A stretch of 64,000 nt of DNA, from assembly GCA_027623195.1 (NCBI GenBank), contig JAQBUT010000011.1:24650-88649 (forward strand). The letters are read 5' to 3'. The translations under genes and the position numbers were made by a program. The stretch is from Chloroflexota bacterium. Its GTDB lineage: Bacteria; Chloroflexota; Dehalococcoidia; Lucifugimonadales; JADFKI01. The notes beneath the pieces were generated by a model that was not told the origin of the DNA, did not search any database, and saw only the letters and a program-made list of their open reading frames with translations. This document shows positions 1 to 64,000 of this stretch, in pieces (position 1 is the stretch's first letter; every line of letters begins with the position of its first letter).

Positions 1-705
1 CGTCGCTGCTGCCGGATTATCACCACCGCTCAACAGGACCGCAGGGTAGGCTATTTTGGAGTAGGAATCGATTGGCACCACGTCAATAACTTCGAGACCG
101 CCTGCAATCGCGGCGTCCGTCTGGTATACAAACGCAACATCAGCATTGCCGGACTCCACGTACGCCATGGTGGCCCTTACGTCGGCACCAAACGCCATCT
201 TACTCTGTAGCTCATCCCACAGCCCCAGGTTGACGAGGGATTCCTTGGCGTAACCGCCAGCAGGCGCAAGGTCCGGGGCTGCCATAGCTACTCGACCGAC
301 CTTGTCGGAGGTGAGGTCTAGCAGGTCATTCAAGTTCGGGCCGTTTTTCTCAGTCACCAGCACCAGCCTGTTGGACAACAGGTCCGTTTTGTTCAGCATT
401 CCAACCTCCCGCTCTTCCAGGAAGTCCACTGGAAACCGACCTGCCGAGATGAAAATATCCGCAGGCGCGCCCGTGGCAATCTGTTGCGCCAGCGTTTGAG
501 ACCCACCGTAGCTAACCAGCACTTGAACTGTGTTTCTGGCCTCGTAAGCCGCGATTGCCTCATCCAAGGCGTTCGTGAGGCTGGTTGCTGCGAAGATCAG
601 GATCTCGCTGTTGCCGGAGTTTGCAGAGCCGCACGATGTTCCGGCCAACAGGCCCAAAAACAGGAGGACTGTCCCTACGGTGTGTCTAACCTGCAGGATT
701 GACAT
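1..705 (-). CDS. modA: molybdate ABC transporter substrate-binding protein, runs off the window's left edge
   Basis: Manual minus-strand translation from ATG 705: MSILQVRHTVGTVLLFLGLLAGTSC (lipobox), FAATSL, GGSQTLAQQIATGAPADIFISA, NRLVLV, PAGGYAKESL, VESGNADVAFVYQTD. Confidence 0.9.
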   Translation of the reverse strand, partial: MSILQVRHTVGTVLLFLGLLAGTSCGSANSGNSEILIFAATSLTNALDEAIAAYEARNTVQVLVSYGGSQTLAQQIATGAPADIFISAGRFPVDFLEEREVGMLNKTDLLSNRLVLVTEKNGPNLNDLLDLTSDKVGRVAMAAPDLAPAGGYAKESLVNLGLWDELQSKMAFGADVRATMAYVESGNADVAFVYQTDAAIAGGLEVIDVVPIDSYSKIAYPAVLLSGGDNPAAAT

Positions 706-879
706 CAACTCACATATTTCCGAAAAAATTCCCTGGCCTTTAAAGTCTCAAGTGCCTTGGACATGGAATTAGAAGCGTAGGCGGGTAAGCTATTATAAGT
801 CGGCCCGCAAAATAAATCCCGTAGAGGTAACCATGACGCCGAAAACGGGTATGGGGACGTATTTTTTAGCCCACTCAGC

Positions 880-909
880 TTGAATAGACAAGGGTTGAAA
901 TGCTATAAT
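880..909 (+). promoter_or_regulatory. sigma70-type promoter of the nusA operon
   Basis: TTGAAT-18 nt-TATAAT with extended TG. Confidence 0.6.
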
Positions 910-934
910 CTGATAGGAATTGGCTCTTTTTATA

Positions 935-962
935 AAAGTGGGGTGTCCCCACTTTATTTTTT
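935..962 (+). promoter_or_regulatory. rimP/nusA-leader-like hairpin with U tract (attenuator)
   Basis: AAAGTGGGG-TGT-CCCCACTTT followed by ATTTTTTT, between promoter and nusA RBS. Confidence 0.7.
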
Positions 963-995
963 AGGAGGAGCTTTAGTTACAATTGTTATAAGGAG

Positions 996-2591
996 GTGGC
1001 TGAAGTTATGAAAAGCGATTTCATAGTCGCGCTAACTCAGTTGGCAGCTGAACGCGGGCTTCCTAGAGAAATTGTGCTATCAGCCATCGAGGCTGCGCTG
1101 GTGTCTGCCTATCGCAAGGACAGCATAACGGCGGGCCAGAATGTATCTGTGAAACTAGACCCTGGCAGTGGTGACGTCACCGTCTACATACTGAAGACGG
1201 TTGTAGAGGAAGTTACAGACCACCAGATAGAGATCACCCTGGCGGACGCCCAGAAGATCGATCCCACCGCTGAGATGGGGGGCACTGTAGTCACAGAGAG
1301 CATGCCCCACACGCCGGGACGTATCGCAGCCCAGACGGCCAAGCAGGTCGTTATGCAGAGGCTACGGGAAGCCGAGCGTGAAATCGTATTCATGGAGTAC
1401 GAGGATAAGGAAGGCGAGGTCTTCTCGGTGAACATCCAACGGGTGGAGCCGAAGCAGGTCATCGTCGATCTTGGACGAGCGGAAGCTGTTCTACCGATTA
1501 GTGAGCAGGTGGCTGCTGAAAGGTATCGTAGCGGAAGTAAGATGAAGGTTTTGCTGAAGACCGTGGAGCGATCTGGCAAGGGGCCAGAGCTAATCGTCTC
1601 CCGGGCGGACACGCAACTCCTGCGGCGGCTGTTCGAAATGGAAGTGCCGGAGGTATTCAGTGGCGCTGTGGAGATTGACTCCATTGCCCGCGAACCCGGT
1701 TCTCGCAGCAAGGTGGCCGTAAGAGCTACGCAAGATGGAGTAGACCCCGTAGGTTCATGTGTGGGGCTCCGAGGCGTGCGCATTCAAAATATCGTTAACG
1801 AACTTCACGGTGAAAAGATCGACGTGGTTGAGTGGAACAAGGAAGCAGCCATTTTCCTTGCTAATGCTCTTAGCCCCGCGCAGGTCATGAAGGTGGAGTT
1901 GAATATTGATGACCAGACCGCCAAAGCGATTGTCCCTGAACGTCAGTTGTCCCTGGCTATAGGCAAGGAGGGCCAGAACGTTCGTCTGGCTGCACGTCTA
2001 ACCGGTTGGAAGATCGACATCAAGGGCAACGTCGAATACGAGGCAGAGCTTGCAGAGCGTGCGGTGAATGAGGCCGAGGCTATTGCCACCGGTGCCGTCG
2101 CCGTTGAGGAGCCACCGGTAGTAGAAGAGGTTGAGGCGGTAGCTGAAGAGGCCGTCGCGACTGAGGCAGTGGAAGCAGAACCGGCAGTCGCCAAGGTCGA
2201 AGAGGCGGTTGCTGAGGAAGCCAAGGCTGAAGTTGAAGTCGTTCCTGTTGCCGAAGAGGCGCCTGTCGTAGAACAGCCCGTGGTTGTGGCTGAGGTAAAA
2301 TCCGAGCCTAAGCCCGCCCCTGTGCGCCAACCTGTGGCGCCTGCCGAGCGCTCCGCTTCGTTGCGTGATGTACCGGAGGCTATCTGGTCTGTTAGGCGCG
2401 CCCGTCGATCTTCACCTGATGCCAATGAGCCCGGCCAGATTAGGTTCGCGGAAGATATCGCGGGACTTCGAGGAGGGGTTACGGCTTCCAGAAGAGGCAG
2501 GCGTCGCGATGATCCTGATGCCGTTCCCGCTGCGACCGCACAGCCTGAGGCGCCCAAGCGCAAGACCAAGGCTGGAAAGAAGCGCCGCTAG
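996..2591 (+). CDS. nusA: transcription termination factor NusA with long C-terminal extension
   Basis: GRIAAQTAKQV, S1/KH motifs, AREPGSRSKVAV, AIGKEGQNVRLAARLTGWKIDI. Confidence 0.98.
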   Translation: MAEVMKSDFIVALTQLAAERGLPREIVLSAIEAALVSAYRKDSITAGQNVSVKLDPGSGDVTVYILKTVVEEVTDHQIEITLADAQKIDPTAEMGGTVVTESMPHTPGRIAAQTAKQVVMQRLREAEREIVFMEYEDKEGEVFSVNIQRVEPKQVIVDLGRAEAVLPISEQVAAERYRSGSKMKVLLKTVERSGKGPELIVSRADTQLLRRLFEMEVPEVFSGAVEIDSIAREPGSRSKVAVRATQDGVDPVGSCVGLRGVRIQNIVNELHGEKIDVVEWNKEAAIFLANALSPAQVMKVELNIDDQTAKAIVPERQLSLAIGKEGQNVRLAARLTGWKIDIKGNVEYEAELAERAVNEAEAIATGAVAVEEPPVVEEVEAVAEEAVATEAVEAEPAVAKVEEAVAEEAKAEVEVVPVAEEAPVVEQPVVVAEVKSEPKPAPVRQPVAPAERSASLRDVPEAIWSVRRARRSSPDANEPGQIRFAEDIAGLRGGVTASRRGRRRDDPDAVPAATAQPEAPKRKTKAGKKRR

Positions 2592-2595
2592 GAAG

Positions 2596-2883
2596 ATGGT
2601 GGCACGCACTCGGCACGAACCTCAAAGGACGTGCGTGATTTGTAGCCGAAAAACTTCTAAAAATGAGCTTACTCGACTGTGTGCTAACCCTGATGGTTCG
2701 GTAACAGTCGACACAACGGGGAAGGCTCCGGGTAGAGGGGCCTACATTTGTACCGGAGGGGGATGCTACAAGAAAGGGCTTAACAGAGGACGCTTGGAGT
2801 ATGTGCTGCGAACTAAAATGGATCAGGATAATTGGGAGCGGATATTGTCGGAAATGTCCGCTCCCAATGATTTAATGCCCTAA
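2596..2883 (+). CDS. ylxR: YlxR/RnpM (DUF448) RNA-binding protein
   Basis: PQRTCVIC...GKAPGRGAYIC motif, between nusA and infB; start moved to ATG 2596. Confidence 0.92.
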   Translation: MVARTRHEPQRTCVICSRKTSKNELTRLCANPDGSVTVDTTGKAPGRGAYICTGGGCYKKGLNRGRLEYVLRTKMDQDNWERILSEMSAPNDLMP

Positions 2884-2945
2884 AAATGCTAAAATAAGAA
2901 CTGCTATATTAGCAGTATTAAAAATAACCAACATAACGGGGGAAT

Positions 2946-4754
2946 ATGACTAACAGGATCGATAACGGAACCCAGCAGGTCAGCGACAACGGTGCGGAAG
3001 AAGAAATTTACGATATTGAACCTTTAGAGGTGCCGGCTGCGATATCAGTTCACGACCTTGCTGATCTGATGATGACCACGCCTGTCGAAGTTATCAAGGA
3101 ATTCATGCGCACCGGCCACATGTACTCCATTAATGATGTGGTGCAGCATGATGTCGTCAGCGTTATTGCCCCCGCCTTCGGATTCGAAGTGCTGTCTCAG
3201 GAAGCGGCGACTAGACCCGGATCCATCGTTCTTTCCATGGACGAGGAAGACCCTAGCCAATTGGTTGCGCGGCCCCCTGTCGTTACCATCCTGGGGCACG
3301 TTGACCACGGAAAGACGACGCTTCTGGACACAATACGAAAGAGCAATGTTGTATCAGGTGAAGCCGGAGGTATCACTCAGCATATCGGGGCCTACCAGGT
3401 GAAGTCTAATGGCCATGTTATTACCTTCCTGGATACCCCAGGCCACGCTGCATTCACAGCCATGCGGGCGCGAGGTGCCCAGGTTACGGACATAGCAATT
3501 CTGGTGGTGGCTGCGGACGACGGCATTATGCCGCAGACGGAGGAGGCCATTGACCATGTGAAGGCTGCCGGGGTGCCAATTGTCGTGGCCATCAACAAGG
3601 TGGATCGTCCCGACGCAGACACTGAAAGGGTCAAGCGCCAGTTGGCAGAGCACGACTTACTCATTGAAGAGTGGGGCGGCAACGTGATCTCAGCCTCGGT
3701 TTCTGCCCTAACGGGTGAAGGTGTGCCAGAGTTGCTGGAGAGCATTATCATTGTCTCCGAAGTAGAAGAGCTTAAGGCCAACCCACATGCATTAGCCAAA
3801 GGTGTTGTCGTCGAGGCAAGGCGAGACAAGAGCCGTGGTACGGAGACCACCATGCTCGTGCAGAACGGCACTCTTAAGGTTGGAGACAATCTTGTAATCG
3901 GGACATTGCGAGGCCGAATACGGGCCATGTTTACCGATCGCGGCGAGGCGATTGAATCTGCCGGGCCTTCCCAGCCGGTGGTGATACTCGGTATGACTGG
4001 CCTTCCTGAAGCCGGACATATATTCCAGGTGGTCGCAGACGAAAGAGAAGCTCGTCAAGTCGTGGAAAGCCGGCAAAGACAAGCCGATATGCAGAAGTCC
4101 TCAGGGCCGACCCTGGAAGACGTGCACACTCGTATCGAGTCGGGTGAGATAAAGGGTCTAAACCTGATAGTAAAGACGGACGTTCAGGGTAGCGTTGAGG
4201 CCATCAAGGGCGCGCTGAACAATCTGAACACCGACAGGACCAGGGTTAACCTGGTGCATGCGGCCAGCGGTTCCATTACCGAGAGTGACATACTTTTGGC
4301 AGTGGCGTCTCAGGCTATCGTAATAGGATTCAATAGCACTCCCGAGCAGGCAGCTCAGGCCTTCGCAAACCAGGAAGGCGTGGAGATTCGGCATTACAGT
4401 ATCATCTACAATCTGCTGGACGATGTTGAATTGGCGCTGACTGGTCTCTTGGAGCCGGTCTACCAGGACGTGGTTGAGGGACGAGCAACGGTTAGAGCCA
4501 TATTCAAGGTCGGCAGAAGGCAAGAAGTTGCAGGGTTCTACGTGAACGAAGGGCGCTTTGCTCGTGACTCCAAGGTGCATGTGTTACGCGGGAGAGAGCA
4601 ACTTTACGTTGGAACACTGACCAGCCTGAAGCACTTCAAGGACGATGTCCGAGAAGTTGCCACGGGATTAGAGGGCGGCCTGATGGTCGATGGCTTCAAC
4701 AGCTTTGAAGAGGGTGACACGCTGGAAGCACACCGTTCCGTGAGAGTGAGTTAG
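2946..4754 (+). CDS. infB: translation initiation factor IF-2
   Basis: [34 protein letters not shown]. Confidence 0.98.
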
Positions 4755-4813
4755 CGTCTCGTCTACCCCTACCCCAACCGTCCGGAATAGCTAATTCCAA
4801 AGAGGTCGTCCCA

Positions 4814-5209
4814 ATGAGCCGCCGCATGGAACGCGTTAATGTACTTGTGCGCCAGGAGATCAGCCAGATCATGTTTGCTGACCTCAATGACCCCCGGCTT
4901 TCGGGTGTCGTTAGCGTCACTCGCGTGGATACCGCTCCCGACCTGCGTAGCGCCAAGGTGTACATCAGCGTATACGGTGACGCGGAGGCGAAGAAGCGCA
5001 ACATGGCGGCGTTAACGTCTGCGGGTGGTTTCATTCACAGAGTGCTGAAACGTAACCTCTCTTCTCTCAAGTACATACCAGTCCTCTCCTTCGAATTGGA
5101 CGAGTCAATTGAAAAAGGCGCCGAGATGATTAAGATGATCAACAAGATCGTCCCGGACCTGCCTCCGGAAAATGACCCTGACAATCCGCCGGATATTGCG
5201 AATGAATAA
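4814..5209 (+). CDS. rbfA: ribosome-binding factor A
   Basis: RRMERVN...DPRL...DLRSAKVYIS...DESIEKG, follows infB. Confidence 0.96.
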   Translation: MSRRMERVNVLVRQEISQIMFADLNDPRLSGVVSVTRVDTAPDLRSAKVYISVYGDAEAKKRNMAALTSAGGFIHRVLKRNLSSLKYIPVLSFELDESIEKGAEMIKMINKIVPDLPPENDPDNPPDIANE

Positions 5210-6146
5210 GCCCAAATACGACGGCATCATTAATGTGGACAAGCCTTACGGGCTCACGTCCATGGAAGTGGTTCGTCGACTTAAGCGGGCTAGCGGGCAA
5301 AAGCGGGTTGGTCACGGGGGTACATTGGATCCCATAGCCACGGGAGTTATCGCCATATCCTTTGGGCAGGCGACGCGCATGATGGAAGACCTCATCAACG
5401 GCTCCAAGGGCTACAAAGCTGCCGTTGAATTGGGAGTCATCACGGACACGTACGATGCTCTTGGTGAAGTGGTGGAAACCAGAGACGCCTCGGCTATTAC
5501 CTATGCAGATATAGAGAAAGCTGTTGCCGGGTTCATTGGTGTTATTGAGCAGGTCCCGCCCATGTACAGTGCCCTGAAAAAAGACGGCCGCCGCCTGTAC
5601 GAGCTCGCACGTGAGGGCCTGGAAGTAGAGCGTGAGGCACGCTCAGTCATGGTGCATGGCATTGACATCGTGGACTGGGATAGCCCTGTGGTCACTATCG
5701 AGGTTTTTTGCGGACGGGGCTTCTATATGCGCTCATTGGCATACGACCTTGGAGACGCGCTGGGCTGTGGCGGTCACATGAAGAGCCTTGTCCGCCTGAA
5801 AAATGGACCCTTTTCCTTGGCCAATTCCCTGTCTCTGGAAGAAGCGGAGCAGAAATTGCAGGATGGCGAATGGCAGGACATATTGCACTCGCCGGATGTG
5901 GTGCTTTCATCCATGGACGCCGTAGTAGTAGGAAAGCCTACCGAAGACCTGATCCGCAACGGACGCTCGTTGCCTCTTGGCCTTCGGCTGCCTGGAGGGA
6001 AGGCGGATGACCGATGTCGCGCCTATTCCGTCGATGGACGATTTCTTGCAATACTCATCTTCGATTCGACTTCCGGTCAGTGGCGCCCAGACAAGGTTTT
6101 CGCATTGGAGTACGCTCAACCAGAAGGTGTGCCGCAATTCTCTTGA
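5202..6146 (+). CDS. truB: tRNA pseudouridine(55) synthase
   Basis: VGHGGTLDP, QVPPMYSALK, GFYMRSLA. Confidence 0.97.
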   Translation: MNKPKYDGIINVDKPYGLTSMEVVRRLKRASGQKRVGHGGTLDPIATGVIAISFGQATRMMEDLINGSKGYKAAVELGVITDTYDALGEVVETRDASAITYADIEKAVAGFIGVIEQVPPMYSALKKDGRRLYELAREGLEVEREARSVMVHGIDIVDWDSPVVTIEVFCGRGFYMRSLAYDLGDALGCGGHMKSLVRLKNGPFSLANSLSLEEAEQKLQDGEWQDILHSPDVVLSSMDAVVVGKPTEDLIRNGRSLPLGLRLPGGKADDRCRAYSVDGRFLAILIFDSTSGQWRPDKVFALEYAQPEGVPQFS

Positions 6147-6192
6147 CCACGAAGCTCCCAGCGTCCTAAAATGTGTTGCTGAGGTATTTAAT

Positions 6193-6510
6193 ATGGTTAC
6201 ATACGCAATAGTACAAACTGGCGGTAAGCAATACCGCGTTCACACGGGGGAAACCGTACGTGTGGAGTCTTTGCCAGGCGATGAGGGTGACCTGATCGAA
6301 TTGGAAGACGTTCGCATGGTTTCAAACGAAGGTGATGTCAAGCTTGGCTCTCCCTCCATTGCTGGCGCTAAAGTAACGGTTGAAATTGTTGGCAATGGTC
6401 GAGGCAAGAAGGTCATCGTTTTCAAGTACAAGGCCAAGACGCGTTATCGTCGTAAGAACGGCCACCGGCAAAACTACACCGAAATCAAGGTAACTGACAT
6501 CTCACTGTAG
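6193..6510 (+). CDS. rplU: 50S ribosomal protein L21
   Basis: [13 protein letters not shown]...KNGHRQ. Confidence 0.97.
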
Positions 6511-6536
6511 TAGATGATGTAAAGACGAGGTTTTTC

Positions 6537-6791
6537 ATGGCTCACAAAAAAGGTGGCGGAAGTACCAAGAACGGTAGAGATAGCAATGCAAAGCGGTTGG
6601 GCGTAAAGCGCTACGATACTGAAATAGTAACCGCTGGTTCGATTCTAGTGCGTCAGCGCGGGACCAAAATTCGCCCAGGTAATAACGTGGGCGTCGGACG
6701 GGACCATACGCTGTTTGCGCTGATCGACGGTTCAGTAAAGTTCGAGCATGCGACGCGCGACCGTAAGAAGGCCAGCGTCTACCCCGTCTAG
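6537..6791 (+). CDS. rpmA: 50S ribosomal protein L27
   Basis: [16 protein letters not shown]...RQRGT. Confidence 0.98.
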
Positions 6792-6804
6792 AGAGGACAA
6801 TCCA

Positions 6805-7011
6805 TTGAAAGCAGACATACATCCCGAATATCACGCTGAGGCGTTGGTGACCTGCTCATGCGGGTCTACCTACACCACAGGCTCAACTAAGCCCACTCTC
6901 CGGGTCGAAATTTGCAATATGTGCCATCCCTTCTTCACGGGAGAGCAGCGAATCGTCGACACCGAGGGTCGAGTTGAAAGACTGAGGCGCAGGTTCAACC
7001 TGGGGCAGTAA
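6805..7011 (+). CDS. rpmE: 50S ribosomal protein L31 (Zn-binding form)
   Basis: TTG start after [12 protein letters not shown]...CSCG...[10 protein letters not shown]...GRVER. Confidence 0.96.
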
Positions 7012-7036
7012 CAGAAAATTTTATCATAAAAAGTAG

Positions 7037-7068
7037 ACAGGGGTGGGCTAGCCAACCCCTGTTTTTTT
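7037..7068 (+). terminator. intrinsic terminator after rpmE
   Basis: ACAGGGGTGGGC/GCCAACCCCTGT stem plus T tract. Confidence 0.8.
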
Positions 7069-7183
7069 ATTCCTATTATTGGCTAGAATCATTTCCAGGA
7101 ATATCTCGTCCATGGGTGCGAGGCCTGATTCGGACGTGCCTGCATCCAAAAATTAGTATCCATTAAGGCGTTAGCGATAACTT

Positions 7184-8080
7184 ATGAGTGCTCAACAGGG
7201 ACACACCTATGGAGGACAGGCCGTCATCGAGGGCGTGATGATTCGCGGTCAAAAGAATATGGCTGTCGCAGTGCGCCGCCACGATGGGTCCATAGCCGTG
7301 CAGTGCCTGCCGCTTAGCGCATTCTTTACCGGTAATCTGCGGCGCATCCCCCTGGTGCGTGGGATTATCACTCTAGCCGAAACTTTGACGCTTGGTATGC
7401 GCGCGTTGAGTTACTCGGCCAACGTCGGCATGGAATCGGAAGGCGAGGAGATAGGCAAAGGGTCCATCGCGCTAATGATGGTGCTGTCCTTAACCATTGC
7501 CATTGGTCTATTCTTTTTACTGCCATTAGCGGCAAGCTGGTTTTTAGAAGGCGTCCTCGGTTCCAGTCTCGCTGCCAACGTGGCCGAGGGAGTTATACGG
7601 CTGGCTCTCTTTGTCGGGTACATACTGCTCATCGGTCAGATGAACGACATCAAACGTGTGTTCATGTACCACGGCGCAGAACACATGACCGTGCATGCTC
7701 AGGAGCGGGGCGATCCCCTGGAGGTGGAGTATATCCGCAAGTATTCCACGGCTCATCCACGTTGCGGTACAGCGTTTCTGCTAGTGGTAATGGTGCTTGC
7801 CATAGTGGCGTTCATTTTCGTGGGTAGGGAGCCGCTATGGTGGCTTTTCACGTCCAGGGTAGTCCTCATACCGGTCATAGCATCGGTAAGCTACGAGGTA
7901 ATCAGGTGGAGCGGTCGCTACTCTGGGAATTCTCTGGTTGGGCTGATCACCGGGCCAAGCCTGGCGTTGCAAGCTCTCACCACGAAGGAGCCGGACGACG
8001 ATCAGATCGAGATAGCAATCGCGGCTATGAACAGCGCTCTTGAGGCCGATAGAGGGGTTTCACCGACGGCCTCAGAATAA
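7184..8080 (+). CDS. DUF1385 membrane protein
   Basis: GGQAVIEGVM, YHGAEH, HPRCGT, TTKEPDD. Confidence 0.9.
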   Translation: MSAQQGHTYGGQAVIEGVMIRGQKNMAVAVRRHDGSIAVQCLPLSAFFTGNLRRIPLVRGIITLAETLTLGMRALSYSANVGMESEGEEIGKGSIALMMVLSLTIAIGLFFLLPLAASWFLEGVLGSSLAANVAEGVIRLALFVGYILLIGQMNDIKRVFMYHGAEHMTVHAQERGDPLEVEYIRKYSTAHPRCGTAFLLVVMVLAIVAFIFVGREPLWWLFTSRVVLIPVIASVSYEVIRWSGRYSGNSLVGLITGPSLALQALTTKEPDDDQIEIAIAAMNSALEADRGVSPTASE

Positions 8081-8110
8081 GGCTGGAGGCCGGCAGTCCT
8101 GCCTAACAGG

Positions 8111-8731
8111 CTATCCCTGACGCTGGCGAAGCTCCGCCCACACGTCTTTCGGGGGAACTCCGTTGGCTGATAACAGCACCATGACGTGATAGAGAAGGTC
8201 TGCGGTTTCCCTTACCAGGTGTTCCTTATCCCCAGTCATGCCAGCGAGGGCCGTCTCTCCGCCCTCTTCGATAACCTTCTGGCTGATGCGCTCCATGCCG
8301 TCCTGGAATAGCTTGGTTGTGTAGCTACCCTCTGGCATGGCCTCTTTTCGGTCCTGTATAACGGCGAACAGGTCTTCCAAAACTCCGGGTCCAGTCTCTT
8401 CGCGGAAGAAATCTGGTTGCTCGCTCAGGTCAGTGAAGAAGCAAGTAGGGTTTCCCGTGTGGCAAATGGGGCCGTCGGGCTCAACCTTCAGGATAATCGT
8501 GTCGCCGTCGCAGTCCACAGAGGCCGACTTTACACGCATGTAGTTTCCCGAAACTTCGCCCTTATGCCACAGTTCAGACCGGCTGCGGCTGTAGAACCAG
8601 ACCTCGCCGCCCTCCAAAGTACGTTTGAGGGAGCCAGGGTTCATGTAGCCCAGCATTAGCACGTCTCCGGTGTTAACGTCCTGCGCTATGGCCGGCACCA
8701 GGCCTTTTTCGTCTAGTTTCACGTCTACCAT
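8111..8731 (-). CDS. hisIE: bifunctional PR-AMP cyclohydrolase / PR-ATP pyrophosphatase
   Basis: SRSRSELWHKGE, DCDGD, CHTG..TCF, ADLLYH. Confidence 0.96.
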   Translation of the reverse strand: MVDVKLDEKGLVPAIAQDVNTGDVLMLGYMNPGSLKRTLEGGEVWFYSRSRSELWHKGEVSGNYMRVKSASVDCDGDTIILKVEPDGPICHTGNPTCFFTDLSEQPDFFREETGPGVLEDLFAVIQDRKEAMPEGSYTTKLFQDGMERISQKVIEEGGETALAGMTGDKEHLVRETADLLYHVMVLLSANGVPPKDVWAELRQRQG

Positions 8732-8750
8732 GCGTCACCTGTAAGAGAAC

Positions 8751-9581
8751 TCATGCCTTGGGTTTGCCCCGTATCGGCATACCGTTCTTTGCTAGATATT
8801 CCTTGACTTCCCCAATGGGATGGGTGCCGTAGTGAAATATGCTGGCGGCCAACACGGCATCGGCTTTGCCCTCGTCCAGCGCCTCCAACAGATGTTGGGG
8901 GTTCCCTGCCCCGCCACTGGCGATCACTGGGATTGTCACGCCCTCTGAGATTGTCCGGAGCAATTCCAGGTCGTAGCCTGTGAGTTGCCCGTCGGTATCC
9001 ATACTGGTTACGAGCAGCTCGCCTGCGCCCAGGTCCGCGGACCTCTTGGCCCATTTCACGGCATCAATGCCCATAGGGGTGCGTCCCCCGTGGGTGTATA
9101 CCTGCCACCTGGAAGTCTCGTCAAGCGCGAGGTCCGGGTCGACGCCTGGTTTGGGGTGCCCCAGGCTGTCCTCGTCGGTGCAACCCTTGGCGTCTATCGC
9201 TACCACAATGCACTGAGATCCGAAAAAGTCGGCAGCATCTGCTATGAGCTGTGGATTTTCGATAGCCGCCGTATTCAGCGATGTCTTGTCGGCCCCCGCT
9301 TCCAGCATGCGGCGAATGTCTGCGACGCTGCGCAGGCCGCCCCCGACCGTAAGCGGTATAAAGACCTGCTCAGACACCTGCTTTACCACTTCTATCATGA
9401 TGTCGCGGGCGTCGGCGCTGGCCGTGATATCGAGGAAGACCAGTTCGTCAGCGCCCTCTTTGTCGTAGAAGGCAGCTAACTCTTTTGGGTCGCCTGCGTC
9501 CCTTATGTCGACGAAGCTGACGCCCTTCACCACCCTTCCCCTGTCAACATCAAGACACGGGATGATCCGCTTGGTTAGCAT
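8751..9581 (-). CDS. hisF: imidazole glycerol phosphate synthase cyclase subunit
   Basis: KRIIPCLDV...[24 protein letters not shown]. Confidence 0.97.
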
Positions 9582-9588
9582 GAGTACC

Positions 9589-10143
9589 TTACTTGCGCAT
9601 AATCAGCATGTACTGATTGTCGTTCAGGCTGTGCCGTGAAGTCAGGCGGAATCCAACATCCTGTGCCATCTTCAGAAGGTCGGCTTCGCTAAGTCGCTGG
9701 CGGAGTGGCGGTCCTGCATTTCTGTCCATCTTGTTCCACTCGATCAACGTAAGCCAGGCACCACGGTGCATACATCGAAGGGCCTCTTGCAAAAGCCCTT
9801 TGGAGTCCTTGGACTCCGCAACGGAAAATGCCGCAAACGCCCCGTCCAAGGAATCATCATCAATAGGTAGTTTGCCGTCCTGAGATAGCCTGGTTTCAGT
9901 ATTCGTGAGGTTGATTTTTTTGATCTGTTCCGCAGTAGCGTTCAGCATTTCCTGGTCTTCATCCACGGCGTAAACCTTGCCGCTGAATACGTACTTGGCA
10001 AAAGGCACAGTGAAGTAGCCCGAGCCGCAGCCAATGTCCACGATGGACTGGTAAGGCAGCATAGGAAGGATTGCCAGCACCCTCTGAGGATCGATCTCTT
10101 GGTAATGTGTGGTTATAGTTGCTACGCTCTTGTCTTCCGGCAT
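9589..10143 (-). CDS. class I SAM-dependent methyltransferase, possibly initiated independently
   Basis: AAGAGG RBS before ATG 10143; [25 protein letters not shown]. Confidence 0.6.
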
Positions 10144-10893
10144 TAACACGTACCTCTTATTCAGTTTGTGTCCTACATTATTCAGGGCTTCGATAGCTGT
10201 GGTCAACGAGATGTCACCCGTATAAAGCGCGGTCCCCACTACGGCTCCCTCTACCCCAATGGAGGCGAGTCGCAGTATGTGGTCGCACGTGGATATGCCT
10301 CCAGCAGCTATTAGACTGACCACCTGTTGTGCAATGAGCTGCTCGATGGCCTGGAAATTGGGCTCCGTAAGCGTTCCATCCCGCGAGATGTCTGTGTATA
10401 AGAAGCGGGTTACGCCTCTTTCGCCCATCTCTTTTATCACGTCGGACGCCATAACCTGACTGCTTTCGGTCCATCCACGAAGGGCCACGAGGCCGTCCTT
10501 AGCGTCCACGGTGACGATAATCCTATCAGACCCCAGGCTCTGCACCAGGCCCTTTATGAGCTCTGGATCATCTATGGCAGCGGTGCCTACCATGATACGC
10601 GCTGCCCCTGCGGATACCAGTTCCTCCGCCGATTCTCTGGTGCGCACCCCGCCCCCTACTTGGACAGGCACCTTGACGGATGAAGCAATGGCTCGTATCA
10701 CATCCAGGTTTGCGGGCTTACCATCTTTCGCGCCGTCCAGGTCCACCACATGCAGCCTGGTCGCGCCCATTTCCACCCACCGGTTCGCCATCTCGGTCGG
10801 GTCGTCTGAGTATACCGTTTCGCGGGCGTAATCTCCCTGGTAAAGACGGACGCACTTGCCACCTCGCAGGTCTATGGCAGGAATTATCTCCAT
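9589..10893 (-). CDS. hisA: HisA isomerase in one reading frame with a class I SAM methyltransferase
   Basis: [29 protein letters not shown] in first ~240 aa; VDIGCGSG motif I downstream. Confidence 0.9.
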
Positions 10894-11528
10894 ACGCCGG
10901 CCGCTTTAGTCTGCTCTACCAGTTTAACGAAATTTTCGTAAATGATAAGGCCAACATCGCCGCTCTTTTCAGGATGGAACTGAACCGCCGTCACGTTGTC
11001 CCAGGCGACGGCGCTGCAAAAGTTCATTCCGTAGTCGGTGGTTCCGGCGATAACGGACTCATCTTCAGGGTCTGCATAATAACTATGCACGAAATAGAAG
11101 TAAGAACCGGCAGGAATGCCTTTTAGGACCGGGTGGTCCAGTTTGAAATCCACCTGGTTCCAGCCCATGTGCGGTATCTTCTGTCCAGCCGGTAGCCTGC
11201 GTACCCTGCCCTTCAAGATTCCGAGACAGGCCTCGTCCCCTTCGTCAGACTCCTCAAGCAGAAGCTGTAAACCCAGGCATACGCCCAGGAACGGCTTTCC
11301 GCTGAGAATAGATTCCTTGATGGGCCCCTCAAGGCCCAACTCGCGAATGTGTCGCATGGACGAATCGCACGCGCCCTGGCCTGGGAAGACAACACCGTCT
11401 GCCTGCCTGATGGCTTCGGGGTCCGAAGTCGCGATCGCTGCCGCGCCACATTTCTCCAGCGCCTTCTGCACGCTGCGAAGGTTTCCCGCCTGGTAGTCTA
11501 CTATGGCGATTTGGGGCCTGTTCTCCAA
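10884..11528 (-). CDS. hisH: imidazole glycerol phosphate synthase glutaminase subunit
   Basis: DYQAGNLRSV, GVCLGLQ, PHMGWN, YFVHSY, QFHPEKS. Confidence 0.97.
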   Translation of the reverse strand: MENRPQIAIVDYQAGNLRSVQKALEKCGAAAIATSDPEAIRQADGVVFPGQGACDSSMRHIRELGLEGPIKESILSGKPFLGVCLGLQLLLEESDEGDEACLGILKGRVRRLPAGQKIPHMGWNQVDFKLDHPVLKGIPAGSYFYFVHSYYADPEDESVIAGTTDYGMNFCSAVAWDNVTAVQFHPEKSGDVGLIIYENFVKLVEQTKAAGVWR

Positions 11529-11529
11529 T

Positions 11530-12096
11530 CTAGTCTGCCTTTACACGGGTGCCGGTTACGATCTCCATGGGTAGGTCTCTGTCAACATACCTGGCCATCA
11601 TGAACAGAAGGTCTGCCAGTCGATTGACGTATCGAAGTATCTCGGGGTTGGGGAGTTGGCCTGCCTGGTCCAAGGCGACAACACGCCGTTCGGCACCTCG
11701 GAGGGCGCTCCTCGCCAGATCCAGCGCACCGGAAGTCGGCGAAGCGCCGGGTATGATGAAATTCGGTGGTAGCTCAACCTCAGATCCCAGTTCGTCTATC
11801 CAGACTTCAAGCTGATCCACGTTGGCAGAAGTTATGCCCTCGAACGTCGATGTGTACTTCTCATAATTCTCGATGCCCGTCGCCAACTCTCCGCTGAGAG
11901 TGAACATCTCTCGTTGGAGCTGAAGAATCATTTCCTGGACACGGGGCTCTGTCGCCAACGCCCGCGCGAATCCCATGGCAGAGGTGGCGAAGTCGGCCTC
12001 ACCGTATGCAACGCACCTGGGATCGGTTTTGGACACCCTTCCACCGAACAGCAGGCCGGTCGTTCCATCGTCGCCCGACTTGGTGTAAATCTTCAT
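11530..12096 (-). CDS. cob(I)alamin adenosyltransferase, PduO type
   Basis: KIYTKSGDDGTT, RGAERR, YVNRLADLLFMMAR. Confidence 0.92.
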   Translation of the reverse strand: MKIYTKSGDDGTTGLLFGGRVSKTDPRCVAYGEADFATSAMGFARALATEPRVQEMILQLQREMFTLSGELATGIENYEKYTSTFEGITSANVDQLEVWIDELGSEVELPPNFIIPGASPTSGALDLARSALRGAERRVVALDQAGQLPNPEILRYVNRLADLLFMMARYVDRDLPMEIVTGTRVKAD

Positions 12097-12194
12097 TTAT
12101 TTCGACCTCCGGTACTGGTGGCATTATATCAGCTACGGGTATGGCCGGACAGGGATTTGGGTGCGCTTCCGAATGGGTAAACGGCTATAACAGA

Positions 12195-12229
12195 ATCGAC
12201 CCGACGATATGTGTGTTCGTCGGGTCGAT
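12195..12229 (-). terminator. hairpin downstream of hsp20
   Basis: ATCGACCCGACGA/TCGTCGGGTCGAT inverted repeat; weak U tract. Confidence 0.55.
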
Positions 12230-12287
12230 GGCTAGGACGTGGCGCTTCCAGATTAGCCAGGGCGCCTTCCAGGCTTAAAGGCTGACG

Positions 12288-12725
12288 TTATGCGACCTTG
12301 ATCTCCAGGCGCTTGGCCTTTTTGGCCTCAGCCTTGGGGAAGGTAATCGTGAGCACACCGTCCGCGTATACGGTCTCTACCTTCTCGGTATCAACGGTGT
12401 CAGGTAGTCGGATGGCACGATAGAAGTTGCCGGCCCTACGCTCGCGTAGCAGGTACTTATCACCACGTTCCTCGTGCTTCTCTTTCGTTTCGCCTTTTAT
12501 GGTCAGGAGATCGTCTTCCACGGTTACGTTAATATCCTCGGCCTTGATGCCTGGTAGCGTAGCCTTTACCAGTATCTTGTCGTCCTCGGCGACCACATCC
12601 AGCGGCACGGCCCATCGTTCTATGTCCGCATCCGCAAGTCCGTCGCCATTGGAACGCCAGGTCCGATTGAACGCTTCGTCTAGCTTTCGCATCTCCTTGA
12701 ACGGATCCCATCTCATCATGACCAT
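12288..12725 (-). CDS. Hsp20/alpha-crystallin small heat-shock protein
   Basis: RWDPF, LPGIKAEDI, RERRAGNFYRAIRLP, DGVLTITFPK. Confidence 0.95.
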   Translation of the reverse strand: MVMMRWDPFKEMRKLDEAFNRTWRSNGDGLADADIERWAVPLDVVAEDDKILVKATLPGIKAEDINVTVEDDLLTIKGETKEKHEERGDKYLLRERRAGNFYRAIRLPDTVDTEKVETVYADGVLTITFPKAEAKKAKRLEIKVA

Positions 12726-12895
12726 GACATTCTCCTCTCCACTTATTACTTGTTGCCTCTACTGATGATTGGGCGATCATTCGTCACCCTTCATGACAAT
12801 TATAATTAGTATGCTTTTAACTTATCAAGAAACTTATAGAAAATAAAAGAAGTTATGTTGTTGGGTCACATAATATATGCTAAAATCAATTTGCT

Positions 12896-13795
12896 ATGCC
12901 AACAAACTATTACGACATACTGGGCGTTTCTAGAAACGCCGACCAAAAAGAGATAAAGCAGGCCTACAGAAAGTTGGCCCGCAAGTATCACCCTGACCTT
13001 AATTCCGGCGACAAAGAGGCCGAGAAGAAGTTCAAGGAGATCAACGAGGCCAATGAGGTGCTGTCGGACCCAGAAAAACGCACCAAGTATGATCGCTATG
13101 GTGACAACTGGAAGCACGCGGAAAGGGTCCAGCAGTCGGCAAATGGTGCGCCATTCAGGTGGTCCAGTGGGGGAGGGTCTTTCCAGGATGCCGACTTCAG
13201 CTCCTTTGGCAACATGGAGGACCTGATGGGTGGCATGGGCGGGGTCTTCAGTGGCGGTCGCCGCAGGCCCGCACCCAGGCCCCATGTTGATGTAGCTGTG
13301 GAAGTATCGCTTGAGGAGGCGTTTTCCGGCACTAAACGTCAGGTATCCATGCCTTCCGGAACCGGCAGCCGTCGTATCGAGGTGTCGATTCCTGCAGGCG
13401 TCAAGACGGGTTCGAGGGTTCACATCGCTGTCGACAAAAATACGCAACTGTTCCTTCGAATAACGGTGAATGCGCATCCCATATTCCAGCGGGAGGGCAA
13501 CGACCTCTATACCGACGTTAGCATACCGTTTGAGGACGCTATTCTAGGTGGTGACGTCGATGTACGGACACTAAAAGGGAAGGTTCGCCTGAAGGTGGCA
13601 CCTGACAGTCAGGGTGGTCAGAAGATTCGTCTGGCAGGGCAAGGCATGCCTGTCCTGAATGACATCAAGACTCGCGGCGACCTTTATGTGACTCTTCGCC
13701 CTACCCTGCCCAAAGGCATTACAGACGAAGAGCGAGAGCTTCTGGTGAAGTTCAAGGCCTTGCGCGCTGAGGTTGAAGCGGTGGAGGCGGAGTAA
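12896..13795 (+). CDS. DnaJ-class co-chaperone (CbpA-like, no Zn finger)
   Basis: J domain with HPD, G/F region, DnaJ C-terminal domain. Confidence 0.93.
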
Positions 13796-13801
13796 TCGAT
13801 T

Positions 13802-14128
13802 ATGGCGACAGACGAAATGTTTGGCCATGAAGAGCCAATATTTATCATAAGCGTAGCTGCACGCATGCTGGGCGTACGAACGCAAACGCTGCGCTACTAC
13901 GAGCGTCTTGGACTTATCGAACCAGATCGCACTCAAGGCAACCAGCGGATTTTCTCTCGCAGCGACATTGAGCGAGTGCAGCGCATACGGAGCCTGATGG
14001 AAGAGCTGGGTGTGAACCTCGCCGGTGTTGAGGTTGTGCTGAAGCTTCTGGCGCGGCTGCAGACCGCAGAGGACGAAATTCAGGCGCTGAAGGACCAGAA
14101 CCAGCGGCTCAAGGAACGCATTTCCTAG
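13802..14128 (+). CDS. hspR: HspR-like MerR-family heat-shock repressor
   Basis: ISVAARM...QTLRYYERLGL...GVNLAGV, directly after dnaJ-like gene. Confidence 0.85.
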   Translation: MATDEMFGHEEPIFIISVAARMLGVRTQTLRYYERLGLIEPDRTQGNQRIFSRSDIERVQRIRSLMEELGVNLAGVEVVLKLLARLQTAEDEIQALKDQNQRLKERIS

Positions 14129-14195
14129 CGCCGATTTCGCCAACATTCGTCGTCTAAGAATAGGCCCGTTATTGACTAAGAGGGGCCATTCACCA

Positions 14196-14224
14196 GAATG
14201 TCATTCCTAGGCGGAATGACATTC
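14196..14224. repeat. perfect palindrome (REP-like or bidirectional terminator)
   Basis: GAATGTCATTCC-TAGGC-GGAATGACATTC. Confidence 0.7.
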
Positions 14225-14261
14225 AACATCGTTTTTATGCAAATCTGAATCAAGTAAATAA

Positions 14262-15017
14262 TCAGCGGAAAATCTTACTTATCACAACCTCATCGCCGAG
14301 TAAGACTTCAACATTTACGGGTTCACGGATTTCTGTAATTATTCGGACGTTGTAATCTCCCGAAGCTGACTCTATGGTTTCGTATATTCCATCTTCGGTA
14401 ACTCTCTGTGTTGTGAATACGAATGGCTCAAGCTTAAATAGGCTTAATGATGCAATACTTGGGCACGCTGCATAGACGGTAACCGAAGGGACTGAGAAGG
14501 GTGTGTCCACTGAGAGAATGGCGTCGAACATAGGCCGACACTTGTGCATTCCCAATTCTGGATTCGTGAGATTCAATTTTGGCGCCGTTAATTGTGGTGA
14601 ACCTTTCTTATCTTCTTCAGACTGAGCATGTGGAGGGCTAGGAGAAGGCCGCGGGTCAGTAATTCTAAATAATTCTGTATAGGTATCGCGCCCATCGGCC
14701 CTAGCTCTAATACGTGCCGAATATTCTTTGGTTTCATTGTCCATTGCATTGGTCATTGCGTATGCCGGTACTGTAAAGGAAACGTGATTTCGCCCCGTCC
14801 CCATTAGCTTCAACGGATAACTTACCCCAATCGCAGGGAATTCTACATCGGCAATCTGAAGCCATAACTCACTCACATCAGTCACTAGCATTGAAGGTCT
14901 TAACGTGAGGTGAACCTGCACCTTGAATGTGCCATTGTTGGGTTGCTGGGACTTAACCAAGGCCTCGTGTATATCGATGTTCACTGGTGGCGGAAGGAAA
15001 TCTTCAAACTGATACAC
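14262..15017 (-). CDS. hypothetical protein in AT-richer segment
   Basis: 251-aa ORF with no recognised motif. Confidence 0.5.
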   Translation of the reverse strand: MYQFEDFLPPPVNIDIHEALVKSQQPNNGTFKVQVHLTLRPSMLVTDVSELWLQIADVEFPAIGVSYPLKLMGTGRNHVSFTVPAYAMTNAMDNETKEYSARIRARADGRDTYTELFRITDPRPSPSPPHAQSEEDKKGSPQLTAPKLNLTNPELGMHKCRPMFDAILSVDTPFSVPSVTVYAACPSIASLSLFKLEPFVFTTQRVTEDGIYETIESASGDYNVRIITEIREPVNVEVLLGDEVVISKIFR

Positions 15018-15297
15018 TACCCGAATTTGTAACGGATGGTACTTCGGCCTCTACTGTGACCTTGGGTTTGGTCCACCAAAGACCCCACAGCAGCAGTGCT
15101 AAGCCCACAACTGGAAAGCCAATTTGGAAAAAAGAGAGTGTGGGATTGAAAGTAACGACGGTACTCTCATTGCCAGGTGTGTATCGGTCGATGATGGATA
15201 ACCACGAGTCAAAAGCACCTGGTGCCGTGACCAAAAGAAAGACGATAATAACAACGGCAATTCGGCGTTTGTCCATACGGGAATCATATCTCAACAC
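15004..15297 (-). CDS. small hypothetical membrane protein
   Basis: two hydrophobic segments; overlaps next ORF. Confidence 0.5.
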   Translation of the reverse strand: MLRYDSRMDKRRIAVVIIVFLLVTAPGAFDSWLSIIDRYTPGNESTVVTFNPTLSFFQIGFPVVGLALLLWGLWWTKPKVTVEAEVPSVTNSGSVSV

Positions 15298-15354
15298 CCC
15301 GCACGAAATAGATATTCACCAATCACTGATTGAAAACCCCCAAATCGCGGACGC

Positions 15355-15387
15355 AAAAAAGGGGCGCACTTATGTGCGCCCCCTTTT
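15355..15387. terminator. intrinsic terminator after moeB (bidirectional form)
   Basis: AAAAAAGGGGCGCAC-TTAT-GTGCGCCCCTTTT. Confidence 0.85.
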
Positions 15388-15409
15388 ATTGAATTACATT
15401 CGGTTCGGG

Positions 15410-16243
15410 CTAATGAGCCAATGAAGGCATACCGCAGAACATTTCGTAATCGATAAGTTCTGTAACGGTAGGGTTGTCCCCGCATAGCGGGCACTCCGGG
15501 TTCCTTCGTAGCTTAACGGTGCGGAAGTCCATATCTAGCGCGTCGATGAGGAGCAGTCTTCCCGACAGCGACTTGCCGACTCCGAGAATCAATTTGACCG
15601 TCTCGGTGGCCTGGATAGTGCCGACCATTCCCGGCAGCATACCTAGCACGCCGGCCTCGGCGCAGCTTGGCACCTCACCCGGAGGCGGGGGCGTTGGGAA
15701 CAGGCAGCGGTAGCAGCCAGCGCCCGGCAGGTACACAGACGCCATGCCATCAAATAGAAGAATGCTTCCATCCACCAGAGGCTTGTTGCTCAGGTACGCC
15801 GCGTCGTTTACCAGGTAACGAGCAGGGAAGTTGTCGGCCCCGTTAACGATGATGTCGTATTCGGGGATGATGTCGAAGGCGTTCGCCGAGGTAATGGGCT
15901 CTTCGTGTAGGATTACATTTACATCCGGGTTGTAAGCTTTCAGCGTGGCGTAGGCCGATTGAGCCTTAGACTTTCCGATGTCGTCGTTCTGGTGCAGAAT
16001 CTGGCGCTGCAGGTTGGTAACGTCAACAGTGTCGAAATCGACAATGCCGATTGTGCCCACCCCTGCCAGTGTGAGATAAATTGCGATTGGAGAGCCCAAG
16101 CCGCCTGCTCCAACCATCAGTACTTTGGCGTCGAGAAGCTTGCGCTGTCCCGCGCTTCCAACCTGAGGCATGATAATGTGCCGGCTGTACCTTTGAACTT
16201 GATAAGGCGTTAGCGCCTGGGTCTGAGTTTCGGTCTGGGTCAT
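15410..16243 (-). CDS. moeB: MoeB/ThiF-family sulfur-carrier adenylyltransferase (no rhodanese domain)
   Basis: RYSRH, GAGGLGS, NLQRQ, CYRC, SCAEAGVLG, CPLC. Confidence 0.92.
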   Translation of the reverse strand: MTQTETQTQALTPYQVQRYSRHIIMPQVGSAGQRKLLDAKVLMVGAGGLGSPIAIYLTLAGVGTIGIVDFDTVDVTNLQRQILHQNDDIGKSKAQSAYATLKAYNPDVNVILHEEPITSANAFDIIPEYDIIVNGADNFPARYLVNDAAYLSNKPLVDGSILLFDGMASVYLPGAGCYRCLFPTPPPPGEVPSCAEAGVLGMLPGMVGTIQATETVKLILGVGKSLSGRLLLIDALDMDFRTVKLRRNPECPLCGDNPTVTELIDYEMFCGMPSLAH

Positions 16244-16346
16244 ATTTGGATTTCCTCCGTGGCCTTTAATCTTTAGATGCCTATTCGCAAGAACCGGTGC
16301 TACTGTTTAACTAAATCTCTGGTATTCCGGCCCAAAGTTAAGGAAT

Positions 16347-16387
16347 AAAAAAACTCCACTAAAAACCGCCTGGGGGTCACAGTGGAG
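16347..16387 (-). terminator. terminator inside the moeB 5' leader
   Basis: minus strand CTCCACT...AGTGGAG followed by T tract, ~100 nt before the moeB ATG. Confidence 0.7.
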
Positions 16388-16476
16388 CTTGGTCTGGTCG
16401 CTGGCCACTGGGAATGGAATCCCACTAACCAACGTTGTTCAAACCTGGTTGGCCTACTCGAGGCCAACTCCCTGTT

Positions 16477-16530
16477 TTAGACCACCTGATATTTGGTGGA
16501 GCAACAGAGGCAGCTAGCTTTGCAAATCAT
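16477..16530 (-). CDS. putative Cys-rich leader peptide MICKASCLCCSTKYQVV
   Basis: ATG ATT TGC AAA GCT AGC TGC CTC TGT TGC TCC ACC AAA TAT CAG GTG GTC TAA, between promoter and leader terminator. Confidence 0.65.
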   Translation of the reverse strand: MICKASCLCCSTKYQVV

Positions 16531-16569
16531 GCTTTTCTCGATAAACAGCGTTTGCGCGCGTGCATTAGA

Positions 16570-16598
16570 AGTATAGCATGGCGGGGTTTTGACTTCAA
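16570..16598 (-). promoter_or_regulatory. promoter of the moeB leader
   Basis: minus strand TTGAAG-17 nt-TATACT with extended TG. Confidence 0.6.
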
Positions 16599-16691
16599 CT
16601 GAGGCATATGTCGTCCCTTAGTCCAACTCCTGCGGACCGCCCTATACGCCTGCGCGCGCCCTTGTTGCCTAAATAGTATCCTAAATTTGCG

Positions 16692-16720
16692 TTGACATGC
16701 CTAGGTGCCGCAGTTAACAT
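16692..16720 (+). promoter_or_regulatory. promoter upstream of otsA
   Basis: TTGACA-17 nt-TAACAT. Confidence 0.6.
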
Positions 16721-16764
16721 ACGGGCCACTGATGAACTCGTGTTCAGATGCTCAGGCGCGGGTG

Positions 16765-16796
16765 AATCAGTCCATGTAAATCAGTCCATGTAAATC
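16765..16796 (+). repeat. 14-bp tandem repeat (about 2.3 copies)
   Basis: AATCAGTCCATGTA AATCAGTCCATGTA AATC. Confidence 0.85.
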
Positions 16797-16964
16797 CCCC
16801 CCAATAAAATGTCCGCCTGAGTCTCGGCTTCTCTAAATCAGGATTCACTCGGGTCCGAGTTTGTTGGTTGAGAGCTATTCGACCCGCATGAATTGTCCTG
16901 CCGGGTGAACTTGTTATCCATGTCCCGTGTCATTAGTTAGGGGCAGACAGCGTATGAGGTAACG

Positions 16965-18389
16965 GTGCAACAAGGTCAGAGACTGGTTGTCGTTTCTAAT
17001 AGGGTTCCCCCTGCTTCTGCGGTCACTCCTCAAGACGGCAACGGCTCGGCTCCCGTAGGTGGCCTGGTTAGCGCCATCAAGCCCACAATGGAAAAGTATG
17101 GCGGGCTTTGGCTGGGATGGAGCGGAAGGAGCACGCAGCGTCGGGGTGGCTACGAGCCCACCGTATCCGACCTCGGCCCCGTTCAGTTGGCCACGCTGGA
17201 CTTTGCGGAAGAAGAGGCCAGTATGTATTACATAGGCTATTCCAACCGCACGCTTTGGCCCCTACTTCACAGCTTCCCAGGCCGCGTGGTTATACGCCAT
17301 GACACATACAGGTTCTACCGTCGGATCAATCGGCGATTCGCTGAGGCACTTTTCTCCGTCTTAAAGCCAGGAGATCAGGTCTGGGTACACGATTTTCACC
17401 TATTCCACCTGGGGTTTGAGTTGCGGCAACTAGGTTGGACTGGCAGCATAGGATTCTTCCTGCATGTCCCCTTCCCTGCGGCGGACATCTTCTCGATTTT
17501 GCCATGGTCCAAAGACACCCTGGAGGCCCTACTGCACTACGATCTCGTCGGAGTTCATACGGATAGGTACCTGCGTAACTTGCATGATGCCTTGGACTCG
17601 GAGCTAGGTGGCTCAGTTGACAGCAGCGGCGTCTACTCGTACGGAGCCCTATCGTCCAAGCTAGGCGTGTATAGCATTGGCATAGATCCGTCCGTTTTTC
17701 AGGAGAAAACGATGCTCGGCAGTCGTAGCCTGACGGAGGAGCTCTCGTTAAATCTGAACCCGAGTCATCGCCTGATAATAGGCGTGGACAGGTTGGACTA
17801 TACCAAAGGCATACCACACCGACTGCGTGCCTTCGAGCGTATGCTGGAGCAACATTCAAATTTGCGCGGTAAGGTTATATACGTCCAGATATCTTCGCCC
17901 TCCCGCACACGCGTGCCAGAGTACATACAGGAGAAGGAGCAGGTGGAGCGTCTGGTGGGTCAGATTAATGGCAGGTTCTCTGAAGCCAACTGGGTGCCCA
18001 TCAGGTACCTTTATCGGTCCTATCCCCAAAACGTGCTTGCCCGCTTTTACCACGACGCTGACGTGGCAATGGTGACTCCCCTTAGGGATGGGATGAACCT
18101 CGTAGCCAAGGAGTTCGTCGCGGCGCAGGGGGAGGAAAATCCGGGCGTCCTGGTTTTGTCTCAGTTCTCGGGGGCTGCCACTTCATTGGTTGATGCAGTT
18201 ATTGTGAATCCATACGACGTGGACGGCATGGCGGAGGCTACCTACCGCGCTTTACGAATGCCTTTGGCAGAACGTCTGGCCCGATCCAAGAGCCTGATGA
18301 AGGACGTTTTCACGGATACTGCCGCCTCGTGGAGTGAATCCTTTTTGGATGACCTTAAGCTGAATTCCAGGCGGGCACCTGTCAATTAA
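16965..18389 (+). CDS. otsA: trehalose-6-phosphate synthase (GT20)
   Basis: VVSNRVP, WVHDFHL, FFLHVPFP, GVDRLDYTKG, RDGMNLVAKE. Confidence 0.92.
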   Translation: MQQGQRLVVVSNRVPPASAVTPQDGNGSAPVGGLVSAIKPTMEKYGGLWLGWSGRSTQRRGGYEPTVSDLGPVQLATLDFAEEEASMYYIGYSNRTLWPLLHSFPGRVVIRHDTYRFYRRINRRFAEALFSVLKPGDQVWVHDFHLFHLGFELRQLGWTGSIGFFLHVPFPAADIFSILPWSKDTLEALLHYDLVGVHTDRYLRNLHDALDSELGGSVDSSGVYSYGALSSKLGVYSIGIDPSVFQEKTMLGSRSLTEELSLNLNPSHRLIIGVDRLDYTKGIPHRLRAFERMLEQHSNLRGKVIYVQISSPSRTRVPEYIQEKEQVERLVGQINGRFSEANWVPIRYLYRSYPQNVLARFYHDADVAMVTPLRDGMNLVAKEFVAAQGEENPGVLVLSQFSGAATSLVDAVIVNPYDVDGMAEATYRALRMPLAERLARSKSLMKDVFTDTAASWSESFLDDLKLNSRRAPVN

Positions 18390-18472
18390 ACCTGCCTAAA
18401 GCCGATGAGGCCAGATGAGGTTTGCCCGAGACCTGAAGATTATCGTAATCATTTCGGGCGGCGAGAGCCTCA

Positions 18473-19387
18473 TCACTCCAGCGTAACTGTCCCGTTAGCT
18501 GCATTTATCACCAGCTCTGCCTCTCCCAATCCTATGATGCCCGAGAAGTTTTTGTCGTCCGCTGTGCCTGCCGCCAGGGCGAGGCTGCTGACTGCGCTGC
18601 CGTTTGTGGCCGACGCCAGAACCCTCAGACTGGGGTCGCCGTCTAGCTTCACCACTACGTTGCCGTTGGATGTGAGGAAGCCGTTCTTGCCGCCAGGCGT
18701 AAGCTCCCCCTGAAAGTAAATGGTGCCGCTTCTCGTTGCCAGTTCGAAGGCGCCCTTGCCGCGCTCCACCCTCACTGTGCCGTTGGTGGTTTCCAGGGAG
18801 GCATTGCCTATCATAGAGTCGATGCTAATTCCCCCGTTGGTAGTGCCGCCGTTGAAATTGCCGCTGACGTCCTCCAAGGTGATTCCTCCATTGGAGGTTA
18901 CCAGGTTGCCTGAGGCCTGCATGCCCGAAATTTCCACGTCTCCGTCATTAGTAATGAGGTCTATAAACGTGGTGCTTGGCGCGGTGATAATAATATCTGC
19001 GCTGGGGATATTTAACTTGGCCAGGTTACGAAGCCCAGGATGCTGTTTCGCAGCGATGATAATGGTGTCGCCTTCCCGCCTGACTTCGTACTCCAGCTTT
19101 TCCGGGTTTTGAATCGAGGACTGGACTACGATGACGCCGGGTGGACCGGCGCGCACATCCACGCGTCCGCCGTCACTCTCAACCAGCAGCTTTGGAGACG
19201 ATCCAACACTGAAAGTGTCGTCGTGTATTGCGCCCTGTGCGGAACTCGGCGTGCAAGCGCCAACAAGCAGCGCCAACATCAGGAAGACTATGGTGGACAA
19301 GCGGCGAGGCAGGCCCCCCCAGATCGTAGGGCCTCCGTTGGCAGCCAAAATTTTGGTCCACATTCGCCCCATTAGAGGCTCCTTCAA
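18473..19387 (-). CDS. DUF4097-like beta-repeat lipoprotein (start uncertain)
   Basis: LVGAC lipobox; repeated TSNG/TTNG strands. Confidence 0.8.
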   Translation of the reverse strand: MKEPLMGRMWTKILAANGGPTIWGGLPRRLSTIVFLMLALLVGACTPSSAQGAIHDDTFSVGSSPKLLVESDGGRVDVRAGPPGVIVVQSSIQNPEKLEYEVRREGDTIIIAAKQHPGLRNLAKLNIPSADIIITAPSTTFIDLITNDGDVEISGMQASGNLVTSNGGITLEDVSGNFNGGTTNGGISIDSMIGNASLETTNGTVRVERGKGAFELATRSGTIYFQGELTPGGKNGFLTSNGNVVVKLDGDPSLRVLASATNGSAVSSLALAAGTADDKNFSGIIGLGEAELVINAANGTVTLE

Positions 19388-19785
19388 CCTGAAGAACTTA
19401 GACCCGCCACGGAAACATATTCCAAAACATCAATCAGGTATTACCTATATAAACTATAGCGTACGCATGTAGTGTTTTCTGTTAGAAAAGCGTGCCTTTT
19501 GTGTTTGCGAGTCGATTGACGCTGGCTGCGGGTGCTGCAATCGGCGAAAACATCGGGTTTACGAGAACATAAATCTCCATAGGATTTCCGTAATCTAATT
19601 GGTTGGACACCACGGGCTTCGTAAGGGGGTAGATTACTGCTTTTCGCGCTTCTGTGACGCCATGTGGACTATTTGGCCGTGCTGCTTTGATTGGCGGCGG
19701 CAATGGTCGGTTTATTCCAAGAGCGTAGGGATTCATTGGGCATTAACTCAAATTAGAAATTACGAAACGTATTTGGAGGCGAGAG

Positions 19786-21036
19786 ATGTTGGGTTCAAAG
19801 GAAATTACAGTCTACGAGGAGGTAAATGTCTTCTTCGATCGCGCTGCTGAGCGTCTTGGGCTGGAAGACGGCGTGAGGGAGATGCTGCGTAGGCCGTGGA
19901 GAGAGCTTCAGGTTTCGGTGCCCATCAGAACCGACGAAGGCGATATCAAAGTCTACACAGGGTATCGCGTGCAACATAACGGAGCGCGCGGTCCATACAA
20001 GGGCGGAGTGCGGTACCACCCGCTGGCGGACCAGGAAGAGGTCAGAGCACTGGCGTCGCTAATGACGTGGAAGAATGCGCTGGTGGACATTCCATTTGGC
20101 GGCGCCAAGGGGGGTATCCAGTGTGATCCACGGACCATGAGCGAGGGAGAATTGAATCGTCTTACCCGACGCTACACCCTGCAGATAGAGCACCTGCTGG
20201 GGGTGAACCGGGATATTCCCGCGCCGGACCTGGGAACTAATTCTCAGACTATGGCCTGGATGATGGACACCTACGGCCAGGTACACGGCTACACGCCTGG
20301 TGTAGTAACGGGGAAGCCCGTAGAGCTTGGGGGCTCTGTAGGGCGGGATTCGGCTACCGGCCGAGGCGCAGTCTATGTGCTGCGGGAGGCCGCCAAAGAC
20401 CTTGGGATTTCGCCGGATGGGGCTCGAATCGTAGTGCAGGGCTTCGGGCAGGTCGGGTCGTGGACGGTACGGCTGTTGGGGGAAATGGGCTGCAAGGTTA
20501 TTGGCGTAAGTGATGTAGATGGCGGCATATACAATCCTAATGGAATTGATGTGAACGCGCTGGTGCAGCACAAGGAATCTTGCCGTACGGTATCTACCTT
20601 TCCAAATGGTGACCGCGTTACAAATGAGGAATTGCTGGAGTTGGATTGCGAGTTCCTGGTGCCGGCTGCTATCGACAAGGTCATTCACCGGGACAATGCA
20701 CCCAAGGTAAGGGCCAGGGTCGTTGTGGAGGCCGCTAACCACCCTTTAACGCCGGAGGCGGATGAAATATTGAATGCCGCAGGGGTCACAGTGATTCCAG
20801 ATATACTGGCCAATGCCGGTGGCGTTATCGTCTCCTATTTCGAATGGACCCAGAACTTCTACCAGCACCAGTGGGACATGGAAAGAGTTAATGACGAACT
20901 AAATAAGATCATGACTCGCGCATACATAGCGGTGAAGGAAAAGGCCGCATCCGAGCGAATTACCTTGCGAGAAGCCGCCTTCTTGATTGGCGTTGGGCGA
21001 GTCGCCAAGGTAGCAAAAATGCGGGGCTTTATCTAA
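19786..21036 (+). CDS. Glu/Leu/Phe/Val dehydrogenase (glutamate dehydrogenase-like)
   Basis: GPYKGGVRYHP, GGAKGG, DIPAPD, QGFGQVG, PDILANAGGV. Confidence 0.95.
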   Translation: MLGSKEITVYEEVNVFFDRAAERLGLEDGVREMLRRPWRELQVSVPIRTDEGDIKVYTGYRVQHNGARGPYKGGVRYHPLADQEEVRALASLMTWKNALVDIPFGGAKGGIQCDPRTMSEGELNRLTRRYTLQIEHLLGVNRDIPAPDLGTNSQTMAWMMDTYGQVHGYTPGVVTGKPVELGGSVGRDSATGRGAVYVLREAAKDLGISPDGARIVVQGFGQVGSWTVRLLGEMGCKVIGVSDVDGGIYNPNGIDVNALVQHKESCRTVSTFPNGDRVTNEELLELDCEFLVPAAIDKVIHRDNAPKVRARVVVEAANHPLTPEADEILNAAGVTVIPDILANAGGVIVSYFEWTQNFYQHQWDMERVNDELNKIMTRAYIAVKEKAASERITLREAAFLIGVGRVAKVAKMRGFI

Positions 21037-21146
21037 CACGTCGGCATGATAGTCTTGACCCGAAACGTCTCAAGGGGGTAGCCTTGGCTTAAAATTTGTC
21101 TTTTCGTTTTACGCCAGCCCCAACACTCGCCTGAAGGAGAGCATCC

Positions 21147-22196
21147 TTGGAGTTCGGGTCATTCGTCGAGTTTCACCGCCGGGAGGGCAGCAGCTTTGCC
21201 GACGCATTTCAGGAGTCATTTGATCACATTGAGCAGGCCGAAAGCCTGGGTCTAGACGGGGTCTGGCTATCCGAGTCTCACTTCAACCCCGGCAGGTCTG
21301 TGCTATCTTCGCCGCACTCCATAGCGGCTGCTATTGCGGCCCGGACTAAAAGACTCAAGATAGGCACTGCCGTAAGCATTCTCCCTTTGGGCAATCCGCT
21401 CAGGATGGCTGAAGAGACCGCAACCATCGACCAGATTAGCCAGGGTAGGTTCCAATTCGGAGTCGGTAGGAGCGGCCTTCCAGGTTCTTATGAAGGCTAC
21501 GGCATGTCGTATGCTGAGAGCCGGGAACGATTTTTCGAATACCTGGAAATTATCGTGAAGGCTTGGACCCAAGAGCGTTTCTCCCACCAGGGCAACTACT
21601 TTTCGTACAACGACGTTTGCCTGGTGCCCAAGCCGCTTCAGTCTCCACATCCTCCGGTACGTATCGCTGCAACCACATCGGACACCTTCCCTATTATCGC
21701 CAAGATGGGCTTCCCAATCTTCATTGGCGTTCGAAGCCTCGGTTTGGACGCGGTGGCAGAGCAGGTGGCTGATTACAAACAGGCCTGGAAGGACGCGGGA
21801 CATCCCGGGCCAGTGGATATTTCGATTCGGATACCAGTCTACGTTGCCGATACCAAGGAGCATGCCATCGCTGAGGCTGAGGATAGCTTTATGCGACAGT
21901 TCAGGCGCCTTGGTGGCCAGCTCTCCGCTTCTGCCACGAGGGTAGGTTCGGTCGCCTCGGAGGCCCGGTCCGAGCGTGGCCAGCAGTTGGCAGACCTGAC
22001 GTGGCAAAACGTAATGGGCAGTAAAGCACTGGTTGGCACCTCGGAAATGGTTATCGAACAGCTTCACCATTTGAAAGAGACCCTTCATTTTAGTGGTGTT
22101 GTTGCCGAGCTTAACGCCGGCGAACTAATTCCCAGGGAGAAAATAGCCAGGTCTCTTCGCCTGTTTTGTGAGGAGGTTGCTCCCGCTTTTTCTTAG
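21147..22196 (+). CDS. LLM-class flavin-dependent oxidoreductase
   Basis: WLSESHF, PLRMAEETATID.ISQGRFQFGVGR, PKPLQSPHPP. Confidence 0.93.
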   Translation: MEFGSFVEFHRREGSSFADAFQESFDHIEQAESLGLDGVWLSESHFNPGRSVLSSPHSIAAAIAARTKRLKIGTAVSILPLGNPLRMAEETATIDQISQGRFQFGVGRSGLPGSYEGYGMSYAESRERFFEYLEIIVKAWTQERFSHQGNYFSYNDVCLVPKPLQSPHPPVRIAATTSDTFPIIAKMGFPIFIGVRSLGLDAVAEQVADYKQAWKDAGHPGPVDISIRIPVYVADTKEHAIAEAEDSFMRQFRRLGGQLSASATRVGSVASEARSERGQQLADLTWQNVMGSKALVGTSEMVIEQLHHLKETLHFSGVVAELNAGELIPREKIARSLRLFCEEVAPAFS

Positions 22197-22238
22197 CAAG
22201 AGGCATAAGATCTGGCACCATATTCATGCAAAGGGGAT

Positions 22239-23075
22239 TTGCGAATGCTTTCATCGGCCATAACGGACGCCTACACACCGCGAGAGATCGCGGACAAGGT
22301 CCGGGCGCTGGGCGTAGCCAAGGCCAGAGGCGACGCGTTAACGATACTGGTTCTGAGCGTGTTGGCGGGCGCTTTCATCAGCCTGGGGGCAGTGTTCTTT
22401 ATGGTCGTGGTGACCGGCACTTCCCTGGGCTTTGGGGCGACGAGGCTCCTGGGAGGCCTGGCATTTAGTCTCGGGCTGGTCCTCGTCGTCGTTGCCGGGG
22501 CAGAACTTTTCACAGGGAACAACCTGGTGTCCATGGCGTGGGCGTCGCGGCTTATTACTTTTCCGGAGCTACTTCGGAACTGGGTTTTAGTGTACGTCGG
22601 AAACGTGGCCGGTTGCATAGGTACGGTGGTCTTAGTGCTAGCCGCAGGCGTGGATGGTTTCGGCGGCGGCGCGGTCGGAGAAACGGCCAAGGCAATTGGC
22701 GAAAGCAAGGCTATGCTGGACCCGCTGCAGGCCTTCGCCCTTGGCGTTTTATGCAATGCCCTGGTATGCCTTGCGGTATGGCTGACGCTAGGCGGCAGGA
22801 CGGTTACAGACAAGATCCTGGCTATTATCTTCCCCATCACGGCCTTTGTTACCATAGGGTTTGAACATTCCATAGCCAACTGGTTCTTCCTGCCCTACGC
22901 GATTGCACTGGACGGCTTTCAGTCTGGCTATCTGGTGACCGGGGCCGTGGTGAATCTCGTCGCCGTCACGTTAGGCAATGTCTTGGGTGGCACGCTGCTG
23001 GTGGCAGGCGTCTACTGGTTGGCATACCTTCGAAACGATCGCGCGGCCAACACCTCGAATACCGGGCAGTCGTGA
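22239..23075 (+). CDS. formate/nitrite transporter (FNT)
   Basis: GAELFTGN, CNALVCLAVW, GFEHSIAN, GNVLGG. Confidence 0.94.
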   Translation: MRMLSSAITDAYTPREIADKVRALGVAKARGDALTILVLSVLAGAFISLGAVFFMVVVTGTSLGFGATRLLGGLAFSLGLVLVVVAGAELFTGNNLVSMAWASRLITFPELLRNWVLVYVGNVAGCIGTVVLVLAAGVDGFGGGAVGETAKAIGESKAMLDPLQAFALGVLCNALVCLAVWLTLGGRTVTDKILAIIFPITAFVTIGFEHSIANWFFLPYAIALDGFQSGYLVTGAVVNLVAVTLGNVLGGTLLVAGVYWLAYLRNDRAANTSNTGQS

Positions 23076-23198
23076 GCAGGCGTCTTATAGCGATTTGGGC
23101 CTGTTTCCCTGTATTGCCTGATGCAGCGGGTTGTGGTGCTTGGTGCTATAATTTACGTTGTAATAATAGGACTTGAAACAAGGTCATTTGGCCTTTAA

Positions 23199-24443
23199 GT
23201 GAAAATATTGGCAGACGCGAATGTAGCGGTATTAATTGACTTCGAAAACGTGGGCCTGGATGCTATCCAGTACCTGCTGGATCAGCTTTCTGACGTTGGT
23301 CGCATAATCATCAAGAGGGCTTACGGGGACTGGTCGGTACAGCGAGGCAAGCAAGAGCAGCTCATCGAGCAAGGCATCGAAGCTGTGCACCAGTACCGGT
23401 CTAACAGGTCGGGCAAGAACTCCAGCGACATACGCCTAACTATTGAAGCCATCGATCTATTCCATACCTCCCCTATCGACACCTTTGTAATCGTGTCATC
23501 CGACAGCGACTTTGTTCCCCTGGTGGGCAAATTACGCTCTTCAGGCAAGACTGTTATAGGCTCAGGCCGAAGAGAGGCCACTTCCTCCACACTGATTCGC
23601 AGTTGCGACAGGTACATCTTTCTTGACGATGTCACGAAGCGACGCCCACCTGTGGTGGCGCAGCCCGCCCGTAGGCGTAACGCTGCGGCTGCTTTTAGGC
23701 CGACCGATAGCGACGATACATCGTCCGTTTCGAATTCGGGTGAGACATCTCTGGTAATGCGTGCCTACGAGGCCTCCATGGACGACCTTGGATATGTTGC
23801 AGGGTCCAAGCTGTACCAGACAATGCGGCGCATAGACCCTGGATTTGACTACAGAGTGCTGGGGTTCCGAACGTTCATACAGTTCTTGGAAGCCAGCAGT
23901 GAAATTGAAATTAACCGTCCTCAAAATGGCGGAGATGTTCAGGTCGCAACAAAACAGGGGAGGGACCAGGCCGGGTCTCCTTCTCCAGATCCTCAAGAAC
24001 AGCCAGAATCTAATGGACAGCGGGGCCCGCAGCGACGAGGTCGAGGGCAACGACAGCCCCTCCCAATAGAAACCTCACCTGTTGTTGAGGAACAGGCAGT
24101 TCCCCCTGCGTCCGTGTCTGAACAGGTGCCCCCTCCCGCAATGATAGAGGAGGAGACGGCTCCTGTTGAACCAGACGAGGAAGAGAGGCCTGTAGTCGTC
24201 CCAACGAATGGTGCCTCTTATGGGTCATCGGGCCTGAACTGGGAGCGCGAAGTAGATGCTGCGTGGACTAGACGTCAACGCAATACCATTTCGGGAAGAG
24301 CAGCAGCCACGGACGCTGCCAAGGCCCTGAAGGTGGATAAGCTAAGCTCATCACAGTTCCCTTCACTGGACAAGCTTCTTGGAGCCAGTAAACTACTGCA
24401 ACTCAATTGGCGACGCGAGGGGAATACCATTGTTAAGAAATAG
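23199..24443 (+). CDS. NYN-domain protein with OST-HTH/LOTUS domain
   Basis: IDFEN, KRAYGDW, GKNSSDI, SSDSDFVPL, IDPGFDYRVLGF. Confidence 0.9.
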   Translation: MKILADANVAVLIDFENVGLDAIQYLLDQLSDVGRIIIKRAYGDWSVQRGKQEQLIEQGIEAVHQYRSNRSGKNSSDIRLTIEAIDLFHTSPIDTFVIVSSDSDFVPLVGKLRSSGKTVIGSGRREATSSTLIRSCDRYIFLDDVTKRRPPVVAQPARRRNAAAAFRPTDSDDTSSVSNSGETSLVMRAYEASMDDLGYVAGSKLYQTMRRIDPGFDYRVLGFRTFIQFLEASSEIEINRPQNGGDVQVATKQGRDQAGSPSPDPQEQPESNGQRGPQRRGRGQRQPLPIETSPVVEEQAVPPASVSEQVPPPAMIEEETAPVEPDEEERPVVVPTNGASYGSSGLNWEREVDAAWTRRQRNTISGRAAATDAAKALKVDKLSSSQFPSLDKLLGASKLLQLNWRREGNTIVKK

Positions 24444-24483
24444 CGCTGGATTCGGCCTGGCAACTTAGTTCGTGAATTGGCAT

Positions 24484-24548
24484 GTGGTTCGACAAGCTCA
24501 CCGTGAACGTGGCAAAGAAAAATCGTTCGCTCTGAGTCTGTCTAAAGG
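24484..24548. repeat. REP-like element, copy 1
   Basis: GTGGTTCGACAAGCTCACC...GAACG / CGTTCGCTCTGAGTCTGTCTAAAGG. Confidence 0.75.
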
Positions 24549-24672
24549 CAGGCCGCGCTTTTGTGCGTAGCCGCCGAGTATCACCTTCTTCGGAAGTTAG
24601 GACGAATCGGTTTATCTATAGCCTGAACCTGTAGGCCTGGACATTCGACCAAGGGAACTGTGAGTCCTGACG

Positions 24673-25437
24673 ATGCTTCTTGCGCTAGACATAGGGAATA
24701 CCAATATCACCCTGGGAATTTTCCAGGGTGATAATATTCACGCGACCTGGCGGGTGGCCACAGACGCCTCCAAGATGCCGGACGAGTACGGGATTCTCTT
24801 GAACCAACTGCTCGGTCTTAAGGGCATGGACTCATCGAATGTGGATGCTGTGGCGGTCTGTAGCGTAGTTCCACCTCTGACACCCGTATTCCTAGAGCTC
24901 TGCAGGACTTATTTCAAAATCGAACCGCTGGTAGTTGGCGCGGGAACCAAGACTGGCATTCGAATACTCTACGATAATCCCAGGGACGTTGGCGCTGACA
25001 GAATTGTAGACGCAGCAGCAGCACTCAAAATGTATGGTGGTCCCGTTATCGTTGTCGACATGGGCACCGCGACCGTATTCGACGCTGTTACGGGGGATGG
25101 GAATTACCTGGGCGGAGCCATTGCCCCTGGTATGGCCATTGCCGCCGATGCCTTATTTCACACGACTTCCCAGTTGAGGCGCGTTGAGTTGGTAAGCCCA
25201 GGTGTGGCCATTGGCAAGAACACGGTCCACGCAATTCAGTCGGGGCTGGTGCTGGGATACGCCGAGCTGGTCAAAGGCATGGTAGGCAGGTTCGACCGAG
25301 AGCTGGGCGGTGGCGCCAAGGTCGTGGCAACCGGAGGCCTCGCCCCTGTTGTGGCACAGGAGGCAGGCGTATTCGACGCTGTTGACCCCGACCTTACGCT
25401 CACTGGCCTTCGTTTGATTCACGAGATGAATTCTTAA
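24673..25437 (+). CDS. coaX: type III pantothenate kinase
   Basis: LALDIGNTN, VGADR, VDMGTAT, GGAIAPG, ATGG. Confidence 0.95.
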   Translation: MLLALDIGNTNITLGIFQGDNIHATWRVATDASKMPDEYGILLNQLLGLKGMDSSNVDAVAVCSVVPPLTPVFLELCRTYFKIEPLVVGAGTKTGIRILYDNPRDVGADRIVDAAAALKMYGGPVIVVDMGTATVFDAVTGDGNYLGGAIAPGMAIAADALFHTTSQLRRVELVSPGVAIGKNTVHAIQSGLVLGYAELVKGMVGRFDRELGGGAKVVATGGLAPVVAQEAGVFDAVDPDLTLTGLRLIHEMNS

Positions 25438-25509
25438 TTGGCGGCTCATTCACACCTTCATGTTGACCCCGTGGCAATGTCAGTAAGCGGATGCAAGGAT
25501 ATCTAAGAA

Positions 25510-26709
25510 ATGCCTAACCCTCTGGAAAATAGGCACATTGCCCTTGGCGTGACGGGAAGCATTGCCTGCTACAAGTCCGTCGATTTGGCCAGCAAACTCA
25601 CACAGGCCGGCGCGCTGGTAGACGTACTAATGACACCCGAGGCGACCAAGTTCCTTGCGCCGTTAACCTTTCGAAGCATTACACACCGGCCCGTTATCAC
25701 CGATATATTCGCTCCGGAATCGGAGCTTAGTATTAACCACGTGGCCGTAGCGGAGCGGGCTGACGTAGTGATAGTTGCCCCTGCTACGGCGAACACTATC
25801 GCCAAGCTGGCTCACGGTTTAGCGGACGATCCCGTCACGACTACTGTCCTGGCTACCCGAGCGCCGGTCATCGTCGCTCCGGCTATGGATGCCAATATGT
25901 ACGAAAATGCAGCAACTCAGCAAAACGTGGCCGCACTGCAGGGCCGAGGTTACATAATCGCCGGGCCTGCCTCCGGTAGATTGGCATCGGGACTTATTGG
26001 ACTGGGCCGAATGCTGGAAACACCTGACCTTCTTGGCTGCATCAAGGTCGTGCTCGGGCGTGACGGGGACCTTGCCAATCGAAAGGTTGTGGTCAGCGCT
26101 GGGGGTACGCAGGAGCCTATCGACCCGGTACGTGTTATTGCCAACCACTCAACGGGCAAGATGGGATACGCATTGGCCGAGGCCGCCCGAGATCGGGGCG
26201 CCGACGTATCGCTGGTCACCACGCCCACTGCTCTGGAAGACCCCTATGGCGTCAACGTCATCAAGGTGCGTACTGCTTTGGAGATGCGTAGTGCCCTGCT
26301 TCATCAGTGCTCCAACGCCGACGCGCTAATTATGGCCGCGGCGGTGGCGGATTGGCGTCCCACAGAGACTGCAGACCACAAGCTGAAAAAGGGTGATTCC
26401 GATACCTGGAGCATCGACCTGGTTAAAAACCCCGACATCCTCGCGGAGATTTCCGGAGAAGGTCTGATTAAAGTCGGATTCGCTGCCGAGAGCGAAGACC
26501 TCATAGCTAATGCTCAGTCCAAGCTTGTGAGCAAAGGACTGCACCTCATAGTTGCCAATAACATCACGGCACCCGATAGTGGTTTCGGAACGGATACAAA
26601 CAGGGTTACCCTAGTGGATAGGGAAGGCCGGACCACTGAGTTGCCTCTGCTAACCAAGTACGAGGTAGGCCACGAGATTTTGGATAGAGTCGCAAAGGTC
26701 CTGGCGTAG
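25510..26709 (+). CDS. coaBC: phosphopantothenoylcysteine synthetase/decarboxylase
   Basis: GVTGSIACYK, APATAN, PAMDANM, EPIDPVR, AAAVAD, VGFAAES. Confidence 0.96.
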   Translation: MPNPLENRHIALGVTGSIACYKSVDLASKLTQAGALVDVLMTPEATKFLAPLTFRSITHRPVITDIFAPESELSINHVAVAERADVVIVAPATANTIAKLAHGLADDPVTTTVLATRAPVIVAPAMDANMYENAATQQNVAALQGRGYIIAGPASGRLASGLIGLGRMLETPDLLGCIKVVLGRDGDLANRKVVVSAGGTQEPIDPVRVIANHSTGKMGYALAEAARDRGADVSLVTTPTALEDPYGVNVIKVRTALEMRSALLHQCSNADALIMAAAVADWRPTETADHKLKKGDSDTWSIDLVKNPDILAEISGEGLIKVGFAAESEDLIANAQSKLVSKGLHLIVANNITAPDSGFGTDTNRVTLVDREGRTTELPLLTKYEVGHEILDRVAKVLA

Positions 26710-26736
26710 CCCTTAAAACCGGCTGGAGGCGTCGCG

Positions 26737-27114
26737 GTGACCTTGCAAAATATATTCAAAACCATATCGGAACGCCTTCAGACTACCGCCACCGTTAAGA
26801 CAGTTTATGGCGATCCCATTATTGCCGAGGGCAAAACGATCATCCCGGTTGCCAGGGTGCGCTTCGGATTCGGCGCAGGGTTTGGCGAGGGGGAGGCAGG
26901 CGACGAAGGCACCGTTGCCCGCCCAGCAGGTGGAAAAGGCGGTGGTGGCGGCGGAGGGGTTGAAGTCCGCCCCGTCGGCTTCATTGAGATAACACCGGGA
27001 GAGACGCGCTTCGTCTCCATTGAGGGACACCAGAAGGCCACACGTTGGGCTATTATGGGTCTACTGGCAGGGTTCTTTTTGTTCAGGCGACGGCGCAGGC
27101 GAAAAGGGTCATAA
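26737..27114 (+). CDS. GerW/YtfJ-family protein
   Basis: VYGDPI...TIIPVARVRFGFGAG...GGGGGG...PVGFIEI. Confidence 0.85.
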   Translation: MTLQNIFKTISERLQTTATVKTVYGDPIIAEGKTIIPVARVRFGFGAGFGEGEAGDEGTVARPAGGKGGGGGGGVEVRPVGFIEITPGETRFVSIEGHQKATRWAIMGLLAGFFLFRRRRRRKGS

Positions 27115-27184
27115 AGAACTATTTAATGGAATGCATTCACTGAAACGGTTACAATTTGACGGGGTAACTCAACTGGAGGGGACG

Positions 27185-27370
27185 ATGCCGATAGTACGAA
27201 TCGAGATGTGGCCCGGCAGAAGCCACGCACAGAAGGCGGAGCTGGCCAGGGTAATCACGGACGCAATGGTCAACATTACCCAGACGACCCCTGACTCCAC
27301 CATAATTGTCTTTGAGGACATTCCCAAGGACAATTGGGCTCAGAACGGCATGCTCGCGTCCGACAAGTAA
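27185..27370 (+). CDS. 4-oxalocrotonate tautomerase family protein
   Basis: GGAGG RBS; M-P1-IVRIEMWPGRS.AQK...NWAQNG. Confidence 0.92.
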   Translation: MPIVRIEMWPGRSHAQKAELARVITDAMVNITQTTPDSTIIVFEDIPKDNWAQNGMLASDK

Positions 27371-27439
27371 TCGCGCTGGACGCAATGGTCTTGACAGGCC
27401 TGGCGAATCGCACTTATAGTAAATTCAATTAACAAAAAA

Positions 27440-27730
27440 AGGCTACGAACAGGACTAGTAGGTCTCCAGCGAAGCTCAGAGAGCCGGGTAAGGTGTGAGC
27501 CGGCGCTAAGCGCAGGGACTGAATGGACCTGGGAGCTGCCGCCCGAAGGTCTGCCTCAAGCGGACTGTAGGCGTGGACGGAAGGGCACCGTTACTGAAGC
27601 CCAGGGTATCGAGCCAGAACGATTGGCTCCGTGCCCGAACAAGAGGTCATTCGAGCTGGAAGCGGCTTTGGATGGCGAATTAGGGTGGCACCACGGTTAG
27701 AACCCGTCCCTTGCTAGGGCGGGTTTTTTT
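27440..27730 (+). promoter_or_regulatory. T-box riboswitch, Trp specifier, with terminator
   Basis: AGTA, AGAGA, GTGTGAG, GAA-TGG specifier, AATTAGGGTGGCACCACGG T-box, GC stem plus T tract; TTGACA/TATAGT promoter upstream; precedes trpS. Confidence 0.93.
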
Positions 27731-27892
27731 ATTGCCTAATTGTTCTTGATATTTGGAAATTGGAACACGGAGGTGCAGCGCAATGGGATCTTTCTGCGCG
27801 TGCTTGTGGCCTAGGGGCGGATCTTTAACCTAGGACACACCGAATGACCAGCGTCTACTAAATACTGAAGATTTCGCTAGGCGATACGAATA

Positions 27893-28936
27893 ATGCAAAC
27901 CAGTGAATTGACAAGAGAATCAGAAGCGCCCAGCAAGCGAAGGGTGTTCAGCGGCATACAGCCCTCGGGCGACGTGCAACTGGGGAACTACTTGGGTGCG
28001 ATAAAAGGCTGGGTGGAGCGGCAGTCGGAAAAAACTAACTTCTTCTGCCTGGTGGACTTACACGCCATCACGGTGTACCAGGACCCGGAGCAACTGCTCC
28101 GCCAGACTCGGTCCTTGGCCGCCATTCTTTTCGCAGCCGGGTTGGACCCCGAAAGGAGCACCGTCTTTATCCAGAGCCACGTCCCGGCCCACGCCGAGGC
28201 GTGTTGGATATTGAATTGCGTTACGCCTATGGGCTGGTTGGAACGCATGACCCAGTTCAAAGACAAGTCCGCCAACCAGGAGCGGGTGTCCGCTGGTCTG
28301 CTGGACTACCCCGTGCTGATGGCGGGAGACATACTGCTGTACGACACCCACGAGGTGCCTGTGGGCGAGGACCAGCGTCAGCATGTTGAGCTGGCAAGAG
28401 ACATCGCGGAACGCTTCAATCATTTGTATGGCGAGACTTTCGTGGTGCCTCAGGCTGTAATCGCAGAGGTTGGGGCCAGGGTCATGGGACTGAACGACCC
28501 GACCGCGAAAATGTCCAAGAGCTTTTCGCACATCCGGGGCCACGCTATTGGCATGCTTGACGATCCCAAGGAAATCGAGCGCTCCTTTAAGCGGGCCGTG
28601 ACGGACTCCGGCAAAGATATTACCTTTTCAAATGATCCGGAGCGAGCGGGAGTTAACAACCTTCTCGGCATATACAAGGTCATCACAGGGCGCAATACGT
28701 CCGAGGTAGAAAACGACTTTGCGGATGCCAGGGGTTACGGCGACCTCAAGGCCCGTGTGGCAGAGGTTGTTACCGAAGAGTTGATGCCCATTCAAAAGCG
28801 ATATCACGAAATAATGGACGACGTGAGTGAGCTGGACAGGCTTCTGGCCAGAGGCGCGGAGCACGCCGCTTCTGTCTCTACGCCAAAGATGGACGAGCTA
28901 AAGAGGAAAGTGGGTCTCACATTACCCCGAGGCTAG
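27893..28936 (+). CDS. trpS: tryptophan--tRNA ligase
   Basis: FSGIQPSG..QLGNYLGA, YPVLMAGDIL, VPVGEDQ, KMSKS. Confidence 0.97.
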   Translation: MQTSELTRESEAPSKRRVFSGIQPSGDVQLGNYLGAIKGWVERQSEKTNFFCLVDLHAITVYQDPEQLLRQTRSLAAILFAAGLDPERSTVFIQSHVPAHAEACWILNCVTPMGWLERMTQFKDKSANQERVSAGLLDYPVLMAGDILLYDTHEVPVGEDQRQHVELARDIAERFNHLYGETFVVPQAVIAEVGARVMGLNDPTAKMSKSFSHIRGHAIGMLDDPKEIERSFKRAVTDSGKDITFSNDPERAGVNNLLGIYKVITGRNTSEVENDFADARGYGDLKARVAEVVTEELMPIQKRYHEIMDDVSELDRLLARGAEHAASVSTPKMDELKRKVGLTLPRG

Positions 28937-28982
28937 TCGTCTACCTGACCGGCCATCACGTCGAACGGTAAGGACAATTAAC

Positions 28983-30434
28983 ATGTACCAACCAACGCTA
29001 GAACAGGTGCGGAAGCTGGCGGACCAGGGAAACCTGATTCCAATTTTCCGCGAAATCAGCGCGGACCTGGAAACGCCGGTGTCCGCTTACCTCAAGGTAG
29101 CGCGGGCACCTTACTCCTTCCTGCTGGAGAGCGTGGAGGGCGGCGAGCGCATAGCACGGTTCAGCTTCATAGGGACTGAGCCACATAAGATCATCAAAAC
29201 CGGGCCCGGTCAGGAGTACGGCGCCGTGGACCCGCTCATACTAATAGAGAAAGAGCTATCCCAGTACAAGGTCGTGAGCGTGCCGGAGCTACCGCGCTTC
29301 AATGGCGGGGCCGTGGGATACCTTTCCTATGAGACCGTGGGCTATTTCGAGAAGCTGCCATCTCCGAAGAAAGTGGCCACAGACGTTCCAGAGTCCATTT
29401 TCATGTTTGCCAACACGTTCCTGGTCTTCGATCACCCGCGCCACAAAATGCTGGTGGTTAGCCACCTGGAGTTGGATGGTGATATCGACTCCTCTTATGC
29501 CGACGCGGTGAATCGCATCGAGGAAATCGTTGGAAGGCTGCAAGGACCGATCAACCTGCCCCATACGGAAGACGCCGTCGTGACGCAGAAAGCGGCCATG
29601 GACTCCAACGTAACAAAGGACCAGCACGAGGCTATGGTGGAGCGCGTTAAGGAGTACATAGTTGCGGGCGATGTCATACAGACCGTCGTCGCCCAGCGGT
29701 TGGCAAGGCCCACCACCGCTCACCCATTCCAGATCTATCGAGCCCTCAGGGCCATCAATCCTTCGCCGTACATGTACTACCTCGAGCTGGACGGATTCCA
29801 GATAGTCGGGGCGTCGCCGGAGATGCTGGTGCAGGTGGAAAACGGCGTAGTAGCGACGCACCCAATTGCGGGTACCCGACCTCGTGGGGCCAACGCCGCT
29901 GAGGACGATGCGCTGGAGGCGGAACTGCGCAACGACGAGAAAGAACAGGCAGAGCACATCATGCTGCTAGACCTCGGGCGCAATGACATCGGGCGGGTCA
30001 GTGAGCCCGGCACAGTAGAAGTCACGCAGCTTATGGACGTGGAGCGTTACTCCCACGTCATGCACCTCGTCTCCCACGTGACGGGCAAGCTGCGCAAGGA
30101 CTACACCAGCTTCGACGCGTTAAGGGCATGCTTCCCTGCCGGCACTGTATCCGGCGCGCCAAAAATACGAGCCATGGAGATTATCGCCGAGCTGGAGCCT
30201 GACAAGCGCGGACCTTACGCGGGCGCCGTGGGCTACTTCGACTTCTCGGGCAACATGGACACGGCCATTGCCATTCGCACCCTGGTGGTGAAGGACGGCG
30301 TGGCGTACGCCCAGGCCGGAGGGGGCATCGTGTACGACAGCGTGCCGGACACTGAGTACCGCGAAACGTTACACAAGGCCTCCGCTGTATTACGGGCCAT
30401 CGACCAGGCTGAGTTAGAAGGCTCGCCGGAATAG
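28983..30434 (+). CDS. trpE: anthranilate synthase component I
   Basis: LLESVEGG, NPSPYM, PIAGTRPRG, EHIMLLDLGRND, GTVSGAPK. Confidence 0.96.
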   Translation: MYQPTLEQVRKLADQGNLIPIFREISADLETPVSAYLKVARAPYSFLLESVEGGERIARFSFIGTEPHKIIKTGPGQEYGAVDPLILIEKELSQYKVVSVPELPRFNGGAVGYLSYETVGYFEKLPSPKKVATDVPESIFMFANTFLVFDHPRHKMLVVSHLELDGDIDSSYADAVNRIEEIVGRLQGPINLPHTEDAVVTQKAAMDSNVTKDQHEAMVERVKEYIVAGDVIQTVVAQRLARPTTAHPFQIYRALRAINPSPYMYYLELDGFQIVGASPEMLVQVENGVVATHPIAGTRPRGANAAEDDALEAELRNDEKEQAEHIMLLDLGRNDIGRVSEPGTVEVTQLMDVERYSHVMHLVSHVTGKLRKDYTSFDALRACFPAGTVSGAPKIRAMEIIAELEPDKRGPYAGAVGYFDFSGNMDTAIAIRTLVVKDGVAYAQAGGGIVYDSVPDTEYRETLHKASAVLRAIDQAELEGSPE

Positions 30435-30459
30435 GCGGCGGTTTGACTGGAGAAAAATC

Positions 30460-31050
30460 ATGATACTGCTAATAGACAACTACGATAGCTTCACGTATAA
30501 CCTGTACCAATACCTGTGTGAACTGGGCGCCGACGTGAAAGTGGTGCGTAACGACGAGATAACCATCGAGGAGATCGAGGAGATGGCGCCGGAGAAAATC
30601 GTGGTCTCTCCCGGTCCCAAGACTCCCGAGAAGGCTGGCATATCGCCCGAGGTAATCAGGCGGTTCGGCGCTAAGATACCCATGCTAGGCGTGTGCCTTG
30701 GTCACCAGTGCATAGGCTACGCCTACGGCGGCACCGTTGGCGGCGCGGGGGAGATAATGCACGGCAAGATGTCCTTGATTCACCACGACGGCAAGGGCGT
30801 ATATAAAGGCCTCCCCAACCCATTCAAGGCCATACGCTACCACTCACTGGCGGTCTATAAAGAGGATTTGCCAGACGACCTGGAGGTCTCCGCGTGGACG
30901 GACAACGGCATCGTCATGGGCGTAAGGCATAAGGAACACCCTGTGGAGGGAATCCAGTTCCACCCAGAGTCGATCATGACCGAAGTGGGCCACGATCTCC
31001 TACGAAATTTTTTGGAGAGCGGCCCGCAGGCAAACGGTGAAGACAGATGA
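30460..31050 (+). CDS. trpG: anthranilate synthase component II
   Basis: IDNYDSFTYNL, SPGP, GVCLGHQ, QFHPES. Confidence 0.95.
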   Translation: MILLIDNYDSFTYNLYQYLCELGADVKVVRNDEITIEEIEEMAPEKIVVSPGPKTPEKAGISPEVIRRFGAKIPMLGVCLGHQCIGYAYGGTVGGAGEIMHGKMSLIHHDGKGVYKGLPNPFKAIRYHSLAVYKEDLPDDLEVSAWTDNGIVMGVRHKEHPVEGIQFHPESIMTEVGHDLLRNFLESGPQANGEDR

Positions 31051-32060
31051 TTCGAGAAGCCATAGAAGCAGCCGTGGAGGGCCGTTCCCTTACAGTCGAA
31101 GAAGCCGCGCAGGCAATGGAAGAGATAATGACCGGCGAGGCCACGCCTGCGCAGTTCGGAGCCTTCGTGACGGCGTTGCGCATTAAGGGCGAGACTGTAG
31201 ACGAGATCACCGGCATGGCTCAGGTTATGCGGGAGAAGTCGTTGCACGTCAACGTCGAGGGCGCGCTGGTGGACACCTGTGGCACAGGGGGCGACGCCTC
31301 CGGCACCTTCAACATATCGACCACGGCGGCCTTTGTGGTGGCTGGCGCTGGCGTTAAGGTTGCCAAGCACGGCAATCGGGCAATGTCCGGCGCATGTGGC
31401 AGCGCAGACGTATTGGAGAGCATTGGCGTAAAGATCGACCTCGGTCCAGAAGGCGTGGAACGCTGTCTACTCGAAACGAATTTTGGCTTCATGTTTGCTC
31501 AGACTTTCCACCCGTCTATGCGATTTGCCGCAGGTCCGCGTCGGGAGATTGGCATACGGACGGTATTCAACATCCTTGGGCCTCTTACCAATCCGGCGGG
31601 AGCCCAGTCACAGGTCATAGGCGTGGCAGACCCTGCTGTAGCCGATAAGATGGCGCAGGTCCTCGCCAAGTTGGGCAGCACTCACGCGCTGGTGGTGCAT
31701 GGCGGCGATGGCCTGGACGAGATTTCCCTTAGCGGCCCGACACAGGTTTGGGAGATGCAAGGCGGCGTTGTCACTGAGAAGTCTATAAGTCCAGCCGATG
31801 TGGGTTTGTCTTCGTCGCCAACGTCGGCTATTCAGGCAGGCGGCGTGGAAGAGAGCGCGCGGATATTGCGTGAAGTTTTGGCCGGCAAGACCGGACCAGC
31901 GAGAGACATAGTGCTGATAAATGCAGCGGCGGCTTTGCTTGCTGCAGATAAAGTGTCGTCCCTTGCAGACGGAGTTAGGGTTGCAGCCGAAGCCATCGAT
32001 AGCGGCAATGCACAGGCCAGCATGGAGAGCTTCGTGAAGCTGAGTCAGAGCCTGGAATAG
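31047..32060 (+). CDS. trpD: anthranilate phosphoribosyltransferase
   Basis: DTCGTGGD, NIST, AKHGNR, GSADVLE, FNILGPLTNP. Confidence 0.97.
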   Translation: MIREAIEAAVEGRSLTVEEAAQAMEEIMTGEATPAQFGAFVTALRIKGETVDEITGMAQVMREKSLHVNVEGALVDTCGTGGDASGTFNISTTAAFVVAGAGVKVAKHGNRAMSGACGSADVLESIGVKIDLGPEGVERCLLETNFGFMFAQTFHPSMRFAAGPRREIGIRTVFNILGPLTNPAGAQSQVIGVADPAVADKMAQVLAKLGSTHALVVHGGDGLDEISLSGPTQVWEMQGGVVTEKSISPADVGLSSSPTSAIQAGGVEESARILREVLAGKTGPARDIVLINAAAALLAADKVSSLADGVRVAAEAIDSGNAQASMESFVKLSQSLE

Positions 32061-32112
32061 TCGGGGTTTAAGGTTTCGGTACGACTTCCGAAAACCAGCT
32101 AAGAGGAATGAA

Positions 32113-32928
32113 TTGGTACAAGGCGGCACCCCGGACATTCTGAAAAAAATCGTCGGCGTAAAGCGAGTCGAGGTGGAGCGTCTCAAAATCGAGATGCCCC
32201 TGGCCGAGTTGCAACGTCGTATTGCAGCACGCCAGCCTGCCCTGGACTTTGCCGACGCGCTTCGTGGCGACCCCGCTGACCCCACGGACAAGGTAAAGAT
32301 AATTGCTGAGGTCAAAAAGGCCTCGCCATCAAAAGGCCTTCTGCGGGCTGATTTCGATGCGGTGGACCTGGCAAAGACCTACGTAGCCAACGGCGCTGCG
32401 GCTATCTCCGTCCTCACGGAAGTAGACCACTTTCAGGGCAGCATCGATTACATGGCTGCCGTTCAGGAGGTAGCATATCCGCATAACGTTCCTGTACTGC
32501 GCAAAGAGTTTATCTTCGATACGTACCAAGTCTACGAGGCCCGCGCCTATGGGGCCGACGCCCTGTTGCTCATCGTGGCAATGCTATCACCGGAATGTCT
32601 GGTAGAGCTTTTTGACCTAAGTGGTTCGCTGGGTATGCAGTGCCTCGTGGAAGTCCATGACGAGTCTGAGGTAGATGTGGCGCTAAAGGCAGGCGCTGAC
32701 GTAGTTGGGATAAACAACCGCGACCTCAGGACCTTCATTACAGACCTGTCCGTGACCGAGCGGTTGGCAACCCGCGTTCCCTCCGATAAAATAATAATTA
32801 GCGAGAGTGGTATCAACAGTCCGAAAGACCTGGTAAGGGTTCAGGCGGCTGGAGCCAACGCGGCGCTTATAGGCGAGGCTCTGGTGACGGCATCGGACGT
32901 GGGCGCAAAGCTTAGGGAGCTTGCATGA
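32113..32928 (+). CDS. trpC: indole-3-glycerol phosphate synthase
   Basis: IIAEVKKASPSKG, ISVLTE, GINNRDL, SESGI. Confidence 0.96.
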   Translation: MVQGGTPDILKKIVGVKRVEVERLKIEMPLAELQRRIAARQPALDFADALRGDPADPTDKVKIIAEVKKASPSKGLLRADFDAVDLAKTYVANGAAAISVLTEVDHFQGSIDYMAAVQEVAYPHNVPVLRKEFIFDTYQVYEARAYGADALLLIVAMLSPECLVELFDLSGSLGMQCLVEVHDESEVDVALKAGADVVGINNRDLRTFITDLSVTERLATRVPSDKIIISESGINSPKDLVRVQAAGANAALIGEALVTASDVGAKLRELA

Positions 32929-33587
32929 CCGAATTTAAGATATGTGGCCTAAGGACGCTGGAAGATGCGTTGGCAGCAGCTGACGCCGGCGCGTCGTTTT
33001 TGGGATTTGTTTTCGTTCCGGGCGTGCGTAGGCAAATAGACGAGGAGTTGGCTTCCGAGATTATCCAGGAAGTCAAAAAGCACACGGGTTCGGACGGACC
33101 ACGTATCGTAGGCTTGTTTGCAAACCAGCCTTTGCCTGACGTAAATCGCATCGTCGGCAAATGCAATCTGGATTTCGCTCAACTCTGTGGCGACGAGCCA
33201 CCTGACTACTGGGATAACGTCGAGGCCTGGGTCATCAAGATGCTGAAGGTGGCAGACGACGGCCCCAAGGAAAAGCTGGTGGCAGGCCTTCGCAAGCATA
33301 TCGAGGATGCGGTGAGTCGCATGCACCTGTGCTTGCTGGATAAGTACACCGCCGGGGCCCTGGGAGGCACTGGCAAGTCCTTCGACTGGAACATCGCTGC
33401 GGAGATTGCCAGACATTACCGCATCATACTGGCAGGCGGGCTTACGCCCAAGAACGTCCGCGAGGCCATGTCGACGGCTGGACCCTGGGGCGTCGACGTA
33501 TCCACGGGCGTCGAGACCGACGGGGTCAAGGACATCGAGAAGATTAAGGCGTTTGGCAACACCGTCCGCGCATTTGGCGCTGCCTAG
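32925..33587 (+). CDS. trpF: phosphoribosylanthranilate isomerase
   Basis: KICGL, GGTGKSFDW, LAGGL, VDVSTGVE. Confidence 0.95.
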   Translation: MTEFKICGLRTLEDALAAADAGASFLGFVFVPGVRRQIDEELASEIIQEVKKHTGSDGPRIVGLFANQPLPDVNRIVGKCNLDFAQLCGDEPPDYWDNVEAWVIKMLKVADDGPKEKLVAGLRKHIEDAVSRMHLCLLDKYTAGALGGTGKSFDWNIAAEIARHYRIILAGGLTPKNVREAMSTAGPWGVDVSTGVETDGVKDIEKIKAFGNTVRAFGAA

Positions 33588-33669
33588 CCGAAATCCTTTC
33601 GGATATACGGCTCATCTGATTGCCAAAAGCAGGGTCTGCTGAGGCCCCCCGAATTGGAGACACCCTTAC

Positions 33670-34176
33670 ATGGCAAAGCCGATACGTCTGAAGACCCACC
33701 GTGTTCGAATCAATGCTCCCCGCGAACTCCTCTATCAGATGATGTCGTCCTTTGGACGTGGCCGCCTCGCAGGCGACAACAACGAGTCCTCAGAGGTTAT
33801 CTCACGTGAAGGCGACACACTGGTCGTAAAGTTCCGCACCAAAGCGGGGCCCATCTCCTACGACACTGTGGAAGAAGTTACCCTGGAGCCGCCGAGTCGC
33901 ATAACCTTCCGGCATATGTCCGGACCCCTTCACCACGCCTGGGAAGAGTTTGTCTTTGAAGAAATTACTGAGTTCGAGATGGAACTGGTCCACGACGGTG
34001 AATTCATCTGGAAGCGGTTCCCGTTTTTCGGATGGTTTGGCGGCATGATCTACACCAAGCCCACCTTCGAGCGCGTGCTGACGAAACACATGGCCCAGAT
34101 CAAAGAGTCCGCCGAAGCCAGGGCCGCCCGTAGCCGGGTGTTTCCACGACCCCCTGCGGACACTGGCCGCGCTTAG
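33670..34176 (+). CDS. SRPBCC/START-like protein
   Basis: INAPRELLYQ...RITFRHMSGP pattern. Confidence 0.7.
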   Translation: MAKPIRLKTHRVRINAPRELLYQMMSSFGRGRLAGDNNESSEVISREGDTLVVKFRTKAGPISYDTVEEVTLEPPSRITFRHMSGPLHHAWEEFVFEEITEFEMELVHDGEFIWKRFPFFGWFGGMIYTKPTFERVLTKHMAQIKESAEARAARSRVFPRPPADTGRA

Positions 34177-35240
34177 GCCGTCCTGACCGCCTTGGTCACT
34201 GCAGTGGACGAGACCTTCGGCCCCCAACTGGGAATTACACCGCACATGGTCTTTTCTGCGCCGCCCGCGAATACTACCAGGATATCCTTAGGGCTTGCTA
34301 TCAGCGGCAGCAGCGTTGTCTCATCCTCCGGTGTTATATCGCCCTTGATCTCCGCCGCACGCTTCAGGTCGGCCACGGAGCGTTTCATCTTGCCGTGAAC
34401 CGTCCGCTTAACGTCGGCCTTGCTCCAGCCGTCCCACACGCTGCTCTCGCCGGATATCACCAGGGTGAGCTCACCTTGTCGTACTACGGCGCTATAGTCG
34501 TTGGTGGAGCCAACAGTGGAAAGTGACGTGCCGAGGGTGCTTGCAACGTCGGCCACAGTTGTGAGTATATTCTCGGGGTCTCCGCTGGTCCGGGCCTGTC
34601 GCGGTCCGTCACATGCGAAAACAGTTACGGTGCTCTGCTCTGCTGAGAAGCCGCGCTCCACGTGAAGCGGAGTCCAGTGCGTCTCCGTCTCGGCCTCCGC
34701 GATGCAGTAGCTGTACTTGCCGGGGTGGCCAAGCACGCTGCGATCGAACAGGCCTGGTATGGCTGCACAGGCGTTCATTAGAATGAGCCTTACTGCCCTG
34801 CCTATAGTGGCATTGGCTCTATTCCCTGGCCCGAACAGGTTGTTCCTGGAATTGATGTTCAGCTCTCGCGTCACGGGCCCGTTGACGATGACCATGATGG
34901 CGGAGCCGCCAAGGCTGGACGATGGGCCAACCAGGTTGAACAGCGGGTCCAGCATGGCCTCGGAAGCGGCCAGCACCACCGGGAAGTACTCCGGCCTGCA
35001 GCCCGCCATGACGGCGTTGGCCGCGATCTTGCCTACCGTGATCTCCCGACGACGTTCCGGCAGGGTGCCGACTACCTCATCGGCTGGCCTGCCTCCGATT
35101 TCGAGGAACTGCCCTACCCGCTCCTCGGTGGGAGGCACAACCGGCAGGCCATCGGTCCAGCCCAACTCGTAAATCTGCTCAATAGCGTCGACAGGATCGT
35201 CCCATTCGATGCTGCGGGCGTCATTGGAACCGGTACTCAT
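34173..35240 (-). CDS. conserved hypothetical protein (WTDGLPVVPPT / AVMAGC / GNRANATIGRA family)
   Basis: recognisable conserved motifs, function unknown. Confidence 0.8.
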   Translation of the reverse strand: MSTGSNDARSIEWDDPVDAIEQIYELGWTDGLPVVPPTEERVGQFLEIGGRPADEVVGTLPERRREITVGKIAANAVMAGCRPEYFPVVLAASEAMLDPLFNLVGPSSSLGGSAIMVIVNGPVTRELNINSRNNLFGPGNRANATIGRAVRLILMNACAAIPGLFDRSVLGHPGKYSYCIAEAETETHWTPLHVERGFSAEQSTVTVFACDGPRQARTSGDPENILTTVADVASTLGTSLSTVGSTNDYSAVVRQGELTLVISGESSVWDGWSKADVKRTVHGKMKRSVADLKRAAEIKGDITPEDETTLLPLIASPKDILVVFAGGAEKTMCGVIPSWGPKVSSTAVTKAVRTA

Positions 35241-35420
35241 GGCTGAACCTCTCAATGCGACATTCTTGGGTAACCAAGCAAAGCTAGCACAAGGTCAGAG
35301 ACAGGTCAACGAGAGCCGCCGGTAGCCGCCTTGACAGTGCTATGAGGCATGCCATAGGCTGTCGGGCGACCGTCCCAAAGTGGGGGTCATATAGCTGTAA
35401 ATATGAGAGGAGTCCTTCCA

Positions 35421-35819
35421 ATGGCTTTTGCATTTGAGCACGTGCATCTAAAGGCGCGAGACCCTGAGAAGACCGCGAACTGGTACGTTGAGGCGTTCAA
35501 CTTCACTATAGTCAACGACAGAGGCGTTCGCCCTTCAGGTGACCGCTTCATTGAGTGCAACACGGCAGACGGGGTAATCATAAGGATATCCGGAGCCCGC
35601 ACCGGTGAGGATATGGGACCTGGCAATGCCAATGTCCACTACGGTCTGGAGCACTTCGGTATCACCGTGGATGATATGGACTCGGAGCTGGAACGACTAA
35701 AAGCCCTGGGCGCTGTTGTCGATGAAGGCCCCAAAGACGGCGGTCGGCCTGGAAGCAAGGTTGCCTTCATCAAGACCCCTGACGATGTTCGCATTGAGGT
35801 TATGCAGCTAGGTAGCTAG
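35421..35819 (+). CDS. VOC/glyoxalase family protein
   Basis: FEHVHL, GLEHFG, AFIKTPDDVRIE. Confidence 0.88.
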   Translation: MAFAFEHVHLKARDPEKTANWYVEAFNFTIVNDRGVRPSGDRFIECNTADGVIIRISGARTGEDMGPGNANVHYGLEHFGITVDDMDSELERLKALGAVVDEGPKDGGRPGSKVAFIKTPDDVRIEVMQLGS

Positions 35820-35855
35820 CTGAGGGATCGACCAAACGTTATTTTAGGAGTTTGA

Positions 35856-36386
35856 ATGATAGATCGAATATTGGGTGCGCTGCGGCTGAACCCTCACACC
35901 TTTGAGGAAGTGGAGGCCGACACCAGCGCGACGAAGCAGGCGGCTTTCGTTGTTATTATCGTCGCCATAGCTACAGGTATTGGTGGGATAGGTGGTGGCC
36001 CGCTTGGCTTCATAATGGGCATCGTCTCGGGCCTAATTTTCTGGGCGGCCTGGGCCTTCCTGACTTTCATCATCGGGACGACCATACTCAAGACACCTGA
36101 GACGCATGCGAACTGGTCGCAACTGGCTAGAACGACGGGCTTTGCCCAGGCTCCCGGCATCTTGAAGCTGTTTGGTTTCATTCCGGTGTTGGGCGGCATT
36201 ATTGTCTTCATAGCCTCGGTGTGGCAATTGGTAGCCATGGTAATCGCTGTTAGACACGCATTGGATTACACGTCCACGATTAGAGCCGTGGCCGTTGTGA
36301 TTATAGGTTGGATAGTCGTTATGATAATCGTCGGTTTGTTTGCGGTCACTTTTGGCGGTGCCCTAATCGCCGCCGGAGGGCCATAG
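35856..36386 (+). CDS. YIP1-like membrane protein
   Basis: multi-TM; FEEVEAD...RTTGFAQAPG...AVRHALDY. Confidence 0.75.
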   Translation: MIDRILGALRLNPHTFEEVEADTSATKQAAFVVIIVAIATGIGGIGGGPLGFIMGIVSGLIFWAAWAFLTFIIGTTILKTPETHANWSQLARTTGFAQAPGILKLFGFIPVLGGIIVFIASVWQLVAMVIAVRHALDYTSTIRAVAVVIIGWIVVMIIVGLFAVTFGGALIAAGGP

Positions 36387-36409
36387 ACGAAACATGGGAG
36401 CGAAATAAA

Positions 36410-36793
36410 TTGGCAAGACAGACTTTCTTTTCCAATCCAGACAAAAAGCCGTCAGGATTCTCCCCTGCCACCAGGGTCGGCAACCAGGTATTCATCTCGG
36501 GCCACGTCTCCGTTGACGCCGAGGGTAATGTCGTTGGCGTTGGCGACGCTGGCGCTCAGTCCGAGCAGTGCTTCAGGAATATCGAAGCTGCCCTTACGGC
36601 CGCTGGCGCCACGTGGGGCGACGTAACGAAGATAACCTGCTTCATGCTGCACCGGGAGGACTACCCCGCCTACGCTGCGGTACGGCTGAGGTACTTCCCT
36701 GAGAACGGGCCTGCCAGTAGCACGGTGTTCATTCCCGGGCTGGTCCGGCCCGAATACCTCATCGAAATAGAGGCCACGGCGGTATTGGGGTAG
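36410..36793 (+). CDS. RidA/YjgF-family protein
   Basis: FSPATRVGNQVFISG, PASST, IEIEATA; TTG start inferred. Confidence 0.9.
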   Translation: MARQTFFSNPDKKPSGFSPATRVGNQVFISGHVSVDAEGNVVGVGDAGAQSEQCFRNIEAALTAAGATWGDVTKITCFMLHREDYPAYAAVRLRYFPENGPASSTVFIPGLVRPEYLIEIEATAVLG

Positions 36794-36871
36794 GCAATTG
36801 TTGTGCGCAGAGGTACAGGTCAGAACAAACTTTAACTGGGAAAATGGATTTATCCCGGATTAGGTGGAAAC

Positions 36872-37219
36872 ATGACAGACGAAGACTGCATCTTTTGCAA
36901 GATTAACGCTGGGGACATTCCCAGCGAAAAGCTTTTTGAGGACGACGACTGCTTCGCAATTCGAGACATCGCGCCCAAGGCGCCGACGCACCTGCTGGTC
37001 ATACCCAAGGAGCACTTCACCTATTTGACGGGAATGACGGCAGGGTTTCAGCCCGTCATTGGCAGTATGTATAACGCTGCGCGACAGTTGGCCATATCCG
37101 AGGGCGTTGCGGAGCCTGGCTACAGGCTGATCGTCAATCAGCGGGACGATTCGGGCCAGGAGGTGCCGCACCTGCATATGCACCTGCTGGGTGGACGCAA
37201 GCTTGGCCCCATGGGCTAG
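36872..37219 (+). CDS. histidine triad (HIT) nucleotide-binding protein
   Basis: CIFCKI, DIAPKAPTH, QEVPHLHMH. Confidence 0.94.
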   Translation: MTDEDCIFCKINAGDIPSEKLFEDDDCFAIRDIAPKAPTHLLVIPKEHFTYLTGMTAGFQPVIGSMYNAARQLAISEGVAEPGYRLIVNQRDDSGQEVPHLHMHLLGGRKLGPMG

Positions 37220-37247
37220 GTCTAATGGCCAAGTGAATGGATGAACG

Positions 37248-37285
37248 AAAAGAGGGCTTCCCAAGATCGGGAAGCCCTCTTTTTT
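37248..37285. terminator. intrinsic terminator
   Basis: AAAAGAGGGCTTCCC-loop-GGGAAGCCCTCTTTTTT. Confidence 0.85.
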
Positions 37286-37345
37286 GCTTGGAAGCTGGTT
37301 CGCAACGATAATACCGGGCCTTGCATAGAAAGCTATTGGACACCT

Positions 37346-37407
37346 GTGGTTCGACAGGCTCACCACGAGCGTTGGGGTAGAATCCTGGTCACTCAAAGCT
37401 TGTCGAA
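37346..37407. repeat. REP-like element, copy 2
   Basis: GTGGTTCGACAGGCTCACCACGAGCG...AGCTTGTCGAA. Confidence 0.75.
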
Positions 37408-37452
37408 TGATTGGCGGCGAAAAATTCTACTTTTTGCGAAGAGGAAAGGATG

Positions 37453-38340
37453 CTATACGGGCATTTCCCGCTTCGTGTGCGCCCTGCCGATCTTGGCTGC
37501 CTCTTCGTTGTTTCCTGCGATTACCATGACACCTTCGTCGATCATATCAGTCACGTCGGCTGGAGTGACCGAGTTGAGGAAGAACAGGCCAGCTTTTTCG
37601 CACGCGGACTTGATGCGATTACGGGCCGCCGTAAGCTCAGGAGGCATCTGGTCCTTGGGTGGTAGGTGCTTGTAGCCGTGCACCAGACTCATGTCGCCGG
37701 GACCCCATTCCGCGAAGGCAATGCCTGGAATTTGCGTGCTCAACTCCACGTTGGACAGCGCTCGCTTGTTCTCGATCTTGAGGCCCAAGAGCATCTCGCC
37801 ATTGGGATTTAGCGGCCATGGGTCTGCCTTGTCCAGGTAATCGTCGCCTGAAATGCCCCAGACTTCGCCAGCCTGGTTTTGCCCGCCAGCGCCGCGATGA
37901 CCCTCGCCCAGGTTTTGGTCTACGCCGATCTTGTTGATGGGGTATCGGCAAGACTCAACAAACGCTCGGACCGCTCCGGGATTCTCCGCGTGGCAAAGGA
38001 GGATTCCATGCACGCCCCTGGAAAGGATCTGCCGGAACTGCCACGCATTTGCCCTGACAACCTCAGCGCTACCGCCGTCGACAGGAACTTCCACGATTAC
38101 AGCGGGAGTGCGGTGGCCGCTGTTGGTGGGCCCACCGTCGATTAGGCCTCGCATGAACTGGTCTAGCCCGGCCATGTCGAAGGCGCCATGCTCCATACCA
38201 ACGTTGATATAGTCGGCCCACGTTTTGGACATCTTAAGGCCCTCTTCGTAGTTCAGCACCGCCCCCGAATGCGCCCCGGTGTAATAGATAGGCTGGCCCT
38301 GTTCCAGAAGTTCGATCATCTTGTTTATTCTTTTTGGCAT
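37453..38340 (-). CDS. HpcH/HpaI aldolase-family protein
   Basis: MEHGAFD, KIEN, WGPGDMSL. Confidence 0.85.
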   Translation of the reverse strand: MPKRINKMIELLEQGQPIYYTGAHSGAVLNYEEGLKMSKTWADYINVGMEHGAFDMAGLDQFMRGLIDGGPTNSGHRTPAVIVEVPVDGGSAEVVRANAWQFRQILSRGVHGILLCHAENPGAVRAFVESCRYPINKIGVDQNLGEGHRGAGGQNQAGEVWGISGDDYLDKADPWPLNPNGEMLLGLKIENKRALSNVELSTQIPGIAFAEWGPGDMSLVHGYKHLPPKDQMPPELTAARNRIKSACEKAGLFFLNSVTPADVTDMIDEGVMVIAGNNEEAAKIGRAHTKREMPV

Positions 38341-38424
38341 ATTATTTCCTCTCGGCTTTTCGTCATTCCTTTGTTCGGGGAGTTTACCCCAATTCCGATT
38401 TGACGCCAACTGTCTCGCCGAAGT

Positions 38425-38928
38425 TCAGCGGGCCGGTACGACCTCGCGGATTTCCACGGTTACGTCGCCCGCGTCCAGCGTCAGTATGGCAATAGTCGCC
38501 GGCACCATAAAGGACGCGTAGGCCTGGCCTGGATTTACGAACAGCACGCCGTCTTTGGTCTCGTTTACTGGCACATGCAGGTGGCCGTAGAGGATGATGT
38601 CTACCGGCTCAGGGAAATCTGGGAGCAGCGCCTCGGGCTCGAATTCGGGGCCGCCCCAGGCCGGGTGTATCACCCCGACGCGCTTGCCCTCCACTTCGAT
38701 TACCTCCACGTAAGGGATGGCGTTGCGCAGGTTCACAGGGTCCGTGTTGCCATGCACTACCACGGAGCGTTTGGCCTCCTGCTTGAAGCCTTCGACCACG
38801 TCCATTCGGACGAAGTCCCCGCAGTGGACGGCGATATCAGCCTCAGCGACGGCCTGTCGAATATCCGGATGCACTTCGTCCCATTTGTGGAAGTGGGTAT
38901 CGGAGATGACTACTATTTTAGTGCTCAT
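38425..38928 (-). CDS. YfcE-like metallophosphoesterase
   Basis: ISDTH, HCGD, VHGNTD, GHLH, VNPG. Confidence 0.9.
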   Translation of the reverse strand: MSTKIVVISDTHFHKWDEVHPDIRQAVAEADIAVHCGDFVRMDVVEGFKQEAKRSVVVHGNTDPVNLRNAIPYVEVIEVEGKRVGVIHPAWGGPEFEPEALLPDFPEPVDIILYGHLHVPVNETKDGVLFVNPGQAYASFMVPATIAILTLDAGDVTVEIREVVPAR

Positions 38929-39094
38929 GCAGCGCGGATTTTAGCATACGTTGACCTATGATTCGCCGCCGGGCGAAGCCGATTTAAATATATGTCCTTC
39001 GTTTCTGTAATCGGTCTACTTGAGGGATTGACCTTTGTGCTACAATGCCGCCGTTAATTTATGGATATTTGGGCCATTGCGTCGGAGGCTGTTG

Positions 39095-40345
39095 ATGTTT
39101 TCTAAAGGTTCTGTGAAGGTAGACGGACCCCTGAAGGGCGTTAAAGTCCTGGACTGGACCGTGTGGCAGTTTGGGCCTGTTTCTACTGCCATGATGGCAG
39201 ACATGGGCGCGGATGTCATCAAAATAGAGTCGCTGGACGGCGACTCGGGCCGGGGGCTGTGGAGGGCGTCCAGCCTGACCATGGACCTTGGTGGCGGACG
39301 CAACGCCTACTTTGAGACGACAAACCGCGGCAAGCGCGGTATGGCAATAAATTTCAAGACCGAAGAGGGACGTGAGATCGCATACAAGCTGGTGAAGGAT
39401 GCCGATGTTTTCGTGCAGAACTTCCGCCAGGGTGTGGCCGAGCGGCTAGGTATGGGTTACGAAAAACTCAGCGAGATCAACCCAATGCTGGTTTATGGTT
39501 CGGCTAACGGCTATGGCCCGAATGGTCCCGATTCTCACCTGCCTTCCTTCGACGGTTGCGGACAGGCCAGAAGCGGCCTGATGGTCTCCGCATCCGACCC
39601 CAAGGCTGAATACCCTACTCGCATCACTCAGGGCGTGTCCGACCAGATAGGCGCCATTATCCTGTGCCAGGGAGTCCTCGCGGCGCTGGTATGCAGGCAC
39701 ATTCAAGGCAAAGGCCAGAAGGTAGATACCTCTCACTTGAGCGCGAACATGTGGCTCCAGGGCATGGGCATGACAATGTCCTTGCTAAACAACGGTCGCA
39801 GCTTCCAGTCCTATGACCGGGAAGCCCCCACCAACCCATTGTCGAACCTATACAAGGGGTCGGACGGCAGGTGCATTCAGATGATGCACCTGCAGCCTGA
39901 CCAATACTGGGAACCCCTCGCTCGTGTGATGGGCCTAGAGCACCTTGTGGGCGATCCCAAATTTAGTGACATGGCGGCTCGCGCCGAAAACTCAGTGGAG
40001 CTGGTTAAGATCATTGACGAGGTCTTCGCCACTAAGACAGCTGACGAGTGGGACGAGGCTTTCCGAGCGTCGGGAACGGACTTCATCTACGCCAAAGTGC
40101 AAAGCGTGGAGGAGTTGGTGGACGACCCGCAGGTGATCGCCAATGACTACATAACGGAATTCGAGCATCCTGTGCTCGGCTCTGTTAAAATGTGCAATCA
40201 TCCCAACATATACAGCGAAACGCCTGCGGGAATCTGGCGGGAAGCCCCTGAACTTGGGCAACATACCGAAGAGATTCTCATTGATCAGCTGGGATACGAT
40301 TGGGATGATATACAGAATCTCCGGGAGGCCGGAGCAATACTTTAA
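39095..40345 (+). CDS. family III CoA-transferase (CaiB/BaiF)
   Basis: PLKGVKVLD, GADVIKIE, NRGKR, QNFRQG, APELGQHT. Confidence 0.94.
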   Translation: MFSKGSVKVDGPLKGVKVLDWTVWQFGPVSTAMMADMGADVIKIESLDGDSGRGLWRASSLTMDLGGGRNAYFETTNRGKRGMAINFKTEEGREIAYKLVKDADVFVQNFRQGVAERLGMGYEKLSEINPMLVYGSANGYGPNGPDSHLPSFDGCGQARSGLMVSASDPKAEYPTRITQGVSDQIGAIILCQGVLAALVCRHIQGKGQKVDTSHLSANMWLQGMGMTMSLLNNGRSFQSYDREAPTNPLSNLYKGSDGRCIQMMHLQPDQYWEPLARVMGLEHLVGDPKFSDMAARAENSVELVKIIDEVFATKTADEWDEAFRASGTDFIYAKVQSVEELVDDPQVIANDYITEFEHPVLGSVKMCNHPNIYSETPAGIWREAPELGQHTEEILIDQLGYDWDDIQNLREAGAIL

Positions 40346-40419
40346 GAGCGTAATTATTTCGCTAAGGTGAGCCATGTGCTTACCCATATCCGGTATTCCA
40401 AAAACACTTAGGAGGAGCG

Positions 40420-42084
40420 ATGGCTGAGATAAGCGGCGGGCATATATTTGCCAAGGCACTTAAGCATGAGGGTATAGAGTACGTATTCACGCTGAACGGT
40501 GGCCACATCTACAACCTATACGAGGGTTGTGCAGACGAGGGTATCGAGATAATAGATTTTCGTCATGAGCAGGTAGCGGCCCACGCGGCTGAGGGTTGGG
40601 CCAAAGTAACGGGTAAGCCCGGCGTGTGTATCGTCACGGCTGGCCCAGGTGTCACGGACGCGGTGACTGGAATTGCAAATGCTTTTCAGGCGCCAAGCCC
40701 TATGATTATCGTAGGTGGTAACGCCGGCATCAGCGATCACCTTCGTGGCGGTCTGCAGGATTTTGATAGCGCCACCTTCCTTCGTCCCATTACCAAGTTC
40801 TCCGAACAGGTCAAGCGCACGGACCGTATTGCGGACTACGTCTCCATTGCTTTCCGGCATGCCATGTCCGGCGTTCCTGGCCCCGTTTACCTGGAGATGC
40901 CTATCGACGTCGTAAATGGTATGGCCGAAGAGGACAACATTAAATACCCTGAACGCTACAGGACCGAAGCCAGGGCTTACGGCGATCCTGAGTACATCCA
41001 GAAAGCCATCGACATCATAAAGAGCACGGAGCGACCGATGGTGTTGGCTGGGTCTGATGTATGGTGGACACAGGCCTCTGAAGAGTTGAGGGAGTTCGTT
41101 GAGTTGATTGGCTCGCCAGTCTTCCTAAACGCAATGGGTCGAGGCAGCATTCCCTCCGACCATCCCAATCTAGGCAGTTTGGGCCGTCGCTACGGCATGG
41201 TAAAGTCTGACAGCGTAATCCTCATCGGAACGCCAATTGACTTCCGCCTAAGCTATGGCGCGGAAAGCCTGTTTCCCCAGAATCCCAAGCTGATCGAAAT
41301 AATGACGGACGGATCCAAGATTGGTCAGAACCGTGCTGTCGATGCCGGTATCGTTGGCGACACCAAAGTCATTCTTCGGGCGATAATCGATGGCCTGAAG
41401 GCCTCAGGATATCAGACCCCGGGACGGGAATGGGTAGAAGAGGTCATCACCGAGGATGCGGCTCTCAAGGCAGTCGACGGACCTATGCTGAAAAGCGACT
41501 CCACGCCGATTCATCCCATGCGTCTGGTTGGCGACCTTCGTGACTTCCTGGACCGCGATGCCACTGTCATCGGAGACGGTGGTGACATCGTTACCTTCGC
41601 AGCCCGCGTGCTTAACATTAACGAGCCTGGACACTGGCTCGACCCGGGACAGTTCGGCTGCCTGGGTGCCGGTAGCGGATTCGCTGCGGCGGCGCAGCTT
41701 GCGCGTCCCGGCAAGCAGGTGGTCATTGTCTACGGCGACGGTGGATTTGGTCTGACCGGATTTGACGTGGAGACATACGTCCGCTTCAACCTTCCCATCG
41801 TCTCGGTAGTAGGTAATAACGGAGCCTGGAACCAGACCACCCAGGGCGTTCTAAAAAGGACTGGCCGGGCTTTGGCTACATACCTTTCGCAAGATACCGA
41901 CTATGCCAAGATTATGGAAGGCATGGGCGGCTACGGCGAGCGCATTACCGATCCTAACGAGATCAAGCCCGCGCTGGCCAGGGCATTCGCCTCGGGCAAG
42001 CCTGCTGTGTTGGACGTCGTAATCGATCCTAACGTCTCCTACGGAGATATGGGTGGACGGTCCAGGGCACAGAGGCAGTACTAA
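40420..42084 (+). CDS. ThDP-dependent enzyme, 2-hydroxyacyl-CoA lyase / oxalyl-CoA decarboxylase-like
   Basis: RHEQ, TAGPG, LDPGQFGCLG, GDGGFG...NNGAW. Confidence 0.85.
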   Translation: MAEISGGHIFAKALKHEGIEYVFTLNGGHIYNLYEGCADEGIEIIDFRHEQVAAHAAEGWAKVTGKPGVCIVTAGPGVTDAVTGIANAFQAPSPMIIVGGNAGISDHLRGGLQDFDSATFLRPITKFSEQVKRTDRIADYVSIAFRHAMSGVPGPVYLEMPIDVVNGMAEEDNIKYPERYRTEARAYGDPEYIQKAIDIIKSTERPMVLAGSDVWWTQASEELREFVELIGSPVFLNAMGRGSIPSDHPNLGSLGRRYGMVKSDSVILIGTPIDFRLSYGAESLFPQNPKLIEIMTDGSKIGQNRAVDAGIVGDTKVILRAIIDGLKASGYQTPGREWVEEVITEDAALKAVDGPMLKSDSTPIHPMRLVGDLRDFLDRDATVIGDGGDIVTFAARVLNINEPGHWLDPGQFGCLGAGSGFAAAAQLARPGKQVVIVYGDGGFGLTGFDVETYVRFNLPIVSVVGNNGAWNQTTQGVLKRTGRALATYLSQDTDYAKIMEGMGGYGERITDPNEIKPALARAFASGKPAVLDVVIDPNVSYGDMGGRSRAQRQY

Positions 42085-42102
42085 TTCAAACCTAGGCCAA
42101 TC

Positions 42103-42140
42103 AACGGGCGACCCGCAATTGCGGGTCGCCCGTTTTTTTT
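42103..42140 (+). terminator. intrinsic terminator
   Basis: AACGGGCGACCCGC-AATT-GCGGGTCGCCCGTTTTTTTT. Confidence 0.9.
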
Positions 42141-42224
42141 ACTACTTTGGCTATTAGGGCTATAATGCCGCATAGAATATAAACCTAATTTTAAAAGGCG
42201 ATACGGACCTGCCCGGTTTGGAGG

Positions 42225-43469
42225 GTGCTAATCGTGACAAACCAGACTAACGGGGCCAGGGGGCCTCTGGACGGTATACGCGTAATTGACTGGACCATGT
42301 GGCAGTTCGGCCCTGTTTCGACCATGATGCTGGCGGACCTTGGCGCGGAGGTAATCAAGGTCGAGTCGTTGGACGGAGACCACGGTCGGCAGTTCGGTAT
42401 CATCGGTGGCGTGCAGTCGGACCTCGGCGAGGGCATCAATTCGTACTACTCCAGTTTGAACCGCAACAAACGGGGTATTGCCCTTGACCTTAAGAATCCC
42501 AAAGGCCTTGAGATCATGCAGGGGCTTATCAAGAAGTCCGACGTATTTGTCGAAAATTTCCGTCAGGGTGTTGCCGAGCGCCTGGGGCTGGGCTACGAGG
42601 ATGTTGCCAAGATCAAGCCGGATATCGTGTATGGTTCCGGCTCAGGCTATGGACCAAACGGCCCTGATTCCGGCAAGCCCGCCTTTGCCCTCACGGGGGA
42701 GGCCAGGTCCGGTTCCCTATGGTGGGCTGGCCCCGAGGACGATGTGCCTTACAACATCAATGGCATGGCCGATCAGATGGCGGGCATTATGCTTTCTTAC
42801 GGCGTTCTGGGTGCCATCATTGCCAAGGAACGCTTCGGCATTGGCCAGCGGGTTGACGCATCTCATCTCGGCAGCATGATGTGGCTGGGGGGAATGCGGG
42901 ATGGCATAGCGTTGCGCGCGGGGAAAATGATGGAGCGTCAGCACCGCGAAAGGGCGGGAAACGTTCTTTGGAACACGTACAAGTGCCGGGATGGCAAGTG
43001 GATTGCCTTCTCTATGAGTCAGGGTGACCGGTATTGGCCAGTCTTCTGCAGGGCGTTGGCCAGACAGGACCTGGTGGAAGACGTACGATTCAGCACTATG
43101 GATTCCCGCAGCGACAATCGGGAAGAACTTATAATTATCCTGGACGAGATATTTATGACTAGGCCGCGTCTGGAATGGGAGCAAAGACTTGATGAAGCCG
43201 GCGATCTTATCTGGGAAAGGGTTCAGGACATCATGGACCTGCCTAACGACCCACAGGTTATAGAGAACAATTACCTGGTTGATTATGACCACCCGGTTTT
43301 GGGCCCGACCAAGTGGCACCAGACCCCGGTAGCATACAGCGAGACACCGGTCTCCACACGGCGCATGGCGCCTATGCACGGTGAGGAGACGGAGACGATA
43401 CTTATCGATTTACTTGGGTACACTTGGGACGACATCGTAGTCCTCAAGGACGAAGGTGTTATTCTTTAA
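42225..43469 (+). CDS. family III CoA-transferase (CaiB/BaiF), paralogue
   Basis: PLDGIRVID, GAEVIKVE, NRNKR, ENFRQG. Confidence 0.94.
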   Translation: MLIVTNQTNGARGPLDGIRVIDWTMWQFGPVSTMMLADLGAEVIKVESLDGDHGRQFGIIGGVQSDLGEGINSYYSSLNRNKRGIALDLKNPKGLEIMQGLIKKSDVFVENFRQGVAERLGLGYEDVAKIKPDIVYGSGSGYGPNGPDSGKPAFALTGEARSGSLWWAGPEDDVPYNINGMADQMAGIMLSYGVLGAIIAKERFGIGQRVDASHLGSMMWLGGMRDGIALRAGKMMERQHRERAGNVLWNTYKCRDGKWIAFSMSQGDRYWPVFCRALARQDLVEDVRFSTMDSRSDNREELIIILDEIFMTRPRLEWEQRLDEAGDLIWERVQDIMDLPNDPQVIENNYLVDYDHPVLGPTKWHQTPVAYSETPVSTRRMAPMHGEETETILIDLLGYTWDDIVVLKDEGVIL

Positions 43470-43513
43470 GAGCGGTACTGAAGCTAGGCAAGAATCAGAA
43501 AGAGGAGGCAGCA

Positions 43514-44389
43514 ATGGCCCAGCGAGATGTAAGAAATCCTGATGAGGCATTCGTAGGGAAAGACCTGGGTTCCATAGATTTCGCGGTGTCCGACCAGGCC
43601 ATAAAGGACTACTTCGTTGGTCTTGATGTGGACTCAGAGTTTTATAACGAGACGTCACTGTACGGCAAGGCACTTACCCCGTCCATGGTGCTTACCAACG
43701 TGGACACAGGTTTTGCAGGCGCAGGCTTTAAGGATAACTTCGGCAATCTATGGATACGCCAGGAGTGGGACCTACGCAAACCCATGCTTCAGGGCGAGAG
43801 CTACAGCAAATCATCCAAAATCGTAGACATTTACGAATGGAGGGACCGCACCGTTGTCAAGCAGGAGGTAACCCTCTTCAGTCCTGATGGCGAATTGATG
43901 GCGCGTGGCTTGCATCACCAGAGCTTCCTTTTGGGCAAGAGCGACCAGGGAACGGTTAAGTTGCGAGACCCAAATCAAAAGGAAGGCATCAGAAAATTCC
44001 AGGTGCCGGATGGTGAGGCTGTCGGCCCTGTGGAGAGCGATATCAGTCTTGAAATGTGCGGCACGTTCTTCCACGGCAACAAGAGTTACCACACCAGCGA
44101 AGAAGCAGCTAAGGAGTTGGGCTTCGAGAAGGTTGTGGTCGGCGGCCGTATGACAATGTCCTACATTGGCGACATGATGGACCGGCGCTTCGGCAAAGGC
44201 TGGTTCGAGGGCGGTAAAATGGACATCAAGTTTACCAACATAGTTTGGCCTGATGACCATATCATCGCTAAAGGCGTAATCACGGATAGGGTGGCTGAGG
44301 ACGGCGGCACGCGAGCTAACGTGGCCGTGTGGGTGGAGAAGACCGACGGCACCGTTTGCATCGTTGGTACGGCCAGCGCCCTGGAGTAA
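43514..44389 (+). CDS. double hot-dog MaoC-like dehydratase
   Basis: YHTSEEAAKELGFEKVVVGG...IKFTNIVWPDD. Confidence 0.8.
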   Translation: MAQRDVRNPDEAFVGKDLGSIDFAVSDQAIKDYFVGLDVDSEFYNETSLYGKALTPSMVLTNVDTGFAGAGFKDNFGNLWIRQEWDLRKPMLQGESYSKSSKIVDIYEWRDRTVVKQEVTLFSPDGELMARGLHHQSFLLGKSDQGTVKLRDPNQKEGIRKFQVPDGEAVGPVESDISLEMCGTFFHGNKSYHTSEEAAKELGFEKVVVGGRMTMSYIGDMMDRRFGKGWFEGGKMDIKFTNIVWPDDHIIAKGVITDRVAEDGGTRANVAVWVEKTDGTVCIVGTASALE

Positions 44390-44428
44390 CCTCCGGTCGC
44401 CTCAATCCTAAATGAACAGAGTGCAGCT

Positions 44429-44457
44429 AAATGGCGGGTCGAAAGACCCGCCATTTT
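44429..44457. terminator. intrinsic terminator
   Basis: AAATGGCGGGTC-GAAA-GACCCGCCATTTT. Confidence 0.85.
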
Positions 44458-44900
44458 CTATTTGGTGCGATGGTTAGAACCGACCGACTTATGTTGTTTT
44501 CCTATCCCTACCAACTACTTAAATCCACCTCTCAAATGATGAAGCAGTGGTTATATTTGTCATAACCAAACCAAATGCAATCTTCTTGCACACGAAGCAC
44601 TCACATAACGGCCCCCCTCTGCGTCTAAATTAGTAATAATCTGGTCAGCCAGCCCAGCCCACGGGCCAAAGTGAATTCAAGCGTCGGGAGAATTTCACTC
44701 CGGTTACCCAGGGTTTCGTATATGACGGTATTGGCCGCGGACCTTTCCAGGGATGATGTGAATGTGAAGCGGATAACCGGAAAAATGTGCGATAAGGATT
44801 GGACAGCGCACTTTATGTGTATCTCTAGGAATGGACGGCAATACGTCAGGAGCTTTGGGACATCAACCAAGGCTCCCCCATATGAAAGGAGACATAGTTC

Positions 44901-46019
44901 ATGACGGTTGAGCGCTTGCTTGGTAGTGACGGGATGTATGAAACGCCCGATGGTTATAAGGAAAAATCGCCTGATGCTCTAACCACGGAGTGGGAACAAG
45001 CTCCTGCTCGGATTAAAGTCATTGGCGTTGGCGGCGGCGGATGCAACTGTGTCCGGCGCATGCTACAGCACAGACACGTTCCTGGCGTTGAGTTTGCCGT
45101 AGTCAATACAGATGTCAAGTCTTTGGAGTCGGTTCAGGGCAACCACAACATAGACTCCATACAGATCGGCGAAAAGTCCACACGAGGCTGGGGCGCAGGC
45201 GGCGACGCCAATGTAGGTGCCAAGGCTGCCGAGGAGTCCTCGGCTTCACTGCGCAAGGTACTTAAGGACGCCGAGCTAGTTTTCGTAACCGCAGGCATGG
45301 GCGGTGGAACCGGAACGGGCGCAGCGGCATACGTCGCTTACCTGGCCAAAGAGATGGGCGCCGTTGTGGTCGCCGTCGTAACCACGCCGTTCAGCTTTGA
45401 GGGCAGTCGCCGGGTTGACAGGGCTATTGCCGGTGTCGCCAGGCTGCGACCTTACGTTGATAACCTGATCGTCATTCACAACGACCGACTGCTGGAGTAT
45501 GTGGACCACGACGCCGAGATGATTGAGGCGTTCCGCACCGCAGACGAGGTCGTTACCCAGGGCATCATGAGCGTCTCCGAGATAATCAACGTTCCTGGCG
45601 AGATCAACGTTGACTTCGCCGATGTCAGGACGATTCTCTCTAATCCAGGCGGGGCTTTGATGGCTATAGGCAACGGCCACGGCCACCTGGGTGCGCTGGA
45701 AGCTGCCAAACAGGCCATAGCCAATCCTCTGTTGGATATCTCCATCAAGGGAGCCAAGGGTGTGCTGTTCTCCGTCAAGGGCGGCGAAGAGCTTACGCTG
45801 GGCGGCGTGAATGCAGCGGGCGAGCTGATCTCCAAGTCAGTTAGCAAGGACGCCGACATATACTTCGGTATGTCCCTGGACGAAAGTTACGAAGATAGGG
45901 TCACGATGACGCTAATCGCCACCGGCCTTAAGCAGGACGACCTGTCCAAGGCCATCTCACACAAGAGTGGCAGTGGCGGAGGCGGGATGTTCAAGAGCGG
46001 AGGCTTCTTCCGCCGCTAG
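44901..46019 (+). CDS. ftsZ: FtsZ-family GTPase, stand-alone, short atypical tail
   Basis: IKVIGVGGGG, VNTD, AGMGGGTGTGAA, PFSFEG, INVDFADV, IATG. Confidence 0.92.
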   Translation: MTVERLLGSDGMYETPDGYKEKSPDALTTEWEQAPARIKVIGVGGGGCNCVRRMLQHRHVPGVEFAVVNTDVKSLESVQGNHNIDSIQIGEKSTRGWGAGGDANVGAKAAEESSASLRKVLKDAELVFVTAGMGGGTGTGAAAYVAYLAKEMGAVVVAVVTTPFSFEGSRRVDRAIAGVARLRPYVDNLIVIHNDRLLEYVDHDAEMIEAFRTADEVVTQGIMSVSEIINVPGEINVDFADVRTILSNPGGALMAIGNGHGHLGALEAAKQAIANPLLDISIKGAKGVLFSVKGGEELTLGGVNAAGELISKSVSKDADIYFGMSLDESYEDRVTMTLIATGLKQDDLSKAISHKSGSGGGGMFKSGGFFRR

Positions 46020-46142
46020 GACACCTAACTCAATTCAACCTGAGTATTTAAGGGCGATTCGTGTAGACGGCTCGCCCTTTCGTTTTGCCGTTTTGTGGCA
46101 CCCCTGCTTATAGTTTCAGGTATGCTGTTCCAGATAATCGTC

Positions 46143-46212
46143 TTTCGACAGGCTCGGGGCCTACGGATTCGCGTACCTACCCGCCGCGGCGTTTGCTGGG
46201 CTTGTCGAACCA
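46143..46212. repeat. REP-like element, copy 3 (degenerate)
   Basis: TTTCGACAGGCTC...GGGCTTGTCGAACCA. Confidence 0.7.
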
Positions 46213-46329
46213 TTAGCCTTAAAACGACATTTGGTTCAAAACCTAACCATCTTATTATTTCTGCCGAGCCTAATCGGGTAGATTTGATAGAATGCGTCGG
46301 AATCGCCAAGTCACCCGCCAAAGGTAATT

Positions 46330-47184
46330 ATGCCCAAACTCTTCATAGTCGGCACGCCGATCGGCAACCTGGAGGATATTACACTCAGGGCCATCCGTGT
46401 ACTTAAAGAGGTGGGTTTAATCGCTGCAGAGGATACCCGAGTAACCCGCAAACTACTGAGCCACTTCGAGATCCACACTCGCCTTCTCAGTTACAACGAA
46501 AATAATCGAGCGGCTACGATACCCAAGCTGCTGATAGAGTTGGAAAGTTTGGACATCGCTCTGGTTTCCGACGCAGGTATGCCTGGGATAAACGACCCTG
46601 GACACCATCTGGTTGAGGCGGCACGGGCGGCTGGCTTTGAGGTAGAGGCCGTGCCAGGGCCTTCAGCTGTAACCACGGCTATCTCAGTGGCAGGCATTCC
46701 GCTGGAGCAGTTCACCTACCTTGGATTTCTGCCCAGGCGCAAGTCTACTAGACTAAAGCTTTTGGACTCGATGGCGGCAACTACCCACGCGCTAGTTGCC
46801 CTGGAGACGCCCCACAGGTTGCAGGCTTCTTTGGCGGATCTTCAGCAGGCGCTGGGAGATAGACGCATCGCCGTGTGCCGGGAGCTAACGAAGCTCCACG
46901 AGGAGGTCTTCAATGGGGCCATATCCGAGGCGATTGAGCACTTTTCCGAACCCAGGGGCGAGATTACGCTGGTCATCGAAGGCGCGCAATTCAATGCCCA
47001 TGACGATGCCGCGTCAGAGGATACTGCCAAACAAATGCTTTCAGACCTGCGTGGCCAGAATGTTCGGTCCAAAGAAGCGGTTTCCACTGTCGTGGAGGCC
47101 ACCGGTCTATCCAGGAGTCGGGTGTATTCCCTGTGGGTGGCATCTCAAAATGACGGCGGTACCCCGCGCCGAAAAACACCATAA
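46330..47184 (+). CDS. rsmI: 16S rRNA C1402 2'-O-methyltransferase
   Basis: TPIGNLEDIT, AEDTR, SDAGMPGINDPG, RELTKLHEE. Confidence 0.96.
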   Translation: MPKLFIVGTPIGNLEDITLRAIRVLKEVGLIAAEDTRVTRKLLSHFEIHTRLLSYNENNRAATIPKLLIELESLDIALVSDAGMPGINDPGHHLVEAARAAGFEVEAVPGPSAVTTAISVAGIPLEQFTYLGFLPRRKSTRLKLLDSMAATTHALVALETPHRLQASLADLQQALGDRRIAVCRELTKLHEEVFNGAISEAIEHFSEPRGEITLVIEGAQFNAHDDAASEDTAKQMLSDLRGQNVRSKEAVSTVVEATGLSRSRVYSLWVASQNDGGTPRRKTP

Positions 47185-47256
47185 CGAGGACCTCTGATTA
47201 TCATCTGTGATACTATACACAGGCAAATAAGCTGATTTTTGTGGGTAAATTCTGCA

Positions 47257-48924
47257 ATGTCTGAGCGCATATTGGTCGCGGTGGCCTGGCCCTATGCCAA
47301 TGGCTCCGCCCACATAGGACACATCGCCGGTACATACCTGCCGGCCGACATTTTCGCCCGGTACCATCGCATGAAGGGCAACGACGTTCTGATGGTGTCG
47401 GGAAGCGACGCCCATGGCACTCCGGTTACTATATCTGCGGAAGAGCGCGGCGTGACCCCGGAGGATGTTTTCAGCCAGTACCAGGCTGAGTTTCTGGACG
47501 ACTGGAAACGTCTGGGTATAACTTTCGACCTGTTTACCACGACGCATACCGACAATCACACTCGCGTTGCGCAAGACATGTTCTTGAGGCTCCACGAGAA
47601 GGGCTACATCTACAAGGACGCCATGGTCCAGCCCTTTTGCCTGACCGATAACCGTTACCTGGCTGACCGCTACGTGGAGGGAACGTGTCCCCATTGCAAG
47701 CATGGTGGCGCCAGGGGTGACCAGTGCGACAACTGCGGACGCACGCTCGATCCCAAGGACCTGATAGACCTTGTCTGCAAGATCTGCGGCAACCCCCCGG
47801 AGTTCAGGGAAACGGAGCACTTCTTCCTCAGGCTCAGCGTTTTTGAGGAGCAGCTGTTGGAGTGGGTGCGGAAACAGGACCACTGGCGGTCCAACGTTCG
47901 CAACTTCACCATAGGCTTCCTGGAAGGTGGTCTGCACGACAGGGCCATCACCCGGGACATCTCCTGGGGCGTTCCCGTGCCGTTGGAAGGATATGAGGGC
48001 AAGCGACTGTACGTCTGGTTTGAGGCGGTCGTGGGTTACCTGTCTGCGTCCATCGAATGGGCTGAGAGCAGTGGCAATGCGGATGCATGGAAAGACTACT
48101 GGCAGGGCGATTGCCGGGCTTACTACTTTATGGGCAAGGACAATATTCCCTTCCACACGATAATATGGCCCGCTATGCTGCTAGGCTACGAGGGCCTTAA
48201 CCTGCCATACGACGTTCCCGCCAACGAGTACCTCAACCTGGAGGGGTTCAAGCTATCCACCAGCAGGAACTGGGCCGTGTGGGTGCCAGACTATCTGGAC
48301 AGGTACGACCCTGACCCGCTCAGGTACGTGCTGTCGGCGAACCTGCCGGAGACTTCGGACTCTGATTTCTCGTGGCGAGAGTACGTTCGTCGCAACAACG
48401 ATGAGCTTGTGGCGACATTTGGAAATCTGGTGCACCGCGTTTTGTCGATGGTGAACCGTAATTTCGACGGCAAGGTGCCGGATCCCGGCGAGTTGGATGA
48501 CGTGAGCCGCGAGCTTCTTGATGAGGCCCAGGCGAGACTGGATACCGTCGGCACAGAAATCGAGGCGGTGCGCCTTCGTCAGGGCCTGAGCGCAGGCATG
48601 GGACTGGCCCAGGCCGCCAACCGATACCTGGACCAGAAGGCTCCGTGGAAAGCCGTCAAAGAAGACAAGGCAGATGCCGCGCGGACGTTGTGGGTCAGTC
48701 TGGCTGTCATTAATTGTTTAAAGACCGCGTTGTGCCCTTACCTGCCCTTCAGCTCGGATAAGATACACTTAATGTTAGGGCTTGAGGGAAGCACGCAGGA
48801 CGCTGGGTGGAACTGGGACCGCAACCAGTTGGCTCCCGGCCAACCAGTAGAGAAACCAACACCGTTGTTCGTGAAGCTGGATGAGGAACTCATCGAGGCT
48901 GAGGCGCAGCGGATAAGCGGATAA
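47257..48924 (+). CDS. metG: methionine--tRNA ligase
   Basis: WPYANG.AHIGH, CPHC/CDNC knuckle, YVWFEA, KLSTS. Confidence 0.97.
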   Translation: MSERILVAVAWPYANGSAHIGHIAGTYLPADIFARYHRMKGNDVLMVSGSDAHGTPVTISAEERGVTPEDVFSQYQAEFLDDWKRLGITFDLFTTTHTDNHTRVAQDMFLRLHEKGYIYKDAMVQPFCLTDNRYLADRYVEGTCPHCKHGGARGDQCDNCGRTLDPKDLIDLVCKICGNPPEFRETEHFFLRLSVFEEQLLEWVRKQDHWRSNVRNFTIGFLEGGLHDRAITRDISWGVPVPLEGYEGKRLYVWFEAVVGYLSASIEWAESSGNADAWKDYWQGDCRAYYFMGKDNIPFHTIIWPAMLLGYEGLNLPYDVPANEYLNLEGFKLSTSRNWAVWVPDYLDRYDPDPLRYVLSANLPETSDSDFSWREYVRRNNDELVATFGNLVHRVLSMVNRNFDGKVPDPGELDDVSRELLDEAQARLDTVGTEIEAVRLRQGLSAGMGLAQAANRYLDQKAPWKAVKEDKADAARTLWVSLAVINCLKTALCPYLPFSSDKIHLMLGLEGSTQDAGWNWDRNQLAPGQPVEKPTPLFVKLDEELIEAEAQRISG

Positions 48925-48948
48925 TTATAGTTCAAAGGGAAAAAGCTA

Positions 48949-49914
48949 TTGCAGGCAACATCCTTATACCAACCAGTCCAGGAAAGGCTTGATGGCGTCG
49001 TCGACGGTCTGAAGCAAATGGCCAATCAACGCTTTCCTCTGCTATCTCAGCTGTTGGACCACGTGTTCTCTGCGCCGGGTAAGAGGATGCGCCCTGCTAT
49101 AACCCTGTTGACGTCCAACTTCAATCCTCACGACGAGACTCTCACGGAGACTATGGCAACGGCGGTGGAGATGCTGCACATCGCCACGCTTATCCACGAC
49201 GATACGGTTGACGACTCTGCGTTGAGGCGCGGGAGAGCCACTGTAAGCAATCTCTGGGGGAACAACGCTGCTGTGCTGGTGGGCGATTACATATTCGCGG
49301 CCTCTGCGACCTTCGTTTGCGAGACAGGTAACGTGAGGGTCATCAAGCGATTTGCCGAGACCATCATGGAGCTTTCAAGCGGCGAGCTTCAGGAGATGTC
49401 GGACATCTTCAATCCCAACCAGACGATGGAGCAGTATTTCGACCGCATATACCACAAGACTGCGTCGCTGTTTACCACCGCCAGCGAGTCTGGCGCAGTA
49501 CTCAGTGGGCTTTCGGAGAGCTATGTGGGGTCGCTGCGGGACTACGGGTACAACCTGGGCATGGCCTTTCAGATAGTCGACGACATTTTGGATTTCGACG
49601 GGACGGAGCAAGAGATTGGCAAGCCGGTGGGCAGCGATCTCGCCCACGGCATTCTTACGCTGCCCGCGTTGAAAGCCATGGAACGCTATCCCAACGAAAA
49701 CGGCATTTCTGAGCTGTTTAAGCATCCCAACGACGAGGCATTACTGCGCCGCGCCGTGGACATGGCTCAGGACACCTCGATTCTGAACGAATGCTACGAT
49801 GTTGCCCGTGACTTTTGTGGCAAGGCACAGAGCAGCCTCATGTCGCTTCCCAAGAATCCTTCCCGCGATTCGTTGGAAGAGATCATCGCCTACGTGACCA
49901 CCAGGAGAGTCTAG
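48949..49914 (+). CDS. polyprenyl diphosphate synthase
   Basis: GKRMRP, HDDTVD...RRG, KTASL, FQIVDDILD. Confidence 0.94.
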   Translation: MQATSLYQPVQERLDGVVDGLKQMANQRFPLLSQLLDHVFSAPGKRMRPAITLLTSNFNPHDETLTETMATAVEMLHIATLIHDDTVDDSALRRGRATVSNLWGNNAAVLVGDYIFAASATFVCETGNVRVIKRFAETIMELSSGELQEMSDIFNPNQTMEQYFDRIYHKTASLFTTASESGAVLSGLSESYVGSLRDYGYNLGMAFQIVDDILDFDGTEQEIGKPVGSDLAHGILTLPALKAMERYPNENGISELFKHPNDEALLRRAVDMAQDTSILNECYDVARDFCGKAQSSLMSLPKNPSRDSLEEIIAYVTTRRV

Positions 49915-51455
49915 CCCTCGTAGACGATTTTGCCATTAAGAATGGTCATAGCAACCCTGGTTTTCAGAATCTCCTCGGGGTCGTCCTCGTTTAGCTGTCT
50001 GTCCAGCAATATCAAGTTGCCAGTAAGGTGTCCTCTCCGGTATTGATCAGAACGGTAGTTGTCCTGATCTTTGGCGACTACCCTCCGGCTGTGCATGGTT
50101 AACGCCTGCTTTAGATTGAGGCCTTCCTCAGCGTTTATCTGCTTGCCTCCAATCGAGCGGCGAGTAATGGCGCTGTAAATCCCGATAATGGGATTGGGGT
50201 CAGTCACTGGGGCATCGGACCCCGCCGCGACACGTATGCCGGATTCCACAAGAGACTTCGCTCTGTAAAGCCAAGGGATTTTGGATCCCTCTGTCTCAGC
50301 AAGATAGCGGTCGCCGCTGTGGTACAGGAATGCCGGATTGGTTACGACTGCCACATTCAAACGGGCCATTTTGCTTATTAATTCCGGTGGGCATTCGGAG
50401 CAATGCTCGATACGGTCTCTCCAGTAGCGGTTGGGCAACGGCGTGGCATCCTCCAGGGAGTTGAGGGCTGCCTCTAGAGCGGCTGCCTCCACGGTGTGGA
50501 TTGCTACAGGGTATTCCAGCGAGTGGGCCTTGGAGATCAGGCTAGTTAGTTCGCTCTGCGAAGGCGACAACGTTCCACCGCTCATCGTCAGCATTATCTT
50601 GACGTGGCCGATATTCCGCATTCCTGTTCCCAATTTCATAGGCAATGCATTCTCAACGAAGTCGTCCAGATGGCTGGGACCTATCATCATGGTCAAGGCT
50701 GGAAGGAAATATCCGCCACTTTGCATTTCTTTGAAGGTGTCGTAAGTCTCGACAGAATTGCCTGGAGAGGTGTCGCAGACCGACAAGATGCCATTGGAAA
50801 GGAAGCTGTTGCTGGCCAAGCGCATAGACGTCCGCAACTCCTCCACGGTTGGCCCTGGAACCCTGGCGCGGACGAAATCTTCCATTTCCAGAAGCAGTCC
50901 AGTGGGCTCACCGGTCAGAGTGTCGCGGTCAATTGTGCAGCCTGGTGGCTCATCTGTAACGTTGGAAATCCCGACGGCAGCCAGCGCCGCGCTATTAAGG
51001 ACGATGGCATGGCCGGAGCGATGATTAAGCCGAACGGGATGGTGCGGCGCAACTTCATCGAGGTCAGTACGGGTTGGATGGCGCTTCTCTGATAGATCGA
51101 AATCACTGTAGCCAGTAGCGCGCACCCAATGCCCTTCTGGTGTGCCCGACACTCGGCTGCGTATTGCCTCTTTGAGAGCAGTGATGGAAGAGACCGCCGA
51201 CGGGCGGCAATCGACGGCGGTTAAGCTGGAGGCGTAGGCCATAACGTGGCAGTGGGCGTCAACGAAGCCATACGTAAGCGGAAGCCCCTGACAGTCGATG
51301 ACTTTCGCCTCAAGTGGCGGATTGGCTTCAACTTTCAGGTCCATCGCCCTGGCGAAGTTTCCGGAAACGAAGACGGGGCTACTCTTTGTAGCCGTGATAA
51401 TTGCGTCGGCAAGTCCCCGAACGTCGGCGTTAACCAGTTGAAGTGCGGGTGACAT
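49911..51455 (-). CDS. amidohydrolase, YtcJ-like
   Basis: GFVDAHCH, PTRTDLD, GEPTGLLLE, RIEHCS, GSDAPV. Confidence 0.88.
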   Translation of the reverse strand: MSPALQLVNADVRGLADAIITATKSSPVFVSGNFARAMDLKVEANPPLEAKVIDCQGLPLTYGFVDAHCHVMAYASSLTAVDCRPSAVSSITALKEAIRSRVSGTPEGHWVRATGYSDFDLSEKRHPTRTDLDEVAPHHPVRLNHRSGHAIVLNSAALAAVGISNVTDEPPGCTIDRDTLTGEPTGLLLEMEDFVRARVPGPTVEELRTSMRLASNSFLSNGILSVCDTSPGNSVETYDTFKEMQSGGYFLPALTMMIGPSHLDDFVENALPMKLGTGMRNIGHVKIMLTMSGGTLSPSQSELTSLISKAHSLEYPVAIHTVEAAALEAALNSLEDATPLPNRYWRDRIEHCSECPPELISKMARLNVAVVTNPAFLYHSGDRYLAETEGSKIPWLYRAKSLVESGIRVAAGSDAPVTDPNPIIGIYSAITRRSIGGKQINAEEGLNLKQALTMHSRRVVAKDQDNYRSDQYRRGHLTGNLILLDRQLNEDDPEEILKTRVAMTILNGKIVYEG

Positions 51456-51498
51456 TTTCGCTGTAGCCTCGCCGACGTCGATTAATTAGGGGGTACTG

Positions 51499-51819
51499 TT
51501 ATTGGATCACCGATCTTGAAGAGGCCTCGATTCTTCGGACCACTATCTTGGTGCGGTCCATCATGCCTGGAATTTTCGGGCCGATCTCATTTTTCCAGGT
51601 ATCGCTCTCATAGACGGCCTCGTATAGTCGTTCCTTTTCAGCGTCGTCTTCGAATCGTCGGATCCAGATGTACAGATCGTCCTCTTCCTGGCCCACGAAG
51701 CTGCCAAGGATCACCATACCCTTGGATACCTGGAAGGGGATAATAATCTGCTCCATGTAGTCTACCCAGTCTTGGCGTTTTCCCGGTAACGTGCGGTACT
51801 CTCTTAGTTCGAAGAACAT
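51499..51819 (-). CDS. NIPSNAP family protein
   Basis: FELREYRTLPGK...YIWIRRF. Confidence 0.88.
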   Translation of the reverse strand: MFFELREYRTLPGKRQDWVDYMEQIIIPFQVSKGMVILGSFVGQEEDDLYIWIRRFEDDAEKERLYEAVYESDTWKNEIGPKIPGMMDRTKIVVRRIEASSRSVIQ

Positions 51820-51918
51820 GTGCGTCTCCTGCGATGTAAATTTGGGGATTAGCTCATCCGGGGGCTAATGTATTCCGCGCCGCGTGTGGTGTCAAGGAGA
51901 CACACTACGGCAGGGCGT

Positions 51919-52932
51919 TTATCCCAGATTGAATACAAGAAGGCTGGAGATGATGTAGAGGCCAATTAGCACGGATGCCTCAATCGTAATGAAACTATGC
52001 GGCCTGTTCCGTCCGTGAGTAATTAACGCTACCGTGACCACTGCTGTCATCAGGATGGCGAACAGCGCCGTCATAATATGTATTGGAGACACAGCTTCCC
52101 ACAACGGCTGATGTATCAGCGCAATGTCATCTATAAACAGGATGAAGCCCATGTTGAACAGGTTGCTGCCGAGAACATTGGAAATAGCCAATTCGGGGGC
52201 GTTAAGACGTATGGCTGCGAACGATGCAGCCAACTCCGGCAATGAGGTGCTGAATGCCAGGAACTGCGTGCCGACGAAACTAGCGTCCCAGCCCATGATG
52301 TGGGTAAGGCCGTCGCCTATGTTCGCTAACCAAACTGCGGCACCTATCACTACTATTGCTGAGGTAACATAGATCGCAATTGACTTGGGCAGGCTGTCTC
52401 CCACGTAAAGCGGAGCGTCATTGTCATCTTTTGGTGAGTCTTGCTTTTTTTCGATCGCATAGATCATGTACATGGCGCCAAGAAAAACCAAGAACATGAT
52501 TACGGTTACAGGGCTGATAGCCAGAGAGCTCAGGGAATCGGTGGCGCCATGGATAAACATACCGATCACTGCTATAGAAATTAACATTATGCCAAGGGCG
52601 CCCAAGGCAACTGACGTGGTACTCACACGGTTCAGAATGGGGCCGTTTCGCCAGAAGAGGTCTAGAAGTCCGATAATCAGCAGGTTGAAGACGTTACTGC
52701 CGAAGGCGTCTCCGGCAGCCAGGTCCGGTGCGTCGAACAGCATGATAGAGCTTACGCCCATCCCAAGCTCCGGCATTGAGGTTGCCGTAGCGAGCAACAC
52801 TACGCCTATGAAGGACCTTCCCAATCCCGTCCTGATTGCGATAACGTCTGTCGACTTCGCCAGGAAATTGGCCGCGAACAATATGATCAGAGCGGCTCCG
52901 CCCAATTGGAGCCACAGTAAGGTTATAGTCAA
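51919..52932 (-). CDS. sodium:calcium antiporter family protein
   Basis: two alpha repeats ATSMPE...GSNVFN and STSLPE...GSNLFN. Confidence 0.92.
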   Translation of the reverse strand: MTITLLWLQLGGAALIILFAANFLAKSTDVIAIRTGLGRSFIGVVLLATATSMPELGMGVSSIMLFDAPDLAAGDAFGSNVFNLLIIGLLDLFWRNGPILNRVSTTSVALGALGIMLISIAVIGMFIHGATDSLSSLAISPVTVIMFLVFLGAMYMIYAIEKKQDSPKDDNDAPLYVGDSLPKSIAIYVTSAIVVIGAAVWLANIGDGLTHIMGWDASFVGTQFLAFSTSLPELAASFAAIRLNAPELAISNVLGSNLFNMGFILFIDDIALIHQPLWEAVSPIHIMTALFAILMTAVVTVALITHGRNRPHSFITIEASVLIGLYIISSLLVFNLG

Positions 52933-52958
52933 CAGTTTCTCCGATAATTGCAGGCGAG

Positions 52959-52988
52959 AAAAACGACCCCGGTACGCCGGGGTCGTTT
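52959..52988 (-). terminator. terminator after cysS
   Basis: AAAAACGACCCCGG-TACG-CCGGGGTCGTTT. Confidence 0.8.
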
Positions 52989-53021
52989 ATAGATCAAATT
53001 TATTGCCTGAACAGTTTGGAT

Positions 53022-55223
53022 TTAATGGGTGTGGTGAGAATGATCGTGGTCACTGCTTATCAGCAGATCTGCCCGATCCCCCCACTTGTCCAAGAAACGC
53101 CGGTAGTTCTTCTTGCTCAATTCGTCTCGCTCGCCCTCGGCCAAAGCGGACCATACTCGATGTTCGTGTAACTGCACCGGCAAGCTAGAATCCGCAACTA
53201 TCTTATAGCCCTTGTCTTTGAATTGGAAGCTATAATCCAGATCCAGATTTCTATAGAAGCGGAAGGTCTCCCTTGGAAGACCAACGTCCTTTAGTCTGGA
53301 CCTTCTGAATGCGAAGCAGTATGCCTGCATCGCGTCCATAAAGCCAGATTCGCCCTCCCCGTCATGGAAGTGGTGCAGATCGTTGGTGCGTAAGCCAAAC
53401 GGGCCTGTTACCCCGATGGTGCTGTCTCCCAGCGCATCATCTATAGGCCCGAAGATATCGCCTGAAATCTCAACGCTTGTATCCAGCATAACCACAGTTT
53501 TGCCACGGGCCTGCTTCAGGAGGATGTTCTTGGCAGCGCCCTCCCCTAGCACATGGTCGGTATGAATTACTCGTAGCCTTGGCTCGGTAGCGGCCTTTTC
53601 CTCCAGCCACTTGTCGGTCCCGTCCGCAGAGCCGTTGTCTACGATCAACACCTCCAGTGGCCTTTCGCCTACCCAGTTCAGGGCGCTTTCGAGGCATCGC
53701 TGAACGTCCCCCAGGTAATTGCACGCCACCATGCCGATGGTTAGCTCCGTGGCGTCAGGCTCGTCTACTAAGGACGGCACCTCGACTGACGACGAAAAGC
53801 TGTGCCAAGCCTCTTCGCGTTTTTCCCAGTCCGTCTTGGGCCGCACCCTGGTGTCGCCCTGGGAGTCCTGAACGACGTAGCCATCCTCGCTCAAGGCGCT
53901 TCTGATGGCGTCGGCGTTCTGGTAGTCGTCTTTGGTCCGCTTATCGGAGCGGTCGCTGATTTGCGAATGGACCTCTTGCGGGACCTTGTACGTCCGTTCA
54001 GCGCTGTCCAGGTCCATGCCAAGAATGGCGTCGAAGCGTTTCATGGCCGCGAGCTTGGCCTGACCAGGCATATCCGAACGCGCCATCTCCCACGTCAGGG
54101 CCAGCGCGCCGGGTAGGTCCAGATTGTCGTTTACCCTGTCCATGAACTTGCCGTACCACTCGGTGATGTCCGACTCGTTCTGGCCATTTTGGGAAGGCAG
54201 CATGGACCACTGCCACGCCATATTGCGCAGCCTTAACAGACCTCGTTGAGCCGCCTTTAGCGAGCTGAACGTGAAGTTGAGTCGTGTGTTGTATTTGGCA
54301 GTAAGGCATAGATATCTGAAAGCTAATGGGTCGATACCCTGGGCTTCGATGTCTGACAGTATGAAGGAGTTACCCATCGACTTGGACATCTTCACGCCAT
54401 CGGCCAGCAGGTGCTGACCGTGGGTCCAGATGTTAACGACGGGCTCCCCTGTGAAGCCTTCGCTTTGCGCTATCTCGCCCTCGTGGTGAGGGAAGATGTT
54501 GTCTACGCCGCCGGTGTGCAGGTCGAACTTTTTACCCAGGTACTTGATGGACATAGCCGAACACTCTATGTGCCAGCCGGGGAAGCCATCACCCCAGGGG
54601 CTGCTCCACTTAAGAATTCTGCCAGGCTCAGCCTGTTTCCAAAGCGTGAAGTCTCTGGCGTCGCGCTTGAGGGGATCGACGTCCACGCGGACCGCTTCTA
54701 GAAGCTCTGCCTCATTAATGTTGCCGGAGAGTTGGCCGTAATCAGGGAAGCTGCTGACTTCGTAGTAGACATTGCCCTGTACTTCGTAAGCCAGACCTTT
54801 GCGAATCAGTTCTTCGACGATTTCAACCATCCCTTCGATGTGGTCCGTCGCCTTGGGGAACTCATGCGCGGGCATAATGTTGACCTTTTTCTCATCGCTG
54901 AGGAACCGGTCCGTGTAAAACTGGGCAATCTCTTCCGCAGTCTTACCTTCGGCCAAGGCAGCGGCCACGACCTTATCTTCCCCACGCTCCAGCACTTCCT
55001 GTCGCATGTGACCCACGTCTGTAATGTTTTTGATGTGGACCACCTGCAAGTCCTGTGCGAGCAGCGCCCGACGTATCCAGTCCGCCATAAGGTACGAACG
55101 AAGATTACCGATATGCGCATCGCGGTAAACCGTCGGTCCGCACGTGTACATCTTCACAACCCCAGGTTCTATGGGGCGTACCTCATCGGATGTTTTGGTA
55201 AGAGTGTTGAAAAGCCGTAGCAC
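53022..55223 (-). CDS. cysS: cysteine--tRNA ligase with C-terminal GT2 glycosyltransferase-like domain
   Basis: CGPTVY..AHIGN, PGWHIECSAM, FPHHE, KMSKS, ADAIR anticodon domain; then VLIVDNGSADGT...AKNILLKQARGKTVVMLD. Confidence 0.93.
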   Translation of the reverse strand: MLRLFNTLTKTSDEVRPIEPGVVKMYTCGPTVYRDAHIGNLRSYLMADWIRRALLAQDLQVVHIKNITDVGHMRQEVLERGEDKVVAAALAEGKTAEEIAQFYTDRFLSDEKKVNIMPAHEFPKATDHIEGMVEIVEELIRKGLAYEVQGNVYYEVSSFPDYGQLSGNINEAELLEAVRVDVDPLKRDARDFTLWKQAEPGRILKWSSPWGDGFPGWHIECSAMSIKYLGKKFDLHTGGVDNIFPHHEGEIAQSEGFTGEPVVNIWTHGQHLLADGVKMSKSMGNSFILSDIEAQGIDPLAFRYLCLTAKYNTRLNFTFSSLKAAQRGLLRLRNMAWQWSMLPSQNGQNESDITEWYGKFMDRVNDNLDLPGALALTWEMARSDMPGQAKLAAMKRFDAILGMDLDSAERTYKVPQEVHSQISDRSDKRTKDDYQNADAIRSALSEDGYVVQDSQGDTRVRPKTDWEKREEAWHSFSSSVEVPSLVDEPDATELTIGMVACNYLGDVQRCLESALNWVGERPLEVLIVDNGSADGTDKWLEEKAATEPRLRVIHTDHVLGEGAAKNILLKQARGKTVVMLDTSVEISGDIFGPIDDALGDSTIGVTGPFGLRTNDLHHFHDGEGESGFMDAMQAYCFAFRRSRLKDVGLPRETFRFYRNLDLDYSFQFKDKGYKIVADSSLPVQLHEHRVWSALAEGERDELSKKNYRRFLDKWGDRADLLISSDHDHSHHTH

Positions 55224-55264
55224 TTGTGTCCTCCCAGCCCTGCTTCAACCAAGGGCCTGGGACA

Positions 55265-55293
55265 ATTTTACTCTGCCGTTGCGGAGATGTCTA
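55265..55293 (-). promoter_or_regulatory. cysS promoter
   Basis: minus strand TAGACA-17 nt-TAAAAT. Confidence 0.6.
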
Positions 55294-55473
55294 ACGCCCT
55301 GGAGCCTTGTATCGCCGATGTTGGCCAATGCGCTACTTTCACCGCAGTCGCCCCGAGGCATTTGGGGCAGACAGAGAGCTTGATGTCGCCATGGGGTTGA
55401 CGGATTACGCAACCAGACGTCTCCTTAATTACGTCGTTGAACCTCGAATTCAATACGGAGTATCATTCCACGT

Positions 55474-56616
55474 ATGGAATTTGGAACTCTTGGCACATAT
55501 TGCGGGTTATGCGCTCTTATATTAGGCCTCGGCGAGCTTTTGCATCGAGTGATAGACGATGGCTCGCGCATGAAACTGGGCGGTTACCTGAACGACCTCG
55601 TAATGCGTCCCCCACACAGATGGGTGCGCAAGACCAACGGCGCGTTTAACAGGCTGTTCGACGGGATATTTGCCGCGAATAAGACGGCCTTTGAGGACGC
55701 GATATGGATGGGACTAATACTGTCGCCGTTATTGTTGACCGCGATTCTATCTCCTTCGTTCGTGGGTGAGGAAGCCTTCGCTGCATCCGCACCCGAAGCC
55801 CTTCTGACGGCGATAGGGCTTGCATTGGGTTCTGCCATTGGCGTTCCGTTCGGCAGGTGGTTGTCAAAATAAGGTGCGATAGAACTTATCGTACTCGGCA
55901 TCACCGTCGGCATCATCGGCATCTTCGGCTTCGGCGGCATTATTGACCGCGTCGGCGATGGCATCACCGGCGTTCTCGGCATTGTCCTCGGCATGGCCCT
56001 CCCCATCGTCTTCGGCATCGTCTTCTTATTTTCGAGGGGTTATCATATGCCGGTACGACCCCAGAGGGCGTTGGCGTGGTCGCTGGGTTTTATAGTCATT
56101 GCGGGAACCGGAGCAGCCTTGCTTATACCCAATGTTCTGGACTCATTCAGGGCGGAACTGGACGCGACTGGCCCCACGCTGTTTGCCTTCGTTGCGTTCA
56201 ACATGTTCGCGGACAGCGCATCGCTTTGGGAAACTCGATGGGTCTTGAGACGTGGGCTGAAAGCGTCCTGGTACTCGCTGCTCGGCTTGCTGGTGCTGGA
56301 CTTACTGCTTTCGGCCGCCATCTTCCTGTACTTACCGCTCGTGCTTGGCGAGCTCCCGGACTTTTGGAAGGCGGCCTTTTTCTTTGGTGGAAATCGCCCC
56401 TGGCTCGGCGTTCTGTTCTGGACGACTTTCTACACATCCGCAGTGTTCTACCTGTTCGTGATTTCGTCGCTGCTGGTCAGGCCGCTATCGCGAGTGCCAA
56501 AATTGGGACAGCATCTGCAGGTCGAAACGCAGCCTGTGCGGGTGCTTACGCTGGTGGCGATGATTGTGGTAACGGTGGTGTTTTGGGGAGTCATGGCAGT
56601 CTCCAATATCGTCTGA
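55474..56616 (+). pseudogene. multi-TM membrane protein interrupted by an in-frame TAA at 55870-55872
   Basis: ORFs 55474-55872 and 55993-56616 share a frame; the gap reads as open hydrophobic Gly/Ile-rich sequence. Confidence 0.65.
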
Positions 56617-56891
56617 CTGTATAGTTTTCTGCGCTCCGAAGTCATAGTCTGGGCCTCCTCTCGTCTTCCGACAGTGCGCGCTACTCGTATAGTGCGTGGC
56701 GCGTCACCCCCTCTCCTGCCGGACTCCCGTGAAAGATTACGGATAATTGAATTCATGTGATTGAAGAATGGTATATCGCGACGGGTGTGTTATTATTTGG
56801 CCCGAATTGGGCCTAAAGGGAAAACCTTTTGCCGTAGCAAGTGCAGTTTCACCTTACCTGCTTGGCATAGCAAAAAACTTTCGGAGATAAA

Positions 56892-57986
56892 ATGAGCAAG
56901 CTTTTCACTCCCATAGAAATAAGGGGCGAGACTATACCGAATCGGATATTCGTCTCCCCTATGTGCCAGTACTCGTCGGATACCGAGGATGGCAAGTGCG
57001 GTCCGTGGCACCTCGTGCACTACGGCACCAGAGCGGTCGGCGGCGCAGGCCTGGTAATGGTGGAGGCGTCTGCGGTCCAGCCGGAGGGACGCATTACCCC
57101 GTGGGACCTCGGTCTATGGTCGGACGGCCAGATGGAACCCTTGCGCGAGGTAGTGGAGAGCATCGATAGCAGGGGGAGCACCCCGGCGATTCAGCTTGCC
57201 CATGCCGGGCGAAAGGCATCGCACAAGCGTCCGTGGGAAGGCGGCGCGTACCTGGGCCTGCAAGAGGGCGGTTGGGAAATAGTAGGCCCCAGTCCTTTGC
57301 CCTATGAGGACTCCTGGGGGAAGCCGAAGGAGCTTAGCATAGAAGACATAGACGCGATTGTGGCCGACTTCGTTAGCGCCGCGAATAGGGCCGTAGATGT
57401 TGGGATGCGGGCCATTGAGTTGCACATGGCGCACGGATACCTGGCTTGTGAGTTCCTGTCACCGATGTCCAATAAGCGGCAGGACCATTACGGCGGCGGG
57501 TTGGAAAATCGAGCACGGTTTACTCTTCAGGTGGTGAAGGCAGTACGCAACACAATTCCAGAAAGCATGCCGCTGTTCGTTCGCGTGTCCGCCACGGAGT
57601 ATGTGGAGGGTGGATGGGATGTGGACGAGTGCGTGGAGCTTTGCCGTTGGCTTGGCGAAGAGGGCGTGGACCTCATCGACTGCTCCTCCGGAGGCAACTC
57701 GCCAGACCAGACGCTGAAGCCGTATCCGGGCTACCAGGTCCAGTTCGCGTCGCGCATCAGGAAGGACGTAGACATCCTTACAGGCGCCGTGGGTCTTATA
57801 ACCACGCCAGAGCAGGCCGAGAAAGTTCTGGCCGACGGAGAAGCCGATGTGGTGCTACTGGGACGGGAGCTTCTGCGTAATCCCTACTGGCCGCACCAGG
57901 CAAGGGCGGCTTTGGACGAGGAATTCACCGGATGGCCGTCTCCATACGCCAGGGTATCTGAGGTTCGCCAGTACAGGTCGTCGTAA
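56892..57986 (+). CDS. NADH:flavin oxidoreductase (old yellow enzyme, YqjM/NamA-like)
   Basis: NRIFVSPMCQYS, IQLAHAGRKAS, HMAHGYL, GRELLRNPYW. Confidence 0.94.
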   Translation: MSKLFTPIEIRGETIPNRIFVSPMCQYSSDTEDGKCGPWHLVHYGTRAVGGAGLVMVEASAVQPEGRITPWDLGLWSDGQMEPLREVVESIDSRGSTPAIQLAHAGRKASHKRPWEGGAYLGLQEGGWEIVGPSPLPYEDSWGKPKELSIEDIDAIVADFVSAANRAVDVGMRAIELHMAHGYLACEFLSPMSNKRQDHYGGGLENRARFTLQVVKAVRNTIPESMPLFVRVSATEYVEGGWDVDECVELCRWLGEEGVDLIDCSSGGNSPDQTLKPYPGYQVQFASRIRKDVDILTGAVGLITTPEQAEKVLADGEADVVLLGRELLRNPYWPHQARAALDEEFTGWPSPYARVSEVRQYRSS

Positions 57987-58032
57987 GCTGGGCCTGTAGC
58001 GGCTTTCTGTCCCCAGTAATCAAGAAGGACGC

Positions 58033-59481
58033 TTATACGATGGTCATGACCCGGAGAAGATTCGTGCTGCCGGCAACCCCGATGGGAACCCCTGCGACCA
58101 GTACCACGGTATCGCCGGATGAAACCCCGCCAACCTGTTTCGCAAACAAGGCACCGGCTGCGAAGAAGTCCTCGACGTTCTCGATGTCACCGAGGGGAAT
58201 GGCTATGACGCCCCACCGCAATGTCAGACGCCTCTGCACCTCCTCGTTTGCAGTCAGGGCCAGTATTTTGGGCAGGGGGCGATACTTGGACACACGTCCC
58301 GCGCTTACCCCGCCTTCCGTAAAGGTTATGATGAGGTTGGCTTTGATTTGGAAAGCTGTGCGCACTGCATCGTAGCTGATAGCGTCCGCCACAGATGCGG
58401 CCTCGGTCTGCCTTCCCTTTTCCAGAATAATGGACTCGTATGGCAGCGCCTTTTCTGCCTCCAGCGCTGTTTGAGCCATTACCTTGACGGCCTCGATTGG
58501 ATACAGGCCCACCGACGTTTCTCCGGAAAGCATTATGGCGTCGGTGCCGTCGAAAATCGCGTTGGCGACGTCGGTGACCTCAGCCCTGGTGGGTATCGCG
58601 GATCTGATCATTGATTCCAGCATCTGCGTTGCCGTTATGACAGGTTTGCCAGCCAGGTTGCAACGCCTGATCAGGTCTTTCTGTATGATCGGCACTCGAG
58701 AGAGGGGAACTTCAACTCCCATGTCTCCCCGTGCCACCATGATGGCGTCACTAACTTCGATGATACTGTCCAGATGGTCCAGGGCCTCCGCGCGCTCAAT
58801 CTTAGAGATGATGTAGCCCTTGGGATTATCCTTTTCCAGGTACGCCCTTCCGCGCACCACGTCGTCTGCATTTGTAATCGTAGAGAGGGCCACGAAGTCG
58901 GCCCCATATTCGGAGGCAAAATTCAGAGCCTCCTTAGCCCGGGCATCGGGAAATGGTTGGGACGGCGCTTTGCCTGGAGTGGTTACACCTCTGCGTTCCG
59001 TGATTCGGCCGCCGACGATTATCTCGCACCTAACGTCTTCGCCCTCGATCTCCTTCACCAGCAACTCAATAAGTCCGTCGTCCAAAAGTATGGGGCGTCC
59101 CACCGTGGCATCCCTATGAAGCCCTGGGGGAGCGACGGAAATAAGATGATAGTCCCCTGTGAGGTCTCTGCTGGTAAGGGTGACTTCATCGCCGGTTTTA
59201 ACGTCCAAGACGCCAGGTATGGTAGGACCGGTGCGGTACTTCGGACCTGGCACGTCCACCATGATTCCTACGGGAATGCCCAGCTTTGCAGATGCCTGTC
59301 GAACTCGGTGGAAAGTGTTTCTGTGGGTATCCAGGTCACCATGGGAGAAATTTAACCTGGCTACTGTCATCCCGCTAAGGATGAGTTCCTCGATCTTTTC
59401 CTCCGACTCTGTAGCAGGCCCAAGAGTGCACACAATCTTCGTTTTCGGCATCCTGTCAATATTTCGCTGGGATTCCATCAA
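58033..59481 (-). CDS. pyk: pyruvate kinase
   Basis: TKIVCTLGP, ARLNFSHG, SKIE, MVARGD, ATQMLESM, MLSGETS. Confidence 0.97.
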   Translation of the reverse strand: MMESQRNIDRMPKTKIVCTLGPATESEEKIEELILSGMTVARLNFSHGDLDTHRNTFHRVRQASAKLGIPVGIMVDVPGPKYRTGPTIPGVLDVKTGDEVTLTSRDLTGDYHLISVAPPGLHRDATVGRPILLDDGLIELLVKEIEGEDVRCEIIVGGRITERRGVTTPGKAPSQPFPDARAKEALNFASEYGADFVALSTITNADDVVRGRAYLEKDNPKGYIISKIERAEALDHLDSIIEVSDAIMVARGDMGVEVPLSRVPIIQKDLIRRCNLAGKPVITATQMLESMIRSAIPTRAEVTDVANAIFDGTDAIMLSGETSVGLYPIEAVKVMAQTALEAEKALPYESIILEKGRQTEAASVADAISYDAVRTAFQIKANLIITFTEGGVSAGRVSKYRPLPKILALTANEEVQRRLTLRWGVIAIPLGDIENVEDFFAAGALFAKQVGGVSSGDTVVLVAGVPIGVAGSTNLLRVMTIV

Positions 59482-59788
59482 TTGGTTATTCCTTTGTCAC
59501 GTTGTAATTGAATAGGCTGTTATGTGAATAAGCAGTCAAACAGGCAAATGTTACATCAATTCCGTGCCATCCACTAGCTAAATAATACCGAATTAGACCG
59601 GTGGATGCGGCGGCCTCCGTATATTGGTATTATCCATATAACTTCAAGGCCCAAATAATTCGGCTTGCGCGGGCATTCGTATTGCGTGAAATTGGAACGC
59701 TACACCGCTTTGCAGTGTGTCCGCATCGAGTCTTAGAATCAAGGCGAGTGACAGTCTTCCTGCCCTCGCTGCGATAAGAGAGGCGTTA

Positions 59789-60496
59789 ATGGTCTCCACT
59801 AAGCAGTTGTATGACCTCCAGGAAACAGATACTGAGATGGCTGAGAAAGATGCCGCCCTCAAAGATGTCCAAGCGAGACTTGCCGACGATAGGCCAATCG
59901 CTGTGGCCAGACAGAAGGCAGGCCAGTTGGAAGCGCAGGTGGAGGCCCAGAGCAAGGCCCGAAACGGCGCTCAGTTGGCAGCGCAGCAAGTCCAGGAGAA
60001 GGTTAAGAATGTAGAACGCAAACTCTATGGCGGCGGCATAACCAACGCCAGAGAGTTAACAGCCTTCGAAGAAGAGCTGGGTTACCTGCAGGCGCAGTTG
60101 GCGGAGGAAGAGGACAGTCTTCTGGAGCTTATGGTGGTGGTGGAGGATCTCCAGGTTGGCAGAGACGATGCTCTCAAAACGCTGGAGAGTCTGGAGGCCC
60201 AACGGGAAAGCCAACTTCCTTTGCTAAGACAGAGCCAGGAAGCGCTGGAGAAGGATCTAGCTCAGCTTCTAGAGGCCAGGAAGCAGCTAACTCCCAATAT
60301 TCCTCCCCAGCAAATGGCAATCTACGAGTCCCTTCGAAGGACGCGCGGTGGCCAGGCCGTAGCCAAGTTGGATAGAGCACGAGGCGTCTGTCAGGCGTGC
60401 AGAATCGCACTACCGGCCACAGATCTCCAAAAGGCAAAGGCCTCCGCTGAGATCGTCCAGTGCAACAGCTGCCGCAGAATACTTTACGTAGAATGA
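59789..60496 (+). CDS. coiled-coil protein with C4 zinc ribbon (DUF164-type)
   Basis: LYDLQETD, long coiled coil, CQAC...CNSCRRILY; GAGG RBS before ATG 59789. Confidence 0.88.
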   Translation: MVSTKQLYDLQETDTEMAEKDAALKDVQARLADDRPIAVARQKAGQLEAQVEAQSKARNGAQLAAQQVQEKVKNVERKLYGGGITNARELTAFEEELGYLQAQLAEEEDSLLELMVVVEDLQVGRDDALKTLESLEAQRESQLPLLRQSQEALEKDLAQLLEARKQLTPNIPPQQMAIYESLRRTRGGQAVAKLDRARGVCQACRIALPATDLQKAKASAEIVQCNSCRRILYVE

Positions 60497-60503
60497 GTGA
60501 TAA

Positions 60504-61850
60504 ATGCGAGCGATCGGATATTTTCGTGCTAAGGACAGCGGCGCAACCCTGGAGCAGTTAGGCGAGCGATTCGCCGACTACTGCCAGAGGTATCTACACC
60601 AACCCATAATCACTTTTGGCGACGATATATCTGGCGACGAATTATCCAATGGCACCCTTCCACTACAGAATTACCAACGCCTTTTGGACTACATCAAGGA
60701 GTCGGAAAGCAGCTTCCTGATAGTCGTTCCCGATGCCAGCCACCTGGGAGATGATCTTGAGGCAGTAGCCCGATCCATGGTTCAACTGGAATCGACCGGC
60801 TCAAAGGTTGTTTGCGCTGACGACGATATGCCAGATCCCCTGCAGAACGCTCTGGAGACATTGGGTGTTCGAGGCGTGTCCCGAATCCGCAGCGAAAGAA
60901 TAAAGGAATCCATGCGGGAGCGGGCTCTGATGGGCAAGGGCCTTGGAAAGCCGCCCTTCGGCTATCGCAACGGACTGGACGGCGCGATGGAGATTGTTTC
61001 CGAAGAAAAGCCCGTAGTAGAGCTGATCTACCGCCTCTACACCAAGGATGGAATCGGGCTTCGTCTGATAGCCCAGCATTTGAACGAGCGGGACATCAAA
61101 ACCAGACGCGGCGGCCACTGGAATATGGTGACAATACGAGACATTCTCAAGAATTCGACGTATATGGGCACCTACACCCGGTTCGGCCTCCGACTGCCAA
61201 AGAGCCACGAAGCTATTATTCCTCCGCAGGTGTTCCGTTTCGCGCAGGACGAGACCAGGTCCAGAAAACCGGTGGGACGAGTAGTGAACTCCGAGCCGTT
61301 CCTGCTGTCAGGCATGGTCTTTTGCGGTTACTGCCAAAACAAGATGATGGGTGTGACTCGACGACAGTCCTGGAAACGCAAGGACGGTCGTCGATCCAAC
61401 GGAGTATACCGGTACTACCAATGCCAGTCTCGCAACAACATGAGCTTTTGTAAGTACCACACCTGGCGCGCGCCCCTGCTGGAAGGCACGGTAATGTCCC
61501 AACTCAAATACGCGCTCAAGGTTGAGGCCGCCGAGGGTAATGGTGCCGGTACCAACAGGTCTGAAGAGATTCAGGCTGTGTGGGATTTGCGGATCAAGAA
61601 CGCAGATCGAAGGTTCCTGCAGGCCATGAAACGCACGGCCAAAGGCGAGATGGATCTCGGTATGCTGGGTGAGTACCTGAACGCGCTTGATAAGGTCCGT
61701 CACGGAGCGCAGAACGCCAAGAACCCCAAAGACGTGGACGCTTCATTTTCGCAGTGGGATTCCATGGATTTTGGTGACCAGCAGGGATTTCTGCTAGAGC
61801 ATGTCGCCAAAGTCGTCGTTCAGGACGACTCCGTGGACGTTCTAGTCTGA
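60504..61850 (+). CDS. large serine recombinase-family protein with degenerate catalytic domain
   Basis: AIGYFR N-terminus, PPFGY, TRRGGHW...ILKNSTYMG, HEAII, LLSGMVFCGYC, YYQC. Confidence 0.88.
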   Translation: MRAIGYFRAKDSGATLEQLGERFADYCQRYLHQPIITFGDDISGDELSNGTLPLQNYQRLLDYIKESESSFLIVVPDASHLGDDLEAVARSMVQLESTGSKVVCADDDMPDPLQNALETLGVRGVSRIRSERIKESMRERALMGKGLGKPPFGYRNGLDGAMEIVSEEKPVVELIYRLYTKDGIGLRLIAQHLNERDIKTRRGGHWNMVTIRDILKNSTYMGTYTRFGLRLPKSHEAIIPPQVFRFAQDETRSRKPVGRVVNSEPFLLSGMVFCGYCQNKMMGVTRRQSWKRKDGRRSNGVYRYYQCQSRNNMSFCKYHTWRAPLLEGTVMSQLKYALKVEAAEGNGAGTNRSEEIQAVWDLRIKNADRRFLQAMKRTAKGEMDLGMLGEYLNALDKVRHGAQNAKNPKDVDASFSQWDSMDFGDQQGFLLEHVAKVVVQDDSVDVLV

Positions 61851-61904
61851 GGACTCCCGGGTGTCCAGATTAAATCTCTCCCCTTATCGTGCTAAAATGG
61901 TAAA

Positions 61905-62271
61905 GTTCAAGATGGCTGGGCGGCCGCTGTTCCGTGCTCTTGCGAAAGAGTGGGGAATAGAGGAAAGTCCGAGCACCACTGGGAAGGATGCCCGTTAACT
62001 GCGGGGCGGGGTGACCCGACGGAAAGTGCCACAGAAACATACCGCCCGCTTCGGTGGGTAAGGGTGAAATGGTGAGGTAAGAGCTCACCGCTCCGGTGGT
62101 GACATCGGAGGCAAGGCAAACCCCATCCGGTGCAAGGCCTAATAGGGGGAATATGGGACCCGGACCATCCCCGGGTTGGCCGCATGATCCCGATGGCAAC
62201 ATCGGGGCTAGATAGATGGTCGCCGTCCGCCACTGGCGGATACAAAACTCGGCTTATAGGCGGTCTTGAAC
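61905..62271 (+). ncRNA. rnpB: RNase P RNA (type A)
   Basis: GAGGAAAGTCC, GGAAAGTGCCACAGAAA, GGCAAACCCC, ACAAAACTCGGCTTA; terminal pairing GTTCAAGA/TCTTGAAC. Confidence 0.97.
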
Positions 62272-62388
62272 AAGACGTCACCCACCGGCAATCTGGTGTG
62301 TGGGCACAGGTGTCCAAGAGGATCGAGGTTCTGACCCATCGCGCGGTTGACCGGCGCTTGGCCAGCTACTAAAATCTTCATGTAAGGT

Positions 62389-62464
62389 AGGAGCGTAGCT
62401 CAGCTGGTAGAGCATCGGTCTCCAAAACCGAGGGTCGCGGGTTCGATCCCTGCCGCTCCTGCCA
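62389..62464 (+). tRNA. tRNA-Trp(CCA)
   Basis: 76-nt cloverleaf, anticodon loop CTCCAAA, GGTTCGAT T-loop, encoded CCA. Confidence 0.97.
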
Positions 62465-63254
62465 ACCTTCCAGCGCATAACAAAGGCATAATAGGCTCAT
62501 TACTGTCCCGTTCCTATTCGTTTTGACTTTGTGACCATTGGTCACTATTCTAACATTCTTCTAACGATCTAGTTAATATCTCGCAGCGTATTATTAGAGT
62601 TGTCTGGCCTGTCATGAAAGGCGGATGCCTGTTATTCAGACAGTGGGCTACCGAAATCTCACCATTCTCCTTTGCCCGGCGGCGGTCAGGGCAGCAGAAT
62701 TAGGTTCAAAATATTCCCCGAGCAACTACGGCGAGATAGTTGTGCTCCGATTGCTGGACTCTTTGGTGCGGCAGGGGGTATTCGGTTTTCAGCTGCCATG
62801 CTACCCATCATCTTGCGCTTCATTTGACAAACCCGGCGGTCGATCCTAACCTTAGGGTCTTAATCTGTCAGCCGTCGTTAATGTACTCGTGGAGGACATA
62901 GACATGGAATCGCGTTTAAATCGCGAACACGAGACTCACACAGCCAGGGACTTGTATTCACGAATCGTTTGTCGCTGCAATTGTGGTTGGGAGGAAGCTG
63001 CCAAGGATGGCGATGCTGGAGCCGACTCAACGAATTTGTGAGAAAAATCCTCATTTCGAAATTCTTCGCGTCTAGTGGATTGCTCTACTCTTCGCCATCT
63101 GCCAAAAGTATTTGACGCTAGCTCGTATAACCAACGAAATATTTGGAGACTTGAACTACAATATTTCGAAACAGCCAAGGTAAACCACCCAGGATTAGGC
63201 CGATGCGTCGAGATAGGCACAGCTATAGTGATCGCCGAGAGGGGTACTTCAGCA

Positions 63255-64000
63255 ATGGTAACTCAGTTCTTTGAAAAGCCAATTCTAAATTCCCCTTACG
63301 AATATCCTGCCCAACATTGGGAGCTGGATGATCAGGGCCAACCAACGCAGCAAATCATCGAAAGCCGTCGCAGTGCGGAGTTCATTACGCCCATCCCCAA
63401 GCCACGGCGACGCAGGACTTCGGCCAACCAACAACGGTTGGAGTTTGTGGAAGTCGAGGCCATCTCCTCCGACGCGCAGCAGTACGACACGACCTCCAAT
63501 ATTAATGAGATTCGTCGTCACGTTAACCAGTGGAGAACTTTGCCTAACCCCAACGACTGGCAGGTTACACCGGAGACCGCTCGCCTACTACAGCATTGGC
63601 GTAATCATAAATTCAACGATATCAGGCCTTTCTTCTGCCAGATTGAGGCTGTTGAAACTGCAATTTGGTTGACTGAAGTGGCACCAAACATGGGTCCAAC
63701 TGGCAGACGTTTCTTGGATCATATTAGAAATGCCAACAGGGAGGCCAACCCGGAACTCCTACGCATGGCGTTGAAGTTAGCCACCGGTGCGGGGAAAACC
63801 ACTGTTATGGCCATGATTATTGCATGGCAGACTATTAACGCTGCTCGCAGGCCCAACAGCAAGAACTTCACAAGAGGATTCCTGGTAGTAGCGCCGGGCC
63901 TGACAATAAAGGACCGTCTGCGGGTGTTGCAGCCCAATGACCCCGACAGCTATTACAAGAGCCGCGAACTTGTGCCTCAAGACATGCTCGCAGATCTGGA
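63255..64000 (+). CDS. type III restriction endonuclease Res-like SF2 helicase, partial
   Basis: Manual translation: FFEKPILNSPYEYP..HWELD, RPFFCQIEAVETAIW, ALKLATGAGKTTVMAM (Walker A), VVAPGLTIKDRL. Confidence 0.88.
   Translation, partial: MVTQFFEKPILNSPYEYPAQHWELDDQGQPTQQIIESRRSAEFITPIPKPRRRRTSANQQRLEFVEVEAISSDAQQYDTTSNINEIRRHVNQWRTLPNPNDWQVTPETARLLQHWRNHKFNDIRPFFCQIEAVETAIWLTEVAPNMGPTGRRFLDHIRNANREANPELLRMALKLATGAGKTTVMAMIIAWQTINAARRPNSKNFTRGFLVVAPGLTIKDRLRVLQPNDPDSYYKSRELVPQDMLADL

Follow-up and report, generated by a model that had tools for sequence, protein, structure and literature searches.

What might a glycosyltransferase do at the end of a cysteinyl-tRNA synthetase (CysRS)? The question is raised by one gene in a 64,000-nt stretch of a Chloroflexota genome (hereafter the window), in which the same reading frame runs from a CysRS into a GT2 glycosyltransferase (GT) domain and ends in a His-rich tail. 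A sequence-only reading of the window had singled out this frame and quoted its motifs. All of them (CGPT, HIGN, HIEC, PHHE, KMSKS, IVDNGSADGT, GEGAAKN, MLDTS, FYRNLDLD and HDHSHHTH) are present in the 733-aa translation, with the correction that the gene lies on the minus strand. The gene, its parts and its flanking signals are given below in window coordinates.

53022..55223, minus strand: whole gene for the 733-aa CysRS-GT2 fusion (GTG start 55223-55221, stop 53024-53022)
54246..55178, minus strand: CysRS catalytic region, aa 16-326, predicted Rossmann fold, HIGN (Pfam tRNA-synt_1e, E 2.5e-91)
Within the catalytic region, minus strand: zinc ligands C28, C221 and H246/H247/E248, and KMSKS at aa 278-282 (little or no variation among 35 fused homologues)
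54012..54245, minus strand: CysRS helical region, aa 327-404, leading from the catalytic core to the anticodon-binding domain (TIGR00435 span, 3sp1 alignment, helices in the full-length model)
53841..53984, minus strand: CysS_C anticodon-binding domain, aa 414-461 (Pfam PF23493, 1li5 alignment, conservation counts)
53754..53840, minus strand: conserved, ordered linker, aa 462-490, motif SS..EV.S.LDEP (consensus of two alignments, A2 and A3; pLDDT 86-97)
53049..53753, minus strand: GT2 / GT-A domain, aa 491-725 (Pfam PF00535, model pLDDT 94.7, fold matches, conservation counts)
Within the GT-A domain: key residues D529, D581-T-S, E585, R641, D661, H686 and H688, and a basic C-terminal helix at aa 696-714
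53025..53048, minus strand: His-rich tail HDHSHHTH, aa 726-733 (predicted disordered, pLDDT <50 for aa 727-733)
55229..55235, minus strand: Shine-Dalgarno-like GGGAGGA, 5 nt before the GTG (sequence read)
55265..55293, minus strand: sigma-70-like promoter match TAGACA-17-TAAAAT, 10/12 (consensus match only)
52956..52988, minus strand: predicted intrinsic terminator directly 3' of the stop, with a 12-bp G+C-rich stem, loop CGUA and a U-rich tail (sequence and fold)

Two promoter-type sites were found against 1.6 expected from shuffles. The terminator folds at -22.1 kcal/mol (z -4.57), a stability equalled in 0/200 shuffles. The sequence of the His-rich tail is not conserved; judged from alignment ends, His-rich termini reappear in a few relatives.

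The claim that the first part of the protein is a complete CysRS is borne out. The fusion scores 395.5 bits against the NCBIfam cysS model (TIGR00435; cut-off 340) over model positions 1-463 of 466, and 397.1 bits in the whole-genome search; it has the catalytic and zinc motifs and retains the anticodon-binding domain (PF23493 CysS_C, aa 414-461, E 2.7e-5, 24.6 bits vs a cut-off of 23). Its first 462 aa align end to end with canonical CysRSs (E. coli CysS 1LI5/1U0B, Borrelia burgdorferi 3SP1 and the TIGR00435 model), at E 6e-73 for 1li5 and 1.4e-89 for 3sp1, the closest solved relative of this part, which likewise has HIGN for HIGH. Residues C28, C221, H246/H247/E248 and K278/M279 are invariant across the 35 fused homologues, the zinc ligands being assigned from alignment to canonical CysS and from E. 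coli numbering. Zinc ligands, KMSKS and anticodon-contact residues are thus common to the fusion and the canonical enzymes. Its CysS_C domain aligns with 1li5 residues 414-457, and R429, Y434, D438 and R441 occupy the positions of E. coli R427, W432, D436 and R439, described as the contacts of E. coli CysRS with the GCA anticodon (PMC13449415). By these comparisons the fused CysRS is a second, complete synthetase of the HIGN (Borrelia-like) type and is apparently active in cysteinylation. It differs from canonical CysRSs in about 270 additional C-terminal residues, predicted to form a GT-A glycosyltransferase, and in always being a second copy beside a canonical cysS.

An assembly or sequencing artefact was considered as the origin of the fusion and is ruled out by homologues, by genomes of the same family and closed genomes, and by independent contigs. 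Homologues of at least 707 aa number 75, in 79 related genome loci, and the 120 homologues listed, all 704-764 aa long, each combine PF01406 with PF00535. In an independent study, contigs cover positions 52900-54564 and 52900-54706 with neither gaps nor indels, so that the junction is bridged. The same architecture recurs in 24/24 genomes sampled from the family, as well as in many closed genomes, and each of the five closed genomes tested holds exactly one canonical and one fused copy. A second, canonical cysS was sought in the source genome and found there; the fusion is 36% identical to it. At least two cysS-like genes are present in 48 of the 50 sampled genomes that gave a long-frame match, the other two genomes being 57% and 76% complete; in near-complete genomes the fusion is never the sole CysRS, and the canonical cysS is always there. 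Against a relative (L018), dN/dS is 0.07 for the CysRS part and 0.05 for the GT part. We regard the fusion, on these sequence comparisons, as an accessory paralogue under selection.

The C-terminal part had been called a GT2 domain with a GT-A fold, and profile and structure searches agree. The HMM scan recovered both tRNA-synt_1e and Glycos_transf_2, the latter (PF00535) at aa 496-585 with E 2.3e-16 and 60.6 bits, well above its cut-off of 23.3. A model of aa 405-733 (pLDDT 94.7, pTM 0.87) predicts with confidence a GT-A fold across the whole C-terminal domain; the linker, earlier judged to look like coding sequence, is coding and well ordered in the same model, at pLDDT 86 or higher. The GT model matches PcManGT (6yv7) at a VIA Z of 20.4 (rmsd 3.2, 218 residues aligned), GalNAc-T1 at 19.9, K4CP at 19.4 and SpsA at 18.1, with a Foldseek E of ~1e-12. 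With such soluble GT2/GT-A enzymes (PcManGT 6YV7, SpsA 1H7L, K4CP 2Z86 and ppGalNAc-T 8V9Q; Z 18-20, 210-235 aligned residues) the domain is predicted to share its fold and a sequence pattern, namely a nucleotide-binding N-terminal half, an Asp of ED type (D661) and, late in the domain, a His (H686). D661, in NLDLD, presumably occupies the place of the ED motif of GT2 enzymes, by pattern. Identity to these enzymes is 14-20%, however, and the fusion has D-T-S-V-E instead of DxD, a tRNA-anticodon-binding domain on the N-terminal side and, at the C-terminal end, a basic helix that is conserved.

The catalytic-type residues of the predicted GT2 domain are conserved. Across 50 sequences, comprising 20 fused forms and 30 standalone forms that lack the CysRS core, R641, D661 and H686 are each kept in 50/50, E585 in 48/50 and D581 in 43/50 (20/20 fused forms, 23/30 standalone forms). 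The DxD position, D581-T-S-V-E585, is atypical, its Asp being replaced in 7/30 standalone forms, and the first nucleotide-binding Asp is replaced in 12/30 of them. D581 and E585, together with H686/H688, may bind the metal. The atypical D-T-S would suit a catalytically silent GT, appended as a tRNA-binding, oligomerisation or stabilising domain to a second, specialised CysRS, such as a copy that resists stress or spares zinc. Appended non-catalytic domains are common in aminoacyl-tRNA synthetases (aaRSs). Zur-regulated second CysRS copies that retain zinc ligands have been described (PMC2770081), and the His-rich tail, together with a MeaB-type G3E GTPase gene downstream in 53/78 SAR202 loci, hints at metal handling. 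Such a silent domain is nevertheless very improbable in view of the conservation of R641, D661, H686 and E585 and of the low dN/dS of the GT; moreover, the GT persists in large clades in which no CysRS core accompanies it, and so it is not merely a CysRS accessory.

The 100 matches at E <= 2.2e-30 in 401 Chloroflexota genomes divide equally between frames of at least 700 aa and frames of 256-545 aa. In Chloroflexota and Actinomycetes the GT is joined to CysS_C, either within a full CysRS or as a CysS_C+GT2 protein of ~310-340 aa, and the latter form accounts for about half of the related Chloroflexota genes and, in addition, for a large Actinomycetes clade. The family comprises 83 sequence clusters at E <= 1e-30, and one Actinomycetes member has 644 relatives. 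Pfam places CysS_C N-terminal to GT2 in one standalone example, in 15/42 non-fused representatives and in 120/120 listed relatives of the Actinomycetes protein P0186. A profile of the unit matches the C-terminal domains of solved CysRSs (3tqo, E 8.7e-8; 1li5/1u0b, E 1.5e-6), and the anticodon-contact positions are kept: the first is R in 48 of the 50 sequences, the second aromatic in 48, the third D in 49 and the fourth R/K in 48, the corresponding counts for the 30 standalone forms being 29, 28, 29 and 28. The constant partner of the predicted GT is CysS_C, and not the cysteine-activating core. In a search that finds close relatives only, the window's unit has no viral relatives, and the sole viral match of P0186 is 29 residues long and confined to CysS_C. 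A search of titles and abstracts gave no paper that describes a CysRS fused to a glycosyltransferase or a CysS_C-GT2 protein; for CysRS, the consulted part of a 2022 review on aaRS paralogues names CysRS* and MshC only (PMC9437257).

The standalone protein was also considered as the C-terminal half of a split CysRS, with a ~400-aa truncated paralogue supplying the N-terminal half. This was rejected. In two families (f45 and f53), the standalone unit is accompanied by one full-length cysS, and only one, in 5/5 tested genomes, and ~400-aa truncated CysRS-like genes occur in 5/5 tested genomes from families that lack the GT. These truncated genes have HLGH, share just 37% identity with the fusion and reach 365-382 bits against MshC; they are, to judge from these values, a separate MshC-like lineage.

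MshC is also the model for the idea that the sequence-only reading had put first, in which the GT would build a glycoside to which the CysRS core or Cys-tRNA donates cysteine, the product being either a cysteinyl-glycoside or a novel low-molecular-weight thiol. In the 1U0B geometry CysS_C contacts the tRNA at an end remote from the aminoacyl group, which speaks against such a donation. MshC is described as a CysRS homologue that ligates Cys to GlcN-Ins (PMC9437257); the source genome has seven PIG-L/LmbE-family genes and no MshC-like paralogue, and an MshC-like gene accompanies a standalone CysS_C-GT gene in two further lineages, at a distance of 7 kb (G009) or 1.5 kb (G333). The fusion and MshC (the mycothiol Cys ligase; 3C8Z, 8HFM) align over aa 2-377 at E 2e-49, and both would be CysRS-derived paralogues with a non-translational role. 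MshC, however, is ~410 aa long, has no anticodon-binding domain and acts on GlcN-Ins, whereas the fusion has CysS_C at aa 414-461, keeps its tRNA-binding domain fully and scores 219.3 bits against the MshC model (TIGR03447; cut-off 485.1), compared with the 365-382 bits of the separate MshC-like genes in other Chloroflexota. Furthermore, in half of its occurrences the GT keeps CysS_C and not the Cys-activating core, 0/7 PIG-L genes lie on the window's contig region, and Chloroflexota that carry MshC-like genes are often without the GT. Among the top clusters of conserved neighbours at 78 loci, there is no deacetylase, acetyltransferase or other thiol-pathway gene. The channelling of Cys-AMP into an MshC-style thiol is not upheld, and we consider a thiol product of any such kind clearly improbable.

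The option that agrees best with the evidence is another one named in the sequence-only reading, glycosylation of the bound tRNA. From domain architecture alone we infer, tentatively and somewhat short of calling it probable, a glycosyltransferase that is steered to tRNA-Cys, with the anticodon arm as its most likely site, and that in SAR202 is coupled to a dedicated second CysRS. CysS_C would act as a guide that docks the GT on the GCA anticodon of tRNA-Cys, and the GT domain would move a sugar from a nucleotide-sugar to the tRNA. An anticodon-arm nucleotide is the most likely target because CysS_C and the GT are predicted to be held rigidly together. Since the polypeptide of the SAR202 fusion would also charge tRNA-Cys, one enzyme would deliver a glycosylated, cysteinylated tRNA-Cys.

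Known enzymes provide precedent, by analogy, for the proposed reaction. QTGAL is a GT2 member. Vertebrate QTGAL and QTMAN, which make galactosyl- and mannosyl-queuosine, glycosylate an anticodon nucleoside (PMC11928779), transferring a sugar from a nucleotide-sugar onto an anticodon-loop nucleoside as proposed here; the analogy is functional only. They differ in being animal enzymes that act on queuosine-34 of tRNA-Tyr and tRNA-Asp, tRNA-Cys (GCA) not being a queuosine tRNA, and neither is reported to have an aaRS-derived guide domain. The truncated GluRS paralogue YadB (Glu-Q-RS) modifies the anticodon of tRNA-Asp (PMC9437257), and is likewise an aaRS paralogue, whose modification of an anticodon nucleoside replaces aminoacylation or comes in addition to it. 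YadB relies for this on its synthetase active site and is without an anticodon-binding domain, whereas in the fusion a separate GT domain would do the chemistry and the anticodon-binding domain would serve as guide. The Desulfobacterales enzyme CysRS* (Mukai et al. 2017, in the summary given by PMC9437257), which is devoid of an anticodon-binding domain and charges a SelC-like tRNA, with linkage to selC*/selB* genes as a further mark, resembles the fusion in being a second CysRS copy alongside the housekeeping enzyme; it differs in that the fusion family is built around the anticodon domain as its conserved core. The fusion has CysS_C, no extra tRNA was found near the gene in 18 loci or in the window, and no second tRNA-Cys was found in the genome.

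The source genome (87% complete) has a single tRNA-Cys(GCA) gene, each closed relative gives one tRNA-Cys match, and the tRNA-Cys is 100% identical in two relatives without the gene (G430 and G432), so that the tRNA itself shows no sign of being a special substrate, which counts against tRNA glycosylation. No dedicated second tRNA was found, and no tRNA adjoins the gene in the 18 related loci scanned, 5 of which have unrelated tRNA genes 3.4-9.6 kb off; the tRNA content of the window is one tRNA-Trp.

The acidity of the GT domain (median net charge -7 and median pI 5.6 over 50 sequences), the only basic part of which is the C-terminal helix (aa 696-714), is not what one usually meets in an enzyme that binds RNA and likewise counts against tRNA glycosylation; the CysS_C residues could be conserved for the sake of structure instead. 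We know of no glycosylated nucleoside in bacterial tRNA-Cys. The acidic charge would suit a GT that acts on a non-RNA acceptor (small molecule, lipid-linked glycan or protein), with the CysRS or CysS_C part as a tRNA-Cys-dependent regulator or scaffold; glycosylation might then be tied, for example, to the supply of tRNA-Cys or to cysteine or thiol stress. In sequence and in fold, the nearest relatives of the domain all work on glycans, lipids or peptides, and genes for an ECF sigma factor and a ZAS-type anti-sigma factor beside the Actinomycetes members would fit an envelope- or thiol-stress regulon. Yet a non-RNA acceptor leaves the conservation of the anticodon contacts in 28-29/30 standalone forms unaccounted for, and a CysRS anticodon-binding domain does not discriminate charged from uncharged tRNA. 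In addition, the translation of the fusion, inspected by eye, has no membrane segment and no signal peptide, and no glycan or envelope genes are conserved alongside. We consider a non-RNA acceptor unlikely, if the most likely of the rival readings.

The genomic context is translation-related. In SAR202 the HPF gene lies two genes downstream of the fusion, and in Actinomycetes the gene sits between tuf and secE-nusG-rplK-rpoB. There it is co-oriented with the ECF sigma factor gene (with a 3-nt gap in locus L130), and the ZAS-type, or zinc-type, anti-sigma factor nearby has HxxxCxxC in 7/8 cases; this operon hints at a stress-linked role. Known tRNA-modification genes were not found among the conserved neighbours. 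The MeaB-type GTPase gene of the 53 SAR202 loci lies immediately downstream of the fusion; it is absent from the window, where the predicted terminator follows the gene, and its linkage is treated as synteny.

To our knowledge, sugar-bearing tRNA nucleosides occur only as animal queuosine derivatives. It is possible, with appreciable doubt, that the CysS_C+GT2 proteins are the first bacterial tRNA glycosyltransferases, in which a GT took over the anticodon-reading domain of CysRS to sugar-tag the anticodon arm of tRNA-Cys, and which in SAR202 and other Chloroflexota became joined to a dedicated second CysRS. If so, the sugar may protect tRNA-Cys from stress- or toxin-induced anticodon cleavage, or retune the decoding of Cys codons; a role in stress would fit the Actinomycetes operon. 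It would also represent a new route of tRNA modification, with a GT aimed by a borrowed synthetase anticodon domain, and a new reuse of aaRS domains. Even with a non-RNA acceptor, the conserved physical tie of tRNA-Cys recognition to glycosyl transfer would be unexplained biology. Given its presence in every sampled genome of its family, the fusion belongs to the core genes of an abundant marine lineage. The standalone form is present in Ktedonospora formicarum as WP_220194942.1, and since the family thus occurs in cultured Chloroflexota, the idea is directly testable at the bench.

The fusion ORF encodes a complete CysRS followed in the same frame by a GT2 glycosyltransferase domain, an arrangement that had been read from the sequence and was confirmed by Pfam and NCBIfam. 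The protein matched tRNA-synt_1e at aa 16-326 (E 2.5e-91), CysS_C, the anticodon-binding domain, at aa 414-461 (E 2.7e-5) and Glycos_transf_2 at aa 496-585 (E 2.3e-16), and its first 460 aa scored 395.5 bits against TIGR00435 (cysS; curated NCBIfam cut-off 340 bits) over model positions 1-463 of 466. By the criteria tested it qualifies as both CysRS and GT2/GT-A. Every motif quoted in the sequence-only reading is present in the translation. The gene and nearby features of the window are:

53022-55223, minus strand: CysRS-GT2 fusion ORF, 733 aa, GTG start, single open frame
52956-52988, minus strand: intrinsic terminator, a hairpin directly 3' of the fusion stop (12-bp stem, -22.1 kcal/mol, z -4.57)
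55474-56616, plus strand: a pair of small hydrophobic ORFs of 132 and 207 aa, oriented divergently to the fusion gene, no Pfam match
47239-48921, plus strand: methionyl-tRNA synthetase (MetRS), 4 kb from the fusion gene

The GTG has a Shine-Dalgarno sequence (GGGAGGA) 5 nt upstream and, farther out, a promoter-like match, and the strong terminator, missed by a consensus scan, separates the fusion gene from a downstream Na/Ca-exchanger-type gene. With these signals on either side, the fusion gene appears to be transcribed on its own. Its neighbors in the window (the Na/Ca-exchanger-type membrane protein, a 106-aa protein without a Pfam match, an amidohydrolase, an OYE flavoenzyme and pyruvate kinase) include none conserved beyond ~11 close relatives. 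Just 10 related loci conserve the proximity of MetRS, so the pairing of two aaRS genes is probably coincidental.

The fusion is real and old. Both domains were present in all 120 homologues listed from the protein collection (704-764 aa, 67-100% identical), the few named ones being Chloroflexi or SAR202, a marine Chloroflexota lineage. Of 80 genome loci retrieved under the titles Dehalococcoidia, Chloroflexota or SAR202 MAG, 79 carried a homologue, which was at least 707 aa long in 75 and lay at contig ends in the remaining ones. The fusion occurred in 24/24 sampled genomes of the window's own family; of the other families sampled in its order, 10 of 16 had it. Contigs from an independent study ran across the CysRS/GT junction with neither gaps nor any reported insertion or deletion. 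In the comparison with L018, the closest relative, the CysRS core had a dN/dS of 0.07, CysS_C one of 0.20 and the GT domain one of 0.05; in more distant pairs, synonymous sites approach saturation. The CysRS-GT2 architecture is undescribed, widespread and strongly conserved, and its function is potentially new; literature listings and abstracts yielded nothing on a CysRS-GT2 or CysS_C-GT2 architecture.

The fusion is a second CysRS. A canonical cysS was found on another contig of this 87% complete genome (511 bits, 454 aa) and is 36% identical to the fusion. Of the 401 Chloroflexota genomes sampled, 104 contained the GT family, and in 50 the match lay in an open frame of at least 700 aa. Two or more cysS-like genes were encoded by 48 of these 50, and the remaining two genomes reach a completeness of just 57% and 76%. 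In 5/5 closed genomes the canonical and the fused gene were each present exactly once, and in 6/6 same-order genomes without the GT there was a single cysS. The tallies include unpublished genomes (G344 in the 401-genome survey; G227, G038, G344, G272, G173 and G145 in the cysS counts), on which no statement depends. The fused CysRS is of the HIGN subtype, as is its closest solved relative, Borrelia CysRS (3sp1, E 1.4e-89), and all of 35 fused homologues share its catalytic and zinc-site residues. Zur-regulated CysRS paralogues with retained zinc sites are described in a 2009 study, and the accessible text of an aaRS-paralogue review (2022) names only CysRS* and MshC as CysRS paralogues. By the membership criteria tested the fusion is neither CysRS* nor MshC, scoring 219 bits against the MshC model (curated cut-off 485).

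Many Chloroflexota encode a distinct CysRS-like gene of ~400 aa without CysS_C, for example:

L098:5074-6333, plus strand: MshC-like CysRS paralogue in another genome
L105:8303-9484, minus strand: MshC-like CysRS paralogue in another genome

These genes carry an HLGH motif, are 37% identical to the fusion, score 365-382 bits against the MshC model, and occurred in 5/5 tested genomes of families without the GT. They are a separate, MshC-like lineage and candidate Cys ligases for a mycothiol-like thiol. The paralogue was found in families with and without the GT and is absent from the window's genome. The sequence-only reading, whose observation of the fusion stands while its interpretation is supported in part, had preferred a cysteinyl-glycoside or thiol pathway for the fusion itself; given the fusion's low MshC score, we regard this as improbable.

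The key new point is that the constant partner of the GT is CysS_C. Among 100 matches at E <= 2.2e-30, 50 frames were at least 700 aa long and 50 spanned 256-545 aa. The short forms are more than a glycosyltransferase alone: Pfam placed CysS_C ahead of GT2 in the standalone gene of one genome (G341) and in 15 non-fused cluster representatives out of 42. Both domains were also found in 120/120 listed relatives of the family protein P0186, whose clade comprises 644 relatives at E <= 1e-10 with an Actinomycetes MAG as sole named member, and a protein atlas independently holds Chloroflexota and Actinomycetota clusters with this architecture. A profile of the CysS_C-GT2 unit matched solved CysRSs in their C-terminal domains, among them E. 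coli 1li5/1u0b at residues 409-460. A 2026 engineering paper on the 1U0B complex (PMC13449415) takes R427, W432, D436 and R439 of E. coli CysRS as its anticodon contacts, with R427 bonding G34. These residues align with unit positions 25, 30, 34 and 37, which held R (48/50), an aromatic residue (48/50), D (49/50) and R/K (48/50); in the 30 standalone proteins alone, 29, 28, 29 and 28 were conserved. P0129, an outlier in these counts whose N-terminus is unrelated, is probably a mis-called fragment. In the unit tree, where some "standalone" metagenome rows may be fragments, fused forms are intermingled with standalone ones, with at least three changes forced by well-supported branches and six by parsimony. 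The evolutionary unit is CysS_C plus GT2, persisting with or without the synthetase core. The idea that the standalone unit is half of a split CysRS was rejected, as the ~400-aa CysRS-like genes form a lineage of their own and a single full-length cysS accompanied it in 5/5 tested genomes of two Chloroflexota families (f45/f53).

Structure prediction bore out the GT-A assignment of the C-terminal domain. The model of aa 405-733, built from a 50-sequence alignment, reached a mean pLDDT of 94.7 and a pTM of 0.87 (full-length fusion, 88.3 and 0.84). Its top matches in an all-against-representatives search were GT-A glycosyltransferases only (PcManGT, Z 20.4; GalNAc-T1, 19.9; K4CP, 19.4; SpsA, 18.1), and Foldseek agreed. 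The sequence follows the usual GT2 pattern except for D-T-S-V-E at the DxD position. All 50/50 family members keep R641, H686 and D661, the last at the ED-type position; E585 is kept in 48/50 and D581 in 43/50 (20/20 fused forms). On this conservation the domain appears capable of catalysis, at any rate in fused forms. A complete second CysRS is joined to a conserved GT-A enzyme, and a silent appended domain is very improbable.

We propose, tentatively, that CysS_C would guide the glycosyltransferase to tRNA-Cys, in line with the earlier secondary suggestion that bound tRNA is glycosylated. The anticodon lies far from the tRNA acceptor end (1U0B geometry) and the unit is predicted to be rigid, so the likeliest sugar acceptor would be within the anticodon arm. 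In function, the nearest analogues are Glu-Q-RS and the queuosine glycosyltransferases of vertebrates, QTGAL and QTMAN; a 2026 preprint on the queuosine enzymes concerns protection from tRNA fragmentation. Against guidance to tRNA stands the acidity of the GT domain (median net charge -7, pI 5.6), even though a basic helix (aa 696-714) is its best-conserved element outside the core. The DxD-type motifs, degenerate in part of the standalone clade, also count against it, as does the lack of anything special in tRNA-Cys itself: the single tRNA-Cys(GCA) of the window's genome has an ordinary shape and is 100% identical in relatives without the fusion gene. No tRNA-Cys was found near the fusion in 18 related loci scanned, five of which had unrelated tRNA genes 3.4-9.6 kb away. 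An alternative, that the GT acts on a non-RNA acceptor with tRNA-Cys-linked regulation, we consider rather unlikely.

In other loci the unit has other neighbors:

L052:11116-12093, same strand as the fusion: MeaB-type GTPase, an example from loci L019-L097
L130:8001-9993: apparent Actinomycetes operon, an example from L117, L123-L125, L128-L131 and L133
L016:2488-3741, minus strand: f42 standalone locus, viewed along with the genes 3' of the GT
L017:2827-3738, minus strand: f42 standalone locus, viewed along with the genes 3' of the GT

In 53 of 78 SAR202 loci the very next gene 3' of the fusion, in the same orientation, encodes a MeaB-type G3E GTPase, and the gene for the ribosome hibernation factor HPF comes after it; no methylmalonyl-CoA mutase was found near the GTPase gene, which is absent from this position in the window. 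In uncultured Actinomycetes, where ORF calls on high-G+C contigs are crude, an ECF sigma factor directly follows standalone CysS_C-GT2 in 9 of 16 metagenome loci (3-nt gap in L130). A membrane-anchored ZAS-type anti-sigma factor comes next, with a zinc-type HxxxCxxC in 7/8 cases, and the block, an apparent operon, sits between tuf and secE-nusG-rplK-rpoB. In f42, a family of large-genome Chloroflexota whose clade includes a Ktedonospora protein, the standalone gene adjoins gamma-glutamyltranspeptidase or mannose-1-phosphate guanylyltransferase and lies upstream of an M3 oligopeptidase. Outside the window, and with no link to the fusion found, the genome's contig C46 encodes a tRNA-Sec (UCA) at 48583-48680, so the organism probably makes selenoproteins.
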